From Podarcis liolepis (lineage: Eukaryota), in NCBI GenBank assembly GCA_965112155.1, contig OZ218112.1: a stretch of 64,000 bases of DNA, one strand, 5' to 3'. The position numbers were made by a program, and so were the translations under genes. The notes below the pieces were generated by a model. The model made no database searches. It was not told where the DNA came from and worked only from the letters and a program-made list of their open reading frames with translations. How positions within the stretch are numbered: position 1 is the stretch's first letter; the number at the start of each line of letters is the position of its first letter. Positions 1 through 64,000 of the stretch are shown piece by piece.

Positions 1-469
1 CCTTAGTACCTCGTATGGGTCAGAGAGATGTTATTCTCAGCCATCTTCCAACGTGCCACCTGGTGGCCCCCCTTCTCAGGCATTTGTTGATGATTTAAAG
101 CAGAGGTGAGGAACCTCAACCCTTTGCCAGCCCTGCTCCGTGCTCCCCTCAAGTGCTTTTGCCTGCCTGGAATATATGTCTCCTTGAACTGTGATAATGC
201 TTGTTGATTGCCAGGATTGAGAGATGTTTGTGCATGTTGGTGGGTGCTGCATGAACGGCTTTTTTTTGGCTTTTGCATGAACACATTCTGGAATGCAGCC
301 CACTGTACAAAAGATGAGAGTCTCATCCAGTTCCCCAATTTTTACCTCTGGCACCACCCACCACCAGAATGCATCTCTTGGAAGGTTGCCCAGCGCCAAG
401 GGCTACCTAAAAATATCCCAGGATTCTCTTTTGGTCCACAGAACAACAGTTTCTCCAAAAAAATAATAA

Positions 470-860
470 TGCAAAATCCAACCAGCTCAAGCCATGTGGG
501 TTTATTAACGAGTGACAGAGTTAGTGAAGGCTACAGCAAACCACATGTTTAAACTACTCAAAAAGCCACATAATAGAGACAAACATAAACAAACCTATAT
601 GCTAACTCTCTTCCTACATTTACTAGGGCACTGCTATTGCAACATCTAATAATGTAGACCGCAACACCAAAGATCAATCCACCTGCTTATCTTCCAGTGT
701 GATGTATTCTGTCACCTGCCAGCAAATCCCTTTGCCATTCTGCATAGGACTAGAAGATCAGTTCCTATACAAAGGAAGAAATGGGCACAGAATTGGCATC
801 AGAAACAAGCCAGCAGGAAAACATTTCATTCCCTCAGAATGCTCTATGGTGGACATCTTT
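470..860 (+). mobile_element. Decayed Penelope-like element (Neptune-type), GIY-YIG endonuclease remnant
   Basis: Frame from 591 reads KPIC*LSSYIY*G...STCLSSSVMYSVTCQQ...FCIG...RNGHRIGIRNKPAGKHF, matching the reptile PLE pattern KPRCxLCPYIY...FTCxSSNVIYAIxCQQC...YIG...RINGH...KPVxEHF; contains stops. Confidence 0.8.
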
Positions 861-1176
861 GGTGGCACTTGAAGCATCTGAGAACTGGGAGGGAGGCATG
901 GACTATCTTCATTTCCCCCAGCACTTCCTGCATCTGCCACCAGGGCTGGGGCTATGAGAGACAGGAGCAATGGCCACCACCCAGGGAGGAACTCCTGGCT
1001 GGTCTAGCTTCTTCGTCACTCAATGGACTCATGTCCCAGTAGACTCAGTAGCAGAATGGCATTTGCTGGAACATCAGAGAACAAACGGTGGGAGCCTCAC
1101 ATATATATTTGCCCTGGTGCAGTGGCTATTTGCATCACTGTCTGTTTTATTGTGTTTCAAATATATTATAAAGGTA

Positions 1177-1349
1177 AATAGTACCTCGGGTTAAGAACTT
1201 TGCTTCAGGATGAGAGCAGAAATCGGGCGGCGGCGGCACGGCAGCAGTGGGAGGCCCCATTAGCTAAAGTGGTGTCTCAGGTTAAGAACAGTTTCAGGTT
1301 AAGAACAGACCTCCGGAACGAATTAAGTATGTAACCAGAGGTACCACTG
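1177..1349. mobile_element. Tc1/mariner (Tigger-like) MITE
   Basis: gtacctcgggttaag ... taaccagaggtaccactg followed by TA; inverted termini. Confidence 0.8.
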
Positions 1350-1384
1350 TATATACTTGCCAATGAGAATTATACCGTATGCAT

Positions 1385-1460
1385 CTAATTCTAGTCCATG
1401 GAGGCATATGCCATGATAAATGTGTTAGTCTTTAAGGTTCCACAGGACATTTTGTTGCTT
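1385..1460 (+). mobile_element. Penelope-like 3' terminal (pLTR) remnant
   Basis: gtccatggaggcatatgccatgataaatgtgttagtctttaaggttccacagg resembles the reptile PLE terminus ccacgaaagcttatgcc..aataaatttgttagtctttaaggtgccacaag; downstream of the GIY-YIG remnant on the same strand. Confidence 0.65.
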
Positions 1461-2917
1461 AACCTCAAATAGTGTTTTGAGTCAGTGGCGGGGGGGGGGA
1501 GAGTAGGAAATGAATTGCTTATTGTTCTTTCCATACCTTCATACCAGCTTTCCCCCATCAATTCACAGCTGGGAAAAGACACAGTGCAGAACCTCTGATA
1601 AAAGCCAAACCATCTTTTAGTTGGCTTGTTCTTTTACTCATGTAAACCTTATAGGGCTGTTGCTACTCTGTGTGTGTGTTTTGCACAATTTAAACAATAT
1701 TAATATGTATTGGCTCATATATCAGCTTTTCTGTTTTACTGAAGAAACTGTTGCCAACATGTGGTAAAATCTTCTATTGACTATATCACCCTAAACTTGG
1801 ACCTCTCCCTTGGTAGGTCTCCTTTCCCACTTGGACACATGAAATCCTTCTTGTTTGGTTTTGCAAATACTGCAAAGGCATTAATGCCTATGGGGAACAT
1901 GCAGGTTTCATTAGAAGAACAAATGAGGAAGCTTCTTCCCCAAATACATGCCACCCAAAATGTAACAGACTTCACAAAAGCAGCTGGTTTCCAAATAGGA
2001 GATGCACTAGAGTTTAAATCTAAGTCAAAGTGGCACCAGGTAATCTAGATGCCCTGCTTAACCCCACATGTGTGACAAAACCCAAATATAAGAAAAGACT
2101 CACATCTACTCCTCCAGACTTCAGCCTTATCCCTTCAGGAAGAGGAATCTGATCTCAAGGTTATGGGACTTCAGGAAATGAAGCACGGACAGAAGTGGTA
2201 GTGAAGGGTAACAGCATCAGAATCAGCAGCCACAAAATGCATCATCCAACCTCTTCTTTAGTTTCATTCCCTATGTCAGTAGTCAATTCAATTTGGGACC
2301 TCCTAAACAGTGGTGCCCTCCCCTGCTGCTACCTGGACCTTCATGATCTGAGGCTCTAAGCTAGGATTGCCTGATCAGGAGCATCCCAGACTCTGAGATT
2401 TCAGGATCCAAACCAGAATCAAGAATGTCATGGGAGACGGTCTTGGTGATGTCCCACTACTGAGCCATGGAGATGGAGGTTAATTGGGGGAGGGGATGAG
2501 GATCAGAGGAAGGCAGATCCCCAGAGAGCCATAATTTGCAGCTGGCTCCTATTAGGCTAAAGCTTGCATGCTGCACACATAAGTCTTCTTAAAAATAAAA
2601 AATAAAAAAATTAAGCCACTCTCACCCACCTGCAGATTCAGGCAAACCTGGAGGGGGCCAGGTAAACCTGGATACTTCAGGTCAGCTATGGAGAGCTCCA
2701 GACCTCCAGAGCTAACCCTGCTCTAAGCCATAGCTTACTTAGCTTGCTTGTCTGGCTGTCAGCAGCTGGAAGGCTGCCGGCCTAGATAAACAGCACACAG
2801 TGGTGGTAATTACAAGAATGGAACAAAGTTCAAACTAAAGAATGCAATATTAAGATATAATAAAACAGGCAGGAGAAGTTATTATGTAAAGAACCAGAAG
2901 AGGAAGTTGAGGGAAAT

Positions 2918-3031
2918 CGATGGTATATCATGCCCATAAAAATGGCAAAAATGTATAGAACAGGCTCCAATAAATGTTGGAAGTGTAAAGAGAAGGAAGG
3001 CATGTTTTATCACATGTGGTGGAATTGCAAC
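2918..3031 (+). mobile_element. L1 ORF2 C-terminal zinc-knuckle fragment
   Basis: Translates RWYIMPIKMAKMYRTGSNKCWKCKEKEGMFYHMWWNC; homologous to ORF 9526-9963. Confidence 0.85.
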
Positions 3032-3050
3032 ATAATCTTTTTAAAAAATT

Positions 3051-3490
3051 GGGGGACTTCCGGTCTGCTGTGGATCGGAAATGGTGGAGCAGCTCATGTC
3101 GTCTGATTAAAGGGAGACCGTTCTGAGGCTGTTTGGGCATTAGGGGAGAGTGCCAGGGCTAGGCACCCCCCTAGAGAACCCCATGGATGAAGTGGAGCAT
3201 TGAGAGGACCAGTGGAGCGATTATACTCCCGCAACCTCCTGTGAACCCGCTGCTGCCACGAGGTGAGTGGAGCGGGGGAGGAAAAGCAGTTGAGATTGCT
3301 CACGGCTTCACCACAACCCTACAGTCAAAGCCACAAGTTGTCACCGAAAGCAGTAGATTTTCCAGCAAGGTCTTTGGATCTAAATCTTATTTAAGGAGAA
3401 AATTGGAAGCTTTTAAAATAAAAAGTTGATTTGGCGAAAACGGAAACAAAACAGGAAGTCAACTTCCGTTTTCTGGCTCACAGGCAATTG
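3051..3490 (+). mobile_element. Probable L1 5' UTR fragment
   Basis: Starts gggggacttccgg...aaatggtgg, typical of non-mammalian L1 5' ends; CpG-richer than flanks. Confidence 0.5.
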
Positions 3491-3493
3491 CAA

Positions 3494-3663
3494 CGGCGGG
3501 AAGGTAAACAGTGTTTCCATGCACTGCTCTGGTTTGCCAGAAGCAGCTTAGTCATGCTGGCCACATGACCCGGAAGCTGTCCCTTGGCCTATAGAGCAAG
3601 ATGAGAGTGCAACCCCAGAGTTGTCTGTGACTGGACCTAACGGTCAGGGGTACCTTTACCTTT
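3494..3663 (+). mobile_element. Sauria SINE, 5'-truncated
   Basis: Matches the 3' half of 6732-7060; ends in ACCTTT repeats. Confidence 0.9.
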
Positions 3664-3931
3664 AATCTTCATGAACCAAAGAAATCCCACCCTGAACGAT
3701 AAATAGTCCAAATTTTCCCCAGGAAACTTGGGGGGAGGGCCAACTAGAGACTTAGACATTTGCAAGTCCTGTTCTTGAGCTAACTGCTTGTTCTGCTCCC
3801 CAAAAGCTCCTGCTAGATGATCGAGCTGTGATTTAAGTTTCAAATATTGTTACCATATAGGGGTCAGCTTCAGTGCCCGTCACCCCTGCCCCCCTCAGCG
3901 CGCCTCCAGCTGCTCCTTGCTCTTCGGACAT
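3664..3931 (-). pseudogene. Gypsy (sushi/PEG10-like) gag N-terminal fragment
   Basis: MSEEQGAAGGA..., coiled-coil-like LKSQLDHLAGAFGEQNKQLAQ, then PPPKFPGENLDYLSFRVGFLWFM, resembling the PxKFxG...Y/FxxF Gag capsid motif. Confidence 0.65.
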
Positions 3932-6039
3932 CCCGACTCTTTCCTGGCCATCTGATGTGGAGAGTGGAGATGCTTCAAGCTGGCAGGAGCTGGCAGGCTA
4001 TTGGCATAGATAAACAGCACACAGTGGTGGTAATTACAATAAGATTTATTGTATATAGTCATTAGCCTCAGAGCCACACACACTAGCAACTATCCATCGC
4101 AATTCAATTGAAGCATCTGAGCCATCATCGCATCTCCGAGAGGAAACAGGAAAGTGTCCACCCCTCCTCCTTTTTGATTGATGCCTCTCTTTGACCTTTG
4201 TTCTTCTGCAAACTCTTAGACTTTCAGGGTCAGCTCCCACCCCTTCTTCTGCTGAAGATTCTCCCCTCCCCTGAGAGGTGACTAATGGCCGCTCGCCAGA
4301 GGGTTGGCCTGCATCCAGCCCAATCTCACTGTATTCATAAGGTACATTCCCGCCTCCTTCTGGAAAGGGGGACTCTAACCCACTGCTTTTGGCTGGCTGA
4401 GAGAAAGGCACGTCTCTATCTCCCCCTTCTGACTGCCTGCCTTCCCCCCTGCTTGGACTGTTCCTCTGGACTGTGGGAAGCTATGTCCATGACACTGGCC
4501 CTGAGTAAGTCCCCTAATTATGTTGACCACCAGCACTGGGCCTGCTATGAAAACAGGCCTTGCTCAGTTGTCCTTTTGCAAATGCCAGTGTCATCTTGAA
4601 ATAATGTCTCATTGGAGCAGTTATGGTTCTTTCCAGAAAGAAGAGAGGAGAAAGAATATAATTAGGCTTGGTTGGCAGCACAAAAATGCACAAATAAATA
4701 TGTATCATGCGACCAAGTCACCAGGAGGGGCACATTCTGCTGTAATTATGCAAATAAATCCACAGGGTACTCTCTGGGATCAACCGCCTTGTACATTTGT
4801 ATTAATCAGAGGCAATGTAACTGACAAGGGAATCTATTGCACTGCTTTCCTGGCAAGAGGCACATCTAATGGCAGAGGAGTCTGCACCACAGTCTGCTAC
4901 AGAAGGCAGAGGGCTGCCTGCCTTATCTCAACAAGTCCTTTAGGTATCTGGGGGAGGCCACCAAACCCGCTACAGCTCTGAATAAATAACACTTTCTCCA
5001 CTTCAAAGTTCACCAGTTCAACCCTCCACAATGCACACATACAAATGTTGATTGTCCCCTGGAATTTGCACTGTTTTTCATATCCTCCTTCTCTGTATAG
5101 GATGCTGAGGCATCTGTTTAATGTAAAGATGTTTGCATATCCTCAGATGAACTTTTCTGACACTTCAGCAAGAACAGCTGGATTTGGGGGCAAATAACAC
5201 AGCCCTGGATTTTGTATTCAAGGCCCCGAGCTGCCTGATTTGTCCCCAGGTTGAAGCCTCTACTTTATCAAGCAGCAGATGAAAAAAGGCAGTTGGTTTC
5301 TGGTGTTTCTCTGATATATTTCCCCTTCTTTCTCTCTCTCTTTTTTTTTTAAAGAACAAAACAAAATAGATTTTCTAACAATTTAAGAAAGATGAGAAAT
5401 GTTTTGTTTGGAATGGGGCAAGATCTGTTTTTACCATAAGAACAGTGGTATTCAATCTGACCCATAATCTGTCTTGCCCAGTGAACAACGGATTGGGTGC
5501 CAGGATCATATCAGTGACTATAACAGTCAGTTCTGATAATTTCACGTCACACTGGAGTGTGACCAAGACACATTGATTGAGGAACCAGCTTGTGGGGGAA
5601 AGAAGGCAATCCTCCAGGGTGCTAATGCCTCCCCTAAGCCCTCTACCCCCCACCCATCTCCTGCCCAATGAGGCCCTAGTTGCCATAGTGGGTGAATAAG
5701 ACTAACTTCACATCAGGTCTTTCTATTTCTTTGCCAGAAAAAGCAGCTTGTGAGGGCTTGTGGGGGGCAGGGAGCAGCTCTGATGGTGAGTAGGCTGCAG
5801 GCAGAATTTGAAACTTAATAGTTGAGAATGGGGTTTGGGAAGAGTATGAGAGCTCTCCAAACCTTCTCTTTACTGAATCTGGTAACTCAGACATCTACAT
5901 CATAGGTGCCCTTGATGTGTTATTGGACTCCAACTCCTATCAGTCTCAGCCAGCATAACAAATAGTAATGATGGGAGCTGCAGCCCACCAAGAACACAGG
6001 TTTGGGGAATACGGTGATTAGCTTTTGGCTGTGTTGGAG

Positions 6040-6362
6040 GATTCAGGACAAACGAAAGGAAGTGCTTCTTAATACCATGCATAGTATGAGGCAATGATGG
6101 CCACCAACCTGGGTAGCTTTAAAAAAGGATTAGACAAATTCATGGAGGTAAAGGCTATCAGTGGTTGCCAGTCCATTTGCTTTGCCTCCACAGTTGGAGG
6201 TAATAATGTTTCTGATTACCAGTTGCTGGAAACCACAGTAGGGGAATGTTGTTGCACTTGGGTCCTGCTTCCAGGTTCCTCAAAGGCATCTGGTTTGCCA
6301 CTGTGATAAAAGGATGCTGCCACTGGCTTGATCCAGCAAGACTTCTCTTTGGTTCATATGTT
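6040..6362 (+). mobile_element. CR1 LINE 3' fragment
   Basis: Encodes MATNLGSFKKGLDKFME (CR1 ORF2 end) plus 3' UTR; related pieces near 9300-9410, 41150-41870, 46590-47770, 58540-58732. Confidence 0.8.
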
Positions 6363-6731
6363 GTAATATACTAGGGAGTTTAAGTTGATTATCACACAGC
6401 GTGCCATTCACCCAGCCCTCAAGGTTTTCCAGGTACTAGGGACATCTTAACGTTCCTGTCTTCTCATTTCATGTGAAGCAGAGGCATAGGAAGGTGCCTT
6501 AACACTATGTCATGCTATCTGTCCAATCACCACAGATTCTCTACTCCAATTGTCAGCAGCTCTTCAATGGTTTCAGAGAGCTTTCCCCATCACCCTGCTA
6601 CCTGTTCTTTTTTAAAAACAAAAAACCCTGGAAATGCCATGGATTCAATCTGGGTCTTCTTCACTGACACTGGCGGACCCCCCAGCCCCTGCACACACAT
6701 TTAACCATATGAAAGCCCATAATAAAAAAGT

Positions 6732-7060
6732 GGGATGCGGGTGGTGCTGTGGGTTATACCACAGAGCCTAGGACTTGCCAATCAGAAGGTCGGCAGTTCG
6801 AATCCCCGTGATGGGGTGAGCTCCCGTCGCTTGGTCCCTGCTCCTGCCAACCTAGCAGTCTGAAAGCACGAAGTGCAAGTAAATAAATAGGTACCGCTCC
6901 AGCGGGAAGGTAAACGGCATTTCCGTGTGCTGCCCTTGTTTGCCACATGACTTGGAAGCTGTACGCTGGCTCCCTCGGCCAATAAAGCAAGATGAGCGTG
7001 CAACCCCAGAGTCGTCCGCGACTGGACCTAATGGTCAGGGGTCCCTTTACCTTTACCTTT
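6732..7060 (+). mobile_element. Sauria SINE, full length
   Basis: tRNA-like head with gttcgaatcc B box, (ACCTTT)n tail, TSD aagcccataat at 6713-6723 and 7061-7071. Confidence 0.95.
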
Positions 7061-7373
7061 AAGCCCATAATGTGGAGCCTCATTCCCACTTGCCTGCTCA
7101 GCACCCTTGTCAAAATCTATGTTTTCTCATGCCATGCATCCCTCCAGATGTTTGTGACAAGGGTACCATAGGCATCCTGTGCCAGACATGGGGAACCATT
7201 AGCAGTGGGGAGAAAATGGGAAGATGGGAGTGTGGATTTAAAAAGACTCATTTATCAGCTGACTGATAAATATGTGCGTACATTAGAATCACAGAACTGT
7301 AGAGTCAGAGTGAGCACCAATGGTCATCTAGTCTAGGCCCCAGCAAATGCAGGAAATCCACTGCTACAGCATC

Positions 7374-7506
7374 GGGGAAGGGCTATAGCTCAGTGGTAAA
7401 ACACCTGCTTTGCATGCAGAAGGCCACAGGTTTAATCCCCAACACCTCCAGGCAGAGTTGGGAGAGACTCCCTGTCTGAACACCTAGAGAACTACTGCCA
7501 GTCACT
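7374..7506 (+). mobile_element. tRNA-derived SINE (tRNA-Ala/Cys-like head; family name uncertain)
   Basis: tagctcagtggta...ctgctttgcatgcagaagg...ggtttaatccc head plus a shared body; other copies near 24050-24222(-), 50990-51170, 62750-62880. Confidence 0.75.
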
Positions 7507-7544
7507 ATCCTGAATGTGTACTCTTACTGGCAGACAATGAAGAA

Positions 7545-7920
7545 CAGGGGTGGGGAACCTCAACCCCAGGGGGCAAATGTGGTTCTTGTAGCCTCTCTGT
7601 CTGTCCTTTGAGGCTCTTCACATGCTACAGGTCCTCGCTAGCCACTCTTCTACCCAGCCCATGGCCCTTGGTGCTTCTGCTTTGCATCCACCTTGAGTGC
7701 TTTCTCCTGGCTGAAATGAGTCATTTAACTCTGATAATGCCTCTATTTCACCTGGGTTGAGGATGGAAAGGGGTGGGAGAATGTGTGTAGAAACTAATGC
7801 AAAGGTAACACTGACATTTGTTGCCCCCCCCACTTTCATCTCTGGCCCCACTGGTATGTGGCCTCGCAAAAGTTGCCCCAAAGGAAATGCGGCCCTTGGG
7901 ATGAAAAATGTCCCATCCTC
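7545..7920. mobile_element. Non-autonomous hAT-like element (about 380-bp family)
   Basis: caggggtggggaacct terminus; similar body near 100-395, 45335-45700 (opposite orientation), 50550-50885, 60040-60210. Confidence 0.65.
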
Positions 7921-8514
7921 ATCTACTCTAGAGGGAAATAGGGAAGACAGGGTATTGATCAGAGCTTCACTTTTACTGAAGTATCAGCAAATGCTTATCC
8001 AAATTCCATTCCAGCCAAAAAGGACCTTAACTGACTGCCAATGCAATTAAACAGAGAAGGGGGGAATAAAAGAATCAAAACTGCCTGTGGTCAGATTTCA
8101 AAATGGCTATGGTGTCCTGGATCCCACAACAGTGACTCTTACTTGAGATTAAGGCATATATCTTTATTGAGATAGAGTAGAATTACAAGCTCAGCAACAG
8201 TTAGCAAGTCTCAGCAGCCATTATGCTCAGGTTAGTGACTAGAAAGGCAAGACTAGGCAGGCCAGAAGTAGCACTTCCAGCTGATGGAATGCAAGATCAG
8301 GGCGAAGAATTCAGAGGTGTATGGAAGCAGTGGCATCCCAATGAGTTAACATGCCCACCTGCCAAGCATTTTGAGACTGTTAAGCATGCAAGTGCTCACT
8401 ACATCACAGGGGAATGTGACAATTCACTGAGTCCTAGACAACCAGTCTGTGACCCACCCCCTTCTGACTCTCATTCACCCACTACTAGCAATTGGTTTAA
8501 TTTTGTTTGATTGT

Positions 8515-8700
8515 TTGTTTGTTATATTTGTGTCCCACCTTTCCTCCAAGGAGTTCAAGGTGGCACACATAGTTCTCCTCTTCATTTTATCCTTACAACA
8601 AACCTGTGAGGTCACCCAGTCAGCTCCATGGTCAACTAAGGATTTGAACCCTGGTCTCCCAGGTCCTAGTCTACCACTCTAACCACTACAGCATACTGGT
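8515..8700 (-). mobile_element. MIR-like/Squam3-type SINE
   Basis: ggatttgaaccctggtctcc B-box complement and cacaacaaccctgtgagg-like core; copies near 22560-22935, 35054-35215, 53095-53200, 63460-63672. Confidence 0.75.
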
Positions 8701-10180
8701 TGATTCCCTCCCCAGATTGTATTCCCATTAATCTCTAGCTGGGGTGGATTCTCCAACCAGAGTAGGCACATCCTGGGAGAGGGAAGTAACTGCCTCCTCC
8801 AGCCTCTGTTCCCTAGTCTCAACCCCCTCCAACACATGTCAGCCTTCTGTTCTCCATCCTTGTCCATCTCACCTTGCCAACGCTTGAGCCTGGCAATACC
8901 TCAGGGCTCTTGAAACTGGGCACAAAAATTCACCGAGAGACAAAAGAACGTAGGGTGGGTCTTTAAAAACAAAACAAAACCTCAGCCTTTAGGTGATGTG
9001 GGTTGATGGCTTGGATTTCCCATGCTTTTTGTTTGGCTGATTAATAGCCCCAGAAAGTGGCTTTCAAGGTCAGGTAAAGCAGGGAGGGAGGACATCAAAA
9101 CCTTCTGCAAACACCTACAGTAAATGGCTGCTACAAAGAGAGAGATAGAAAACTTCCTGGTAATATAAACCTGTAGGATGGAGTCCTGCCTTCTGGAAGA
9201 GTGGTGATACCCTCCCAGGCTTCCCAGTATCCAAAACAGTTTGCCTCTGAATGCCAGCTGCTGTGAAACACAAATGAGGAAATTGCTGATGCAGCCAGGT
9301 CCTGCTTGTCAGTTTGCCATTGAGGCATCTGATTGGACACTGAGGGAACAGGATGCTGGACTAGATGGGCCTTTTGCCTGATCCATTAGAGCTCTTCTTA
9401 TGAACTTAAGGAGATGATCTGCCCGTTATCCATGCCACAATAATGCCCACACTGCATTACTGCAATGCTCAGGTCCCCAGTGAAAATGGACGTTGCAAGA
9501 ATCAGGTGGTAGCCACAGGTGATAGTTGACACCAAGCAAATTAGCCAAAATGCCTAGTTCTAAAGGTGATCTATGCTGGAAGTGCAAAGAAACAAGCAGC
9601 ACATTTTATCATTCATGGTGGTCTTGTGGAATAATAAAAGAATTTTGGGAGATGCTGTATAATGAACTTAAGAAAATGTTTAGAAGAATGTTTACCCCAA
9701 ACCCAGAAGCTTTCCTTCTGGGAATAATAACAACAGAACTCGCACGAAATCAAATTACTCTATGGATGTATGCGGCCACAGCTACCAGAATTCTGGTAGC
9801 TCAAAAGTGGAGAACAGATGAAGTACTGCCACATGAAGAACGGCACCTTAAATTATTAGAATATATAGAACTTGCCAGCATAACAAATAGATTCAGAAAC
9901 AAAGACAACAAAAAATTAAAAGAGGGTTGGACATTTTATATAGATTATATGGAAAAACATTAGAACAAAAAAATAAGCATGACAGGCTGCCAAAAAATAC
10001 TCAGCAGTAGAGGTTATATAAGGTAATGAAAAAAACTTAGTAGAGTAAGAAAATGCAGTTGAAAAGATAGCAGTTAGGAAACTAAGGAAAGAGTGGAAGG
10101 GGAGTCAAAAGTAAGGTTTATGAGAGTCAAACAAATCGGAGGAGTAAGTTATGTTACTACTAATATTCATTTATATATGT

Positions 10181-10936
10181 TGTCAGGGGTTTAGGAGCAG
10201 AGGCAAGGGCAAGGGATGAAACAGAGAGCGAAGGGGAGGAGGCAGAAGAAAAGATGAGTGATGACGACGACCCGAGATCTCCGAGTCTTTCCAGTGAATC
10301 AGAGGATTCACAGAAAGGAGCACCAGTGGCCAGGGCAAGGGGGGAGTCTAGGGGGGCACCCCAGGAAGATAGAGCCAGAGGGGACTCAGAGGAGAGCAGT
10401 TGGAAATCGGGACCAGCGTCACCGCCAGAGAGCAGGGAAGAGGAAAGGAGCCAGGGGGCAAGCGCTGGCAGCTCACCACAGGAGGGAGGGCACGAGTCAG
10501 GAGTGGCCACACCTCCATCGGGGAGCGAAGAAACGGTTAAGCGGAAAGTGGAAGGTTGGGCTCGCGCGCCAAGTTCAAATGCAGAGGAAGGTGGCGCAGT
10601 AAGCAGCCCGGAAAGGGAGCCAGGTCCTAAAGCCCGGCGCAAGGAGACAGGAGGGTCCGGGGGGTCAGCGTCAGAAGAATCCCGGAAGGAAGAGACCCCG
10701 GGGGGTAGAGGGACCCAGAGGAGGACAGTCAGGCGGAAAAGGTGGAGCCGGGCTAGGGTATTAAGTTGGTGCACACGGGGCGGAGACTCAGACGGAGCTT
10801 CGCCGATCTAGCTACTAGACGTAGAGTTGCGCGCAGCAGCGTGAGAATGGAAACTGTAACTCAATAAAGACTTTTACTTAATGATCGCTGGCTAGCGTGA
10901 TCCTCTGTGAGCTAGGATCTTCAAGCAGCTCTGACA
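10181..10936 (+). mobile_element. Young solo LTR (Gypsy-type) containing a 209-codon open frame
   Basis: TGTCAG...CTGACA termini; 5-bp TSD tatgt (10176-10180, 10937-10941); AATAAA at 10863; many CpGs retained. Confidence 0.9.
10182..10811 (+). CDS. LTR-encoded acidic/Ser-Gly-rich, basic-tailed open frame (first ATG at 10254); translation unproven
   Basis: No stop from LTR base 2 (VRGLGAEARARDETESEGEEAEEKMSDDDD...) to TAG at 10809-10811. Confidence 0.35.
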   Translation, partial: VRGLGAEARARDETESEGEEAEEKMSDDDDPRSPSLSSESEDSQKGAPVARARGESRGAPQEDRARGDSEESSWKSGPASPPESREEERSQGASAGSSPQEGGHESGVATPPSGSEETVKRKVEGWARAPSSNAEEGGAVSSPEREPGPKARRKETGGSGGSASEESRKEETPGGRGTQRRTVRRKRWSRARVLSWCTRGGDSDGASPI

Positions 10937-10966
10937 TATGTCTTATATTTATGTTATTTTTTCTTA

Positions 10967-11325
10967 AAGGTAAAGGTACCCCTGACCATTAGGTTCAGTC
11001 GCGGATGACTCTGGGGTTGTGGCGCTCATCTCGCTCTATAGGCCAAGGGAGCTGACATTTGTCCACAGACAGTTTATCCAGGTCATGTGGCCAGCATGAC
11101 TAAGCCGCTTCTGGAGAACCAGAGCGGTGCACGGAAACGTTTACCATCCCGCTGGAGCGGTACCTATTTATCTACTTGCACTTTGATGTGCTTTCGAACT
11201 GCTAGGTTGGCAGGAGCAGGGACCGAACAACGGGAGCTCACCCCGTTGTGGGAATTCGAACCGCCAACCTTCTGATCAGCAAGCCCTAGGCTCAGTGGTT
11301 TAGACCACAGCACCTCCTGTGTCCC
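10967..11325 (-). mobile_element. Sauria SINE, full length
   Basis: aaaggtaaaggt tail, ttcgaacc B box; 13-bp TSD ttattttttctta at 10954-10966 and 11326-11338. Confidence 0.95.
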
Positions 11326-12539
11326 TTATTTTTTCTTATTATCCTGTATATAATACAGTATGCTTTGATGATATGACAAAACAGAAAAGCAAATTAAAAA
11401 TATATCCAAAAGAGAGAGAGAGAGAGAGAGAGAATAGGATGTTGGAGTAGATGGGATGCTGGTCTGATCCATAAGTGCCTATCTTATGATTTTATAGAAT
11501 GAATCACTCTACCCCTGCTTCTCTATGGTTGAAGATCTATTTGCTTAGCATTTGTCGCCAAATGCTTCCCCTACCCCACAAGCACACACACGGCTGCATT
11601 CAGAGTCAAATGAAAGTGCCTGAGTATTGTTGCCATGACTTGGTCCTTTAGATGTTTTCATTGCTTGCCGCCACAAGATGGCATTGTGGATTTAAGGGAA
11701 AATAGCACAAGCAAGCAAGCAAGCAAGGAGGGAAGCAGACAAGGAAAAGCATAAGGAAGGGAAAGGAAAGGTAGAGGTGGTGGAGTTCTTCCCCTTGCAT
11801 TAATGGCATACAAGAGTTGGTTACTTCAAACAACCTATCATACTTCAGTCATCATACATCCTTTTTGAGAACTGGTGGGTGGGAGGGGTGAAAATAGTTG
11901 TGTGAATATCCCAATGCATGTCCCAATGCATGTTCCAGCTGTTTATTATGGTCCTGTCAGTGGCAGCAGCAATGCTCCTGGCTGCCAATTTCCTGTAACC
12001 TACAAAGCTGCAGAATAAATACAAAACTTGCCTCCACCAAGACCTGGCTTCAGTTGTCATTCCATGACATCATTATGAAGCCAAATCAGAGTGAAGGCAA
12101 TTTTTGACCCCACATTCTGGAGCCTTGTGGGTTGCAAAAGAAGAAAAGAAGTCCAGCAACAACTAGCAAGTTTGCTCTGCACTTTGCTTTTGTTAGAGCT
12201 CCCCCTAAAACAACTGACCCCAGCCAATAAAACTTGATCACTGTGTTCACAGGCTGTCAGTAGAGCCTGTCAGTCATGAGAAACTGGGATCCCTGGAGAA
12301 TGCATGCTCCGAGCCAGATTCTCCAGCAGAACCAGCCCCTTTCAAACCTAGAGCCTCACAATCCCTGAAGCCTGCTTGATGAACAGGCATTACCATGAGT
12401 GCCAAATTGTGGGTTCCCAGAGCCATGCATGCCATGCAGCATGTATTGCCAGGCACTGAAACTGGAGCCACTTGGAGCACTTTAGATATGTGGCTCCTGC
12501 TATGTGGGTTTGAAATGTTACAGCACCATTTCCACTATG

Positions 12540-13350
12540 CAGAGACAGGGGAACCTTTTAGGATGGTCTGCCCTTGGAGGTTGATGAATCCGAGTGGTTT
12601 CCAAACAGCTCTGGGGTTTAATCCAGCCGATATAGCTGGTCAAAGCCCTGGACGATCTGTGGAACATCCAATGGTTCAGGCTGCAGACACAATTACCCCT
12701 GAACACCCTTACCCATTTCATAGAGCCCGTATATTTCCAAGCTTGGGGTAAAGAAGCAATCTAGGAGAAAGCTCGAATGCATGTCAGGAAAACTCCAGAT
12801 GAATACAACCGAACCCTGGTAGTGTGTATTTTCAAGCTTACTCAGTGGCAGTGAAGACAGCAAAGAAGGCATACTTTGCTACCACCTCACTATGCCACCC
12901 AGCAGAGCTTTTCCAGGTAGTGTGGGGCCTTTTGCAGAGTGCCCCCCCCAAAAGTAGTGGAACCAATGGTCACTCACTGTGATTTGTTTGCCAAGCATTT
13001 TGAGGATGAAATCACTTGCATTCATTAAGACATTGATTCTGCTGTTATAGCAGGTCATTCTCATGGGGTGCCCAGAGCACTGTCTAGTCCTGTTGTATTG
13101 GATGAGTTTCAGTTGATGCAGCTCAAGGATGTGGACAAGGCACTTGGATTGATTTGGGTTACTACCTGTAATCTGGACCCTTGCCCCTCTTGGCTGATAA
13201 AATCCAGCAGAGAGGAGACAGCTGTCTGGGCCAGAGACATGGCCAATGCATCTTTACAAGAGGGGGTTGGTCTCTGCCTGTTCAAAGGAGGCAGTGACAA
13301 AACCATTCTATAGATTCCGAGAACTTAGGTAACCACAGGTCAGTTGCCAA
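12540..13350 (+). mobile_element. L2 LINE ORF2 fragment (5' part)
   Basis: AADTITPEHP and DEFQLMQLKDVDKAL...TTCNLDPCPSWLIKS motifs typical of squamate L2. Confidence 0.8.
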
Positions 13351-13377
13351 TACACACACACACACACACACACACAA

Positions 13378-14400
13378 ATTCATGATTTTTAATTGAGATT
13401 TTCCCATAATACAGTAAAATTGCAGCTACAAAACAAAGGTGAAAAACGGAAGAATATAATAAAGGGACAATAGAAAAAGAGAGGAAAGAAATAGAAAGAT
13501 AAAATAAAGAAAGGGAAGGAAAGATTAGTAAAAAATACCAAAGAGGAACTTCAAATTTTCCATCTTTACAGAAAAGAAGAAAATATGATTAGTTAAAACT
13601 TTCGGTCCATGGGAACATCCAACTTCACTTTCTGTTAAACAATATTTATTTTAAGTTAAAGTGTCTCAGAATAATTCATTTCCTTTTCCTACATAAAGTC
13701 CAAGGTAGGTTCCCTAATTGTTATTTATTAACCATTTTTCCCCTTTTAATTTTACCTCTATTAATTCCCAACACCATTATGCAATATATAATAATACTAA
13801 ATTCTTCCATCCATGTCCATATTAAAGTCTCCTTAGTATTCCATTTTTTTCTCATTATATAGCTGCTCATTCATGTCCAGTTTCATATATTCAGTTCCAT
13901 GACCTGCTGTATTCCATTTCCTGTTGTGCTTACAATAGTATCCTGATCTCCTCTACGACATTCCATTTTCATTTTTTCCCCAGTCTTTCTCCAGAGGTAA
14001 TACCATAACTTTAATAGCAACATTCTCTGAATTTGCTCCAGATAAAGAAAACGATACTAGTATTCCTATCATCCATTTTAATCTTTCTTGTCCAAGCTTT
14101 CCACCTTGCTCTAGCTACTTTTAACAATTTTTTTCAGCAACAGAAGGTGGTACTCAGATTTTTCCCAGCAGATGGAGGAGGGGTCTCTTCCTTGTCCCAA
14201 ATATGTTTTAAAGGTTTTTTTTTAAAAAAAAAAAAGGAAAAAAGAGGGTGTAATTCTTATTACCTGTTTTCAGGTGACTGCATGGCGTTTAAGTACCATA
14301 TCATTCTCCTTGGCTTGCCAGTTTGTTATAATTCCTGTCCAAACCGTAAAGCATAGACAGCAGAAATATGGCTTTGATCCAAGCATCTTGAGGTATCTCC
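13378..14400 (-). mobile_element. Decayed L1-like 3' fragment inserted into the L2
   Basis: T-rich plus strand; minus strand shows degenerate WYL.. and RILLxAQ motifs; separates collinear L2 parts. Confidence 0.5.
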
Positions 14401-14519
14401 AGAGTGATTAATAGATCCAGACTATCTGTCTGGCTATTATCAGTCACCATGTAATTATCTTCAGTCAGCTGAAGCTACCAGTATGATCTCTGAACTGCCA
14501 TGCATCTCTCCCGGAAGTT

Positions 14520-15135
14520 CCCACCAACTTCCCTTTTTTGAGCAAGGTTCTTGAGGAGGTGGTTGCTGACCTACATCCATTTCAACTGGGGTTTGGGCCT
14601 GGCTTTGGCACATAAACTGGTCCTAGTCACTTTATGTGATGACCTCAGTTGGGAAAGAGACAGGGTAATGTGTCCCTGTTAATTCTCCTTGCCTCCTCAG
14701 TGGTTTTCAGTACCATTGACCACTTTATTCTCTTGGAGAGGCTATCCAAGTTGGGGATGGGCGGCACTGCTTTGCAGTGGTTCAGGTCCTACTCGGATGG
14801 TCATCTGATGGCTGATGGTTGAGGAGGGTTGTTGTTGTGTGTGTGTTTTCCACCATGGGGCTTTCAATGTGGGGTCCCTCAGTGTTCAATTCTATCCCCT
14901 GTGTTGCTTAATATCTGTATGAAGCCACTGAGTAGAGACATCAAGAGTTTTGGAATATGCTGTCAGCAGTACGATGATGACACACAGTTCTCTTTCCCCT
15001 TAATATCTACAGGTGTGACAGTGGATGTGTTGGACTGGTGTCTTGCCTTGGTAATGGACTGGATGAGAGCCAATAAACTGTAGCTCAGTCCAGATAAGAT
15101 AGAGGCATTGTTAGTGGGCGGTTCCCTAAACTGGA
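14520..15135 (+). mobile_element. L2 LINE RT fragment (continuation)
   Basis: GVPQCSILSPVLLNICMKPL...QYDDDTQ...DWMRANKL RT motifs. Confidence 0.85.
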
Positions 15136-15137
15136 TG

Positions 15138-15440
15138 CAGAGGTGTAGTGGGGAGGCATGGGGACTGTGGCCCTGGGTGCAATTTTGTAAGTGGACACAA
15201 ACAGGCGCCCCCACAGCAGGCTCCTTCATTGGAGCCCGGCTCTGTGCAAGAAGGAACTGTGTCTTGGTTGCAGCACTTGTGCTTAGTACAGCTCTACCCC
15301 AGGTCAGGTGGCAGTTTCTCCGCCCCTCTCCTACCCCGAACTGTGGCATGCGCAGGGTGCCCCTGCCCCCCTTGGAGGCGTGACCCTGCCCCTGCCCCTG
15401 CCCCTGCCCCGGGGCAGCATAGGCATATGCTATGCCACTG
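15138..15440. mobile_element. GC-rich non-autonomous DNA transposon
   Basis: cagaggtgtag ... ctatgccactg inverted termini; internal (CCCTGC)n; no clear TSD. Confidence 0.6.
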
Positions 15441-15443
15441 ACA

Positions 15444-15592
15444 TGCACTTTGACATGCTTTTGAACTGCTAGGTTGGCAGAAGCTGGGACTGAGCAACGG
15501 GAGCTCACCCCGTCACGGGGATTTGAACCGCCGACCTTCTGATAGGCAAGTCCTAGACTTTGTGGTTTAACCTACAGTGCCACCTGTGTCCC
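15444..15592 (-). mobile_element. Sauria SINE 5' fragment
   Basis: Matches the head of 10967-11325. Confidence 0.9.
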
Positions 15593-15698
15593 ATATATGT
15601 ATATAGGTTTAATTCTATCAATTGTTCAATTGTTTTGTAATGATTGTTTTTTCTACACTTTTAGCTGTTCTTATTTTTATCTGTAAGCTGCCTTGAGT

Positions 15699-16108
15699 CA
15701 CTGGCAGAGGAAGGCAGGTGTGGGGGGTGCGGTGCGACCAGGTGTCAGCCGTGAGGGCGGGTGACATCGCCGCACCACCCCCACCCCTGCTTGCTGCATG
15801 GGCAGCACACCTGGACACTCGCCACGCAGGCGGTGGGCCACTAGGGATGATACTGCCACAGGCGGCTAGCGGCACTGCCGACGCTCGTCGTGCGGGCGGC
15901 TAGCAGCACTCCTCCCGACACTAGCCGTGCAAGCGGCAGGCGGCTAGGGAAGCTCACCATGCGGGAGGCAAGCGGTGCCCCCCCATGGTCACCACATGGG
16001 AAGCGGGTGGCTAAGGACACTTGCTGTGCTGCCAGCTAGCCCCCCCCCGGGCCGGCTAGCCCCACCCCTGCACCGCTCCGGGTGCCAGGGCAGGTAGCTC
16101 CACCCCTG
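15699..16108. mobile_element. Non-autonomous hAT element inserted in an L2-type 3' tail
   Basis: 8-bp TSD ccttgagt at 15691-15698 and 16109-16116; CpG-rich body. Confidence 0.8.
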
Positions 16109-16184
16109 CCTTGAGTTCCAGTAGGGAAAAAAGTGGTACATAAATAAACATAACTATAAAAAAACAGCAACAATAACACGTATT

Positions 16185-16300
16185 GGTTGTATCCAAGTAA
16201 GTCATATTCAGAGTAGACCCATTGAAAGCAATGGCTCAATTTAGTCATGTCCATTGATTTAAATAGGTCTACCCTGAATATGATATAGTTGGGTAAAACC
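16185..16300. repeat. About 115-bp palindromic MITE (cagagtagacccattgaa...gggtctactctg family)
   Basis: Imperfect inverted repeat; copies at 17673-17791, 18236-18543 (three), 45830-45942, 48100-48215, 53385-53493. Confidence 0.75.
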
Positions 16301-16351
16301 CTTATGTTTATGTGTCCTATTGACTTTGTCTATTGCTTTATTTCTTAAGAT

Positions 16352-16495
16352 CAGTACTTTTTTCATGGGGTACTCAAGTATATGCAGTACTGGCATCCGG
16401 GGTTTTTTTTGGGGGGGGGTGTTAAAAAGTATGACACTTACTGTAACAACTTCATGGTGAGTACCGGCATCTATTTTTCTAGAAAAAAAGCACTG
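16352..16495. mobile_element. MITE with cagt(g/a)cttttttt / aaaaaaagcactg termini
   Basis: Inverted termini; related copy near 44374-44511. Confidence 0.6.
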
Positions 16496-16500
16496 CTTAT

Positions 16501-16562
16501 GATGATGTTGTTGTTGTTTAGTCGTGTCCAACTCTTCGTGACCCCATGGACCAGAGCACGCC
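16501..16562 (-). mobile_element. BovB extreme 3' fragment
   Basis: Near-identical to the BovB 3' end at 27290-27353, with (CAA)n tail. Confidence 0.85.
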
Positions 16563-16789
16563 TTACCTGAAGCCAACTCTGAGTGAAGGCAGTCAGTTGG
16601 AGTCAGTTTTCTAATAGGTCATCAATGTAATTAGTAGAAATAACAACATGCTATTAACAACAACAATAATAATTGTCCTTAATAGGCATGTGAATGATAA
16701 ACAGAAATAAAAACAGTTTAAAAAAATTACAGTTACAGGAGCAGGGTGGGTCTTGAAAACAATTTGGGGGTTGACACAGAGAAGTCTTT

Positions 16790-17050
16790 CTTCTGGGCCA
16801 CCATTCCCTCCTTGAACATCTGAAGCTTGAATTGGGCCTGGATCTGAAGTGACAGCTAATGCAGCTGTTTCAGAACCAAGATTATAAGAGTTTTAAAGGC
16901 AACCCCAACCTGCATTTCGGACCAGTTCAGATTTCCCAGTCTTCTTCATGAGCAGTCTCACATAGAGTGCATTGCAGTAATCCAATTTGGAAGTTACTAG
17001 AGCATGGAGTACCACGGCCAAGTAATGTCTGTCCAAAAGAGGCTATGGCA
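16790..17050 (-). mobile_element. L2 ORF2 C-terminal fragment
   Basis: Minus strand reads ALVTSKLDYCNALYV. Confidence 0.75.
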
Positions 17051-17982
17051 ATAGTACATAAAAACATATGTGAAACAGACTCATATTACACCATATGCAG
17101 GAAACCACTCACAATATAGCCAAGAAAAAACTACAACCCATTAAACAGAAAGAAAATACAAATTTTCTTGTGAAGCTGAATGTAGGAGGAATGCACTGTA
17201 GTAGAGTTGTTGAAAAGATCTCCGGATTATATCTCATTTCATTACTTCATCAAAGTAATATAGAGGGGTGTGATTTCTCGTGATTGACAATTGAAAACAA
17301 CCCTCTGCCTTCTTATGTGTCCTTTCCAAAACACAGATTTTCTTTATCTACCTATCAAACACCCAATTAAATCAAAGAATAGGCTTAATCTGGCAATATA
17401 AATTAAATTGCCACTCTTAATTAATTACTTGATTCTGAATCATCTAAAGTAGCTTAACCAGAAGAATTTCCTCACATGGGGTTTATTGTTCCCCAAAAGG
17501 CTCACTCAGCTCAGTGGGTTTGGATGAGTCTCGGGTCCCTTCCAGCTCTAGAATTCTGTGATTCTATGAGACCATTGATCCTTCTAGCTCAGTACTGTCT
17601 ACACTGACAGGCTAATATTCTGTCTGTTATAGCCATGTTGCCTAAACTTACTCTCACTTGGCTAGGAATCTAGGGTTGTCTCCAACTATATTTTACTCAG
17701 AGCAGATCCATTTAAATTAATGGACCTACCTTAGTCATGTTCATCGATTTCAGTGGGTCTAATCTGGGTAGGATTAGCATTGGATACAGCCTGCAAACTT
17801 GTAATGGTTTCCTAGTTAACCTTTGTCTTTGCTATGCTATTGATATAATGGTTTTAAAGCAGTGACAGAAGATATCACTAATTATTTGTAGTGCTTAAAA
17901 AAAAAAGTTATTCTGAACTATCCATTTCCTTCCAATTCAGAGGTATAAATTACAACTGTAACACAATTCTTGTTTCACTGTA

Positions 17983-18235
17983 CAGTCATCCTTTGGTTGT
18001 TGAACGGAATCAGTTCCGGAAGTCCATTCGACTTCCAAAAATGTTCGGAAACCAAGGCACGGCTTCCGATTGGCTGCAGGGGCTTCCTGCACTCAATCGG
18101 AAGCCTTGGAAGCCACATCGGATGTTTGGGTTCCAAAGAACTGGAACCCAAACTGGAACACTCACTTCTGGTTTTGCGGCATTTGGGAGCCAACATGTTC
18201 GACTTGCAAGGCATTTGGGGTCTAAGGTACGATTG
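17983..18235. mobile_element. Tigger-like MITE
   Basis: ta|cagtcatcct ... aggtacgattg termini; internal inverted repeat cttccgattg/caatcggaag. Confidence 0.7.
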
Positions 18236-19844
18236 GGCTGACATTTAGTTATACTCAGAGAAGACACATTGAAATTATTAACCCAAATTACTCATGTCCA
18301 TTGATGTCAGTGCCTCTACTCTGAATAGGACTAATATTGGCTCCAACCCATCATGTTTTAACTAGACACTCAGAGTATACTCACTGAAACTAAGTTAGTC
18401 CATCATTTTCAATGGTTCTACTTTGAATAGGACTAGCATTGAGTGATACTCACTATTTTTCCATAATTCAGCTAGGTTTTACTCATAGTAGACCCTCTGA
18501 AATTATTGAATGTACTCTGAGCAAAACTTAGTTGAATATGACACTTGGAAATAAATGGCCCTACGCATCGGAAGATGGCTGACAATAACATCTCTCCAAC
18601 CCACACGAGGTAATTTGGAGGCTATGATGGGAGTAATTAGCCTCTCTAACCCCCCCCCCCCCAGGATGGTGGGGGGGACTGCCCTTGCCTGCTGTGCCCT
18701 ATACCACCCCCGAACTTGTGGGGATGGGGGCACTAGGCACAAAGCCCTCCTGTGGGATTCCGGCGCTCCTGGACGCCGTCCCTGATTCGCACCACTAGCT
18801 GCAAGAACTTCAAAAGAAAACAATTTGGATGAAGGAATGCACATATTTTAAGGAAGGAGGGGGAGTAAAGACTGCTATAGAAGAGATCTCTGATAAAACA
18901 AGACAAGAATAAAACATGAGAAGATACGCCAAGACACGGTATGGCAAATGACTGATGGGGGAGGGAAAAAAAACTTTCCTTTCTTTTCTTATGTGATTAA
19001 CAAGAATCCCCTCCCCTCGCGAGACACGAGTCAGAAATGTCGTTTTAAGGACTTAAGCTGTGGATTTAAGACTGTATGGAGATAAACTTTCGAACCAAAG
19101 CATGTTTTAAGAAGAGCGAGGAATGTATAAGAGCTTGGGAATGACGCAGTTAAAAATGCCGTCGCCATATTGGGAAGTTCTGTTGGAGGTCTTGAGTCTG
19201 GGAGGAGAAATAGAGAAATAGAGCTGTTTATATATTGTGGGTGAAACTCCTCAGAGGGACTTAAGAGCGACAGTTTTGCGAGATGGAAAGAGCGATGTTA
19301 TCTATGAAGGCGATGATATATGGAAACCATCTCGATTTGAGGAATGGAAGAATGGAAAATTCACACAGGATTATTATTATTATTGGTGTTTATCGGCTTA
19401 AGGAGACTCTCAGAAGAGATCATAAAGAAAAAAGAGAAAATATATAAACAAGATGTGATGTGGAAACAGCAAGATAAGACTGAATAGAATTATGAACTCT
19501 GTTTGGACTGATTTGGACTGATTTGGACATTAATGCAGTAGCAAGAAGATGATCAGAATCCCCCTTCGGATCTTGAAATATGGGTTCCCCCAACAAAATT
19601 TAAAATTCGGCTTTGTAATTCGGAATTTATGTGATGTGATTTAATTTGATTTGATTGGCCGGTTAATAAAAATGGATCTCCCAAACCGAAATAAATGGAA
19701 ATAATCATTAGTCTATTTCTATGCCATGTTTCCTGAGCATGCCAAATGAACGACAATAAATAATTCAAAAACAAATCAGAAGTCGGAAGTTCAACATGGA
19801 GGAGACCTGCCTAAACTCAACTGGAAGAGAATATTTAAGCACAT

Positions 19845-20986
19845 ATCATAGAATCAAAGAATCAAAGAAGTTGTAGAGCTGGAAAGGAACCGAAGGGTCT
19901 TTTAGTCCATGCAGGAATCTCATTTAAATCTCATGACAGATGGCCATCCAACATCTGCTTAAAAACCTCCAAGGAAGGAGAGTCCACCACCTCCTGAGGG
20001 AGACTGTTCCATAGTTGAGCAACTCTTACTGTCAGAAATTTCTTTCTGGTGTTTAGTCAGAATCTCCTTTCTTCTAACTTGAAGCCATGGGCTCGGGTCC
20101 TATCCTCCAGAACAGAAGAAAACAAGCATGCTCCATCTTCCATGTAACAACCCTTTAGATATTTGAAGATAGCTATCAGTCTCCATTTCCTCTTATCCAG
20201 GCTAAACATACACAATACCTTCAACCATTCCTCATAAGATTTAGTTTCCAGGCCCTTGGTCATTTTGCTTGACCTCCTCTACACACATTCTAGCCTGTCA
20301 ACATCCTTCTCTAATCATGACACTCAGAACTGGACACAGTATTCCAGGTATGTTCCAGGTGTGTTCTGACCAAGGAAGAATAGAGCGGGACTATTACCGG
20401 TACTTCCCTTGATTAGTACACTATACTTCTGTTGATAAAGCCTAGAATATCATTCTCTTTTTTTGCTGCCGCATCACACTCTTGACTCATGATAAACTTG
20501 TATTCTACTAAGACCTCAAGATCCTTTTCAGGTGTCCTCCATCTTATATTGGTGCAGCAGGTTTGTCCTGCCTAAGTTCAGTACCATACCTTTGTCCCTG
20601 CTGGCATTTATTTTGTTAGTTTTGCCCAGTTCTCCAATCTGTTATGGTGATTTTGAATTCTGATTCTGTCTTCTGTGGCATTAGCTACCTCTCCCAGTTT
20701 GGTGCCATCTGCAAATTTGACGAGCATCCCCTCAATTCCTTCATCCAAGTCATTTATGGAGATGTTGACCAGGACAGAATTCTGTGGCACCTCACTTGTC
20801 AGTTTTTTCCAGGATGATGAGGAACCATTAGTGAGCACTCTTTGGGTTTGGTCAGCCAACCAGCTACAAATCCACCTGTTATCTCATCCGATCCACATTT
20901 AACCAGCTTCCTCATGAGAATACCATGGGGGACTTTGTCAAAAGCCTTACTGAAATTAACATACACTACACCCAAAGCATTCCCCT
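19845..20986 (-). mobile_element. CR1 LINE 3' part (RT and tail)
   Basis: VVYVNFSKAFDKVPH, INDLDEGIEGMLVKFADGTKLG, IAIFKYLKG motifs; attctatgat-type tail. Confidence 0.92.
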
Positions 20987-22683
20987 GATATGGAGTGCTA
21001 GACTTGATAGCACATATGGTGTCATGGGGGGGGGAGGCACCAGAGGCACCAGATATGGGGACACAAGGGGCATCAGCCCCCTCAATATTTTGAAGCAGGA
21101 GGCCCAGCACCCCCAAAATTGAGGGAGCTGACATCCCCCACAGCCGGTAGCCCTCAACATGCCCCCCACCTCTGCTGGGGAGCCCAGGAGCTGGGAGGGA
21201 GCTGGGACGCGTGAGGTTGAAGATCCCGCCCCCACTTGGTGCATCCCCACACAATGTCCCATTCCCTACCTCATATGCAAGCACTGGCATCATGGCGGCA
21301 GGGGCACGATGCCCATGCAGCCTGGCCCAGCCTGGTGTGCAAGTACTCGTGCACTGGGCAGGGCACAATACATCACATGATGTGTCACATGACATGCTCC
21401 CCAGATGTGGGGGCTAGTCGGCACCCCTGAAAGGCACACAAACCACCCACAGGCAATGGAATCCCTTCTTCTTATCCGTAGCCAGAAGCACATTTCTTCG
21501 TGCGTATGCCGGGAGCTTTTTCTCAGTTCCCACTTCCAGCTGTGAATGTCAGCCTCCCCCCACCCCTTCTGCCAGCCGCTTACAGTACATCTGCAACCCT
21601 GTGAAAGGATGGGATGTGTGCTTTTAATTGAAAAAAGGCGTCAGGCTCTGGGGACACAGCAAAGTCATTGGGAGCATGCGAACAGCAATTTATATTGTCA
21701 GTTCAAGTTACAGTCACCCTGGCATGCAAAATCTGCAGATGTCAGTTACTCTATATGTGACTTTGACACGCCACAATGAAGTGAGGGGTGGGGGTGTCAC
21801 CATCATCCCTTTTCCAGAGCTTTACAATGAGGTCTTAATAAATGGTGCATGTGATATGATGGGTGGAGCTTAGATACATGCAAGCATGTTTGCTTGCGCA
21901 TGGATACAGAAAAGGTGGTGTCGGGTAAAGCTTTGTGCACACATTGCAATGCATTGGCAGCAGCGCTCCACTTTTCTCACCAGATGCCCTCAAATAGCTT
22001 TTTGCTGTTTTTGTTATGCAGCCTTTCGAGAGAGAAAATTAACTGTCCATTTCTTGTTCACCACATAAGGAGGAAACTTCCTTGTCTCCTTTCCAAAGCA
22101 GTGTGAAACTCTGGGCAAATATAGGCAAAGGTGTCTCAGGTGATGTTCAGCAATCATTTTATACTGTGGCCTAGTAAGTAAAACCTGTTTATTTTCCAAG
22201 TCAACCTGTCTCTGGGCTATACCACTTCAGACTGCATGCATGCAAGTTTAGGTGGAGGCCCACATGGTGGAGTGCTCCTCTGTACTTAAAATACCAGCAT
22301 GTCAGGGAGAGGCCTAGGCTAGATGTAAGTTTTCTACATGCATGGTATCATTTTCATTTTCTATGGAGGAGCATCCTATCCTATGAGCTCCTACCTTGAG
22401 TCCCAAATCATGCAGCTCGGACAGAAGTGGACAACTTCATTGAGACAGAAGCACCTCCAGTCAATCTGAACCCAAATTTGCAAGATCAGACTAATGTAAT
22501 GCTACAGCGCAGCTATAGTTCTGTCCATCTATACTACCAGTACACAGACACACACGCACACATATCCCACCTTTCCCTGCAAGAGCTCCAGGAGGTGTAT
22601 GTGGCTTTCCCCAGTCCTTATTTTGTTCTCACAACAATCCTGTTCAATAGTAGGCAGCGCTGAGAACCCATGGCAGATCCAAG

Positions 22684-22837
22684 CATGGGCATAGTGAGGA
22701 TTTTTGTTAGGGGGACAGGCCTTGGGGGGGGGCAGGCCTTCTCTGGGGGGGCAAACCTCAGTTTACAATGTATTTTTATTGATTTTTATTGATTTTAGGG
22801 GGGGCAGCTGCCCCCTGCCCCCCCGGCTATGCCCATG
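22684..22837. mobile_element. hAT MITE inserted in a SINE
   Basis: TIR catgggcatag/ctatgcccatg; 8-bp TSD gatccaag at 22676-22683 and 22838-22845. Confidence 0.88.
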
Positions 22838-24907
22838 GATCCAAGGTCACTCAGTGTGTTTCACGGCTGAGTGGGAATTTGAACCTTGGTCTTTCAGATC
22901 CTAATCCAATGCTCTAACCACTGCACCACCCTAGTTCTCCAGTAGCACTGTCTACTCTTCACTGACAAAGATTCTCCAGAGTCTGAGACTTTTCCCATCA
23001 CCTGTTACCTGAGATCCAGAGAAACTGAGAATTGAGCCTGGGATTGAGCATGATCTACCACTGAGCTATAGGTCTCCCTGATTAGTCTGATCCTGCAGGG
23101 GAGGTCATTTTATACATCTACATTAATCCCAGGACAAGGATGAACTGTTGCCTATTGGGCAACTAGCAGCTTGCTACCATCCCACCACCAAAAAACGAAA
23201 ACAAAACCCTCAGTGAACCTTTCCCATATTCAGGAGCCTGAATCCCTCCGTTGAAAATCACAAAAATAATAGCTGTGACCGTTTTCATCTTGAACTTAGT
23301 AAATATCCACACTTCTAAGCTGTCCACAGAAATGCATTGGAAGCCTTCTTCACAGGGTCCTTATGATGAAAAATTGGCTAACCCCTAGACCAGTGGGATA
23401 TAAATGAGGAACTGTTTTCAGAAATTGGCCACCTAGTACTGCTGGCATCAACAGTCTGTTTTCAGTTTCAGATCAAGTTAGAAACCAGCCCAAGGTCATT
23501 TGGAATCCTGGAGATTCTCTCTAGTTCTGCTTATGCCTTTTCAAGCAAGTGATAAGTTAACACTTTTTGCCAGCAGGTAAATCCTTTACAGGAGTGTTTT
23601 GCTGAGTGTAAATGGATCCCCTCTGCTAATGGCCCAGTCCATCACCTTGAACTGTACTGCTATCCCCTTTCATATTCATTTAAAAATAGGAAATGGTGAG
23701 TCTCAGGTGTGCTTGCAATGAATGCCCTTGCTGAACAGGCAGTGCTTTGAAATGCCATACCAAGAAGCATCCCCTCCCAGCAAGGAGGATTCTGAAATTA
23801 CGGTGAACATAGGTGGCATTTCAAGAAGCTAAGGTTTCCCCTCTAAAAATCATTTTATGAAGTCTGACTTCACCCAAAACATGGCATAGCCAGGCTTTTG
23901 AATATGCTCAGATTTTCCCCTTTCCTTTCAAGGTACTCAAGTAACGGGAGGGGCAGAGGGCATGAAAATTCAGGAAGATGTTATGCAGATGCAGCAACTT
24001 GTACTTCTCTGGCTCACCACATGGAGCAGCTACACACATATTGGAATGAACATAGGAAGTGGCCTTAAGACTCAGCCTAGTAGATCTAGCCCAGTATTGT
24101 CTAAACTCACAAGCAGCAGCTCTCCGTTATTACAGGCAGGGGTCTCTCCCATCCCTACCTGGTGATGCCGGGAATTTGACCAAGGACTTTCCATATACAA
24201 AGAATACAGGGCTCTACCACTGAGACCAAAGTAGATGTCCTTCGTCATCTGAGGGCCTTCAATCTGAGTCCTTGAAAGGCATGTCTTAGAAGATGAATAG
24301 GACAGAAATGCCTTCTTCAGACTTGCCTTTACATGAAGAAATTTAACTTGGTTATTTTTTAAAAAATGCATTCAGAAGCTGCTGCATATGATCCAATTGT
24401 TCCATCTTGCTCAGCATGGCCTACTCTGGATGCTGTGGCTCAAGCTTAAAAGGGTCTTTCCAGTCACCTTCTAGTTCAAATGCTTTTAACTGGAGATGCC
24501 AAGATGTGAAGACAGGGTGTCCTACATCCAAACCATAGGCACTATGACTGAGCTTTGAGAATGTAAGAAGAACCCTACTAGATCAAGCCCATTCCCCCAT
24601 TCTCTATAAAAGACCTCTTATAAAAGGGTCCATTTTAATTGCAGAGAGTTTCATTCTCCCCCATCTTTCAAAATCTTTTTTTTACTTCAGTCTATACTTT
24701 GACATAATTATCATGAAATAAATGCAGATTGTTAGTGGTTAACCAAATACATATTTTACAGTCTTCACCACCTTAATTCCGCTTATTTCTTGTAAAGCTT
24801 ATTTTCCTTGCACGTCTATATTCTTAGCTAACATTTTACTTTTATTCTAATTTACATAAAAGCCTGCCAGGTCCCCATATTGTTTTATCATTTCCAACAC
24901 CTTTGTT

Positions 24908-25063
24908 TAGAGTTACCATATGGCTGGAATTTCCAGGACATACCTGGAATACTGACCAGAATAATACAGATATATGGCAACCCCATGCCGGCTGTGTAGT
25001 TTTTGCTGATTTTCTTAAAACATAGTTCAAAAATGACTTTTTTGTGATTTTGTCAAAAAAGCT

Positions 25064-25116
<53 letters not shown>

Positions 25117-25156
25117 TGTTTCTAGATTTTCACTTTTTGAAATATGGCAACCCTAT
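24908..25156. mobile_element. MITE with tagggttgccata-type termini and internal (AT)n(AG)n
   Basis: tagagttaccata ... tatggcaacccta; the same terminus occurs at about 33325, 61440 and 62920. Confidence 0.6.
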
Positions 25157-25272
25157 ATTTGGTACATTTCCCCCTGGGTTCTCTAACATTGATACAACAT
25201 CATCTGCAAATGCAAATGCCTTCAGTTTATAACTTTATTGCCTCAATTGGATTCATTGTACCTCTTTATGCT

Positions 25273-25647
25273 TGTTGTGGAAGTGTGGGGATGATTAACA
25301 AAATCAATTCTTCTGGCAAACTGGGAATATCCCTTCACTCACCTACGTTGAGGATATTCCACACCTTTCTTCAGCAGAGTTTCTCTTTCTTTGAGAAAAA
25401 TAAGTGGCTCCCTTAAACTAAGTTTTAATAAAAAATAAAGCTACAACAAAATAACATGAGAGAAGCTAAATACAACATGAGGCAAGTCTGAGGCAAGAAA
25501 CAAGAGGCAGTTGGTTCCTCATAACTGACACTCTCAACTGAATACACCCTGAAGGGAAGGGCTAATTCTGGAGCAGAACACACAAGCCCTGCCCACCAGA
25601 TACCAAATATTCTACTGATCAAATTGGGCCCCAGTGTTTTTCTTACA
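25273..25647 (-). repeat. Copia 3' LTR
   Basis: Direct repeat of 30522-30903, roughly 10-15% divergent by eye. Confidence 0.92.
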
Positions 25648-27284
25648 ATCCCCTCTCCCTGAGCCTAATGGGAATTAATCAAATTTAATTTAGCACGTAA
25701 TTTTTCAAAACTTTCTTTAGACAAAGGCTTTGTTAAAATGTCAGCTGTCATTTATATTGTTGGACAATATTGCATTTCTATAAATCCCTTCTGGCTCAAA
25801 TCTCTTCTTGCATGACATTTTATGTCTATATGTTTGGTACATCAATTTATTTTCTCTGATTGCACCAATTTCAGGCAACTCTGATTGTCTTTCATAAGCT
25901 TAATGGGCTTAGAATCTGGCATTCCCAAATCCTCTAAAATTTGGTTAAGCCATTGTGCTTCTTTGCACACTTTTGCAGCAGAAACATACCCTGCTTTGTT
26001 GAAGAGTGAGCTACTGAACTTTGTTTATGACTTGCCTAACTTACAGCTTCATTCTCTGTCTCTAACCCAGTCTGCATCTGAGTATCCCACTAATTTGGGA
26101 TCCTTTGCAGCTGACAATTTTAATTTAAGATCAACCTTTCCCTTTAAATATCTTACTTTTCAATGCAGTCCAGTCTCTTTGGGTAGGTGAACTCACCTTT
26201 CTGCATAGTATACCCATTGCTGAGGCAATATCAAGCCTGCATGTAGTAGCTACAAATAATTTACCTATTACAGTTCTGCACAATTCATTATTACATAAAT
26301 ATTCACACTCAACCTCTCCGGAAAGAAAATTAGTACATTGGAGTTGACCCAGAATGTGCTTCTTTCAAACCGAAAAATTATATTGTCAATTATTTCCTGC
26401 CTTTGATTAAGAAGAAAACTACCATCTTCCTCCCTCTCTTCTTGCATGCCCAAAAAAATAAGATACGTTTCCTAGTCTTTTAATTTCTACAGTGGTACCT
26501 CTGGATGCGAACAGGATCCATTCTGGAGCCCCATTCGCATCCAGAAGAGAACACAACTCGCATCTGTGCATCTGGGTGTTGCTCTTAGTAGAAAAAGCCA
26601 GACGTTCAATTCTTGTATATTCTTGTTTGTTTTCAGTAACCAAAATTATATCATCTAAATATACAAGCAAAATAATTCTTTTTTCAATTCATTATCTTGT
26701 ATAGAGACATGGATCTACTTTACTTTCTAAAAAACCTCATTTTAAAAGCAGATTATTTAACTTTTCATTCCATGCTCTCTCAGCCTTTCTTAAACCATAC
26801 ATTCCCTTCCGCAGTTTACAAACCAGCCCTTCATCTCTTTCAAATATTTCTGGCTGAATCATATACAATTCCTCTTCAATTTCCCAATTTAAGAAAGCAG
26901 ACTTTACATCCAGTTGTTCAACACAAGTTGCTTGGATGCTGCAACACTAAGTAAAATTCTAATTGTACTATATTTGTATATTTGTAAAATTCTAATTGTA
27001 CTATATTTAACTACAGGCGTGAATGTCTCATCATAATCTTCAACATATTTTTGTGTCTATCCTTTGCTACTAGCCTTGCTTTATACTTTGTACATTTCCA
27101 TTCTCATTTAACTTTTCCTTAAACACCCATTTGCACCCTATAGCCTTTTTACCCTTTGGCAATTTAGTAAGTGTCCAAGTGTTGTTTTATTCAACGCTCA
27201 ATTTCTTCCTTGTCTGCTTCTATCAACTTATCAGCTTCTTCTGCAGGAAGTTTGTCAATTTCTTTCCATGTGTCAGGTTCACCA

Positions 27285-28224
27285 TTGTTGTTGTTGTTGT
27301 TTAGTCGTTTAGTCATGTCCGACTCTTCGTGACCCCATGGACCAGAGCACGCCAGGCACTTCTGTCTTCCACTGCCTCCCGCAGTTTGGTCAAACTCATG
27401 CTGGTAGCTTCAAGAACACTATCCAACCATCTTGTCCTTTGTCGTCCCCTTCTCCTTGTGCCCTCCATCTTTCCCAACATCAGGGTTTTTTCCAGGGAGT
27501 CTTCTCTTCTCATGAGGTGGCCAAAGTATTGGAGCCTCAGCTTCACGATCTGTCCTTCCAGTGAGCACTCAGGGCTGATTTCCTTCAGAATGGATACATT
27601 TGATCCTCTTGCAGTCCATGGGACTCTCAAGAGTCTCCTCCAGCACCATAATTCAAAAGCATCAATTCTTCGGCGATCAGCCTTCTTTATGGTCCAGCTC
27701 TCACTTCCATACATCACTACTGGAAAAACCATAGCTTTTACTATACGGACCTTTGTTGGCAATGTGATGTCTCTACTTTTTAAGATGCTGTCTAGGTTTG
27801 TCATTGCTTTTCTCCCAAGAAGCAGGCGTCTCTTAATTTCGTGGCTGCTGTCACCATCTGCAGTGATCATGGAGCCCAAGAAATTAAAATCTCTCACTGC
27901 CTCCATTTCTTCCCCTTCTATTTGCCAGGAGGTGATGGGACCAGTGGCCATGATCTTTGTTTTTTTGATGTTGAGCTTCAGGCCATATTTTGCGCTCTCC
28001 TCTTTCACCCTCAATAAAAGGTTCTTTAATTCCTCCTCACTTTCTGCCATCAAGGTTGTGTCATCTGCATATCTGAGGTTGTTGATATTTCTTCCGGTAA
28101 TCTTAATTCCGGCTAGGGAACTGTAGCTTCTTGTCCCACATAGAGATTTCTCAGGAGACAGATGAGGTGATCAGGCACTCCCATTTCTTTAAGAACTTGC
28201 CATAGTTTGCTGTGGTCAACACAG
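27285..28224 (-). mobile_element. BovB (RTE) LINE, 5'-truncated, inserted in the Copia pol region
   Basis: Intact ORF 27313-28053 preceded by NNLRYADDTT; ends LVHGVTKSRT plus (CAA)n tail. Confidence 0.97.
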
Positions 28225-28515
28225 GCACTGCTTTTGTGATGTATGATAGTTGCTCTGCTGGCACACCTTTGTTAACTCATGATGAGTGTCTGATTAAAGG
28301 TTCTAATTGTTCATCCATATCATCACACGCAGCTTCTTGTCCTGACTCTGTTTCCCCTGGTAAAGTACGGTATCTTACTTGGACTAGTTTTCTCTGTTCT
28401 TTCAACTTCTGTGATCAGTTTTACTGGAACCTCTTCAGTTACCAAATCAGCATTAGTCTGTTTCTCTTTAAAATTGTTCTGATTAGGAACACATGCACAA
28501 GATTGCTCTCCTTCT

Positions 28516-29079
28516 CTAAAATACACTACTCACTTTCACTTCTCCTGTCCTTGGATTAAGAATTATGTAACCTTTGCACCCCTTCTCAAAGCAGACAAAT
28601 ATTCCTAACTCAGTCCCGGTGCTAAGTTTGGTATGTCTTTGTGCTGGCACATATGCAAAAGCTTTTGTTCCAAAGACTCTAATGTGACTAATGTTCGGTA
28701 CTCTTCCAAACCAAAGTTCAAATGCTGCTTTATTTGCAGCTTTTGTTGGCAGTCTGTTCTGCATACATCTGACCATCTCCATCAGAGAGCAATTCTTTCT
28801 CTCTGCTATTCCACTTTGTTCTGGGGTAAATGGGGTAGTGTGCAAATGTTTAACATCACCGCTGTCTGAAAGTATTGCTTGTGGCTTCCTTCTGAATTGA
28901 TTTTTAACGCTTGCAACAAACATCTTCAATTTTTCTACAGTTTCTGATTTGTCCTTTAAAAGATAAGTTGTGTAGTATCTGGAATAATCGTCAATAAATG
29001 TTAAGATATACTTATTTTTCCCATGAGACATCGGTTGAATTGGACCAGATATATATATATCAGTATGAATAAGTTGCAA
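28516..29079 (-). pseudogene. Copia integrase core remnant
   Basis: LIHTD...YILTFIDDYSRY...TPFTPEQSGIAERKN...RVFG. Confidence 0.9.
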
Positions 29080-30061
29080 AGGCTCTGCTGAGCTTCTCTA
29101 GTTTTGCTTGGGGAAAGAAGGTATTGTTCTCCAGCAAACAACTTTCACATACTTCACTAATTCAGGTCAACTTTACAAGGTTTAATTTCCATTCCTCTCA
29201 CCAAACCTTTCTTTGGCAGGTCTGCAATAATCTTGAAGTTTCTATGTCCCAGCATTTTCTGCCATTGAGGAATACAGGTTGCACTTGAATTCTTTTTGAC
29301 CATATTCACCCTTTCTTGACCTATATCTAGCACAAAGATTCCATTCTTTTCAAAATATTGTGCATACAGAACTCCATCTTTGGTAATTGCACATCTGTTG
29401 TGATTAAAATTTCCATCAAAACCATGCTTGGTCAGAGTTGACACACTCAGCAAACTGTCTGTTAATTCTGGCAAGTAAACTACATCTCTCACTTCATTAC
29501 AAACAGTTTTTCTGCCTTCAACACACTTATCCGAACCTGCTCCTTTTCCTTGCACAGAAATTTTGCAACTGTAACTGTTTCTGATGCGTTTTCATTTAAC
29601 TCTCTGAAAAAATTAGCATCACACGTCATGTACAATGAAGATACTGAATCAATTAACCAACTAGAGGAGTTACTGTTAATAGCATCTGTTTTCCTATAAC
29701 CTGAGATTGCTAGATAGTTCTGATAGTACCACCCTGGAACCTATCTTTATTAGTGCCACTTTGTTTTGTACAATTCTGTGCAAAATGTCCCATTTTCTCA
29801 CATGAGAAACATCCGGTTGTTTCTTTTTTGTCTGCGCCTTGAAAAGCACTTTTATTTTTAAAATTATACTTACCAATCTTTTGTACAGCAAATACTTGCG
29901 TTTCACCCTCTCCTGCCTTTTCTGCTCTCCTAGCAGCCTCCTCTTTAAGTCTTGATACAACGTACTTTTATGCCAAGTTTATCTTTAGTCTCTAGTGCAT
30001 ATATCAAAGAATTGTAACTTTCAGGCAGACTTGCAGAATTAAAATCACTTTGTCCTCTTCT

Positions 30062-30481
30062 TCAAATTTCTTGCCTATAGTATTTAAATGATCCATCAAC
30101 TCTATCACTTGACTTTTCTAAATCTCCATTTTCTTTCAATTTAATACTAAACAGCTTTCTTGATAAATACAGTCTCTCATTCAGAGTGTTCCTCTCATAC
30201 AACTCTTTCAGACCTTGCCACAACTCCATGGCAATCTTAAAATTGCTTATGTGGTGTAAGTCACTCACATGAGTTGAACTGTCTGCCCTAGCATTTCTGT
30301 CCTGCTTTTCCCACTTCACTTTCTCTGCCTCTTCTGCTGGTGGAGATTTTTCAATTGTTTCCCACAAATCCTTCTTCACCACCTCATTCTCCATTCTAGA
30401 TTTCCATAAAGGATACTTACTTGAAGTGAGAACAGGCACAGCAGGCTCTAGGGCTTCCACAGCTTTTATATACGTGGCCAT
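30062..30481 (-). pseudogene. Copia gag N-terminal remnant
   Basis: LTSSKYPLWKSRM...KDLWETI...ELWQGLKELYE...LSRKLF. Confidence 0.85.
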
Positions 30482-30521
30482 AATTTCTTTTCTCTCTGCC
30501 AGACGGGGCCCATAACCCAAT

Positions 30522-30903
30522 TGTTGTGCAGCGGGGGATGATTAACAAAATCAATCCTCCTGGCAAACTGGGTATATCACCTCAGTCGTGCAATTTAGGA
30601 CATTCCACACCTTTCCTCAGCAGTTTCTTTCTCTTTGAGAAAAATAAGTCACTCATGTAAATGTAAACTAAGCTTTAGTAATAAAGAAAACTACAACAAA
30701 ATAACATGAAATGAGGAGCTAAATATAGCATGAGGCAAGTCTGAGGCAAGAAACAAGAAGAGGCAGTTTGTCCCTCATAACTGACACTCTCAACTGAACA
30801 CGCCCTGAAGAGAGGGGCTGATTCTGGAGCAAAGCACACAAGCCCCGCCCACCAGATACCAGGCACTCTACTATTCAAATTAGGCCCCAGTGTTTTTCTT
30901 ACA
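30522..30903 (-). repeat. Copia 5' LTR
   Basis: Direct repeat of 25273-25647; followed on the minus strand by the PBS. Confidence 0.92.
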
Positions 30904-32266
30904 ATTCTCTCTTATTCGTCTTGTCAATACATCTAATACCAACATAAACAACAATTGCGATAATGGGCAACCTTGTATTGCACCTTTCAAAACTGAACAC
31001 TTTTCAGTAAGATTATCATTTACTATAACATTTGCAAATTGTTCCAAATATATTGCCTTAATTCCTTTACTCAAATTCTCTCTAAACCCCATTACCTCTA
31101 TTAATTTCCCCACACACTGTCAGCTTGTGCATGGGCGCACAAAACAATGTGCTATATATCCAGTGCCCCTTGCACATAGTTTCACTGACACATTTCCTCC
31201 CCACCCCCAGTGTCTCTGCCAAAATCTGTTCTGGGGTGCCTCCAACCCTCCGGAATTCCATTATATTTATTTATATATTTGTAAACTATACTTTCATATG
31301 AAATATCACAAGGCAGTATGCAGTCAAAAAACACACTGTTACAATAAGTACACCAAACACACCAATACGAAATGGTTATCAAATAATCTCAGGTTTGAAA
31401 GGCCTATCTGAACAATATCATGTTAAGAAGATGACTAAGAAGAAGCAGGGATAGGCTCCGGCTGAACCTCTGTTGGCTAGGAGTTCCACAGGGCCAGCCA
31501 CGCAAAAGTCTTGGGTTCTGGTACAGGCCATCTGTACCTCAGGGGGCATGGGGGGACCAATTAAAGTGCCCCATTGGAAGACCTCCATCTGTTGCATCAG
31601 CAGAGCTGCAGTGTTTATAGTGACATAGAATTTATAGGGGTACTTCCCAGCCCCCCCACATCCTCTAGTTGCCCACCTAGAAGCAATCAGAACCTGAGTA
31701 ATAGATTTTGACTCCTCTCCACTTTGTCAGTTTGCCAGTCTAATAACTGTTATCCCCCAAGATTCTGGCAGAAGAAGACAGCTTCCCGACACAGATTTAA
31801 CAGTCAACTCACTTCAGTAAGATCTCGTATTTCTTAGGACTTCATTACATTTACAAAATACTTTACTTATTCATTTACTGGTTCACTGTGAATCAGTGTC
31901 ATCTGGCATTACAACAGCACTACAATGAAGTCATAAAACACAAACGTCTGCAGGCTCTTTTCAGGATCATACATTTTCTCAGGTGGGTGGGCCTCTTCTG
32001 TTGCTTCCTTGGAAAAGCAGAAGACGCATGCCATGATACTTGTCTGTGGAGCTATATCAGGAGGCAGCAGGAGCTGCCAATTTTTTGAGGCCATTGGGAA
32101 CATTTGGAATGTTGTGGAAGTGCTGTGGGTGCCAGTCACAAAGTGGCTGCTGTCGGGTACATAGCATAACACAGAATGACTGCCACATCTAAAAGGGGTT
32201 TTGAAAAAAGAGTGTAAACAATATTCTTCACCCTCACCAGCTATTCTTATCTACATTTCCAACTGC

Positions 32267-32606
32267 CAGGGGCGTCTTACCCATAGAGGATAGTGGCACG
32301 GGGCGCCAGGGCACCAAGTTCTGGAGGGTGCCAGGGAAGAGGCAGAGGCTGGACGCAGCACCTCCCGGCATCAGCTCGCTGCCCTCGCCCACCTCTGCCA
32401 TGCTGCGCCAAAGCAGTGCTGCGCCCAGAGCCTCTGCCTGCCATTGCCACCACGGCACGAAGTGGCCAGCTGAGCTGGGAAGAGCCGCGTCCAGCCTCTG
32501 CCTGCCTCCTCCAGCGCCGTCCTCCCTAAAACACTCTGGGAAATGGGGGGGGGGGTGTCGGAGGGAGCTTTGCACCACGGCGCTGGATATGCTTAAGATG
32601 GCCCTG
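32267..32606. mobile_element. Non-autonomous hAT element
   Basis: TIR caggggcgtctta/taagatggccctg; 8-bp TSD ccaactgc at 32259-32266 and 32607-32614. Confidence 0.9.
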
Positions 32607-35600
32607 CCAACTGCTACACTTTTTCAGAGAGAGACTCTCTTTGCACCTCCCCTGTTTCGAATACGTGTCCAATCCTGACACGTGGAGAAATGTGTACACT
32701 TTTTCTTTATATTACAATGACTGGTTCTTTATTTTCTGATTCATTTTCCAATGCTTTATTAGAAGGAACATCTGATGGGTTTTTTCCTGGCCCTTTTAAA
32801 ATAACCAAATAACCAAATAAATAAATAAATAAATAAATAAAAATATTATTAAAGATTTTCTTGGTTTACAAAAGTACATTCATTGTCTCTTTTTTAAGGT
32901 GTGTGTTTAATTTAGGAAAGGCTGAGACAATGGAAGCAGGAATTGAGCCAGAAGAGTGAACTGTTTCTCAGCCCAGGTCGGTTTTTGTCTGAGACCTTTC
33001 TCAGGTGCCAAAGGAGATATTGGTTGGCACATTGGCACATGTGCAGATGCCACATTGGTGACCTAGTTCATAACTACTAGTGATCTAAAATTCTCCAAGT
33101 GTTGTTGCTTGTGTAGCCCAAAGCATAGCTCTCCATGCTGCGAGTGGCATCAATGCCTGGCATCCTTGGGCAGATGCCAAGACTGTTCCCTGCCCATATT
33201 GTGGATTTGCCATGGATAGGTGGATGGATTTAACAGTGTAATGCCCTGACCTAGCATCACTTAGAGAGATTCTGGAGGGCAAACACATAGCTTGACAGAA
33301 CTGCCTAATGGTACTCATGAATGTCGGGTTGCCATATCTTAAAGAGCAAAAAAGAGGACAGCCTGAGCCAGGGAAAGAGGCATGTAGGCATGAGCGCACA
33401 GATCCACCACAGTTGTATCCATGTGCCTCTTTCCTTGATTCAGGCTAGCAGTGGTCAAAGCATACAGAGCACCCACAGCCATGCACCTCTTTCCTTCCTT
33501 GGGCTGGCAGCGGCTGGGGCTTGTGGAGCAGCCCAACCCCAACCCCAAAAGAAACCCCCAAATCCTGGACATTTCCAGAAGCAAGGTCAGGTAGGTCTCA
33601 GACCTTTGTAGGAAACACAAATTCTGACTCTCCTTCTTGCCAGATCCCTCTGGGTAATCCAACCAAACCCATAGCGATCTGTGTCTATATATAATCGGTA
33701 CAGGGAGCAGTAAACTTGGGGGTGCAGGGGGCTTTATTTGTAATTCAATGGACCAGTGGGTTTCTCCTATTCCTTTCCTTGATTATTCTTCTGGGGTTCT
33801 TCTCCTCTTAAATTCCAGTTCAGATAGGAGAATTTCTAAGATTAATTCCAGACTTGGCACATGCACGGTTTTCCATTCCACTGCATCATTCCCTCCTCAT
33901 TTACATACACCTACATTACTAGTTTGCTGAATAAAACACACACACACGGGTAATCACTCATCAAGATTCATTTTGTACAGTGTTTTAGTACAGGAGTGGG
34001 TAACCTGTCACCTTCAAGATGTTGCTAGATGTTGGTCTTCATCTCTGACCATTAATCATACTGGTTGGGGATGATGGGAGCTGGAGTCCAGCAGCTGGAC
34101 TGCCACAAGTTCCCCATTCCTGTTTTACTGATTCACATACCGAATAAAAAAATGTGTGCAAATGTTATCGATGCACATACCATCATGTTGCTTGATTTGG
34201 TAGGTGACATGTTTCATCAGTTGATGCAAGAAGATTGATACAGTAGTGGAGGGGTGTGTGGAATAAACCAGCACAAATGAATTGAAAGATGCAGCAAATT
34301 GGTCTCACATCAACATTATTTGACTACAGGTACCATCAGCCTAAGCCAGAATTGTAATTGGTCAGGAACTGTGGGACTTATAGTCCAGCAACATCAGGAG
34401 AACCACCAGTTCCCCAATGCAGCTGTAACAAATTTGTAGTTTTTTCATTTAAAAAAAAATGAAATGGAGGTTTGCTTAATGCATCATTTCCACTTTGGAA
34501 ACAAGTCTAGGTAATTCAAAACTCCACAACATCAGGAGAAACTGGGATCATTTTGGAAACATCCCTATCTATTTTAATCTTTGTGGTCTGCTCTCTGGAG
34601 AGCTTTCTACTAACCTATCACAATGTGTTAAGAACAGAGAGTATTGCAGAAAATTCATTTCTTGGATCTCTGGCCACTAGAGATTATTACAAATTTAATG
34701 GATGGCACTTAAGTGTTTAACTGTTGTACACTGTGCCCTTCATAAGCACAGAAACAGACTGTTCTTTTTCAACAGACAAGAATCTTGTCTCTTTCTCCCC
34801 ATCTCCACACCCTCCATTAGCTTCCAAGGTTCTGGGGAAGGTCAAACCATTACATCACCAATTGCACCTCAGTAGACATGATATGATCCCCAAACTCCAG
34901 GCCTGGTTTAAAACAGAAAGCCAGGCCAATAGGCATCCTTTAGAGAAAAATATAAGAGCTGGGAAAAGGAGAAAGAGAGGAACACGTGTTCTCCAACTGT
35001 TTGGTTTCTATAGTTGCTCTATTGTTACTATCTCCTCTCCTCCTCTTATATATAGCCAGTGCTGGTGCAGTAGTGACCTTGGGCCAGTGACTGCCTCCCA
35101 GATTGACCTACTTCATAGGGTTGTTGTGGGGATTGAATATGATGGGGGGGGAGAAAACAGTGTATGCTCCCTTGAGATCCTCAGAGAGGAAAGCTGGGCT
35201 GTTAATGCAATAAGTAATCATTATATATCTAATTGTCAACTATCCTGTTTCACCAACATACAGGTCTGTATTTATGCACAAATTAAATAAGCTTTAGTTC
35301 AGGACCTCGGATTGTGATGGGGCTCTAAATACAAAAGATGAAATGCTAATTTTCAAGATTTACATAAATGCTTTAAAATAAGGGAAAATAAAGACCCTAA
35401 ACCAAACATTATCATTCTGGTATCACAAAAAATGTATTAAGTGCTAAAGGATTATTTGATAGCCCGGTCCATTTACTGAATCACTTTGGCACAAACTGCT
35501 GGAAATCATATACCAATTTTGAAAAAAAGTAAAAATAATATACAAGTTTACCACCCCGTTTCCACTACTCTCACCTCCCACCTCTCTTCTCCTTAAATCC

Positions 35601-36189
35601 TATTCTAGATACAACATTGTCTTACACTGAAAATAACTAAGAGATTCTATGATCTGGGGGGGGGGGGGAGAAAAAAGACGTTGGAATGGAACAATGACTT
35701 GGAAGAACCACCACCATATAATATTCATTGCTGTCACCCAGCTATCTACTGGAAACACAACCTTAGTAATTCAGGAGACCCATAGGAAATGAATGAAGTC
35801 CCAGCTAGGGAAGAAATGATCTCAGTTTTGGTTTCTCTCACTTTCTCTTTGTGAAGGGAACTCAGCTGGCATGGCCAATCTGTGTATGGCTCCCCAGCTT
35901 GCCTGATGCACTGCAAAGACATTAGGAGAGAAGAGGAGCTGTTAAGGGATGCCACACGTCAGGAGGATGCAAAGAGTGTCCTGCTTAAAAAATTGTGTGT
36001 GGGAGTGCCTGGGTTTGGGCCCCAGTGAAAAATCCTCCCTCCCATGAGGGTTGGACCAGTTAAAAATCTATACATGGGATATAAAATAAATGTGTGGTCT
36101 CTTTCTAATGTTAATAATAAATACGATACTATTCATACCTGCTCAGAATATTTAGATCCCAATGACATATCAATAATGCCAGCTCACCA

Positions 36190-38705
36190 GGTCCGAGTGG
36201 TGGCCATCTTCCCGAATCCATGCCGTTCGGTGGCCATTGCTTCTCCCCTCCCCTCCCTTTGGTTGCTGCGGAGACCTCATGAATGTGAGTGCTGTGGTGG
36301 TTCACATCCCTGTTCTAAATGTTTTCATGCCAGGACCTCTTTTCATAGCTTCTGGAACTCAGGACTCACCTCAGGAGAGAAGGGGTTTAGAGTGGCTGCT
36401 GGTACTTTGGGTTCCTAGTCAGCAAAAGGATCTGCTCAAAAATGACATGCTTTTCTCCCTAGCCCCCTCCCCAGTCTCTCTTGCAGCTATGTTACCTCTC
36501 TGGCGCGTATACCCCAGCAGGAAGGCGGTGAGATACCTGGAAGAGAGATTTCGTGAAGGCTTTCATATCCCAGCGGAAAGTACTCTGATTACGACTAACC
36601 CACCAAATCAGAAGTCAGTGAGGGAAATGCTACACATCACTCAGAAGAAGACTGAAAAGGAGTGCGACCTTGGCAGGGTCACAGATCTGTTTCCAAATCC
36701 GCCTTTTAACAAATTTATAGTGTCACTCCTCAGGATTATACCCCAAAAGGTCCTGGGTGAATTCCGCATGATTCTTACCCAAAAGGTGGTTCAGTAAACA
36801 ACATCATCTCGCAAGAGAAGTGTTCTGTTAAATATGCATCATTGGATCATGCAATCAAATAAATTAAAGAGTGTGGCCCTGGCGCCATCTTGGCAAATTG
36901 TGACATTGAATCTGCATTCCGCAGACTACTCCCGGTTCACCTGGATGACTTCTGGTTGCTGGGTTTCAAGTTTCAGGATCAGTGGTATTTTGACAAGGCC
37001 GTGCCCATGGATTGTTCCATAGTGTGTGCCAACTTTGAGACTTTTAGCACATTTGTTGACTGGGCTATGAAGGTAAAGTCAGGCTGCCCCTATGTTATTC
37101 AGTACTTGGATGACTGCTAGATAATGGGTCCTCCGGACTCAGATGCTTGCTCTGGGGCATTAGCTTCATTTATCAAAATTGCTACCGATTTTGGCATACC
37201 CTTATCAGCAGAAAAAATAGAGGGTCTGGCCAGCAATTTGTCATACTTGGGCATTGAGCCTAAACATCTCGTTTACCACAAGCTAAGTTAGATACTCTTA
37301 GGTGTTTGTTAAATTCCATGATTTCTCTCAAAAAGACCACCCTGTGTCAGGTGCAGTCCCTTCTAGGGCACCTCAATTTTACATGTTAGGTCATTGGCCT
37401 GGTAGAGCTTTCTGTGCCTCTCTTGCGCATCTCATGGCGGGGGGAGTTGTTCCTCACCATCATATTAGGGTGACACACAGCATAAAAGAGGATCTCAAGA
37501 TATGGTTGACGTTCCTCAATAATTATTGGGCTCATTTTGGCAGGAGTCATTAATCACACTCTGATGCCTCCGCTCACTGCGGTTTTGGAGTCTACTTCAG
37601 GGGCCACTAGTGTGCCCATCCATGGCAAGCATTGTGGCATTCTGGAGACATCACACATGATCTAACTTTTCTTGAGTCCCCCCCCCCCCCAATTTTAGTC
37701 ACACTTGGGCCATCAGTTCAAGAACAACAGGGTTTGTTTCTGGTCTGACAACCAGATAGTGGTAAAAATAATAGCCAAGCAGTCAACCAAACTGGAACAA
37801 GTTATCCGGGTGCTTTGCCTCTGTGTTAGAATGCCTTCGAGGTAACATTTCCTTCTTAGCTATGTTTGTTCCTGGCCTTAATAATGTCATTGTGGATGCC
37901 TTGTCTTGTTTCCAGATGGAACATTTTTGCGACCTGGCACCCCAGGCTTCCCAGCTACCAGATGCCTTCCTGAAGGAGCCTTGGGAAATTGAACAAGAGA
38001 AGTGACACAGGGACTATTGCAGGTCCTTGCACCCTCCACAATGCGGGCTTACACAAGAGCATGGTCATCCTTTGAAGGGTTCAGAGCCCAGTTCTGCTCA
38101 TCTCACAGGCATTCCGCTATGGAATCTGACGTTCTAAAACACCTGGTTTTCGTTAAATGGAAAGGCTTGACAATCAACACCATGAGCCTCCACAGGGCGG
38201 CTATCTCTTATTTTAGCAAACGTCTTTGGATACCTGATCCCTGTAATACCTTTCACATAAAAAAGCTAATCACTGGCTGGCGTCATGTGCACCTGGTGTT
38301 GCCAGACACAAGAAAGTCTATTACTGTCAAGACTTTGCAGCTGATTTGGGGCAAGTTGTGCAGTATTTGTTGGTCCAGTTTTGAAGTCCAGTTATTCCAA
38401 GCTGCATATTCTTTGGCCTTCCTTGGGGCCCTGTGTATTGGCGAGTGCGCTGGGGGCGCAGCATCATCGCCCCATGCTGGATTGAGTATTAAGCATATAA
38501 ATTTCCATGGCATTTTCTGAAGCTCAGAATACGTTCTTCCGAAACTGATTAGTTCTTCCAAAACTGTTGAGGGGCACAACCCTAATGCTGGCCCCTTCGC
38601 CATACAATGGCTCTTGCCCTGTTTGTGATACCCGTAGGTTCCTGAGAGTCAGGCCCAATCTGGGCGGCCCATTCCTTATTCACATGAATGCCCGCCCTCT
38701 GTCCT
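36190..38705 (+). mobile_element. Decayed DIRS-order tyrosine-recombinase retrotransposon (Ngaro-like)
   Basis: Zn finger HECECCGGSHPCSKC; RT CDIESAFRRLLPVH...YFDKAVPM...YLDD; RNase H DAS..CGFGVYF and VPGLNNVIVDALS; YR domain 38002-38705 (LAPSTMRAYTRAW...YSLAFLGAL...IRSSETD...CPV...RP..GGPFLIH). Confidence 0.9.
38002..38705 (+). pseudogene. Tyrosine recombinase remnant, 3'-truncated
   Basis: N-terminal and box I regions present; ends before the HxxR/Tyr catalytic segment. Confidence 0.85.
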
Positions 38706-38746
38706 AGTGCCAAAAACATATAATGAAACTTATAAGATAAATATAC

Positions 38747-39090
38747 ATCATAGAACAGTAGAGTTGGAAGGGACACCAGGGGCCATCTAGTTCACCCCTG
38801 CAATTCAGGAATTGCATCTGAATAATTCCTGATAGGTGGCCATCCAACTTCTTTTTTTACAATCCTCCAATGAAGGAGAGCCCACCACCTTCCAACATGG
38901 CCCATTCCATTCTCGAACTGCTCTTACCACCAGAAAGTTCTTCCTAATGTTTAGTCAGAATCACCTTTCTTGTAATTCAAATCCATTGGTACAGGTACTA
39001 TCCTCTGGAGCAGCAGAAGACAAGCTTGTTCCATCTTCCTTGTGACAGCCCTTCAGATATATAAAGACTGCTATCATATCCCCACTCAGT
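38747..39090 (-). mobile_element. CR1 3' fragment
   Basis: Homologous to 19845-20180; shorter relatives near 7283-7370 and 58020-58150. Confidence 0.85.
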
Positions 39091-39180
39091 GAAACATGTT
39101 CTAATACAGTCATAGCAATAAAATAGGCATATACACAGCAAGAAAAGGATTCACAAAGAAATCCTATGGCAGGTCTCCCA

Positions 39181-39421
39181 CAGTGAAAGGTTCTCTGTTA
39201 GAGTGAATGGGGCACTGCCCCACCAGCATTACCTGCCTTCTTACTTGCAACCACTGGAGGGATGGCACTGCCTGTCAACTTCTTCCTCCTTAATCCCAAG
39301 ATTGCCCTTGTAGAACAGAGCTAGAATTAGCTGGCTCTGCCTGTCATTCGCTACAGTTCCACCTGCTGCTAGTTTCCTTGCCTTCCCCGACCAGTCCCAG
39401 TGGGCACCAGTCATGCCACTG
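39181..39421. mobile_element. Non-autonomous DNA transposon with CAGTG termini
   Basis: ccagtcccagtgggcaccag..ccactg end shared with copies near 44960-45088, 52294-52600, 56702-56900. Confidence 0.55.
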
Positions 39422-39828
39422 GCCCCCCCAGTTTTCCACCTGTGGCATTTTCCAGTCTACAGTGCTGATAATCAAGCCGCAAGGAATTCTTTACAAGACT
39501 CTCTAAGCAAAACAGTTTTGTGTGACTAGCACAATTAGCATACAGATGCTTTGTTTATACAGGTCATTAGCCAACTGTAAATACAGAAGGCCTTTAGTCA
39601 AAGTTACAGCCTGTTCATCAAAGTAGCTTGAGTGGGAAAAGGTTTACATATTTGATCTCCTCTATTTTTCATATCCAGCAGGGAGCTATTGCCTCAGCTT
39701 GGCAGCAGTCCTAAAGCCACTTAATGCAGATGACTTAATTGTGGAATTGACAGGACAACTCGTGAGTAAGTGCTTTGAGGGCTATGAGCTTAACTCATCT
39801 TAGAACTACTGAAGTCAACAAAGCTTTA

Positions 39829-39829
39829 A

Positions 39830-39897
<68 letters not shown>

Positions 39898-39899
39898 AG
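39829..39899. repeat. (AAAG)n microsatellite
   Basis: Direct reading of sequence. Confidence 0.97.
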
Positions 39900-41272
39900 A
39901 GAAGGATAATAATGGAATTAAGGCATTCAAAAGCTCAAGGTTTATACAATTCTTACCTTACCTCTCTCCTTCCCAGCCACTGCAGTCTTTCTCTCTGTTT
40001 CCTGTCACTTTTACTTCAGAACTCTGCTCTCTTGAAAACCATGACACAACAGGGTGTCCACACATTATATTCAGTGAATGTACTATCTGTGTACACAAAT
40101 AGTTGACCTAGGACTATATTAAGACCTTTAGAGGACGTAAGCACTTAAAAGATTTTATTGCCATCATACATACCTAATTTAAAATATAAACAATAATGAA
40201 CCATAAAATAATATATATACGTATGTTGGGCTTGCAGGCTGTGACTCAGCTCTACTGGCGCTTTCTCCAACAAGTGGACAAGAGGTCTCTTCTTATAGAT
40301 CAAGGGTAGCCAACATGGTGCCCTCCAGATGTTGGTGAACCACAATTCCCATCGACCTCAGCCACCATTGTCAATCATAGGGATAGTGAGAGCTGTAGTT
40401 TCACCATGGAGTGCACCATGGACCCTTGCTATGGATCATGTTCTGCCCTTCAACAATTTAGATGGTTCAGTCTTGGTCCAGAGGGTCCACAGGCTTTACA
40501 TATTTTTCAACACTGTAACTATTTTCAGGTGGAATTCAGTTACACACCAGCAAATGAAGCTTGCACAGTTAAGATTGTCTGGGAGATCTTGCACAAAAAT
40601 ACAGCATAATAATCATAACAATAATCATCATAATATAAAAATTGATAAGGAAGATGATGGAAAAATGCAGCAGGAAGTGTGGGATAAAACTGTTGTATGA
40701 ACTATCCTAATCCCCTTTGGCAGATGGTGAATTCATGTGATAGGGCTCTCCAGGTGTTCTTTTTATTGTGCTTTCATGATTATTTCTTCTCGTGATGGTT
40801 TCAGGGCAGTTATATATAATCACACCTTCAACATTTTTTTTATTTATATATGTGTGTATATAGAAATTTGGTGTCATCGCTGCCTCCAAAAAGTTGCTTC
40901 ACCGGATATAGAATTATGGCCTATGTTTCTTTCCCTCCCTCCCTCCCTCTCTCTCTCTCTCTCACAGAGAGCAATAGCTAAAATAGCTGTGCAATATGTG
41001 ATATCTGTACGTGAAGTGTACCGGCATTCCTGCTGCTTTGAAAACGGCCTTTAATAAAACTTACATAGACAGTCCTGAAGTTTTGTTGGCTTCAAATAAG
41101 GCTTAATGAGATAAAGGCTGAGGCATGTCTTCCAGAAGTCACCCTAAGAACAGAAGAAGAACTCTGTTAGATTAGGCCAAAAGCCATCTAGTCTAGCATC
41201 CTGTCCTCACCATGGCGAACCAGATACCTTTGGGAACCCTACAAGCAGAACTTGAGTGCAACAGTGCTCTCC

Positions 41273-41756
41273 TGTCAAGCATGGGGAGTCCTTCCCTCCC
41301 TTCGGTAACTTCACAGGTAAGAATTAACAAGCAGTTCATAGATTTATAGTCCCTTTATTGCAGCGTCATGTTGCAAGCACAAATACACAGCTGTCTGCAA
41401 TGAGAATGGTTGCCTGGTCTAATCATCCTTCCGACTTCCGCAGCATTTTGAGCACCAACAGGAAGTTCCTCCCTCCCTCTGACTCCATTGTTCTCTGATA
41501 CGTTCAGACCTCTGAGTCCAAGGGAAGGGGAGGTCCTCCACGCTCTGAAGAGATGTCTCAGCTAGCTGCTGCCTCCCTTCTGGTTCTGTTGTCATTATCT
41601 CATAACTGGGTAACTCCCCTCAAAGCTGTTCAGTTTCTGCCTCTCTCTCCGCTTCTGAATACATTGTGGGCAAGGGGGGCGATTCTTCCATCGGAGAGAA
41701 GCTGGTCTGCCATTGAATGCATTCCCCAGTACTCATCTTCAGACCATTCCCTGACA
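41273..41756 (-). mobile_element. Old solo LTR inserted in a CR1 3' UTR
   Basis: TGTCA...TGACA termini; 5-bp TSD tctcc at 41268-41272 and 41757-41761; minus-strand AATAAA near 41355. Confidence 0.85.
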
Positions 41757-44089
41757 TCTCCCCACCTGTGAAGTGGAGGTAAAATAAGCAATTTGAATTC
41801 AGAGGCATACTCCCTCCAACAGCGGGTGTAGAATATAGCCATTGTGGCTAGTAGCCATTGCTGGACACAATGCCTTATAGTCACACAAGTTGCAGGCGGC
41901 ATGTATGCCATGACTTCCTACTGCAATCCTGTAACTTATAACACCACAAATGTTCCTGGTGTGTATGTTGTCCTGCTTTTGATGTGCATGACCACAATAA
42001 ATAACACTGGGGAAGCATCTCAGAATAACTAACAAAGTGGAATGATGTGGATGCACCAGTATAAATTCACCACTAATGCCCTATTATTGAATCAATGACA
42101 TGTTACGGAATAACCTCCCCCCCCCAAAAAAAAAATGTCCAGAGAAACTCTGGGGAGGGGGGAAGCGATGCCATTAGATCTAGTGATGGTGTTAGGGCTG
42201 TATCACTGTAGGTAGCAAAATGTAAGCCTCTTTACTGATTTAGAAGCACTCTGACACCCCACCCTGTATTTAAACTTTCATTTCCTCTGATATCACCACT
42301 CCAGTTTACACAGTACAGCTAACTCTTGCCTTAAATAAGAGGAGTCAGTTGTTTCTATGGCTTTTATCCACTCCGGGCAAGTTCAGGCATGTTCAGACAT
42401 GCCTGTGCATATCTTGAAGGCTTGGCTTTTGAACTTATTAAATAAAACATACACACAGGGGGAAAGTGGTAGGGAGATACAGCATATCCCCCATCCCAGC
42501 CCTGTTCCCCCACATCTCTCCCACACAGAAAAGTTTGACATCAATTCATTATTCCAAAAGTTCAGTTTATATACAAGAGACTTTGATTATGATTTTACTT
42601 AACAAGGCTCCAGCTGCTGGTATTTATCTTCTAAAGGAAGAGGTTCAAAATCAGACGAAAATGAAGAAAGATGTAATTGCGAAGGGCAGATTCTTTCCCT
42701 CCCTTTTCTTAACCAAGTCAAACCCTCCACCCCTACATGGAGCTTGCTTTAAGTTTGCTGTTGGGGCTTCCCACCACTACAACCCTCTATTAATATTAAT
42801 AGCATGCAAAAACATATCATATTAGCAAAATCTGCTTTGCAGAAATGAGTATGTATGGGGAAATTGTATACAAAAATTGCAAATTAAGAGAAAATAGTAC
42901 TGAAATGCTGATAAATTTTCATGATAATTTAAAAAAATAAAAATGTGGAAAACTGAGAAACTGAGCGAAACTGAAACTAACAGTTTTGCCCATGCCTAAT
43001 AAGATTGCAAACTTAGTGTTTTAAATAAAAAAATTAGTATCGGTAGTCAGAAAACTGCAGTAACCTATAATGTTGCTAGTAAAAGACATAGGAGTCTGCC
43101 TGTGAAGAGCCCTGTGAAGTCCAAATTTGGATTTTCATTTGCTCAGCATATGAATTTTACGTGCAAATACCACATGTTTTAAAAGTACAGCCCTCCTAAA
43201 GACTGCTATGTTGCCAGATGTTGCCCCCACAGATGATGCTCTGGCACCCTTTACCATTATAGTTTGCAGAACATGTTGCACGTGCCAAACGCTTCGGAGG
43301 GAAAATCTTGAGGGATGCATAATGAGATGCCTGATTTTCAGTCAAAGCATTGTCCTGTCTGGCCCAGTCCAGCTACAGTTACTAGCAACTGATTTCCAAG
43401 GCCTCAGGTAAAGATATTTCACAATCTAGCCTTCCAGTTCCTGGGAATGAAGCAGTTGGTTTTAATCAGAACATCTGGTCTAACACCTAGGTGCACACCT
43501 CCACTTCTCTCTAAGACAGACAAACCAATTCCTGCGCACTTTGATAGTGCGCCATGGTCCACTGTGGAGGCTGGACTGTTAGGGCAAATGGAGAGCTGCC
43601 CCATCAACCTCAGGTCTGCCTTCAGGCATCTCCATCTGCCTACCTTACTTGCGTACAGGGGGTGTAAGTCTCAGGACTTATCCACCCTTTCACTTGACCT
43701 GTATTTTGCTCATATTGTGTAGCGAATAATTATTCAGGGTTTGAGCATTTTAACTGTTGTTCCACAGCTGTGCCTTGTGAAAATCCAATCTTACCTGCTG
43801 AATTGGATCTTCTCAGGTGCACAGAAAATTCAAAGGGATATTTTGCTTAAATGAGCCTCAGATGAGTAATGAGTAATGTATCAGTGTATATAGAACTAAG
43901 TAAGAGGGTTAGGACAGAAACTTAGTGACATAGAAGGAAGCCATGGGTTAAGGGGCAGCCCATAGACTCAGAACTGATGGATGATGGAGGAGAGGCATCT
44001 TCAGGAGCCAGAAGAGCCATAGTAATAGTGAAAACCCATATCCTGGAGAGTGCCCAGCTTCTCCTGCACAAGTGAATGACAGCTCACAC

Positions 44090-44242
44090 CAGAGGTGGAT
44101 TTAGGGGAGCATGACTGATTCAGTCACACCGGGCGCAGCGTCTCAGGGGCTCCATAGGGGATGCTGCAACTAAGACTTAGAACGGTGGTGTGTCGAAGTT
44201 TTGGCTTCACACTGAAATTTGAGAGCCCAAGGTCCGCTACTG
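44090..44242. mobile_element. hAT MITE
   Basis: cagaggtgga/tccgctactg termini; gctcacac duplicated on both sides. Confidence 0.65.
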
Positions 44243-47068
44243 CTCACACTCACCTCAATCCTGTTTGGATACCACATATTGCAATCACCGCCGGGAAATA
44301 ATTATGTCACCTGCAGCAAAACAGATAAAGACTCTGACAGGTTAACTAGTATAGAAACCCCATCATCTAAGACCATGGCTTTTTTCAAGCCAGAACTTGA
44401 GGGAACTCGGTTCCGGCACCTCTCAGGTGGGTGCCATTGCCTTTACAGGAGAACAAGGGAGGTGTTCATGGTGAGTTCTTGCACCTATTTTTTTCTAGAA
44501 AAATACCACTGCCTGAGACTCTGTCTAAATTCAAGTGGGCACACAGACTTTTGAAACTATATAGTCAACTTAATAGCCAGTTTTTTGTTCTTGTTTCGTT
44601 TTTATTAAAGTTATAAAAGGAACGGTTAATGTATGTGGAACTAAGTAAGAGCTTAGGACAATGGTCAGGAAGAGAAACTTAGTGACACAGAGGGAAGGCA
44701 CTGGTTAAGGGAGCAGCTACCAGAAAGTGATTCAGCACAAAAAGCATGTGGAGGCAGCAGGAGGGCCAGAGAGTTAGGAGTAAATAAAGTTCTTTGTTTT
44801 ATAGTACATGTGCCTGATCCTTAATGATAGATAACAACATTTGAAGTTGGTAAGATTGGTTTTTTGCAAGGCACAGCTGCAGAGAAGTTCTCAGACCCAG
44901 GGGGAATAATCAGCAATGTACAAAATATTATCAAAATAGGGGTCAAGTGAAAGTGTGGATGAGCCCTCAGTGCTGCCATTATAGAACTAGAATGAGCTGG
45001 CTCTGCCTTCCATTGGCTCTGGCACCACCTACTGTTGGCCTCTTTGCTCATTGCCCTACCAGTCCCAGTGGGCAACAGTCACCATTGGTCATGGAGAAGG
45101 CTAGACTGAAATTTTCTCCCTGACATTATCATTGTTGTTGTTTTAATGTGCATTGATTTTATGCCTTTGTTATCATGGAGCAGCATTCAGTTGTGTGTGT
45201 CTCCATCCATCTGCCCAGGAAATGATACAGCCCAGGGGCAGGCTCATTACCTCTGTAAGATCTTCGCCATAGTCAAAAAGATGCTAAACATCTTCAATAG
45301 TAAGAGCAGTTCAACAAAGCAGACCTTTACCAAGTATAGGTGTAGGGAACCATTTTCAGCTCCGGGGCCACATTCTTATCTTGCCAACCTTATGGGGGCC
45401 ACAGCCCGGGGGGGGCAGGGCCAGAGGCAAAAGTGGGCAGAGCAATGAATGTGAATTTTACCTTTGTGCAGTAGACTAGTTTTTGCACACACTAACATAC
45501 CTTCTCTGTTCCTGTTCTAGGCAAATGAGTCTTTATCAGGATTCAAGGGCAGATTCAAGACAGGCAAGGTACTCAGGGAGGGTGTGAAGCCAGTAAAGGG
45601 TGTGGCCTGGGGAGATCCAAAAACAAAAATAAAAAACCAAACTGATAAAGAGGCCAAGAGGACTGTATTTGGGATCTGGGCCTGAGGTTCCCTTACTTGA
45701 CTAAGAGGACCGGTGGAATATTCTATAGAGGTCTTCGGACAAATGCTAAATTAGTGTCTTTTGAGGATTCTCTAGTTTCCACCATCAAATTGGGAGTTGA
45801 TGGTCTACAAGGCCTTCTCAAACTCTAGGGCAGTAGTCAACAAAAGTTTACTCTGAATGGACCTACTGAAATTAATGGAATAAACTCAGTTATGCTTTTT
45901 GATTTTGGTGGGTCTGCTCTGAGTAAAACTTAGTTGATACTTAATTGATTCCTTGATCCCAGGTAACTAGGAGCTCACCTTTCTTGACCCTCAGTAGCAA
46001 GTGTGCAGCTCCGTATCTTCTTGTTTGTGATTATGTGTACAACTGTATGATGCTCCTGTCTCGCATCTATCAACTGCAGCACTTGCTGATGCAGTAGTGT
46101 TACCCACCCCCACTCTACAGACGCAACATCTGGCAACCCATGCTATACCTTGGGCCCTGTTGTGGGGAACTGTACTTTTTTGTGGGAGATATTTGCACGT
46201 AGAACGCATACGCTGAGCAAACGAGACTTTGAAAATTGCCTTTTGTGGTGCTGGGTCTGCATGTACACACGCACACACAGAAAGAGTCATGCACAGATGT
46301 TGAATCTGTTTGTAGGCCTTCATCTCTGGAGGCTTACATAATCTGTGTCTTCTGAGCAAGGCCAGACTTGTAACTCTGTTAAATCTGCTCAAACTTCCCT
46401 GTTTCTTTACTCTGAAGAGCAACTGACAATCATGGAGGGATTTAGAAGGGGTCTTTTTGGACAATTGGGTCCCAACCGCTGCTTGGTGCAAAAACAGCTC
46501 AAGAACAGCCTAGGTGTCATATTAGCACTTAACAGCTAGTGGAGATAGGCCAGATAGGCCTATAACTTGTGGAAAGCCATGGCTCAGGGTTAGAATTGTG
46601 GAATGCTGCATACAGTTCTGATCACCTCACCCTAAGAAGGATGTTGCACAGCTGAAAAAGCTTCAGATAGGGGCAACCAAAATGATCAAGGTGCTAGAGA
46701 AATTCCTCTGTGAGGAAAGGTTACACGTTTGGGGCTTTTTAGTTAAGAGAAAATGCAAGGAGCGGCACTGATGTCACTTGTGCATGCTGCAGGGCGTTCT
46801 GATGTGTCATGCACATGTCATGCGACTTGTGCATGTGACGCAAGCATGCCCCATGGCATTCATGCATGGCTGCAGTGGAATTTTGATGGGGCCTGGTACC
46901 CTCCTTGAAATTTTTGCGGACCCCAGCCCCCCTAGATGGCACCCCTTGTCATCCAAAGAAGCTGAATGCTGAAAGACTCAGGAGAAACAAACAAACATTT
47001 GATTCCAATAGAATTAGTAACGATGGCCACCACCTTGACTGGCTGTAAAAGAGGATTAGACAGATTCA

Positions 47069-47603
47069 AGAACATGGTTTCTCCTCATGCTGTAGAAGGA
47101 AGTGAGGAGCAGGTGGGCTTCTCCATATAGGAGAAGGAAAACTCTGATCCTAAACCTCCTCGGCTTTGTGGTTATACACATTCATGAGAAAGGCTTTGAG
47201 AGTAAACCCTGAGGAAAAATCTGTACCTGCTGCCTTGTGGGACATCTTCAGGAGATGAAAAGGCTAAGGAGTAAACCCTACACAAATCTGGATTGGAATC
47301 CCTATGGCAGTTGGCTGGCATCTGGTATGCCTCCTTCCGGCAACTCCTTCCAGCCAAGCTGGTGCCAAATGTATTGCTTTCCTTTCCTTTGGACCATATC
47401 AGCAAGGCTGAGAGCAGGGTCTTGTCATCTCAGCAGCCCAGAATCTCCAAACATGCTGCCTAGGATTGCACCCCAGAGAGGGCAACAAAAACAACGTGGG
47501 AGACAGCAATTATGTGTTACTGTTCTCTGCAGCCATAGTGGCCGCTGTGATTGTCACCCCCGGAGGCACACACCATTGTCTCTCGAGACAGACAGATGCC
47601 AAC
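47069..47603 (+). mobile_element. Short RTE 5'-UTR-like insertion within a CR1 3' end
   Basis: taggagaaggaaaactctgatcctaaacc motif recalled from RTE-clade 5' UTRs; TSD agacagattca/agacacattca; the CR1 GLDKFM segment resumes after it. Confidence 0.55.
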
Positions 47604-49139
47604 AGACACATTCATGAGGAATAAAGCTATCAGCCACAGTGGATATGTTTTACCAGTATCAGAGGCAGTATGCATGAGAATACCAGCTTCTGGGAAATGC
47701 AAGTGCATAGAGTGTTATTGCAGATCCTGCTTGTGGGCTTCTAATAGGGACAACAAGATGCTCGATTAGATGGATTTTTTGGGCTGTTACAAAATGGTTC
47801 TTCCTCTGTCCTGAGGGAACACTGTGTGTGGTCAATGGGCAGGGCCAATGGGAATTGCAGGCCAATGGGAATGGCAGGCCAGAGGTTCCCCATCCTTGCC
47901 TTACATGCACCATGTTCTATTTCTACAATCTCTAGCTAGAAAGATATTAGTTAGCAGAGCTTGGAAAGCCTTCCTGAGATCCTGACAGACCCTTAAAAAA
48001 ACCCAACCTAATTTACCGCAGAATTTCCAAGATTTACCAAATTACCAGAGAATTTACCTGATTTACCAGAGAACATCCCTTTTCTGCATCCAACATCTTG
48101 GGTTGCATCCAACATTAGTCCTGCTAAGACTAGGCCCACTAGAATTTACATATATTGCTCTAACTATGTCAGTGAATTTCAGCAGGACTATTCTGAGTAT
48201 AACTTACTTTGATTTAAGCTCTTGTTTCCTGTGTGCATGTATTTAAGGGCATTTAAGGGCACAAAATCATTCAGATAACCCAGAGTGCACAGCCTGATGG
48301 TTCCTGTGCTGTGGCTTTTGAGGTTTATATTGTACTCTTAATACTAAACAAGTGCTAGAGTTAGGACAAACCTTTCAATGCAGCTTATTTTGTCCATTGA
48401 CCTCTAGTGGGGGAAGTAAGGCCCCATTTGTGCTATACATTCAAAGCAGTTATCAGACCACTGAGTTGTTAAGAGACTCTTATTCCCCTACAGTTCTCAG
48501 AGTGGTTAGACAATCAATCCCTCTTGCCAGCAAACTCTGAAATTGTAGCTCTATGAGGGTGACAGGGGTGTCTCCTAAGCCCCCCAGACTCCTCACAGCA
48601 CCCTAAACAAACTACAGGTCCCAGGATTCTGTAGGGAAGCTGAGCCTATTCAAAGTGGCACGATGCTGTTTTAAATGCAGACAGTGGCAGAAAGAGAGAG
48701 AAATGTTCTCAAAGACTGAATTTCACCAAAGTTTGCAAGAGAGTAGAATTTTTTGAGTAGATGAAGTGGTTGGAAGGTTTTTCTTGCAGAGGGTGGGGGC
48801 TGCATGGTCCCTCCTTTTTTAAAAAAAGCCCCAAGACTGCTCATCCCAACCACAAAGCTCTCTGTAAATTCCCAACCACCTTTACTAAACCAATATGCAA
48901 TGTGAATGGTCAATTCGGGTTGATTCATGCCCCCCCCCCCACAAATGCCTGTCTGCAGTTTCCCCCTATGTACAAAGTGGCAAATTAGAAGTGTCAATTT
49001 CAACCTAACAGATAAGAGATGGGGAACCTTGGGCCCTCCATATATTGCTGAACTACAGCTTCCATAATCCCTACCCATTGGCCCTTCTTTCTGGGGCATA
49101 TGGGAGTTGTAGTTCAGTAACATCCTGAGGGGTTCATTT

Positions 49140-49333
49140 NNNNNNNNNNNNNNNNNNNNNNNNNNNNNNNNNNNNNNNNNNNNNNNNNNNNNNNNNNNNN
49201 NNNNNNNNNNNNNNNNNNNNNNNNNNNNNNNNNNNNNNNNNNNNNNNNNNNNNNNNNNNNNNNNNNNNNNNNNNNNNNNNNNNNNNNNNNNNNNNNNNNN
49301 NNNNNNNNNNNNNNNNNNNNNNNNNNNNNNNNN
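49140..49333. other. Assembly gap (194 N)
   Basis: Run of N. Confidence 1.
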
Positions 49334-49838
49334 ACTTCACAGCCACTTCTAAATCTTGGAAGTTCCAAAACTCTTGGATAAGTTCCAAAACCCTTGGATA
49401 GGTTCCAGACCCCAGCCAGCATGGCCAATGATCAATGGGAGGTGTAGTCCATCAACATCTAAAGAGCCAAAGGTTCACCCCACTTTTGTTCTATGGAGAA
49501 ACACTATAATGTTTTCCTTCACATTCTTCACTGTCCTCTTTTCCTTCTTACTAACTTTGTTTAACTTCATATTACAAATTGTTAGTAGTAATGTTCATAT
49601 TAAAGTATTATTATTTCAATATAAAACAAGGGTAGGAAGCCTATGTTGCAAGAGAAATTCTTGGACTCCAGCTCCCATCAGCCCTAGCCAGCATGGCCTA
49701 TGGGCAGGGGCTGGTGGAACTTGTAGGTCAACAACATCTGCAGTGTCAAAGGCTTGCCAACTTTGGCTTAAGTAAAGAGAGGGACTTGCTTTCAGAAATT
49801 AATCTGTGATTCCATACACTTCCTCCCCGCCCACCCCA

Positions 49839-49882
49839 GTTCCTTCCTTCCTTCCTTCCTTCCTTCCTTCCTTCCTTCCTTC
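49839..49882. repeat. (TTCC)n microsatellite
   Basis: Direct reading of sequence. Confidence 0.95.
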
Positions 49883-51510
49883 AATTGTACTTTTTATTTT
49901 ATTTTTGCTTTCATACTCAAAAACCCAGCTGTGCAATCATAAGATGTGGACATTTTAGAGACCAGCCTTACAAATGCATTCTTCCCCCGATTTTTTATAA
50001 CAAACGAAGCCACCTTCACACTTTGGCTTTGGGTTGGTATCTTGGGAAGCTTTAACATTTTTTGCCCAGCTTACATTTCAACTAATTCCTCAGTGCATAT
50101 TTTGTTTTCTTGGTGTGTGTGTTTAATGGCCTGAGAGCTATTTCTGGAAGCAAAATGATGCAATCATTCATCTTCCCATGGCAATTGCACTTTTGGTGTT
50201 GGAAAGCCAGCAAAAGAAAATCCTTCTTTCCCTGAAATCTAACCCCTGAAAGCACTTTCAGCAGGCTGTGCTTATGCCATCTGGGCATACAAGAACATAG
50301 GAAAGCAGGACTGTTTATCCACCTAGACAACAATTGTTCATTCCCATGCCCAGAGGCTCTTCTCTGGAGGCTCCTTCAGTCCTCCTGCCTGAGATTTTGA
50401 AAAAGTCCCCTCTCTGCCGAAGTCTTTGGAGATTTACTCTGGAGATCAGATGAGACAACACTGGCCTAGATGAGTCATCATTCAGCAGGAGATCAAAGAA
50501 TTTCCATGTATAAGGTTCCAGGTTCAATTCTCAACATTTCCTGCTAAGTAGGACTGAGGAACCTCAGGCCCGGGGGTTGATGGCTGAATGTGGCACCCCA
50601 GGCCTCTCTGACCTCTCTATGCAGGCTACACTCTTCACTGTACTGGCTGCACACCCTGAGTGCTTTTGACCAATGAGAATGAGCCCTTGAACTGTGATCA
50701 TGCCTCCTGCTTGTCTGGATGGTAGATAAAGAGTGGTGTGCAAGTGGGCGTAGAAACTAGGCTACTGTACAATTGTAAAGTTTATTGTCTTGCGCCACCC
50801 ACTTTTCCTCTAGCCTCACCCACCATTAGCATGTAACTACCACTCCCAAAAGGTAATGAAGCCCTCACGTTCAAAAGAACTCCTGCTTTGTGGAGCTAAG
50901 CCACAGGCATCGTGAAAAGGGTTATGGGTTTTTTAAAGAGGGCTTTGGAGGCAGAGATGATGCTTTGTGCATTTTTCAGAGAGAGAATTCTAGCTTAGTG
51001 GTAGCTTGTCAACTTTAGGAGGTCCCAACTTCAATCCCTGGCAACTCTGAATCAGGTATCAGTTGATGAGGAGCACCATTCTTTGCTGTTGGCTCTAGAG
51101 GGCTGCTGCCTTTGAAAGTATACAGACCAATAATATAACCAAGCATAAAGCTGTAAGTGTCTCATGTTTCCTAATCAGGTCATGAAGAGCAGCTAGAGAG
51201 AACGGGCAGTCACATTCTGGTTAGTAGAGAGGGACAGATGTGGAGGGGCAGAGGTGTCATGAATTTAGCTGGCAATATGGGTCAAGGTATCTTGGTGGTG
51301 TGGCAAGGAACTGACCTGTGACCTGGCCTTCTTGGTAGTGGTTCCCTATCTGTAGAATGTCTTCCCTTGTGACATGCATCTGGCTCCCTCATTGTTAACT
51401 TTAAGAAGAAATCTAAAAACATTACTATTCATCCAGGTATTCAATATTGTCCCTAGTAACCTTGAAATTTTCAGATGGGAGGGTATGTGATTGTTTTTAG
51501 GTATTTTTTA

Positions 51511-51872
51511 AAAAGGTAAAGGTAAAGGACCCCTGACAGTTAAGTCCAGTTGTAGACGACTCTGGGGTTGCGGCGCTTATCTCGCTTTACTGGCCGAGGG
51601 AGCCGGCGTTTGTCGGCAGACAGTTTCCGTGTCACGTGGCCAGCATGACTAAGCCGGTTCTGGCAAACCAGAGCAGCACACGGAAATACTTTTTTACCTT
51701 CCTGCCGGAGTGGTACCTATTTATCTACTTGCACTTTGACATGCTTTCGAACTGCTAGGTTGGCAGGAGCAGGGACCAAGCAACAGGAGCTCACCCCGTT
51801 GCGGGGATTCGAACCGCCAACTTTCTGATCGGCAAGAGCCTCTGTGATTTAAACCACAGCGCCACCCCTACC
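51511..51872 (-). mobile_element. Sauria SINE, full length
   Basis: (AAAGGT)n tail on the plus strand, B box, TSD taggtattttt at 51498-51508 and 51873-51883. Confidence 0.95.
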
Positions 51873-54800
51873 TAGGTATTTTTAGATGTTCTTAATTACA
51901 TTTTAGAGGTTTTAAATATATTTGCATTTTTTAAAAATTGTATCTTCTTGTTCGTTTGTTGTTTGGGCTCTTTTGGGAGGAAGAGCAGAATAGAAATTTT
52001 AAAAATGAGTAAGTAACTAAGGTGGGTCAAGCCATGAATACCTTTAAAGCAGGAGAGGTGAACCAGATCTGGCTGGTGAGACTAACTGTTATCTCCCTCA
52101 GCCATTTGGTAGGCAAGTGAAGCCAGCCACGTGTCATATCACCTGTCATCACAATGACACCAGGTGACCTTAGATTGTCAGGTCTTGTTGATCCCTTTTT
52201 TAAGCACTATACAATGAAGTCCTGTGGCTGACGATTCCGCACCCCTGCCTCTAAAGCAAATAATAATAAGTTTATGATGGGTATTAGTGCAGGCAGTGGT
52301 GGCTAGTGCCCACTGGTACTGATAATGTGGTAGACAGAGAGGCCAACAGTAGGTGGAGTCAGAGTCAATGATTGGTGGAGTCAGAGCCAATGACAGAAGG
52401 AGCTAACTAATCCTGATTTTGTTCCCTTCTCAACCCTGCAGAGTTCTTCAACAAGTGCAAATCTGAGACTAAGGAGGAAGAAACTGATAGCCAGAGCCTC
52501 TGGGCTGATTGTAAGTGGGGAAAAAGGCAGGGAGGTGGATGCTAGCCGAGATGGTGGCTAGCTGAAGACAGACTGAGCCTGGTGGAGTAGTACCCCATTT
52601 GCTCTGATATCTTTCCCTAGGTGCACAGAAGGGAATGCAACAACTGGGAAAAGATCCCTAGTTATTAAAAATGATTAAAATGTTTGTTTTAATAGCACTC
52701 ATGTCAATGTTAATGACAAAGCAGACAAGAAAGAAAGAAAGAGTCTGCCATAATGTTAACAGACACTGATAATTGTTTTCATTTGTGGAAATGTAAAATG
52801 ATCGCTGTGAAATTACAAATTTCATCACAAACCCTGAAGTCATGGTGTAATTAGATGTCAGTAGTGAAACCTATTGGTAGTGTATATTTGTCCCTGGTGT
52901 TGCATATAAGAACATCTATGTTCTCTGTCTTGGCACTTCTACTCAAGGAAATGAATTTTAAACATTTTACTGAAGAAGAAACTTTATTTATACAGGGATG
53001 CTCTTTGCTCAATAAAAAGACAGCCCCCCAAAAAACCCTGTGGTTAGATATCAATTATGTAATCTTCCCCTAATTACCCTTACCAAGTTCTTGTGAGCTG
53101 GTGTGATGCTGTGGTTAGTGTTAGGCACAGACTGAGTGACTGTGAATTATTAGCCTCATTTACATCACAGGGTTATTTTGAGGATAAATTATGTGGAGGG
53201 GTGGAGAGGACAGACATTGAATGCCAAGGCTAGCCACTACAGCTACCATCAACCCTAGTCAACATAGCCAATGGCCAGTGATTATGGAAATTAGAGTCTA
53301 GAAACATCTGGAGAGCACTGTGTTGACTATCCTTGAAGCATATGATCTTTCTTGGAAGAAAAGTGGGATAACAATGAGATGTGTTAGTGTTAGTCATACT
53401 CTGAGTAGACCCATTGAAATTAATGAACATGACTGCATCAGGTGAAATAATTTCCAGTGGTCTACTCTGGGTAAAATTTAGTTGGCTACAACCTATAATT
53501 AGTTCTTTAAAAAAATTAAAATATATCCCATCTTAATATTTGCTTGTAAATTAAAGGCATTTGTTTGTAAATTAAAGGCACTATATGCATGTTGCAACGT
53601 AAAGGACATGGACAATGATGGCACATTATTAATCAAAGCACCTTCCTTCATCATCTTGGAATTTAGCTTCAACTCAATTTAGCTTTGGATGGTGATATTT
53701 GTTTCCTCTCCATTGTCATTATTTGAGTGGTTTCCCCCCCATTCCCCCACTCCCCTAGGGTAACCACAGTATGTCATACTGTACAGAGGACTAGCCTCTC
53801 TTCGTAGGGCCATCAGAAGACAGTCCCCCCTGAAGGCATCCTTTATTTCAGAAGTGGGGCACCTTTGGCCCTCCAGATGTTGCTAAACTACAGCTCGCAT
53901 GAGCCCCACCAAGCATGGCCAAGTGCCAAGGATGATGGGCATTGTCGCACAGCAATGTTTTGTAGGCCAAAGGTTTCCCATACCTGCTTAGTTCATCTGA
54001 TTTAAAAATAAATTACCATCAGAAGTGAGAGAACATCAGGGTCCTTCAAGCTGCCCATCCAGTTTGCACCTGGACATCAGACTGGAGTGGCACACAGTTC
54101 ACTTGGTCAAAAGTCTTTCTCACTGTTGTGTACTGCAGAGTTCTATTTAAATTGCCTGCATTATTTCTAAATTTTCACCTATAAATGAGCACATGCAGAA
54201 TTTTGCCAAACCTGTGCCTTCTTTCATCCCCACTTTTGCTGATGCATTTGGGGGCTGCCAAACCTACCCTTTCTTCAAAGCTAGCATGAGACTCCTAAAA
54301 ATATGTGGGTGGTGAGAGACTTCTCTGCCCCCCCCCCCTTTGCAAACTTAGCTGTTTCAGCATTTCATTTGGGGGCAATACTTTCACTCCTCTCCACATT
54401 CAATTCCCTCTCATCCACCCCTCCCCAACACAGTTTGCTTGGCTTGAAAAAAAGTACATGGGTTATGTGTGTGTGCACACAAACTGCAGCCTAAAATATG
54501 CTCTGAATTAAGACAAAAGTGTTGCGTCTCCTGGGTTCTGATTGCTGCTGAAGTGTTCTGGTGTGCGTGTGCGCGCGCGTGTGTGCATGTGTGTGTGTGT
54601 GTTACTTTATGGCCAAGACAGCCTCTGGGGCTCTCCCTAACAGTTGAGGTCCAGAAAAGGGTCCATTCTGCCGGTTTGGCTGCCCTCCATACTGATGGAA
54701 GGGGGAACTCTTTTGACCCCACCCTCTTGCCTCAGCGCATCTGTCTAAGGCTGTACATTGCTTGGCCCCATGTGCTGCAAGCATTTTCTTGGCCTTTGCA

Positions 54801-55569
54801 GAGTCCTCGGTGCTTCATGCTGGAGGCCCCCATTTCTAAAATTTATCCCTCACCCTGCCCACCTCATCAGCTCTGAATGTGTCATCCAGGAGAAGGAAGA
54901 AGTTCACAGATCAGTAAAACAGAGAGTCTGAGAATCTTGCAGCTCAATTTATTCTTCTCTCCAAAGGGAAAAGTTAAATAGAGAAAGGCAGAGAGAAAGA
55001 AGAAGCAGGGATGAAGACAGGGTTTGGAGGAGGAGACAACGATATGCAGAAAATGTTGTCTTTTAACCACTTCGGGAAGTCTAGAAATTTGTTTGTTAGG
55101 GGGGCATTGTCTTTTTGAGCTGTACATACTGTATCCCTTTCAGTTTGAGTTGTTAGAGGAGAAGTTTGTAGCCCAGAGGCAGCTGCATACAAGACAAACA
55201 GGACAACAAACAAAAGAACTTCTGTATATTGCTCGATCCGATCCAAGGTTTGGGGCTGGGATTTGGGATATGGTCAGTGCAGCTGTCTGGGAATCTGGCT
55301 TGTTTGGATCACAACAGTTTAGTCCTAGTAAGGGTTGATGTGCCGGGGGAGTCAGCTATGGAGCTACAGGGGATTGTGTAAAGCATCCACTTCCAGTCAT
55401 GATGATAGAAACTTATTTTCTACAGGCCCTGAACCTGCGTATAGGGAGGTAAAAGGGTAAAAGGATGGGGAGGTCCTAACCTGGGATAGACACAGGAAGG
55501 AACATAGGAATTGGCTTTCTATTGATCAAGACCATTAGTCCACCCAGCTCAGTAAACATTTTAACACCA

Positions 55570-55712
55570 CAGGTGGAGAACCTGTGGACCTTCAGGTGTT
55601 GTTGGACTCCATCTCCCATCAGCCTCAGCCAGCATGGCCAGTGATCAGTGGTTATTGGAGCTGGATCCCAGCAACATCTTGAGGGCCAATGGCCACAGGT
55701 CTCCCATCCCTG
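55570..55712. mobile_element. About 135-bp palindromic hAT-type MITE (at least 10 copies in the window)
   Basis: caggtggagaacctgtgg ... ccacaggtctcccatccctg; copies near 5901-6010, 33990-34122, 34310-34424, 40302-40425, 49012-49138, 49627-49765, 53232-53335, 53848-53986, 55746-56512 (split by LTR). Confidence 0.8.
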
Positions 55713-55827
55713 CATCATGGAGTTTGTAGGCTATAGAGACTAGGGCAGAGATGAGGAAATTGTGGCCCTCCAGATTGTGAACTCCAACTCCTATCAGTGC
55801 TACCCAAGATCATCAATGGTTAGGGGT

Positions 55828-56469
55828 TGTCGCAGAGTATGTCAGACAGTACATCATTTAGCTCAAGGTTGGAATTAACTCTTTAGTAGCAAAAACACAA
55901 TCTCCACAGACTTGGCTGAGTGTCAGGCCTAATGAGCACAGCAGCTCGTTCCCCGTGGAAATTTCTATGGAATTCTATGGAATCGGTTTCATAGAAAACC
56001 GATTTCTGTGAAATCAGTTGCTGAGACCAAAGGTCCCTGCTTCCTCACATCTGCCTATGTCTCCTTCTCTCTAGGGCTTTCCCCAAGCAATCAGAGACTG
56101 TGCTGGTATGTGGCCAGTCTCTCCTCTGCCCATTGCATGCCTCTCCTGGTTCTAGGAGACAGGATGGAGGGGAGCTTGTCACAGCAGGAGGGGCAGACAC
56201 CCTCACCAAGCAGACTCATCTCTGTTTTTTGACCTCCCTTCTGACACTTGCCAGCTTCTGCCTTGGATTCTGGACTTCCCTCTGCCACAGACCCCTCTGT
56301 CTCACTAAGCCCTGTTACTCCTTCAGCTGCTGACTCCTCTTTCCACTCTTCTCTCTCCAACCACTTGTCGTTGTCCCACCACCACTCTCTAGGCTCTGAG
56401 CCTTCTTCCCTTGGTGGTTCTCCAGCTGCTTCCTCTTACCATTCCTCTGCATCCAATGAGTCCATGACA
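55828..56469 (-). mobile_element. Solo LTR inserted in a MITE
   Basis: Minus strand TGTCA...CGACA; 5-bp TSD ggggt at 55823-55827 and 56470-56474; the MITE halves rejoin. Confidence 0.88.
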
Positions 56470-57082
56470 GGGGTGGTGATGGAAGTTGCAGACGTAAAGG
56501 GCCACAAGTACACAACCTTGGGTTATAACGGCAATAATATTCCCAACCAAAGGTCACATCCAGTAGTGCCCTGGAAGGTCCAAGGAAGGGCAGCTTGCAA
56601 TCTGTAGCTAAAAGCACGGGTATCAGCAGGGTCGAGATAAGTTCCCAGCTCTCTGTGGCCTGTATTTTTGCCCCAGCTAAGGGCTAAACTACTAGGCATC
56701 TTCAGTGGTGGCAGGTGCCCATTGGGACTGGTAGGGCAGACAGCAGAGAACCAATGAGAGGTTGAGCAAAGTAATTTTAATTTTGCCCATATCCTCCTCC
56801 TTCCTGCTGTGTTCTACAAGGGGTAACATTGGGACCACAGAGGAGGAAACTCACAGCCAGTGCTCAATGCAGTGAGAAAGAAAACAGGTCTTTTAGCGAC
56901 TGGGCTATATCATCCCTGGTCATTGGGCATGTTGGCTGGAGATAAAGGAAGTTGCAGTTCAACAATATTTGGAGGACCAGCATTTAGAGCCCTTCTTGGT
57001 TATTTTCTGCAAACAAAATTGCCCCTATGCGACTCTCCAGTATCTGTGTTTCCCCCCAAATGGAAAAGAACAGCAAGTGATA

Positions 57083-57460
57083 TCTAAAGATGGGTATATC
57101 TGTCAATTTCAGTTTCTCTCCCTGTCTGACTCTTAAATTCAGTTCACCACAGATCCAAATCAATGTGTGACAATTAAAAAAACCCCACAACTTTTCTAAT
57201 CTGCACATTTTTTATATGCAGTGTAGCTCAAAACATGCATTTCTATAAGCTATTTCCTCTAATACATTTGTGATTTCCCATAATATATGCACTATATGCA
57301 CACTTTCTCCTAACATATGCAATTCTGGATACTTTTTTTGGTAGGCAAACTGCAACTTAAAATTCAGAGAAGTGCAATTTTTGAAGCATGTATGTGTGTT
57401 CACATCCTTTTCCAAGAAATATAAAGTAGGTATGTTCACAATGAAATGAGAACCAAATTG
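57083..57460. mobile_element. AT-rich non-autonomous DNA transposon remnant
   Basis: Similar to about 42800-42997 and 58200-58370 in the opposite orientation. Confidence 0.45.
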
Positions 57461-57516
57461 AATTTATTGCAGTGGTGTTGTTTTACACAACTTAAAGAAA
57501 GTATTTATGAATGAAT

Positions 57517-57896
57517 GACTACATTCACATCATGCATGTAAAGCACTATGATATCACTTTAAGCAGTCATGGTTTCCCCCAAATTGGGAATTGGCACCTT
57601 GTTAAAGGTTCCAAGTGTTGCTAGGAGTTCCCTCTCTAGAGCTACAATTTCCAGATTTGCCTATGAAGAGGAATTGATTGATGAACCATTCTGGGAATTG
57701 TAGCTTTGAGCTTATCCACACTTACCTTTCCTCCACTCTTTCCAGGTATGGTCCTGCATTTTAAAGTTTGATGTCCAAGCACCCCTAACAACTCTTAACA
57801 CTCTTAACAAACTACAGGTCTCAGATGTCTTTGGGAGGAGCCATGCCTGTTTAAAGAGGTATCATAGTATTTTTAATGTATTGTGTGAATGTGGCC
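57517..57896. mobile_element. Large palindromic MITE (Harbinger-like)
   Basis: acattcaca...taaagcactatgata / atcatagtatttttaatgtattgtgtgaatgt long inverted arms; relatives at 48420-48690 and about 60990-61097. Confidence 0.7.
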
Positions 57897-59137
57897 CAAG
57901 TTCCCTAGGTGGTTTTCAATATATACATAAAAACAATGGATATACAAAGAAACAGATTCAGTGTTCAAAAGTGATGGAGAATTTCATAAATGCAGCAAAA
58001 CAAAAGTGTATATAAGATTTAGATATGGAGTTTGTAGATTTGGAAGGGGCCCTGAGGGTTATCTACTCCAACCTGCTGCAATGCAGGAATCTCAGTTAAA
58101 AGCATCCATGACAGGTGGCCACCAAACCTCTGCTTTTAAAAACTCCAATGAATGACATTTAAAGGTAGGTTTGCCATTAAATGCAACTGAATAATTATTT
58201 CTTCTTCATTGAACCATTACATGAACCACAACACAGCCTTCCTTTGAAATTCAGTTTTCCAGATTTTGCAATGCAGTTCTCCAGCCAAGTAATAGGTACA
58301 GAAAAAGCATATGTTAGAGGAAACTGTACATCAAAATGCAAATATTGGGGGGGGGACATACAAAAATGTGTGGTATCAGGGCCATAATGCCTCTGACAGT
58401 ATGGGGAGAACATAGCCATAATGGCTGGTAGCCATAGGTAGCCTTATCCACCACTGATTGAATCAAAAAGCCTTCCAGCTTTAAAGCCAACTATGGAATT
58501 CACTCTAAAATAAAAAATTAAAATAAAAATGGCCACCAATTTAGAAGCTGCCAGTGGCTACTAGTCAAAATGGTTATGTTCTCCTTCTATGTCTGGAGAC
58601 ATTATGCTTCTGCATATCACTTTCTGTGAATGTGGAGAGTGCAGGTGTCCAGATGACCATTATGAGAACAGGATGCTGGACTAGATGGGTCGTTGGGCTG
58701 ATCCATCAGGGCTCTCCTGGTGTTCTTATGTTCCAGACAGTGGTCTGGAGCAACCAGTTGCCAGGGAAACAGAAGAGAAGCTGGCTGCTCCACCCCTTCT
58801 CTCAACCTCCCAGGGTAATTTGGGATAGGCTGGCCTGTAGAGGGCACTCAGAACCCTTTGACATGCCAAAACTCAGAAATCAAAGTTGTTGAGCTTTTCT
58901 TGGGAAAGAGGGCATTGCAGCAGGGGCAGGCTTTGGCTGGGGGGCGGGGGTAGAACCTCAGATAATAGAGTATTTTCAATGCTTTTCAATAATATTTGTG
59001 GATCTAGGGGGGCTTTGCCCATGACAGAGCCCTTATAATGTCCAGTTGTTCCAGCTAAGGGCACCAATGCATCAGTGTTGATGTTTTTAAACTGACCCAT
59101 TAATGTGAACCAGGCTCTGTGCTGGTTTGGTATCAAC

Positions 59138-59700
59138 AATTGAAATTGAAATACGTTATTGTCACTTGTACAACTTGTATACAGTGAAATTACATGAGCA
59201 CACCCACCCCCTCAGCTCTCTTAGTCTTAATTCCCCTCGTTTACTGGCGCACACCAACCAAACCGAAAGTCAGTGACCCTGTTGTTATCTTTTCATTCAG
59301 CAGCCTAACAGCCCATGGATAGAAGCTGTTCTTTACCCTGTTGGTGCGACTAATCATGCTTCTATATCTTCTGCCTGACGGCAGATCAAGAAAGTGCCGG
59401 CCAGGGTGTGAATCATCCCTGAGAATTTTCCTCAATCTCCTGAGGCAACGATCTTCTGCTATTTCATCCAGTGGATTCACGGGACAGCCCATAATATCTT
59501 GTGATGTATTCAACACCCTCTGTAGGCACTTCCTATCAGATGATGTCAAACCAGCATACCACACCGTGATGCAGTATGAAAGGACACTTTCTATTGTTGA
59601 CCGGTAGGAGATCATCAGATGTTGATTGATATCATTCTTCCGCAATACTCTGAGGAGATGGAGTCTCTGATGGGCTTTCTTAACCACCTGGGTTGTATTT
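59138..59700 (-). mobile_element. Rex-Babar clade LINE 3' fragment
   Basis: ORF 59241-59687: VKKAHQRLHLLRVL...YRSTIESVL.YCITVWY...DDSHP...LPSGRRYRS...KNSFYP (DUF1891-type RT C-terminus); (ATTTCA)n tail. Confidence 0.88.
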
Positions 59701-61113
59701 AATGGTTCTAATTATATTCTGGTTCAGGAAAAAAACACAGATTATTCACACCAGTTTTTGGTTCAGGCTTAGTTTGAATTCCCCCCTGGCCCAGACCTAC
59801 AAGGATCTGTTTACAACATTAAATGTTTCACTGGAGTCAGCTCAACTGCCTCACAGAAATTACATACGCATGCGCACGTGCGTGCACACACACACAAACA
59901 CACACACACAAAAAGTTATGTAAAGTTAGGACATTCCAGTAGATTTTTTATTCCTCCTTTCAACAGATACTGCAGATATTATGATGAATGCAAATGCCAG
60001 AATCATATATAGTACGGATGGCAAATCATTTATATCAGGATAGGAGTGGGAAACTTTTTACAGTCCAAGGGCTACATTCCCATCTGGATAAATTTCCTGG
60101 GGCCACACGGATCAAAAGTGGGCAGAGCAACAAATGTAAATGTAGTCTTTGTATGGTGAGCTAATTTTTAGACACACTCACCTTCCTTTCCCCTCTCTAT
60201 CCTCCATCCTTTGAAGGTCCACTTGATGGATCCCATGTCCACTTCTTAGGCTGCCTTGAGTACATCAAGTTCATTACCTTCTTCCAAAGCAGATTCAATC
60301 CAGGACATTAACATTTGTTTACTGCCTAATGTGTCTCAATTTCTACAGGGGCCTACAGCTGATTTTACACACACACACACCAAGAAATTATTCATTGCTT
60401 AAAGCCTTTGGTTATTTAGACATGTAACTCCAAATCCTGCTTCCAATTATATTTGTATAAATATAGAAGTTTGCAGAGCTGCTCCTGATTTTCTACAAGG
60501 TATCTGAGCGTCCATTGAGCCTTCTGATGATATCTGCCAAAGTAGCATCACTTCTGGGCATGCAGCCCAAGGTAAGTGTCTTAAGTAGGCTCTCTTTTCA
60601 GGGTATGGAAGTCCTGTGCCCTATTTTACAGTGGACAGCCTATGCAAAGAACTTACCAGTCACAGACCAGTCTAAAGATAAAGTGTTGGAAGTGCAGATA
60701 CACAAGATCATTAAGTTTGTAATGTAAGGGTTAATTATATTATCAGTAAGTCATATAACCATGGGGGAGGTGTTGCTTAGCAACCTGGCAGAGTGGCATG
60801 ATGTTTGCTGAGGCTACATCTGATTAGCTGTGGATTTCTTTTCTCTCTGGTCTCAGTCTACATTATATAAATGATTTTACTAACATAAAGAGCCCCAAGA
60901 AAGGAGATCAGAAGGGAGGAGTTTTGGCGTTACCAATCAACTGTGAGCCCCTATACTGAGCAGGCACGCAGGTCACCTGAGAACTACTGTATGATTGCCA
61001 GAGTTCCCTGGGAAGAGGAGTTGCTTGTCAAGGGAATAGAGCTGTCCTAACAACTATCAGCAACTATCATGCTTGACAAACTACAGCTCCCAGGATCTCA
61101 TTCAATATTTTAC

Positions 61114-61208
61114 TGAATCAAATATTTTGAATTGAATCAAATATTTTGAATTGAATCAAATATTTTGAATTGAATCAAATATTTTGAATTGAATCAAATA
61201 TTTTGAAT
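61114..61208. repeat. Minisatellite, five perfect copies of 19-bp tgaatcaaatattttgaat
   Basis: Direct reading of sequence. Confidence 0.95.
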
Positions 61209-61539
61209 TGAATATATTGAATATATATATTGAATTCAATATTTAATTGAATAAAATATTGGGGGAGGGCAGGTAAGCCCTGCCTCACATAATAAATCCA
61301 TCAACTTGAGGGGGGCAGCCCCTTCAAATATTTTGTTGGGGAGCCAAAGACCCCTCAACTCCTATAGCCGCCCTTATCTGGGGAAAGGTATAGCAGTTCC
61401 ATTTCAAGAATAGCCGTTATTTCTAAATTTGCATTTATCTAGGGTTGCCATATGTCCGGGTTTTCCCTGGGCACACGCTCTTTTTCAGGCTTAACATTTG
61501 TGCCCGGGCGGAAATTTAAAATGTGGCAAAATGTCCAGG

Positions 61540-62120
61540 GTTTTTTGTTTGGCTGTGCGCAAGCCCCGCCCCTTGGTCCGCGAGCGCCAGCAGGAACTGC
61601 TCTTTGTCTGAGATTTCGTCGCCCCATCGTGGCTGGAGCTGAGCTCCTTCTTCTTCTGACTTTGGCCGGCGGCGGCAACATCGTGGGAGCGAAAAAAGGC
61701 GGGGAAAGAGGTGGTGGGGAGAGAGAGAATGGCAGGAAGAGACTGAGCGGAGCAGCCGCGCAGCCTTGCCTCAGACTGGGCTTAGCTGGGGCCGCCGCTG
61801 CTCTTCCTCATCCTCCTCCTCCTCTGCGTGGGAGAAGATGGGGTGGCGGCAGAGCCTGGATTCGCCTCACACTATCGCCACATAGTGAGAGCCTCCGCCT
61901 CCTCCTGGGCCTGCCCATCCTGTCCCCAGGCGTGCCAACCTGTGTGTTTGTATGCATACGTGCGAGTGAGGGAGAGGGAAAGAGCAGGAGGAAGGGAGAC
62001 CGAAAGACAGGCAGCAACCTCTCGGCATCCGACTGCAGCAGCGCTTCTTGATTGAAGCCCCCCAGGACAAAATCGATAGTGCCTCTCTCTCTCTCTCTCG
62101 GGCTCCCTCCTCTTCCTCCC
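61540..62120. promoter_or_regulatory. CpG-island-like promoter / non-coding first-exon region of an unidentified gene
   Basis: High GC and CpG density outside any recognisable TE; GC box gccccgccc at 61563; tgcgca at 61556; (GGC)n and (CCT)n runs typical of vertebrate 5' UTRs. Confidence 0.6.
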
Positions 62121-64000
62121 CAGTGTGCCTCCTCCGCATCCCCCCTCCCGTCCCGTTCTCTTTTTCCATCCAACGATCCCTGCCCACACCACAAAACCCC
62201 CTTTCTCTCCCCTTTTGGGGGCGTCCTCCAGAAAATGAGGCTATCTTTGGCTCTGGGAGACCCCTCTTCTCCCCAAGTGGGACTTACTGATTTAATCTCC
62301 CTCCTCCCTCCTTTACCCCAATCTCTGCTGCACTCCCTGATTTCCCCAAATGAGTTTTCCTCCTGCTTCAATTTCTGATCGCTCCCCATTTGTTTGCACT
62401 CCCTTTTTCTGTTGCTTCATTCCCTTGCCCCCACCCCAGCCTCTCGCCATGGCATACCTTTTTCAGTGCTTCCCTTGCCCCTACCGCCCCCCAGCACTCC
62501 CCTCTCCTCCTCCAGACCCTCTTCCTTTCCTTCTCTCTCTCTTCTCCTTCTGCTGGGATCCCTCTTCCATTCGCTCCCCTGACTCCCTCATCCTGCCAAG
62601 GGCTTTCCCCTCTCCCTCCCCCTCCAAGTCCAGAGTTCTACCCCTACACTACACTGCCCAGCCTCTGCCTAATGCTTAGTGAGAGCCTCATCCAGGGTCT
62701 GTCCATCTCTTGAAACCTCTCTCTGCTCATGCAATCTTCTGCTTATTTTAGGGCTCAGTGGCAGAGCATCTGCTCTGAATGCAGAAGGCTTCAGATTCAA
62801 TCCTCTGCATCTCTACGTGGACCTGGGTAAAAAGTCACTGCCTGAAACTCTGGAGAGCTGTTGCCAGTCAGTGTAGACCTGGAAGTAGGCAAATGCGTCT
62901 TCCTTTTTGCTCTTCAAAATATGGCAACCCGAAAGCGTATGCCCAAATCCATGGAAATCTCTTTGATCCTCTTTTTGGATATTGTCTAAGTGCCAGCCGT
63001 GTGTGTGTGTGTGTGTGTGTGCATGTGCATCTTAATGAGGACCGTGCTGGCAACTTGTTGGACACAAAAAATTAAGGAGAAAACAAGGTTCAATGGAATG
63101 GAACATCCTGACAGAGAGCATGGCTGGCTGACTTTCACACTGAAAAAGGAGAGCCCTGCACTGCAACGTTTTGGTACAGCTCAGATAGACAGACAGACAC
63201 ACAAAAATATTATAGTAGGTTCAGGTGGCATTGGCATGTAGGGACTGGACCTTTGGTGGGATCAGTATGGAGGGGAGATTTGAGAGGGAGAAACACTTCT
63301 CTGTTCTGGCTGGAAGTTTTATTCATGTGTTTTCTACCTGCTTTTATCTCTTTTTATAATTCTATACTATACTGTTACAACCTGCCTGGGACCTTATGGT
63401 AAAGGGCAGGTAAGAAATCTCAAATATACTTTTCGGACAATGTATGAATAATACTTACTCATTCATTTATCACATTTATATGCCATCTTTTATGCAAGGA
63501 GCTCAAGGTAGTGATCCCTCTCCTCAGTTAATGGTTCTCCCTCTCCCCAGTTAATCCCCAGAACAACCCTGTGAGGCAGGTTAGGCAGCCCAAGCTTGAT
63601 GGCCAAGTGGGGATTGGGACCCTGGTCTCCCAGATCCTTGTCTGACAGTTTAAGGACTGCACCACACTGGCTCAACAACAACAACAACAACAGAATAATA
63701 AATTCTTTACTTCAAAATAAATTAATGATTTCTTTTTTATAAAATAAAATTTTATAAAATACAATACATCTATTATTTATTGAAGGAAAAGAGGAAACTA
63801 CCAGCTTACGCTTATTGATGGCACTCTTAAAAGCAGGATAAAATCTGATGATTTTAGGGGTTATCATTTTTAATTAGCAATTTTCTGGGAAACGAAAAGG
63901 ATTACTGTGCTCCTTTGTTAATAATTTCAGTTGAAATTAAGGGAATGGGCACCTGAGACCAGAGCTTAAATTTATACCTAACAACTAAGGCAACTGTCAT

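Follow-up and report, generated by a model that had tools for sequence, protein, structure and literature searches.

An LTR-encoded C-terminal extension of Pol in a young self-priming chromovirus of the lizard Podarcis liolepis

A 756-bp solo LTR in the genome of Podarcis liolepis is open in one reading frame from its second base, and this frame is the end of a pol gene. In full-length copies of the same element, a young self-priming chromovirus, the last 209 codons of pol pass through the polypurine tract (PPT) into the 3′ LTR, where they are kept by purifying selection. This read-through is conserved across the clade, a self-priming complement stands in place of a tRNA primer site, and the family is enriched near the ends of contigs. 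The LTR-encoded residues probably form part of a disordered integrase tail, with predicted nuclear-import and chromatin-docking motifs that would bias insertion.

Results

The window, the whole stretch of 64,000 nucleotides that was analysed (contig OZ218112.1, assembly GCA_965112155.1), carries the LTR at 10181-10936 on the + strand. It begins with TGTCAG, ends with CTGACA and is bordered by the 5-bp target-site duplication (TSD) TATGT, read from the sequence at 10176-10180 and 10937-10941 (+). Full-length genome matches to this LTR, called family A here, were at 99-100% identity in all 40 cases scored (from 2608 candidates), which together with the TSD confirms the proposal in an earlier note on this DNA that it is a young solo LTR. 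The base-2 frame runs for 209 codons without a stop (10182-10811, +, with the stop codon at 10809-10811) and ends 51 nt before the AATAAA polyadenylation signal at 10863-10868 (+), where about 50 nt had been claimed. The encoded peptide, described earlier as rich in Glu, Asp, Ser and Gly with SP/TP sites, indeed contains 34 Ser, 32 Glu, 28 Gly, 26 Arg, 21 Ala and 16 Pro, with 8.6% hydrophobic or aromatic residues, and has seven SP/TP sites against 3.2 in shuffles (P=0.024).

The length of the frame taken alone goes only modestly beyond chance. Frames of at least 209 codons on the + strand arise in about 1% of dinucleotide shuffles of the LTR, and the predicted U3 (10181-10789, +), which is coding throughout, has a T content of only 10%, so that length is weak evidence. 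Shuffling, one of the checks that the earlier note proposed, does not suffice as sole proof of the frame; the data on selection given below do support it, and the reality of the frame is settled by comparison among copies. An open antisense frame at 10160-10807 (-) was rejected as a gene, since the antisense is open in 46% of codon shuffles and has stops in 5 of 14 subfamily copies; it is a by-product of the amino-acid composition of the sense frame.

In tblastn searches the frame matches Pol residues 1349-1557 at 99%, that is, the last 209 residues of Pol in full-length copies, after the integrase and chromodomain. Several family-A LTR matches are paired about 5.8 kb apart, and eight LTR-pair elements are about 6.55 kb each with 5-bp TSDs. 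Three of the first eight elements (L031, L032 and L035) have an unbroken pol of 1557 codons, which starts in the overlap with gag and ends at LTR nt 629, and the other five have a break somewhere in pol; frames of 1556 or 1557 codons were found in about 83 of the 150 copies listed (hand count). Pol joins the LTR at GA-T|GTC (Asp-Val), and the lengths of the G-runs at this junction are identical in 36 of 39 copies. The junction was surveyed in 27 elements of clade A, to which family A belongs, and clade E, with one mis-called LTR pair dropped; most of these were picked for long frames, so the survey shows design and not frequency. At least 774 open codons lie upstream of LTR base 2 in 25 of the 26 remaining elements, and in 22 a terminal motif is reached after 100-224 LTR codons, the other four being broken inside the LTR. 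Sister families have the same junction even where Pol identity falls to about 55%, the level that separates clade A from the divergent clade E. These results confirm that the family-A LTR frame is the C-terminus of Pol/integrase and no separate gene, which was one of the two readings offered in the earlier note; the in-frame passage of pol through the PPT to LTR base 2, which it had asked for, is what the copies have.

Frames of 1374 codons recur in six of the 150 copies listed. A tail-less sublineage was considered and rejected for these, since the G-run that slips is not the same in the two examined, so that separate slips or errors in the reads are the likelier cause.

The LTR at 10181-10936 is the solo LTR of a very young self-priming Tf1/sushi-type chromovirus (Gypsy). 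Full-length family-A elements encode a Gag with a CCHC zinc knuckle, followed by an overlapping pol in which Pfam finds protease, reverse transcriptase, RNase H, integrase, SH3 and a weak chromodomain. The chromodomain is clear in clade E but degenerate in family A (Pfam Chromo E 0.026, below the cut-off; HP1 matches E 0.017), and its aromatic-cage residues, read against HP1, are missing in clade A. The slippery heptamer G GGA AAC lies inside the gag/pol overlap of L031, L201 and L159. Family-A elements have no tRNA primer-binding site but a self-priming complement in its place: the 10-11 nt that follow the 5′ LTR are, in 18 of 19 elements, the complement of a sequence close to the end of the LTR frame (10790-10800, +). 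The two sides co-vary between subfamilies and are paired in the predicted fold. Self-priming defines the Tf1/sushi group, according to the available parts of bioRxiv 10.1101/2022.12.06.519325 and PMC6317226.

From the position of the self-primer, the RNA is predicted to start at LTR nt 610-611, so that U3 would be wholly coding and the frame would lie upstream of the RNA start. A solo LTR would then not express the frame from its own promoter, and the copy at 10181-10936 would be a recombination remnant, silent in this respect. The nearest named proteins, with the same tail, are from Podarcis muralis and P. lilfordi. An Rfam search with the family-A LTR part gave no match.

The family-A LTR frame is under purifying selection. 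In nucleotide alignments of real copies its dN/dS is 0.22-0.39 in 14 of 14 pairs (NG86 without transition correction, the pairs not being independent), whereas the pol core gives 0.04-0.17 and four other frames 0.6-3.1; an antisense frame that shares third positions shadows it at 0.29-0.62. Among 56 family-A LTRs, four rearranged or truncated loci having been excluded beforehand, shared variants are 8 non-synonymous to 13 synonymous and private variants 22 to 9 (P=0.024), and all three indels inside the frame are multiples of three (3, 12 and 27 nt). Both a dN/dS below one and a bias to such indels had been named as checks beforehand. The LTR-frame values are 2-9 times those of the pol core, and the LTR peptides of clades A and E are barely alike beyond the end motif (profile search, E about 0.09), so that much of the tail may be spacer. 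The LTR peptide has no match in Pfam, PDB profiles or the Atlas (best 0.76), the PDB search giving weak HP1 chromodomain matches only.

Several short blocks are nevertheless held constant in clade A, and in six clade-A peptides 48 of the 69 invariant residues show synonymous codon variation. The acidic/Ser block S-x-S-x-SSESEDSQ (10278-10313, +) and the basic cluster EPGPKARRK (10617-10643, +), of which SSESEDSQ and PKARR are the conserved cores, are kept through synonymous changes; between them lies the conserved block V[KR]RKV...RAPSSN (10536-10580, +), a putative NLS-like basic cluster. At 10719-10772 (+) the peptide ends in a basic run and the motif W-x4-[VIL]-L-[SN]-W-C, whose counterpart in the tails of sister clades (clade E, P0010 and P0011) is a basic run followed by LLCW[KR]. 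A TATA constraint was rejected as the source of this end motif, since the L-x-W residues stay where the overlapping TATTAA is lost (L209, L210, L201-L203 and clade E). The final D-G-A-S codons overlap the self-primer and are partly under RNA constraint. The end motif bears a possible resemblance to the CENP-C motif, on which no claim is made.

The earlier note saw the same T|GTC frame open in three other LTRs of the window and suggested that all four may carry one module. These are old solo LTRs, of family B at 3981-4494 (-), family C at 41273-41756 (-, TSD TCTCC) and family D at 55828-56469 (-, TSD GGGGT), with 70-84% identity between the copies of a family; the window copy of family B has no matching TSD. 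The window copies themselves are broken early, at codons 26, 42 and 11 for B, C and D, and it is at the family level that the frame is open: for about 120 codons in B, and without shared stops to column 356 in C and column 350 in D. Over the first 345 nt or so, shared stops in the base-2 frame number one, none and none (6, 18 and 17 copies), against ten in the other two forward frames together for each family (P about 0.075, 0.017 and 0.017), the depletion relative to other frames for which the note had suggested looking. The frame of B, like those of further B-like families, ends in a basic run and then C-W-R-R or C-x-R-R, which suggests that B probably belongs to the same clade as A. Profile searches found no homology of the B, C and D peptides to those of A or E (best E 0.057), and no internal pol for them was found by tblastn of 60 flanks, by PPT patterns or at B-like loci. 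The single module is only partly supported, by the layout and the terminal motif of B, and not by homology; a design common to all four families is likely.

An LTR-coded peptide of about 120 residues is widespread in the P. liolepis genome. Further old solo-LTR families (L242, L244, L246-L250, L252, L254 and L255) are related to B at the protein level only, with 147 matches among 150 scored. The family-D peptide opens with W-W-W-D-D/N-D-E-W, like the W-W-D-D that precedes the LTR in clade A; the profile match is not significant. Seventeen short D-like LTR starts (L215-L231) lie at G000:C7:93.58-94.58 Mb, in a duplicated block with fragments that look by eye like SCAN/KRAB zinc-finger genes.

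Upstream of the LTR, and so outside the window, the tail carries further short motifs (about 5450-5510 in L031; L159-L170). In clade A the stretch between chromodomain and LTR contains F-F-D-D-W-L-F, then a Ser/Thr linker of 8 residues and then F-x-G-F-x-S-[DA]-E, whilst clade E and P0010 have two motifs each, made up of W-x3-F, an acidic linker and [FL]-x-G-F. The F-x-G-F is invariant in clade A; clade E has F-R-G-F and L-E-G-F, and P0010 has two. These motifs resemble the TIMs that bind LEDGF and HRP2, described in the available part of PMC9987994 as a helix, an acidic linker of 8-16 residues and an FxGF that both proteins need. The likeness, which occurs once in clade A and twice in clade E and P0010, lies in a hydrophobic segment ahead of FxGF that is helix-like by sequence only, in a linker of 8-9 residues and in FxGF itself. 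The linker is acidic in clade E, P0010 and P0011; it differs from a TIM in clade A, family A included, being Ser/Thr-rich with the acidic run after FxGF.

An acidic FxGF tail is present in 17 of 145 relatives with SH3 and chromodomain. All 17 fall, with two frameshifted members, in one clade (SH-aLRT 100) in a quick tree search on the SH3 and chromodomain only that took in 62 of the 145 (the 17 and 45 others). Exons like those of PSIP1 and HDGFL2, the host genes for LEDGF and HRP2, were found in the same genome. Complex prediction for the Podarcis LEDGF binding domain and the family-A FxGF peptide, run without alignments and without controls, scored 0.01 and speaks neither for nor against binding. 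Lentiviral integrases engage the same LEDGF domain through the catalytic core. A search of the open literature found no description of a TIM in a retrotransposon integrase. In Zootoca vivipara, a degraded remnant of the chromodomain tail (P0018) is fused into predicted host proteins and ends at a PPT-like G-G-W-M.

Family A is concentrated near contig ends, where 31 of 79 full-length copies on six contigs of known length lie no more than 1 Mb from an end and 1.5 would be expected (matches listed), and it is enriched at both ends of several contigs. A second clade-A family has 7 of 21 within 1 Mb against 0.44 expected (ten contigs, matches listed). By contrast only 2 of 55 clade-E copies among the matches listed lie this close (Fisher P=1e-6 against family A); clade E is also young, with LTR pairs at 99.3-100%. 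The 3′ flanks of sampled family-A copies differ, though one insertion is duplicated between two ends (L036/L037). Clade E has the LTR-coded tail yet no end enrichment and, since clade A is without chromodomain cage residues, the LTR-coded part cannot be singled out as the source of the end bias. Insertions may instead be purged less at ends, or the altered chromodomain may be responsible.

TAACCC telomeric repeats lie directly against three family-A copies on their 3′ side (L101, L108 and L016), and two copies (L107 and L121) are nested inside pol of another. About 37 of the 150 clade-E matches listed (hand count) lie on one 40-Mb contig, G000:C20, where about four are expected from its length; this contig is possibly a W-like repeat sink.

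Discussion

The arrangement that we favour, and think probable, is one in which the LTR frame extends an integrase tail. A -1 frameshift at G GGA AAC would yield Gag-Pol, as the position of the heptamer in the overlap suggests, and the integrase would retain a tail of about 370 residues. This tail is probably disordered, to judge from composition alone. Its basic clusters may act in nuclear import, and its short motifs would dock on chromatin and bias the choice of insertion sites. A bolder extension of this arrangement is speculative and rather doubtful: that the clade rebuilt integrase targeting as host-mimicking motifs, with a TIM-type FxGF on LEDGF/HRP2, the tether of HIV, and an LTR-encoded basic W/L motif, and that one branch lost the chromodomain cage, lengthened the LTR-coded part and homes to chromosome ends. 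If this were so, the plant CR motif would have its counterpart among vertebrates, and LEDGF would be reached by a retrotransposon through genuine motif mimicry.

The tail could also be translated and constrained without any role in target choice, as a hydrophilic spacer or NLS carrier, or after protease cleavage as a product acting alone in particle assembly or RNA binding, with the end enrichment arising from survival bias or the altered chromodomain. We regard this as unlikely, though it must be taken seriously. Its low complexity, an in-frame length that varies from 100 to 224 codons and the undetectable A-to-E homology apart from the end motif are what a spacer would give, and the end bias absent from the tailed clade E and the cage residues absent from clade A also fit. 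A spacer does not, however, need the short W/L/P/N blocks that are kept through synonymous change, and the flanks of the sampled copies differ, with three adjoining telomeric repeats. Another idea is that purine-rich promoter DNA leaves the frame open as a by-product, with a conserved end made up of DNA and RNA signals (a TATA-like box and the self-primer). The T-poor U3 and the shuffles that reach 209 codons are in keeping with it, as is the overlap of D-G-A-S with the self-primer and, in some families, of TATTAA with the I/V-L-S codons. But the low dN/dS is specific to the LTR frame, L-x-W outlasts TATTAA, and the stop-free frame is the same one in B, C and D. This idea is largely refuted, holding only for the last eight or so codons, and as an account of the whole frame it is scarcely credible.

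The other reading in the earlier note was a separate accessory peptide, made from its own start codon or a spliced RNA in the manner of nef or sag, which solo LTRs could express. HIV nef and MMTV sag are separate genes that overlap U3, with their own starts and separate RNAs. The lizard frame is like them in overlapping U3 but differs in being the end of pol, and they are not its closest precedent. Family A has a single in-frame Met, at codon 25, and in two RNA runs from a related species the LTR is covered several-fold more deeply than the internal part, with a strand skew of about 2:1. That Met, however, is missing from sister families (L209, L210, L201, L159 and L166), the frame lies upstream of the predicted RNA start, and in every clade examined it is in frame with pol. 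Deep LTR reads are expected from the many solo LTRs within host transcripts; the reads extend over the whole element, all 30 bins on either strand, and show no sign of a start, an end or splicing and no GT..AG joints. A separate peptide is accordingly very improbable. The HMGN comparison in the earlier note, which rested on an acidic tract and an RRSxR-like tail, finds no support: the nucleosome-binding core motif of HMGN is RRSARL, and neither RRSxR nor RRSARL nor RSxRL occurs in the family-A LTR peptide.

The closest likeness to the favoured integrase tail is with plant CRM chromoviruses of group A (CR motif/CHDCR; Bingo1-4/7 of beet), in which, according to the available part of PMC3059260, the pol ORF also extends into the 3′ LTR. 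There the CR motif downstream of the PPT replaces the chromodomain, the primer is tRNA-Met and the elements are centromeric, whereas the lizard family keeps a degenerate chromodomain upstream of the PPT and primes itself; its bias is to contig ends and is not demonstrably centromeric. It is CRM-like in layout but not a CRM member, as self-priming and the chromodomain show, and we infer that the likeness is convergent. The elements of the Tf1/sushi group itself (V-clade, Sushi-ichi and Amn; Metaviridae/Ty3-gypsy) share the CCHC Gag, the order protease, reverse transcriptase, RNase H, integrase and chromodomain, the overlapping gag and pol with a slippery heptamer and the 10-11 nt self-priming complement, features given for the group in the available text of bioRxiv 10.1101/2022.12.06.519325 and PMC6317226. 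The lizard clade differs in its tail of 190-390 residues after the chromodomain, which covers the whole predicted U3. The U3 of Sushi is T-rich by description in the available part of PMC3601003, unlike the T-poor U3 of family A. In Ty1, a yeast element of the Ty1/copia type, insertion is directed by a short motif in the linker of a bipartite NLS, between the basic clusters at the end of the integrase (available part of PMC7459421); the likeness to the lizard tail is by description only.

The Ty1 targeting linker is not known to be LTR-encoded. For vertebrate chromoviruses no description of a pol that enters the LTR was found in the open literature, with subscription papers (e.g. Butler et al. 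2001), Repbase/Dfam and supplements outside the scope of the search. The plant CRM design, in which U3 is both promoter and integrase tail, is present in a vertebrate lineage, and it explains the thousands of lacertid solo LTRs that look like acidic/basic open frames and are annotated as hypothetical proteins. How vertebrate LTR retrotransposons choose their insertion sites is largely open, and here is a young, high-copy family in which short motifs are conserved and a candidate host partner can be named, with two sister clades that differ in tail and distribution.

Elsewhere in the window, degraded Copia-like gag, protease and integrase frames were seen by eye at 28516-30541 (-). Fragments at 27313-28170 (-), 59241-59711 (-), 9526-9963 (+) and 36177-38520 (+) look by eye like RTE/BovB, Rex1/L2-type and L1-type LINE ends and DIRS-type reverse transcriptase/recombinase.
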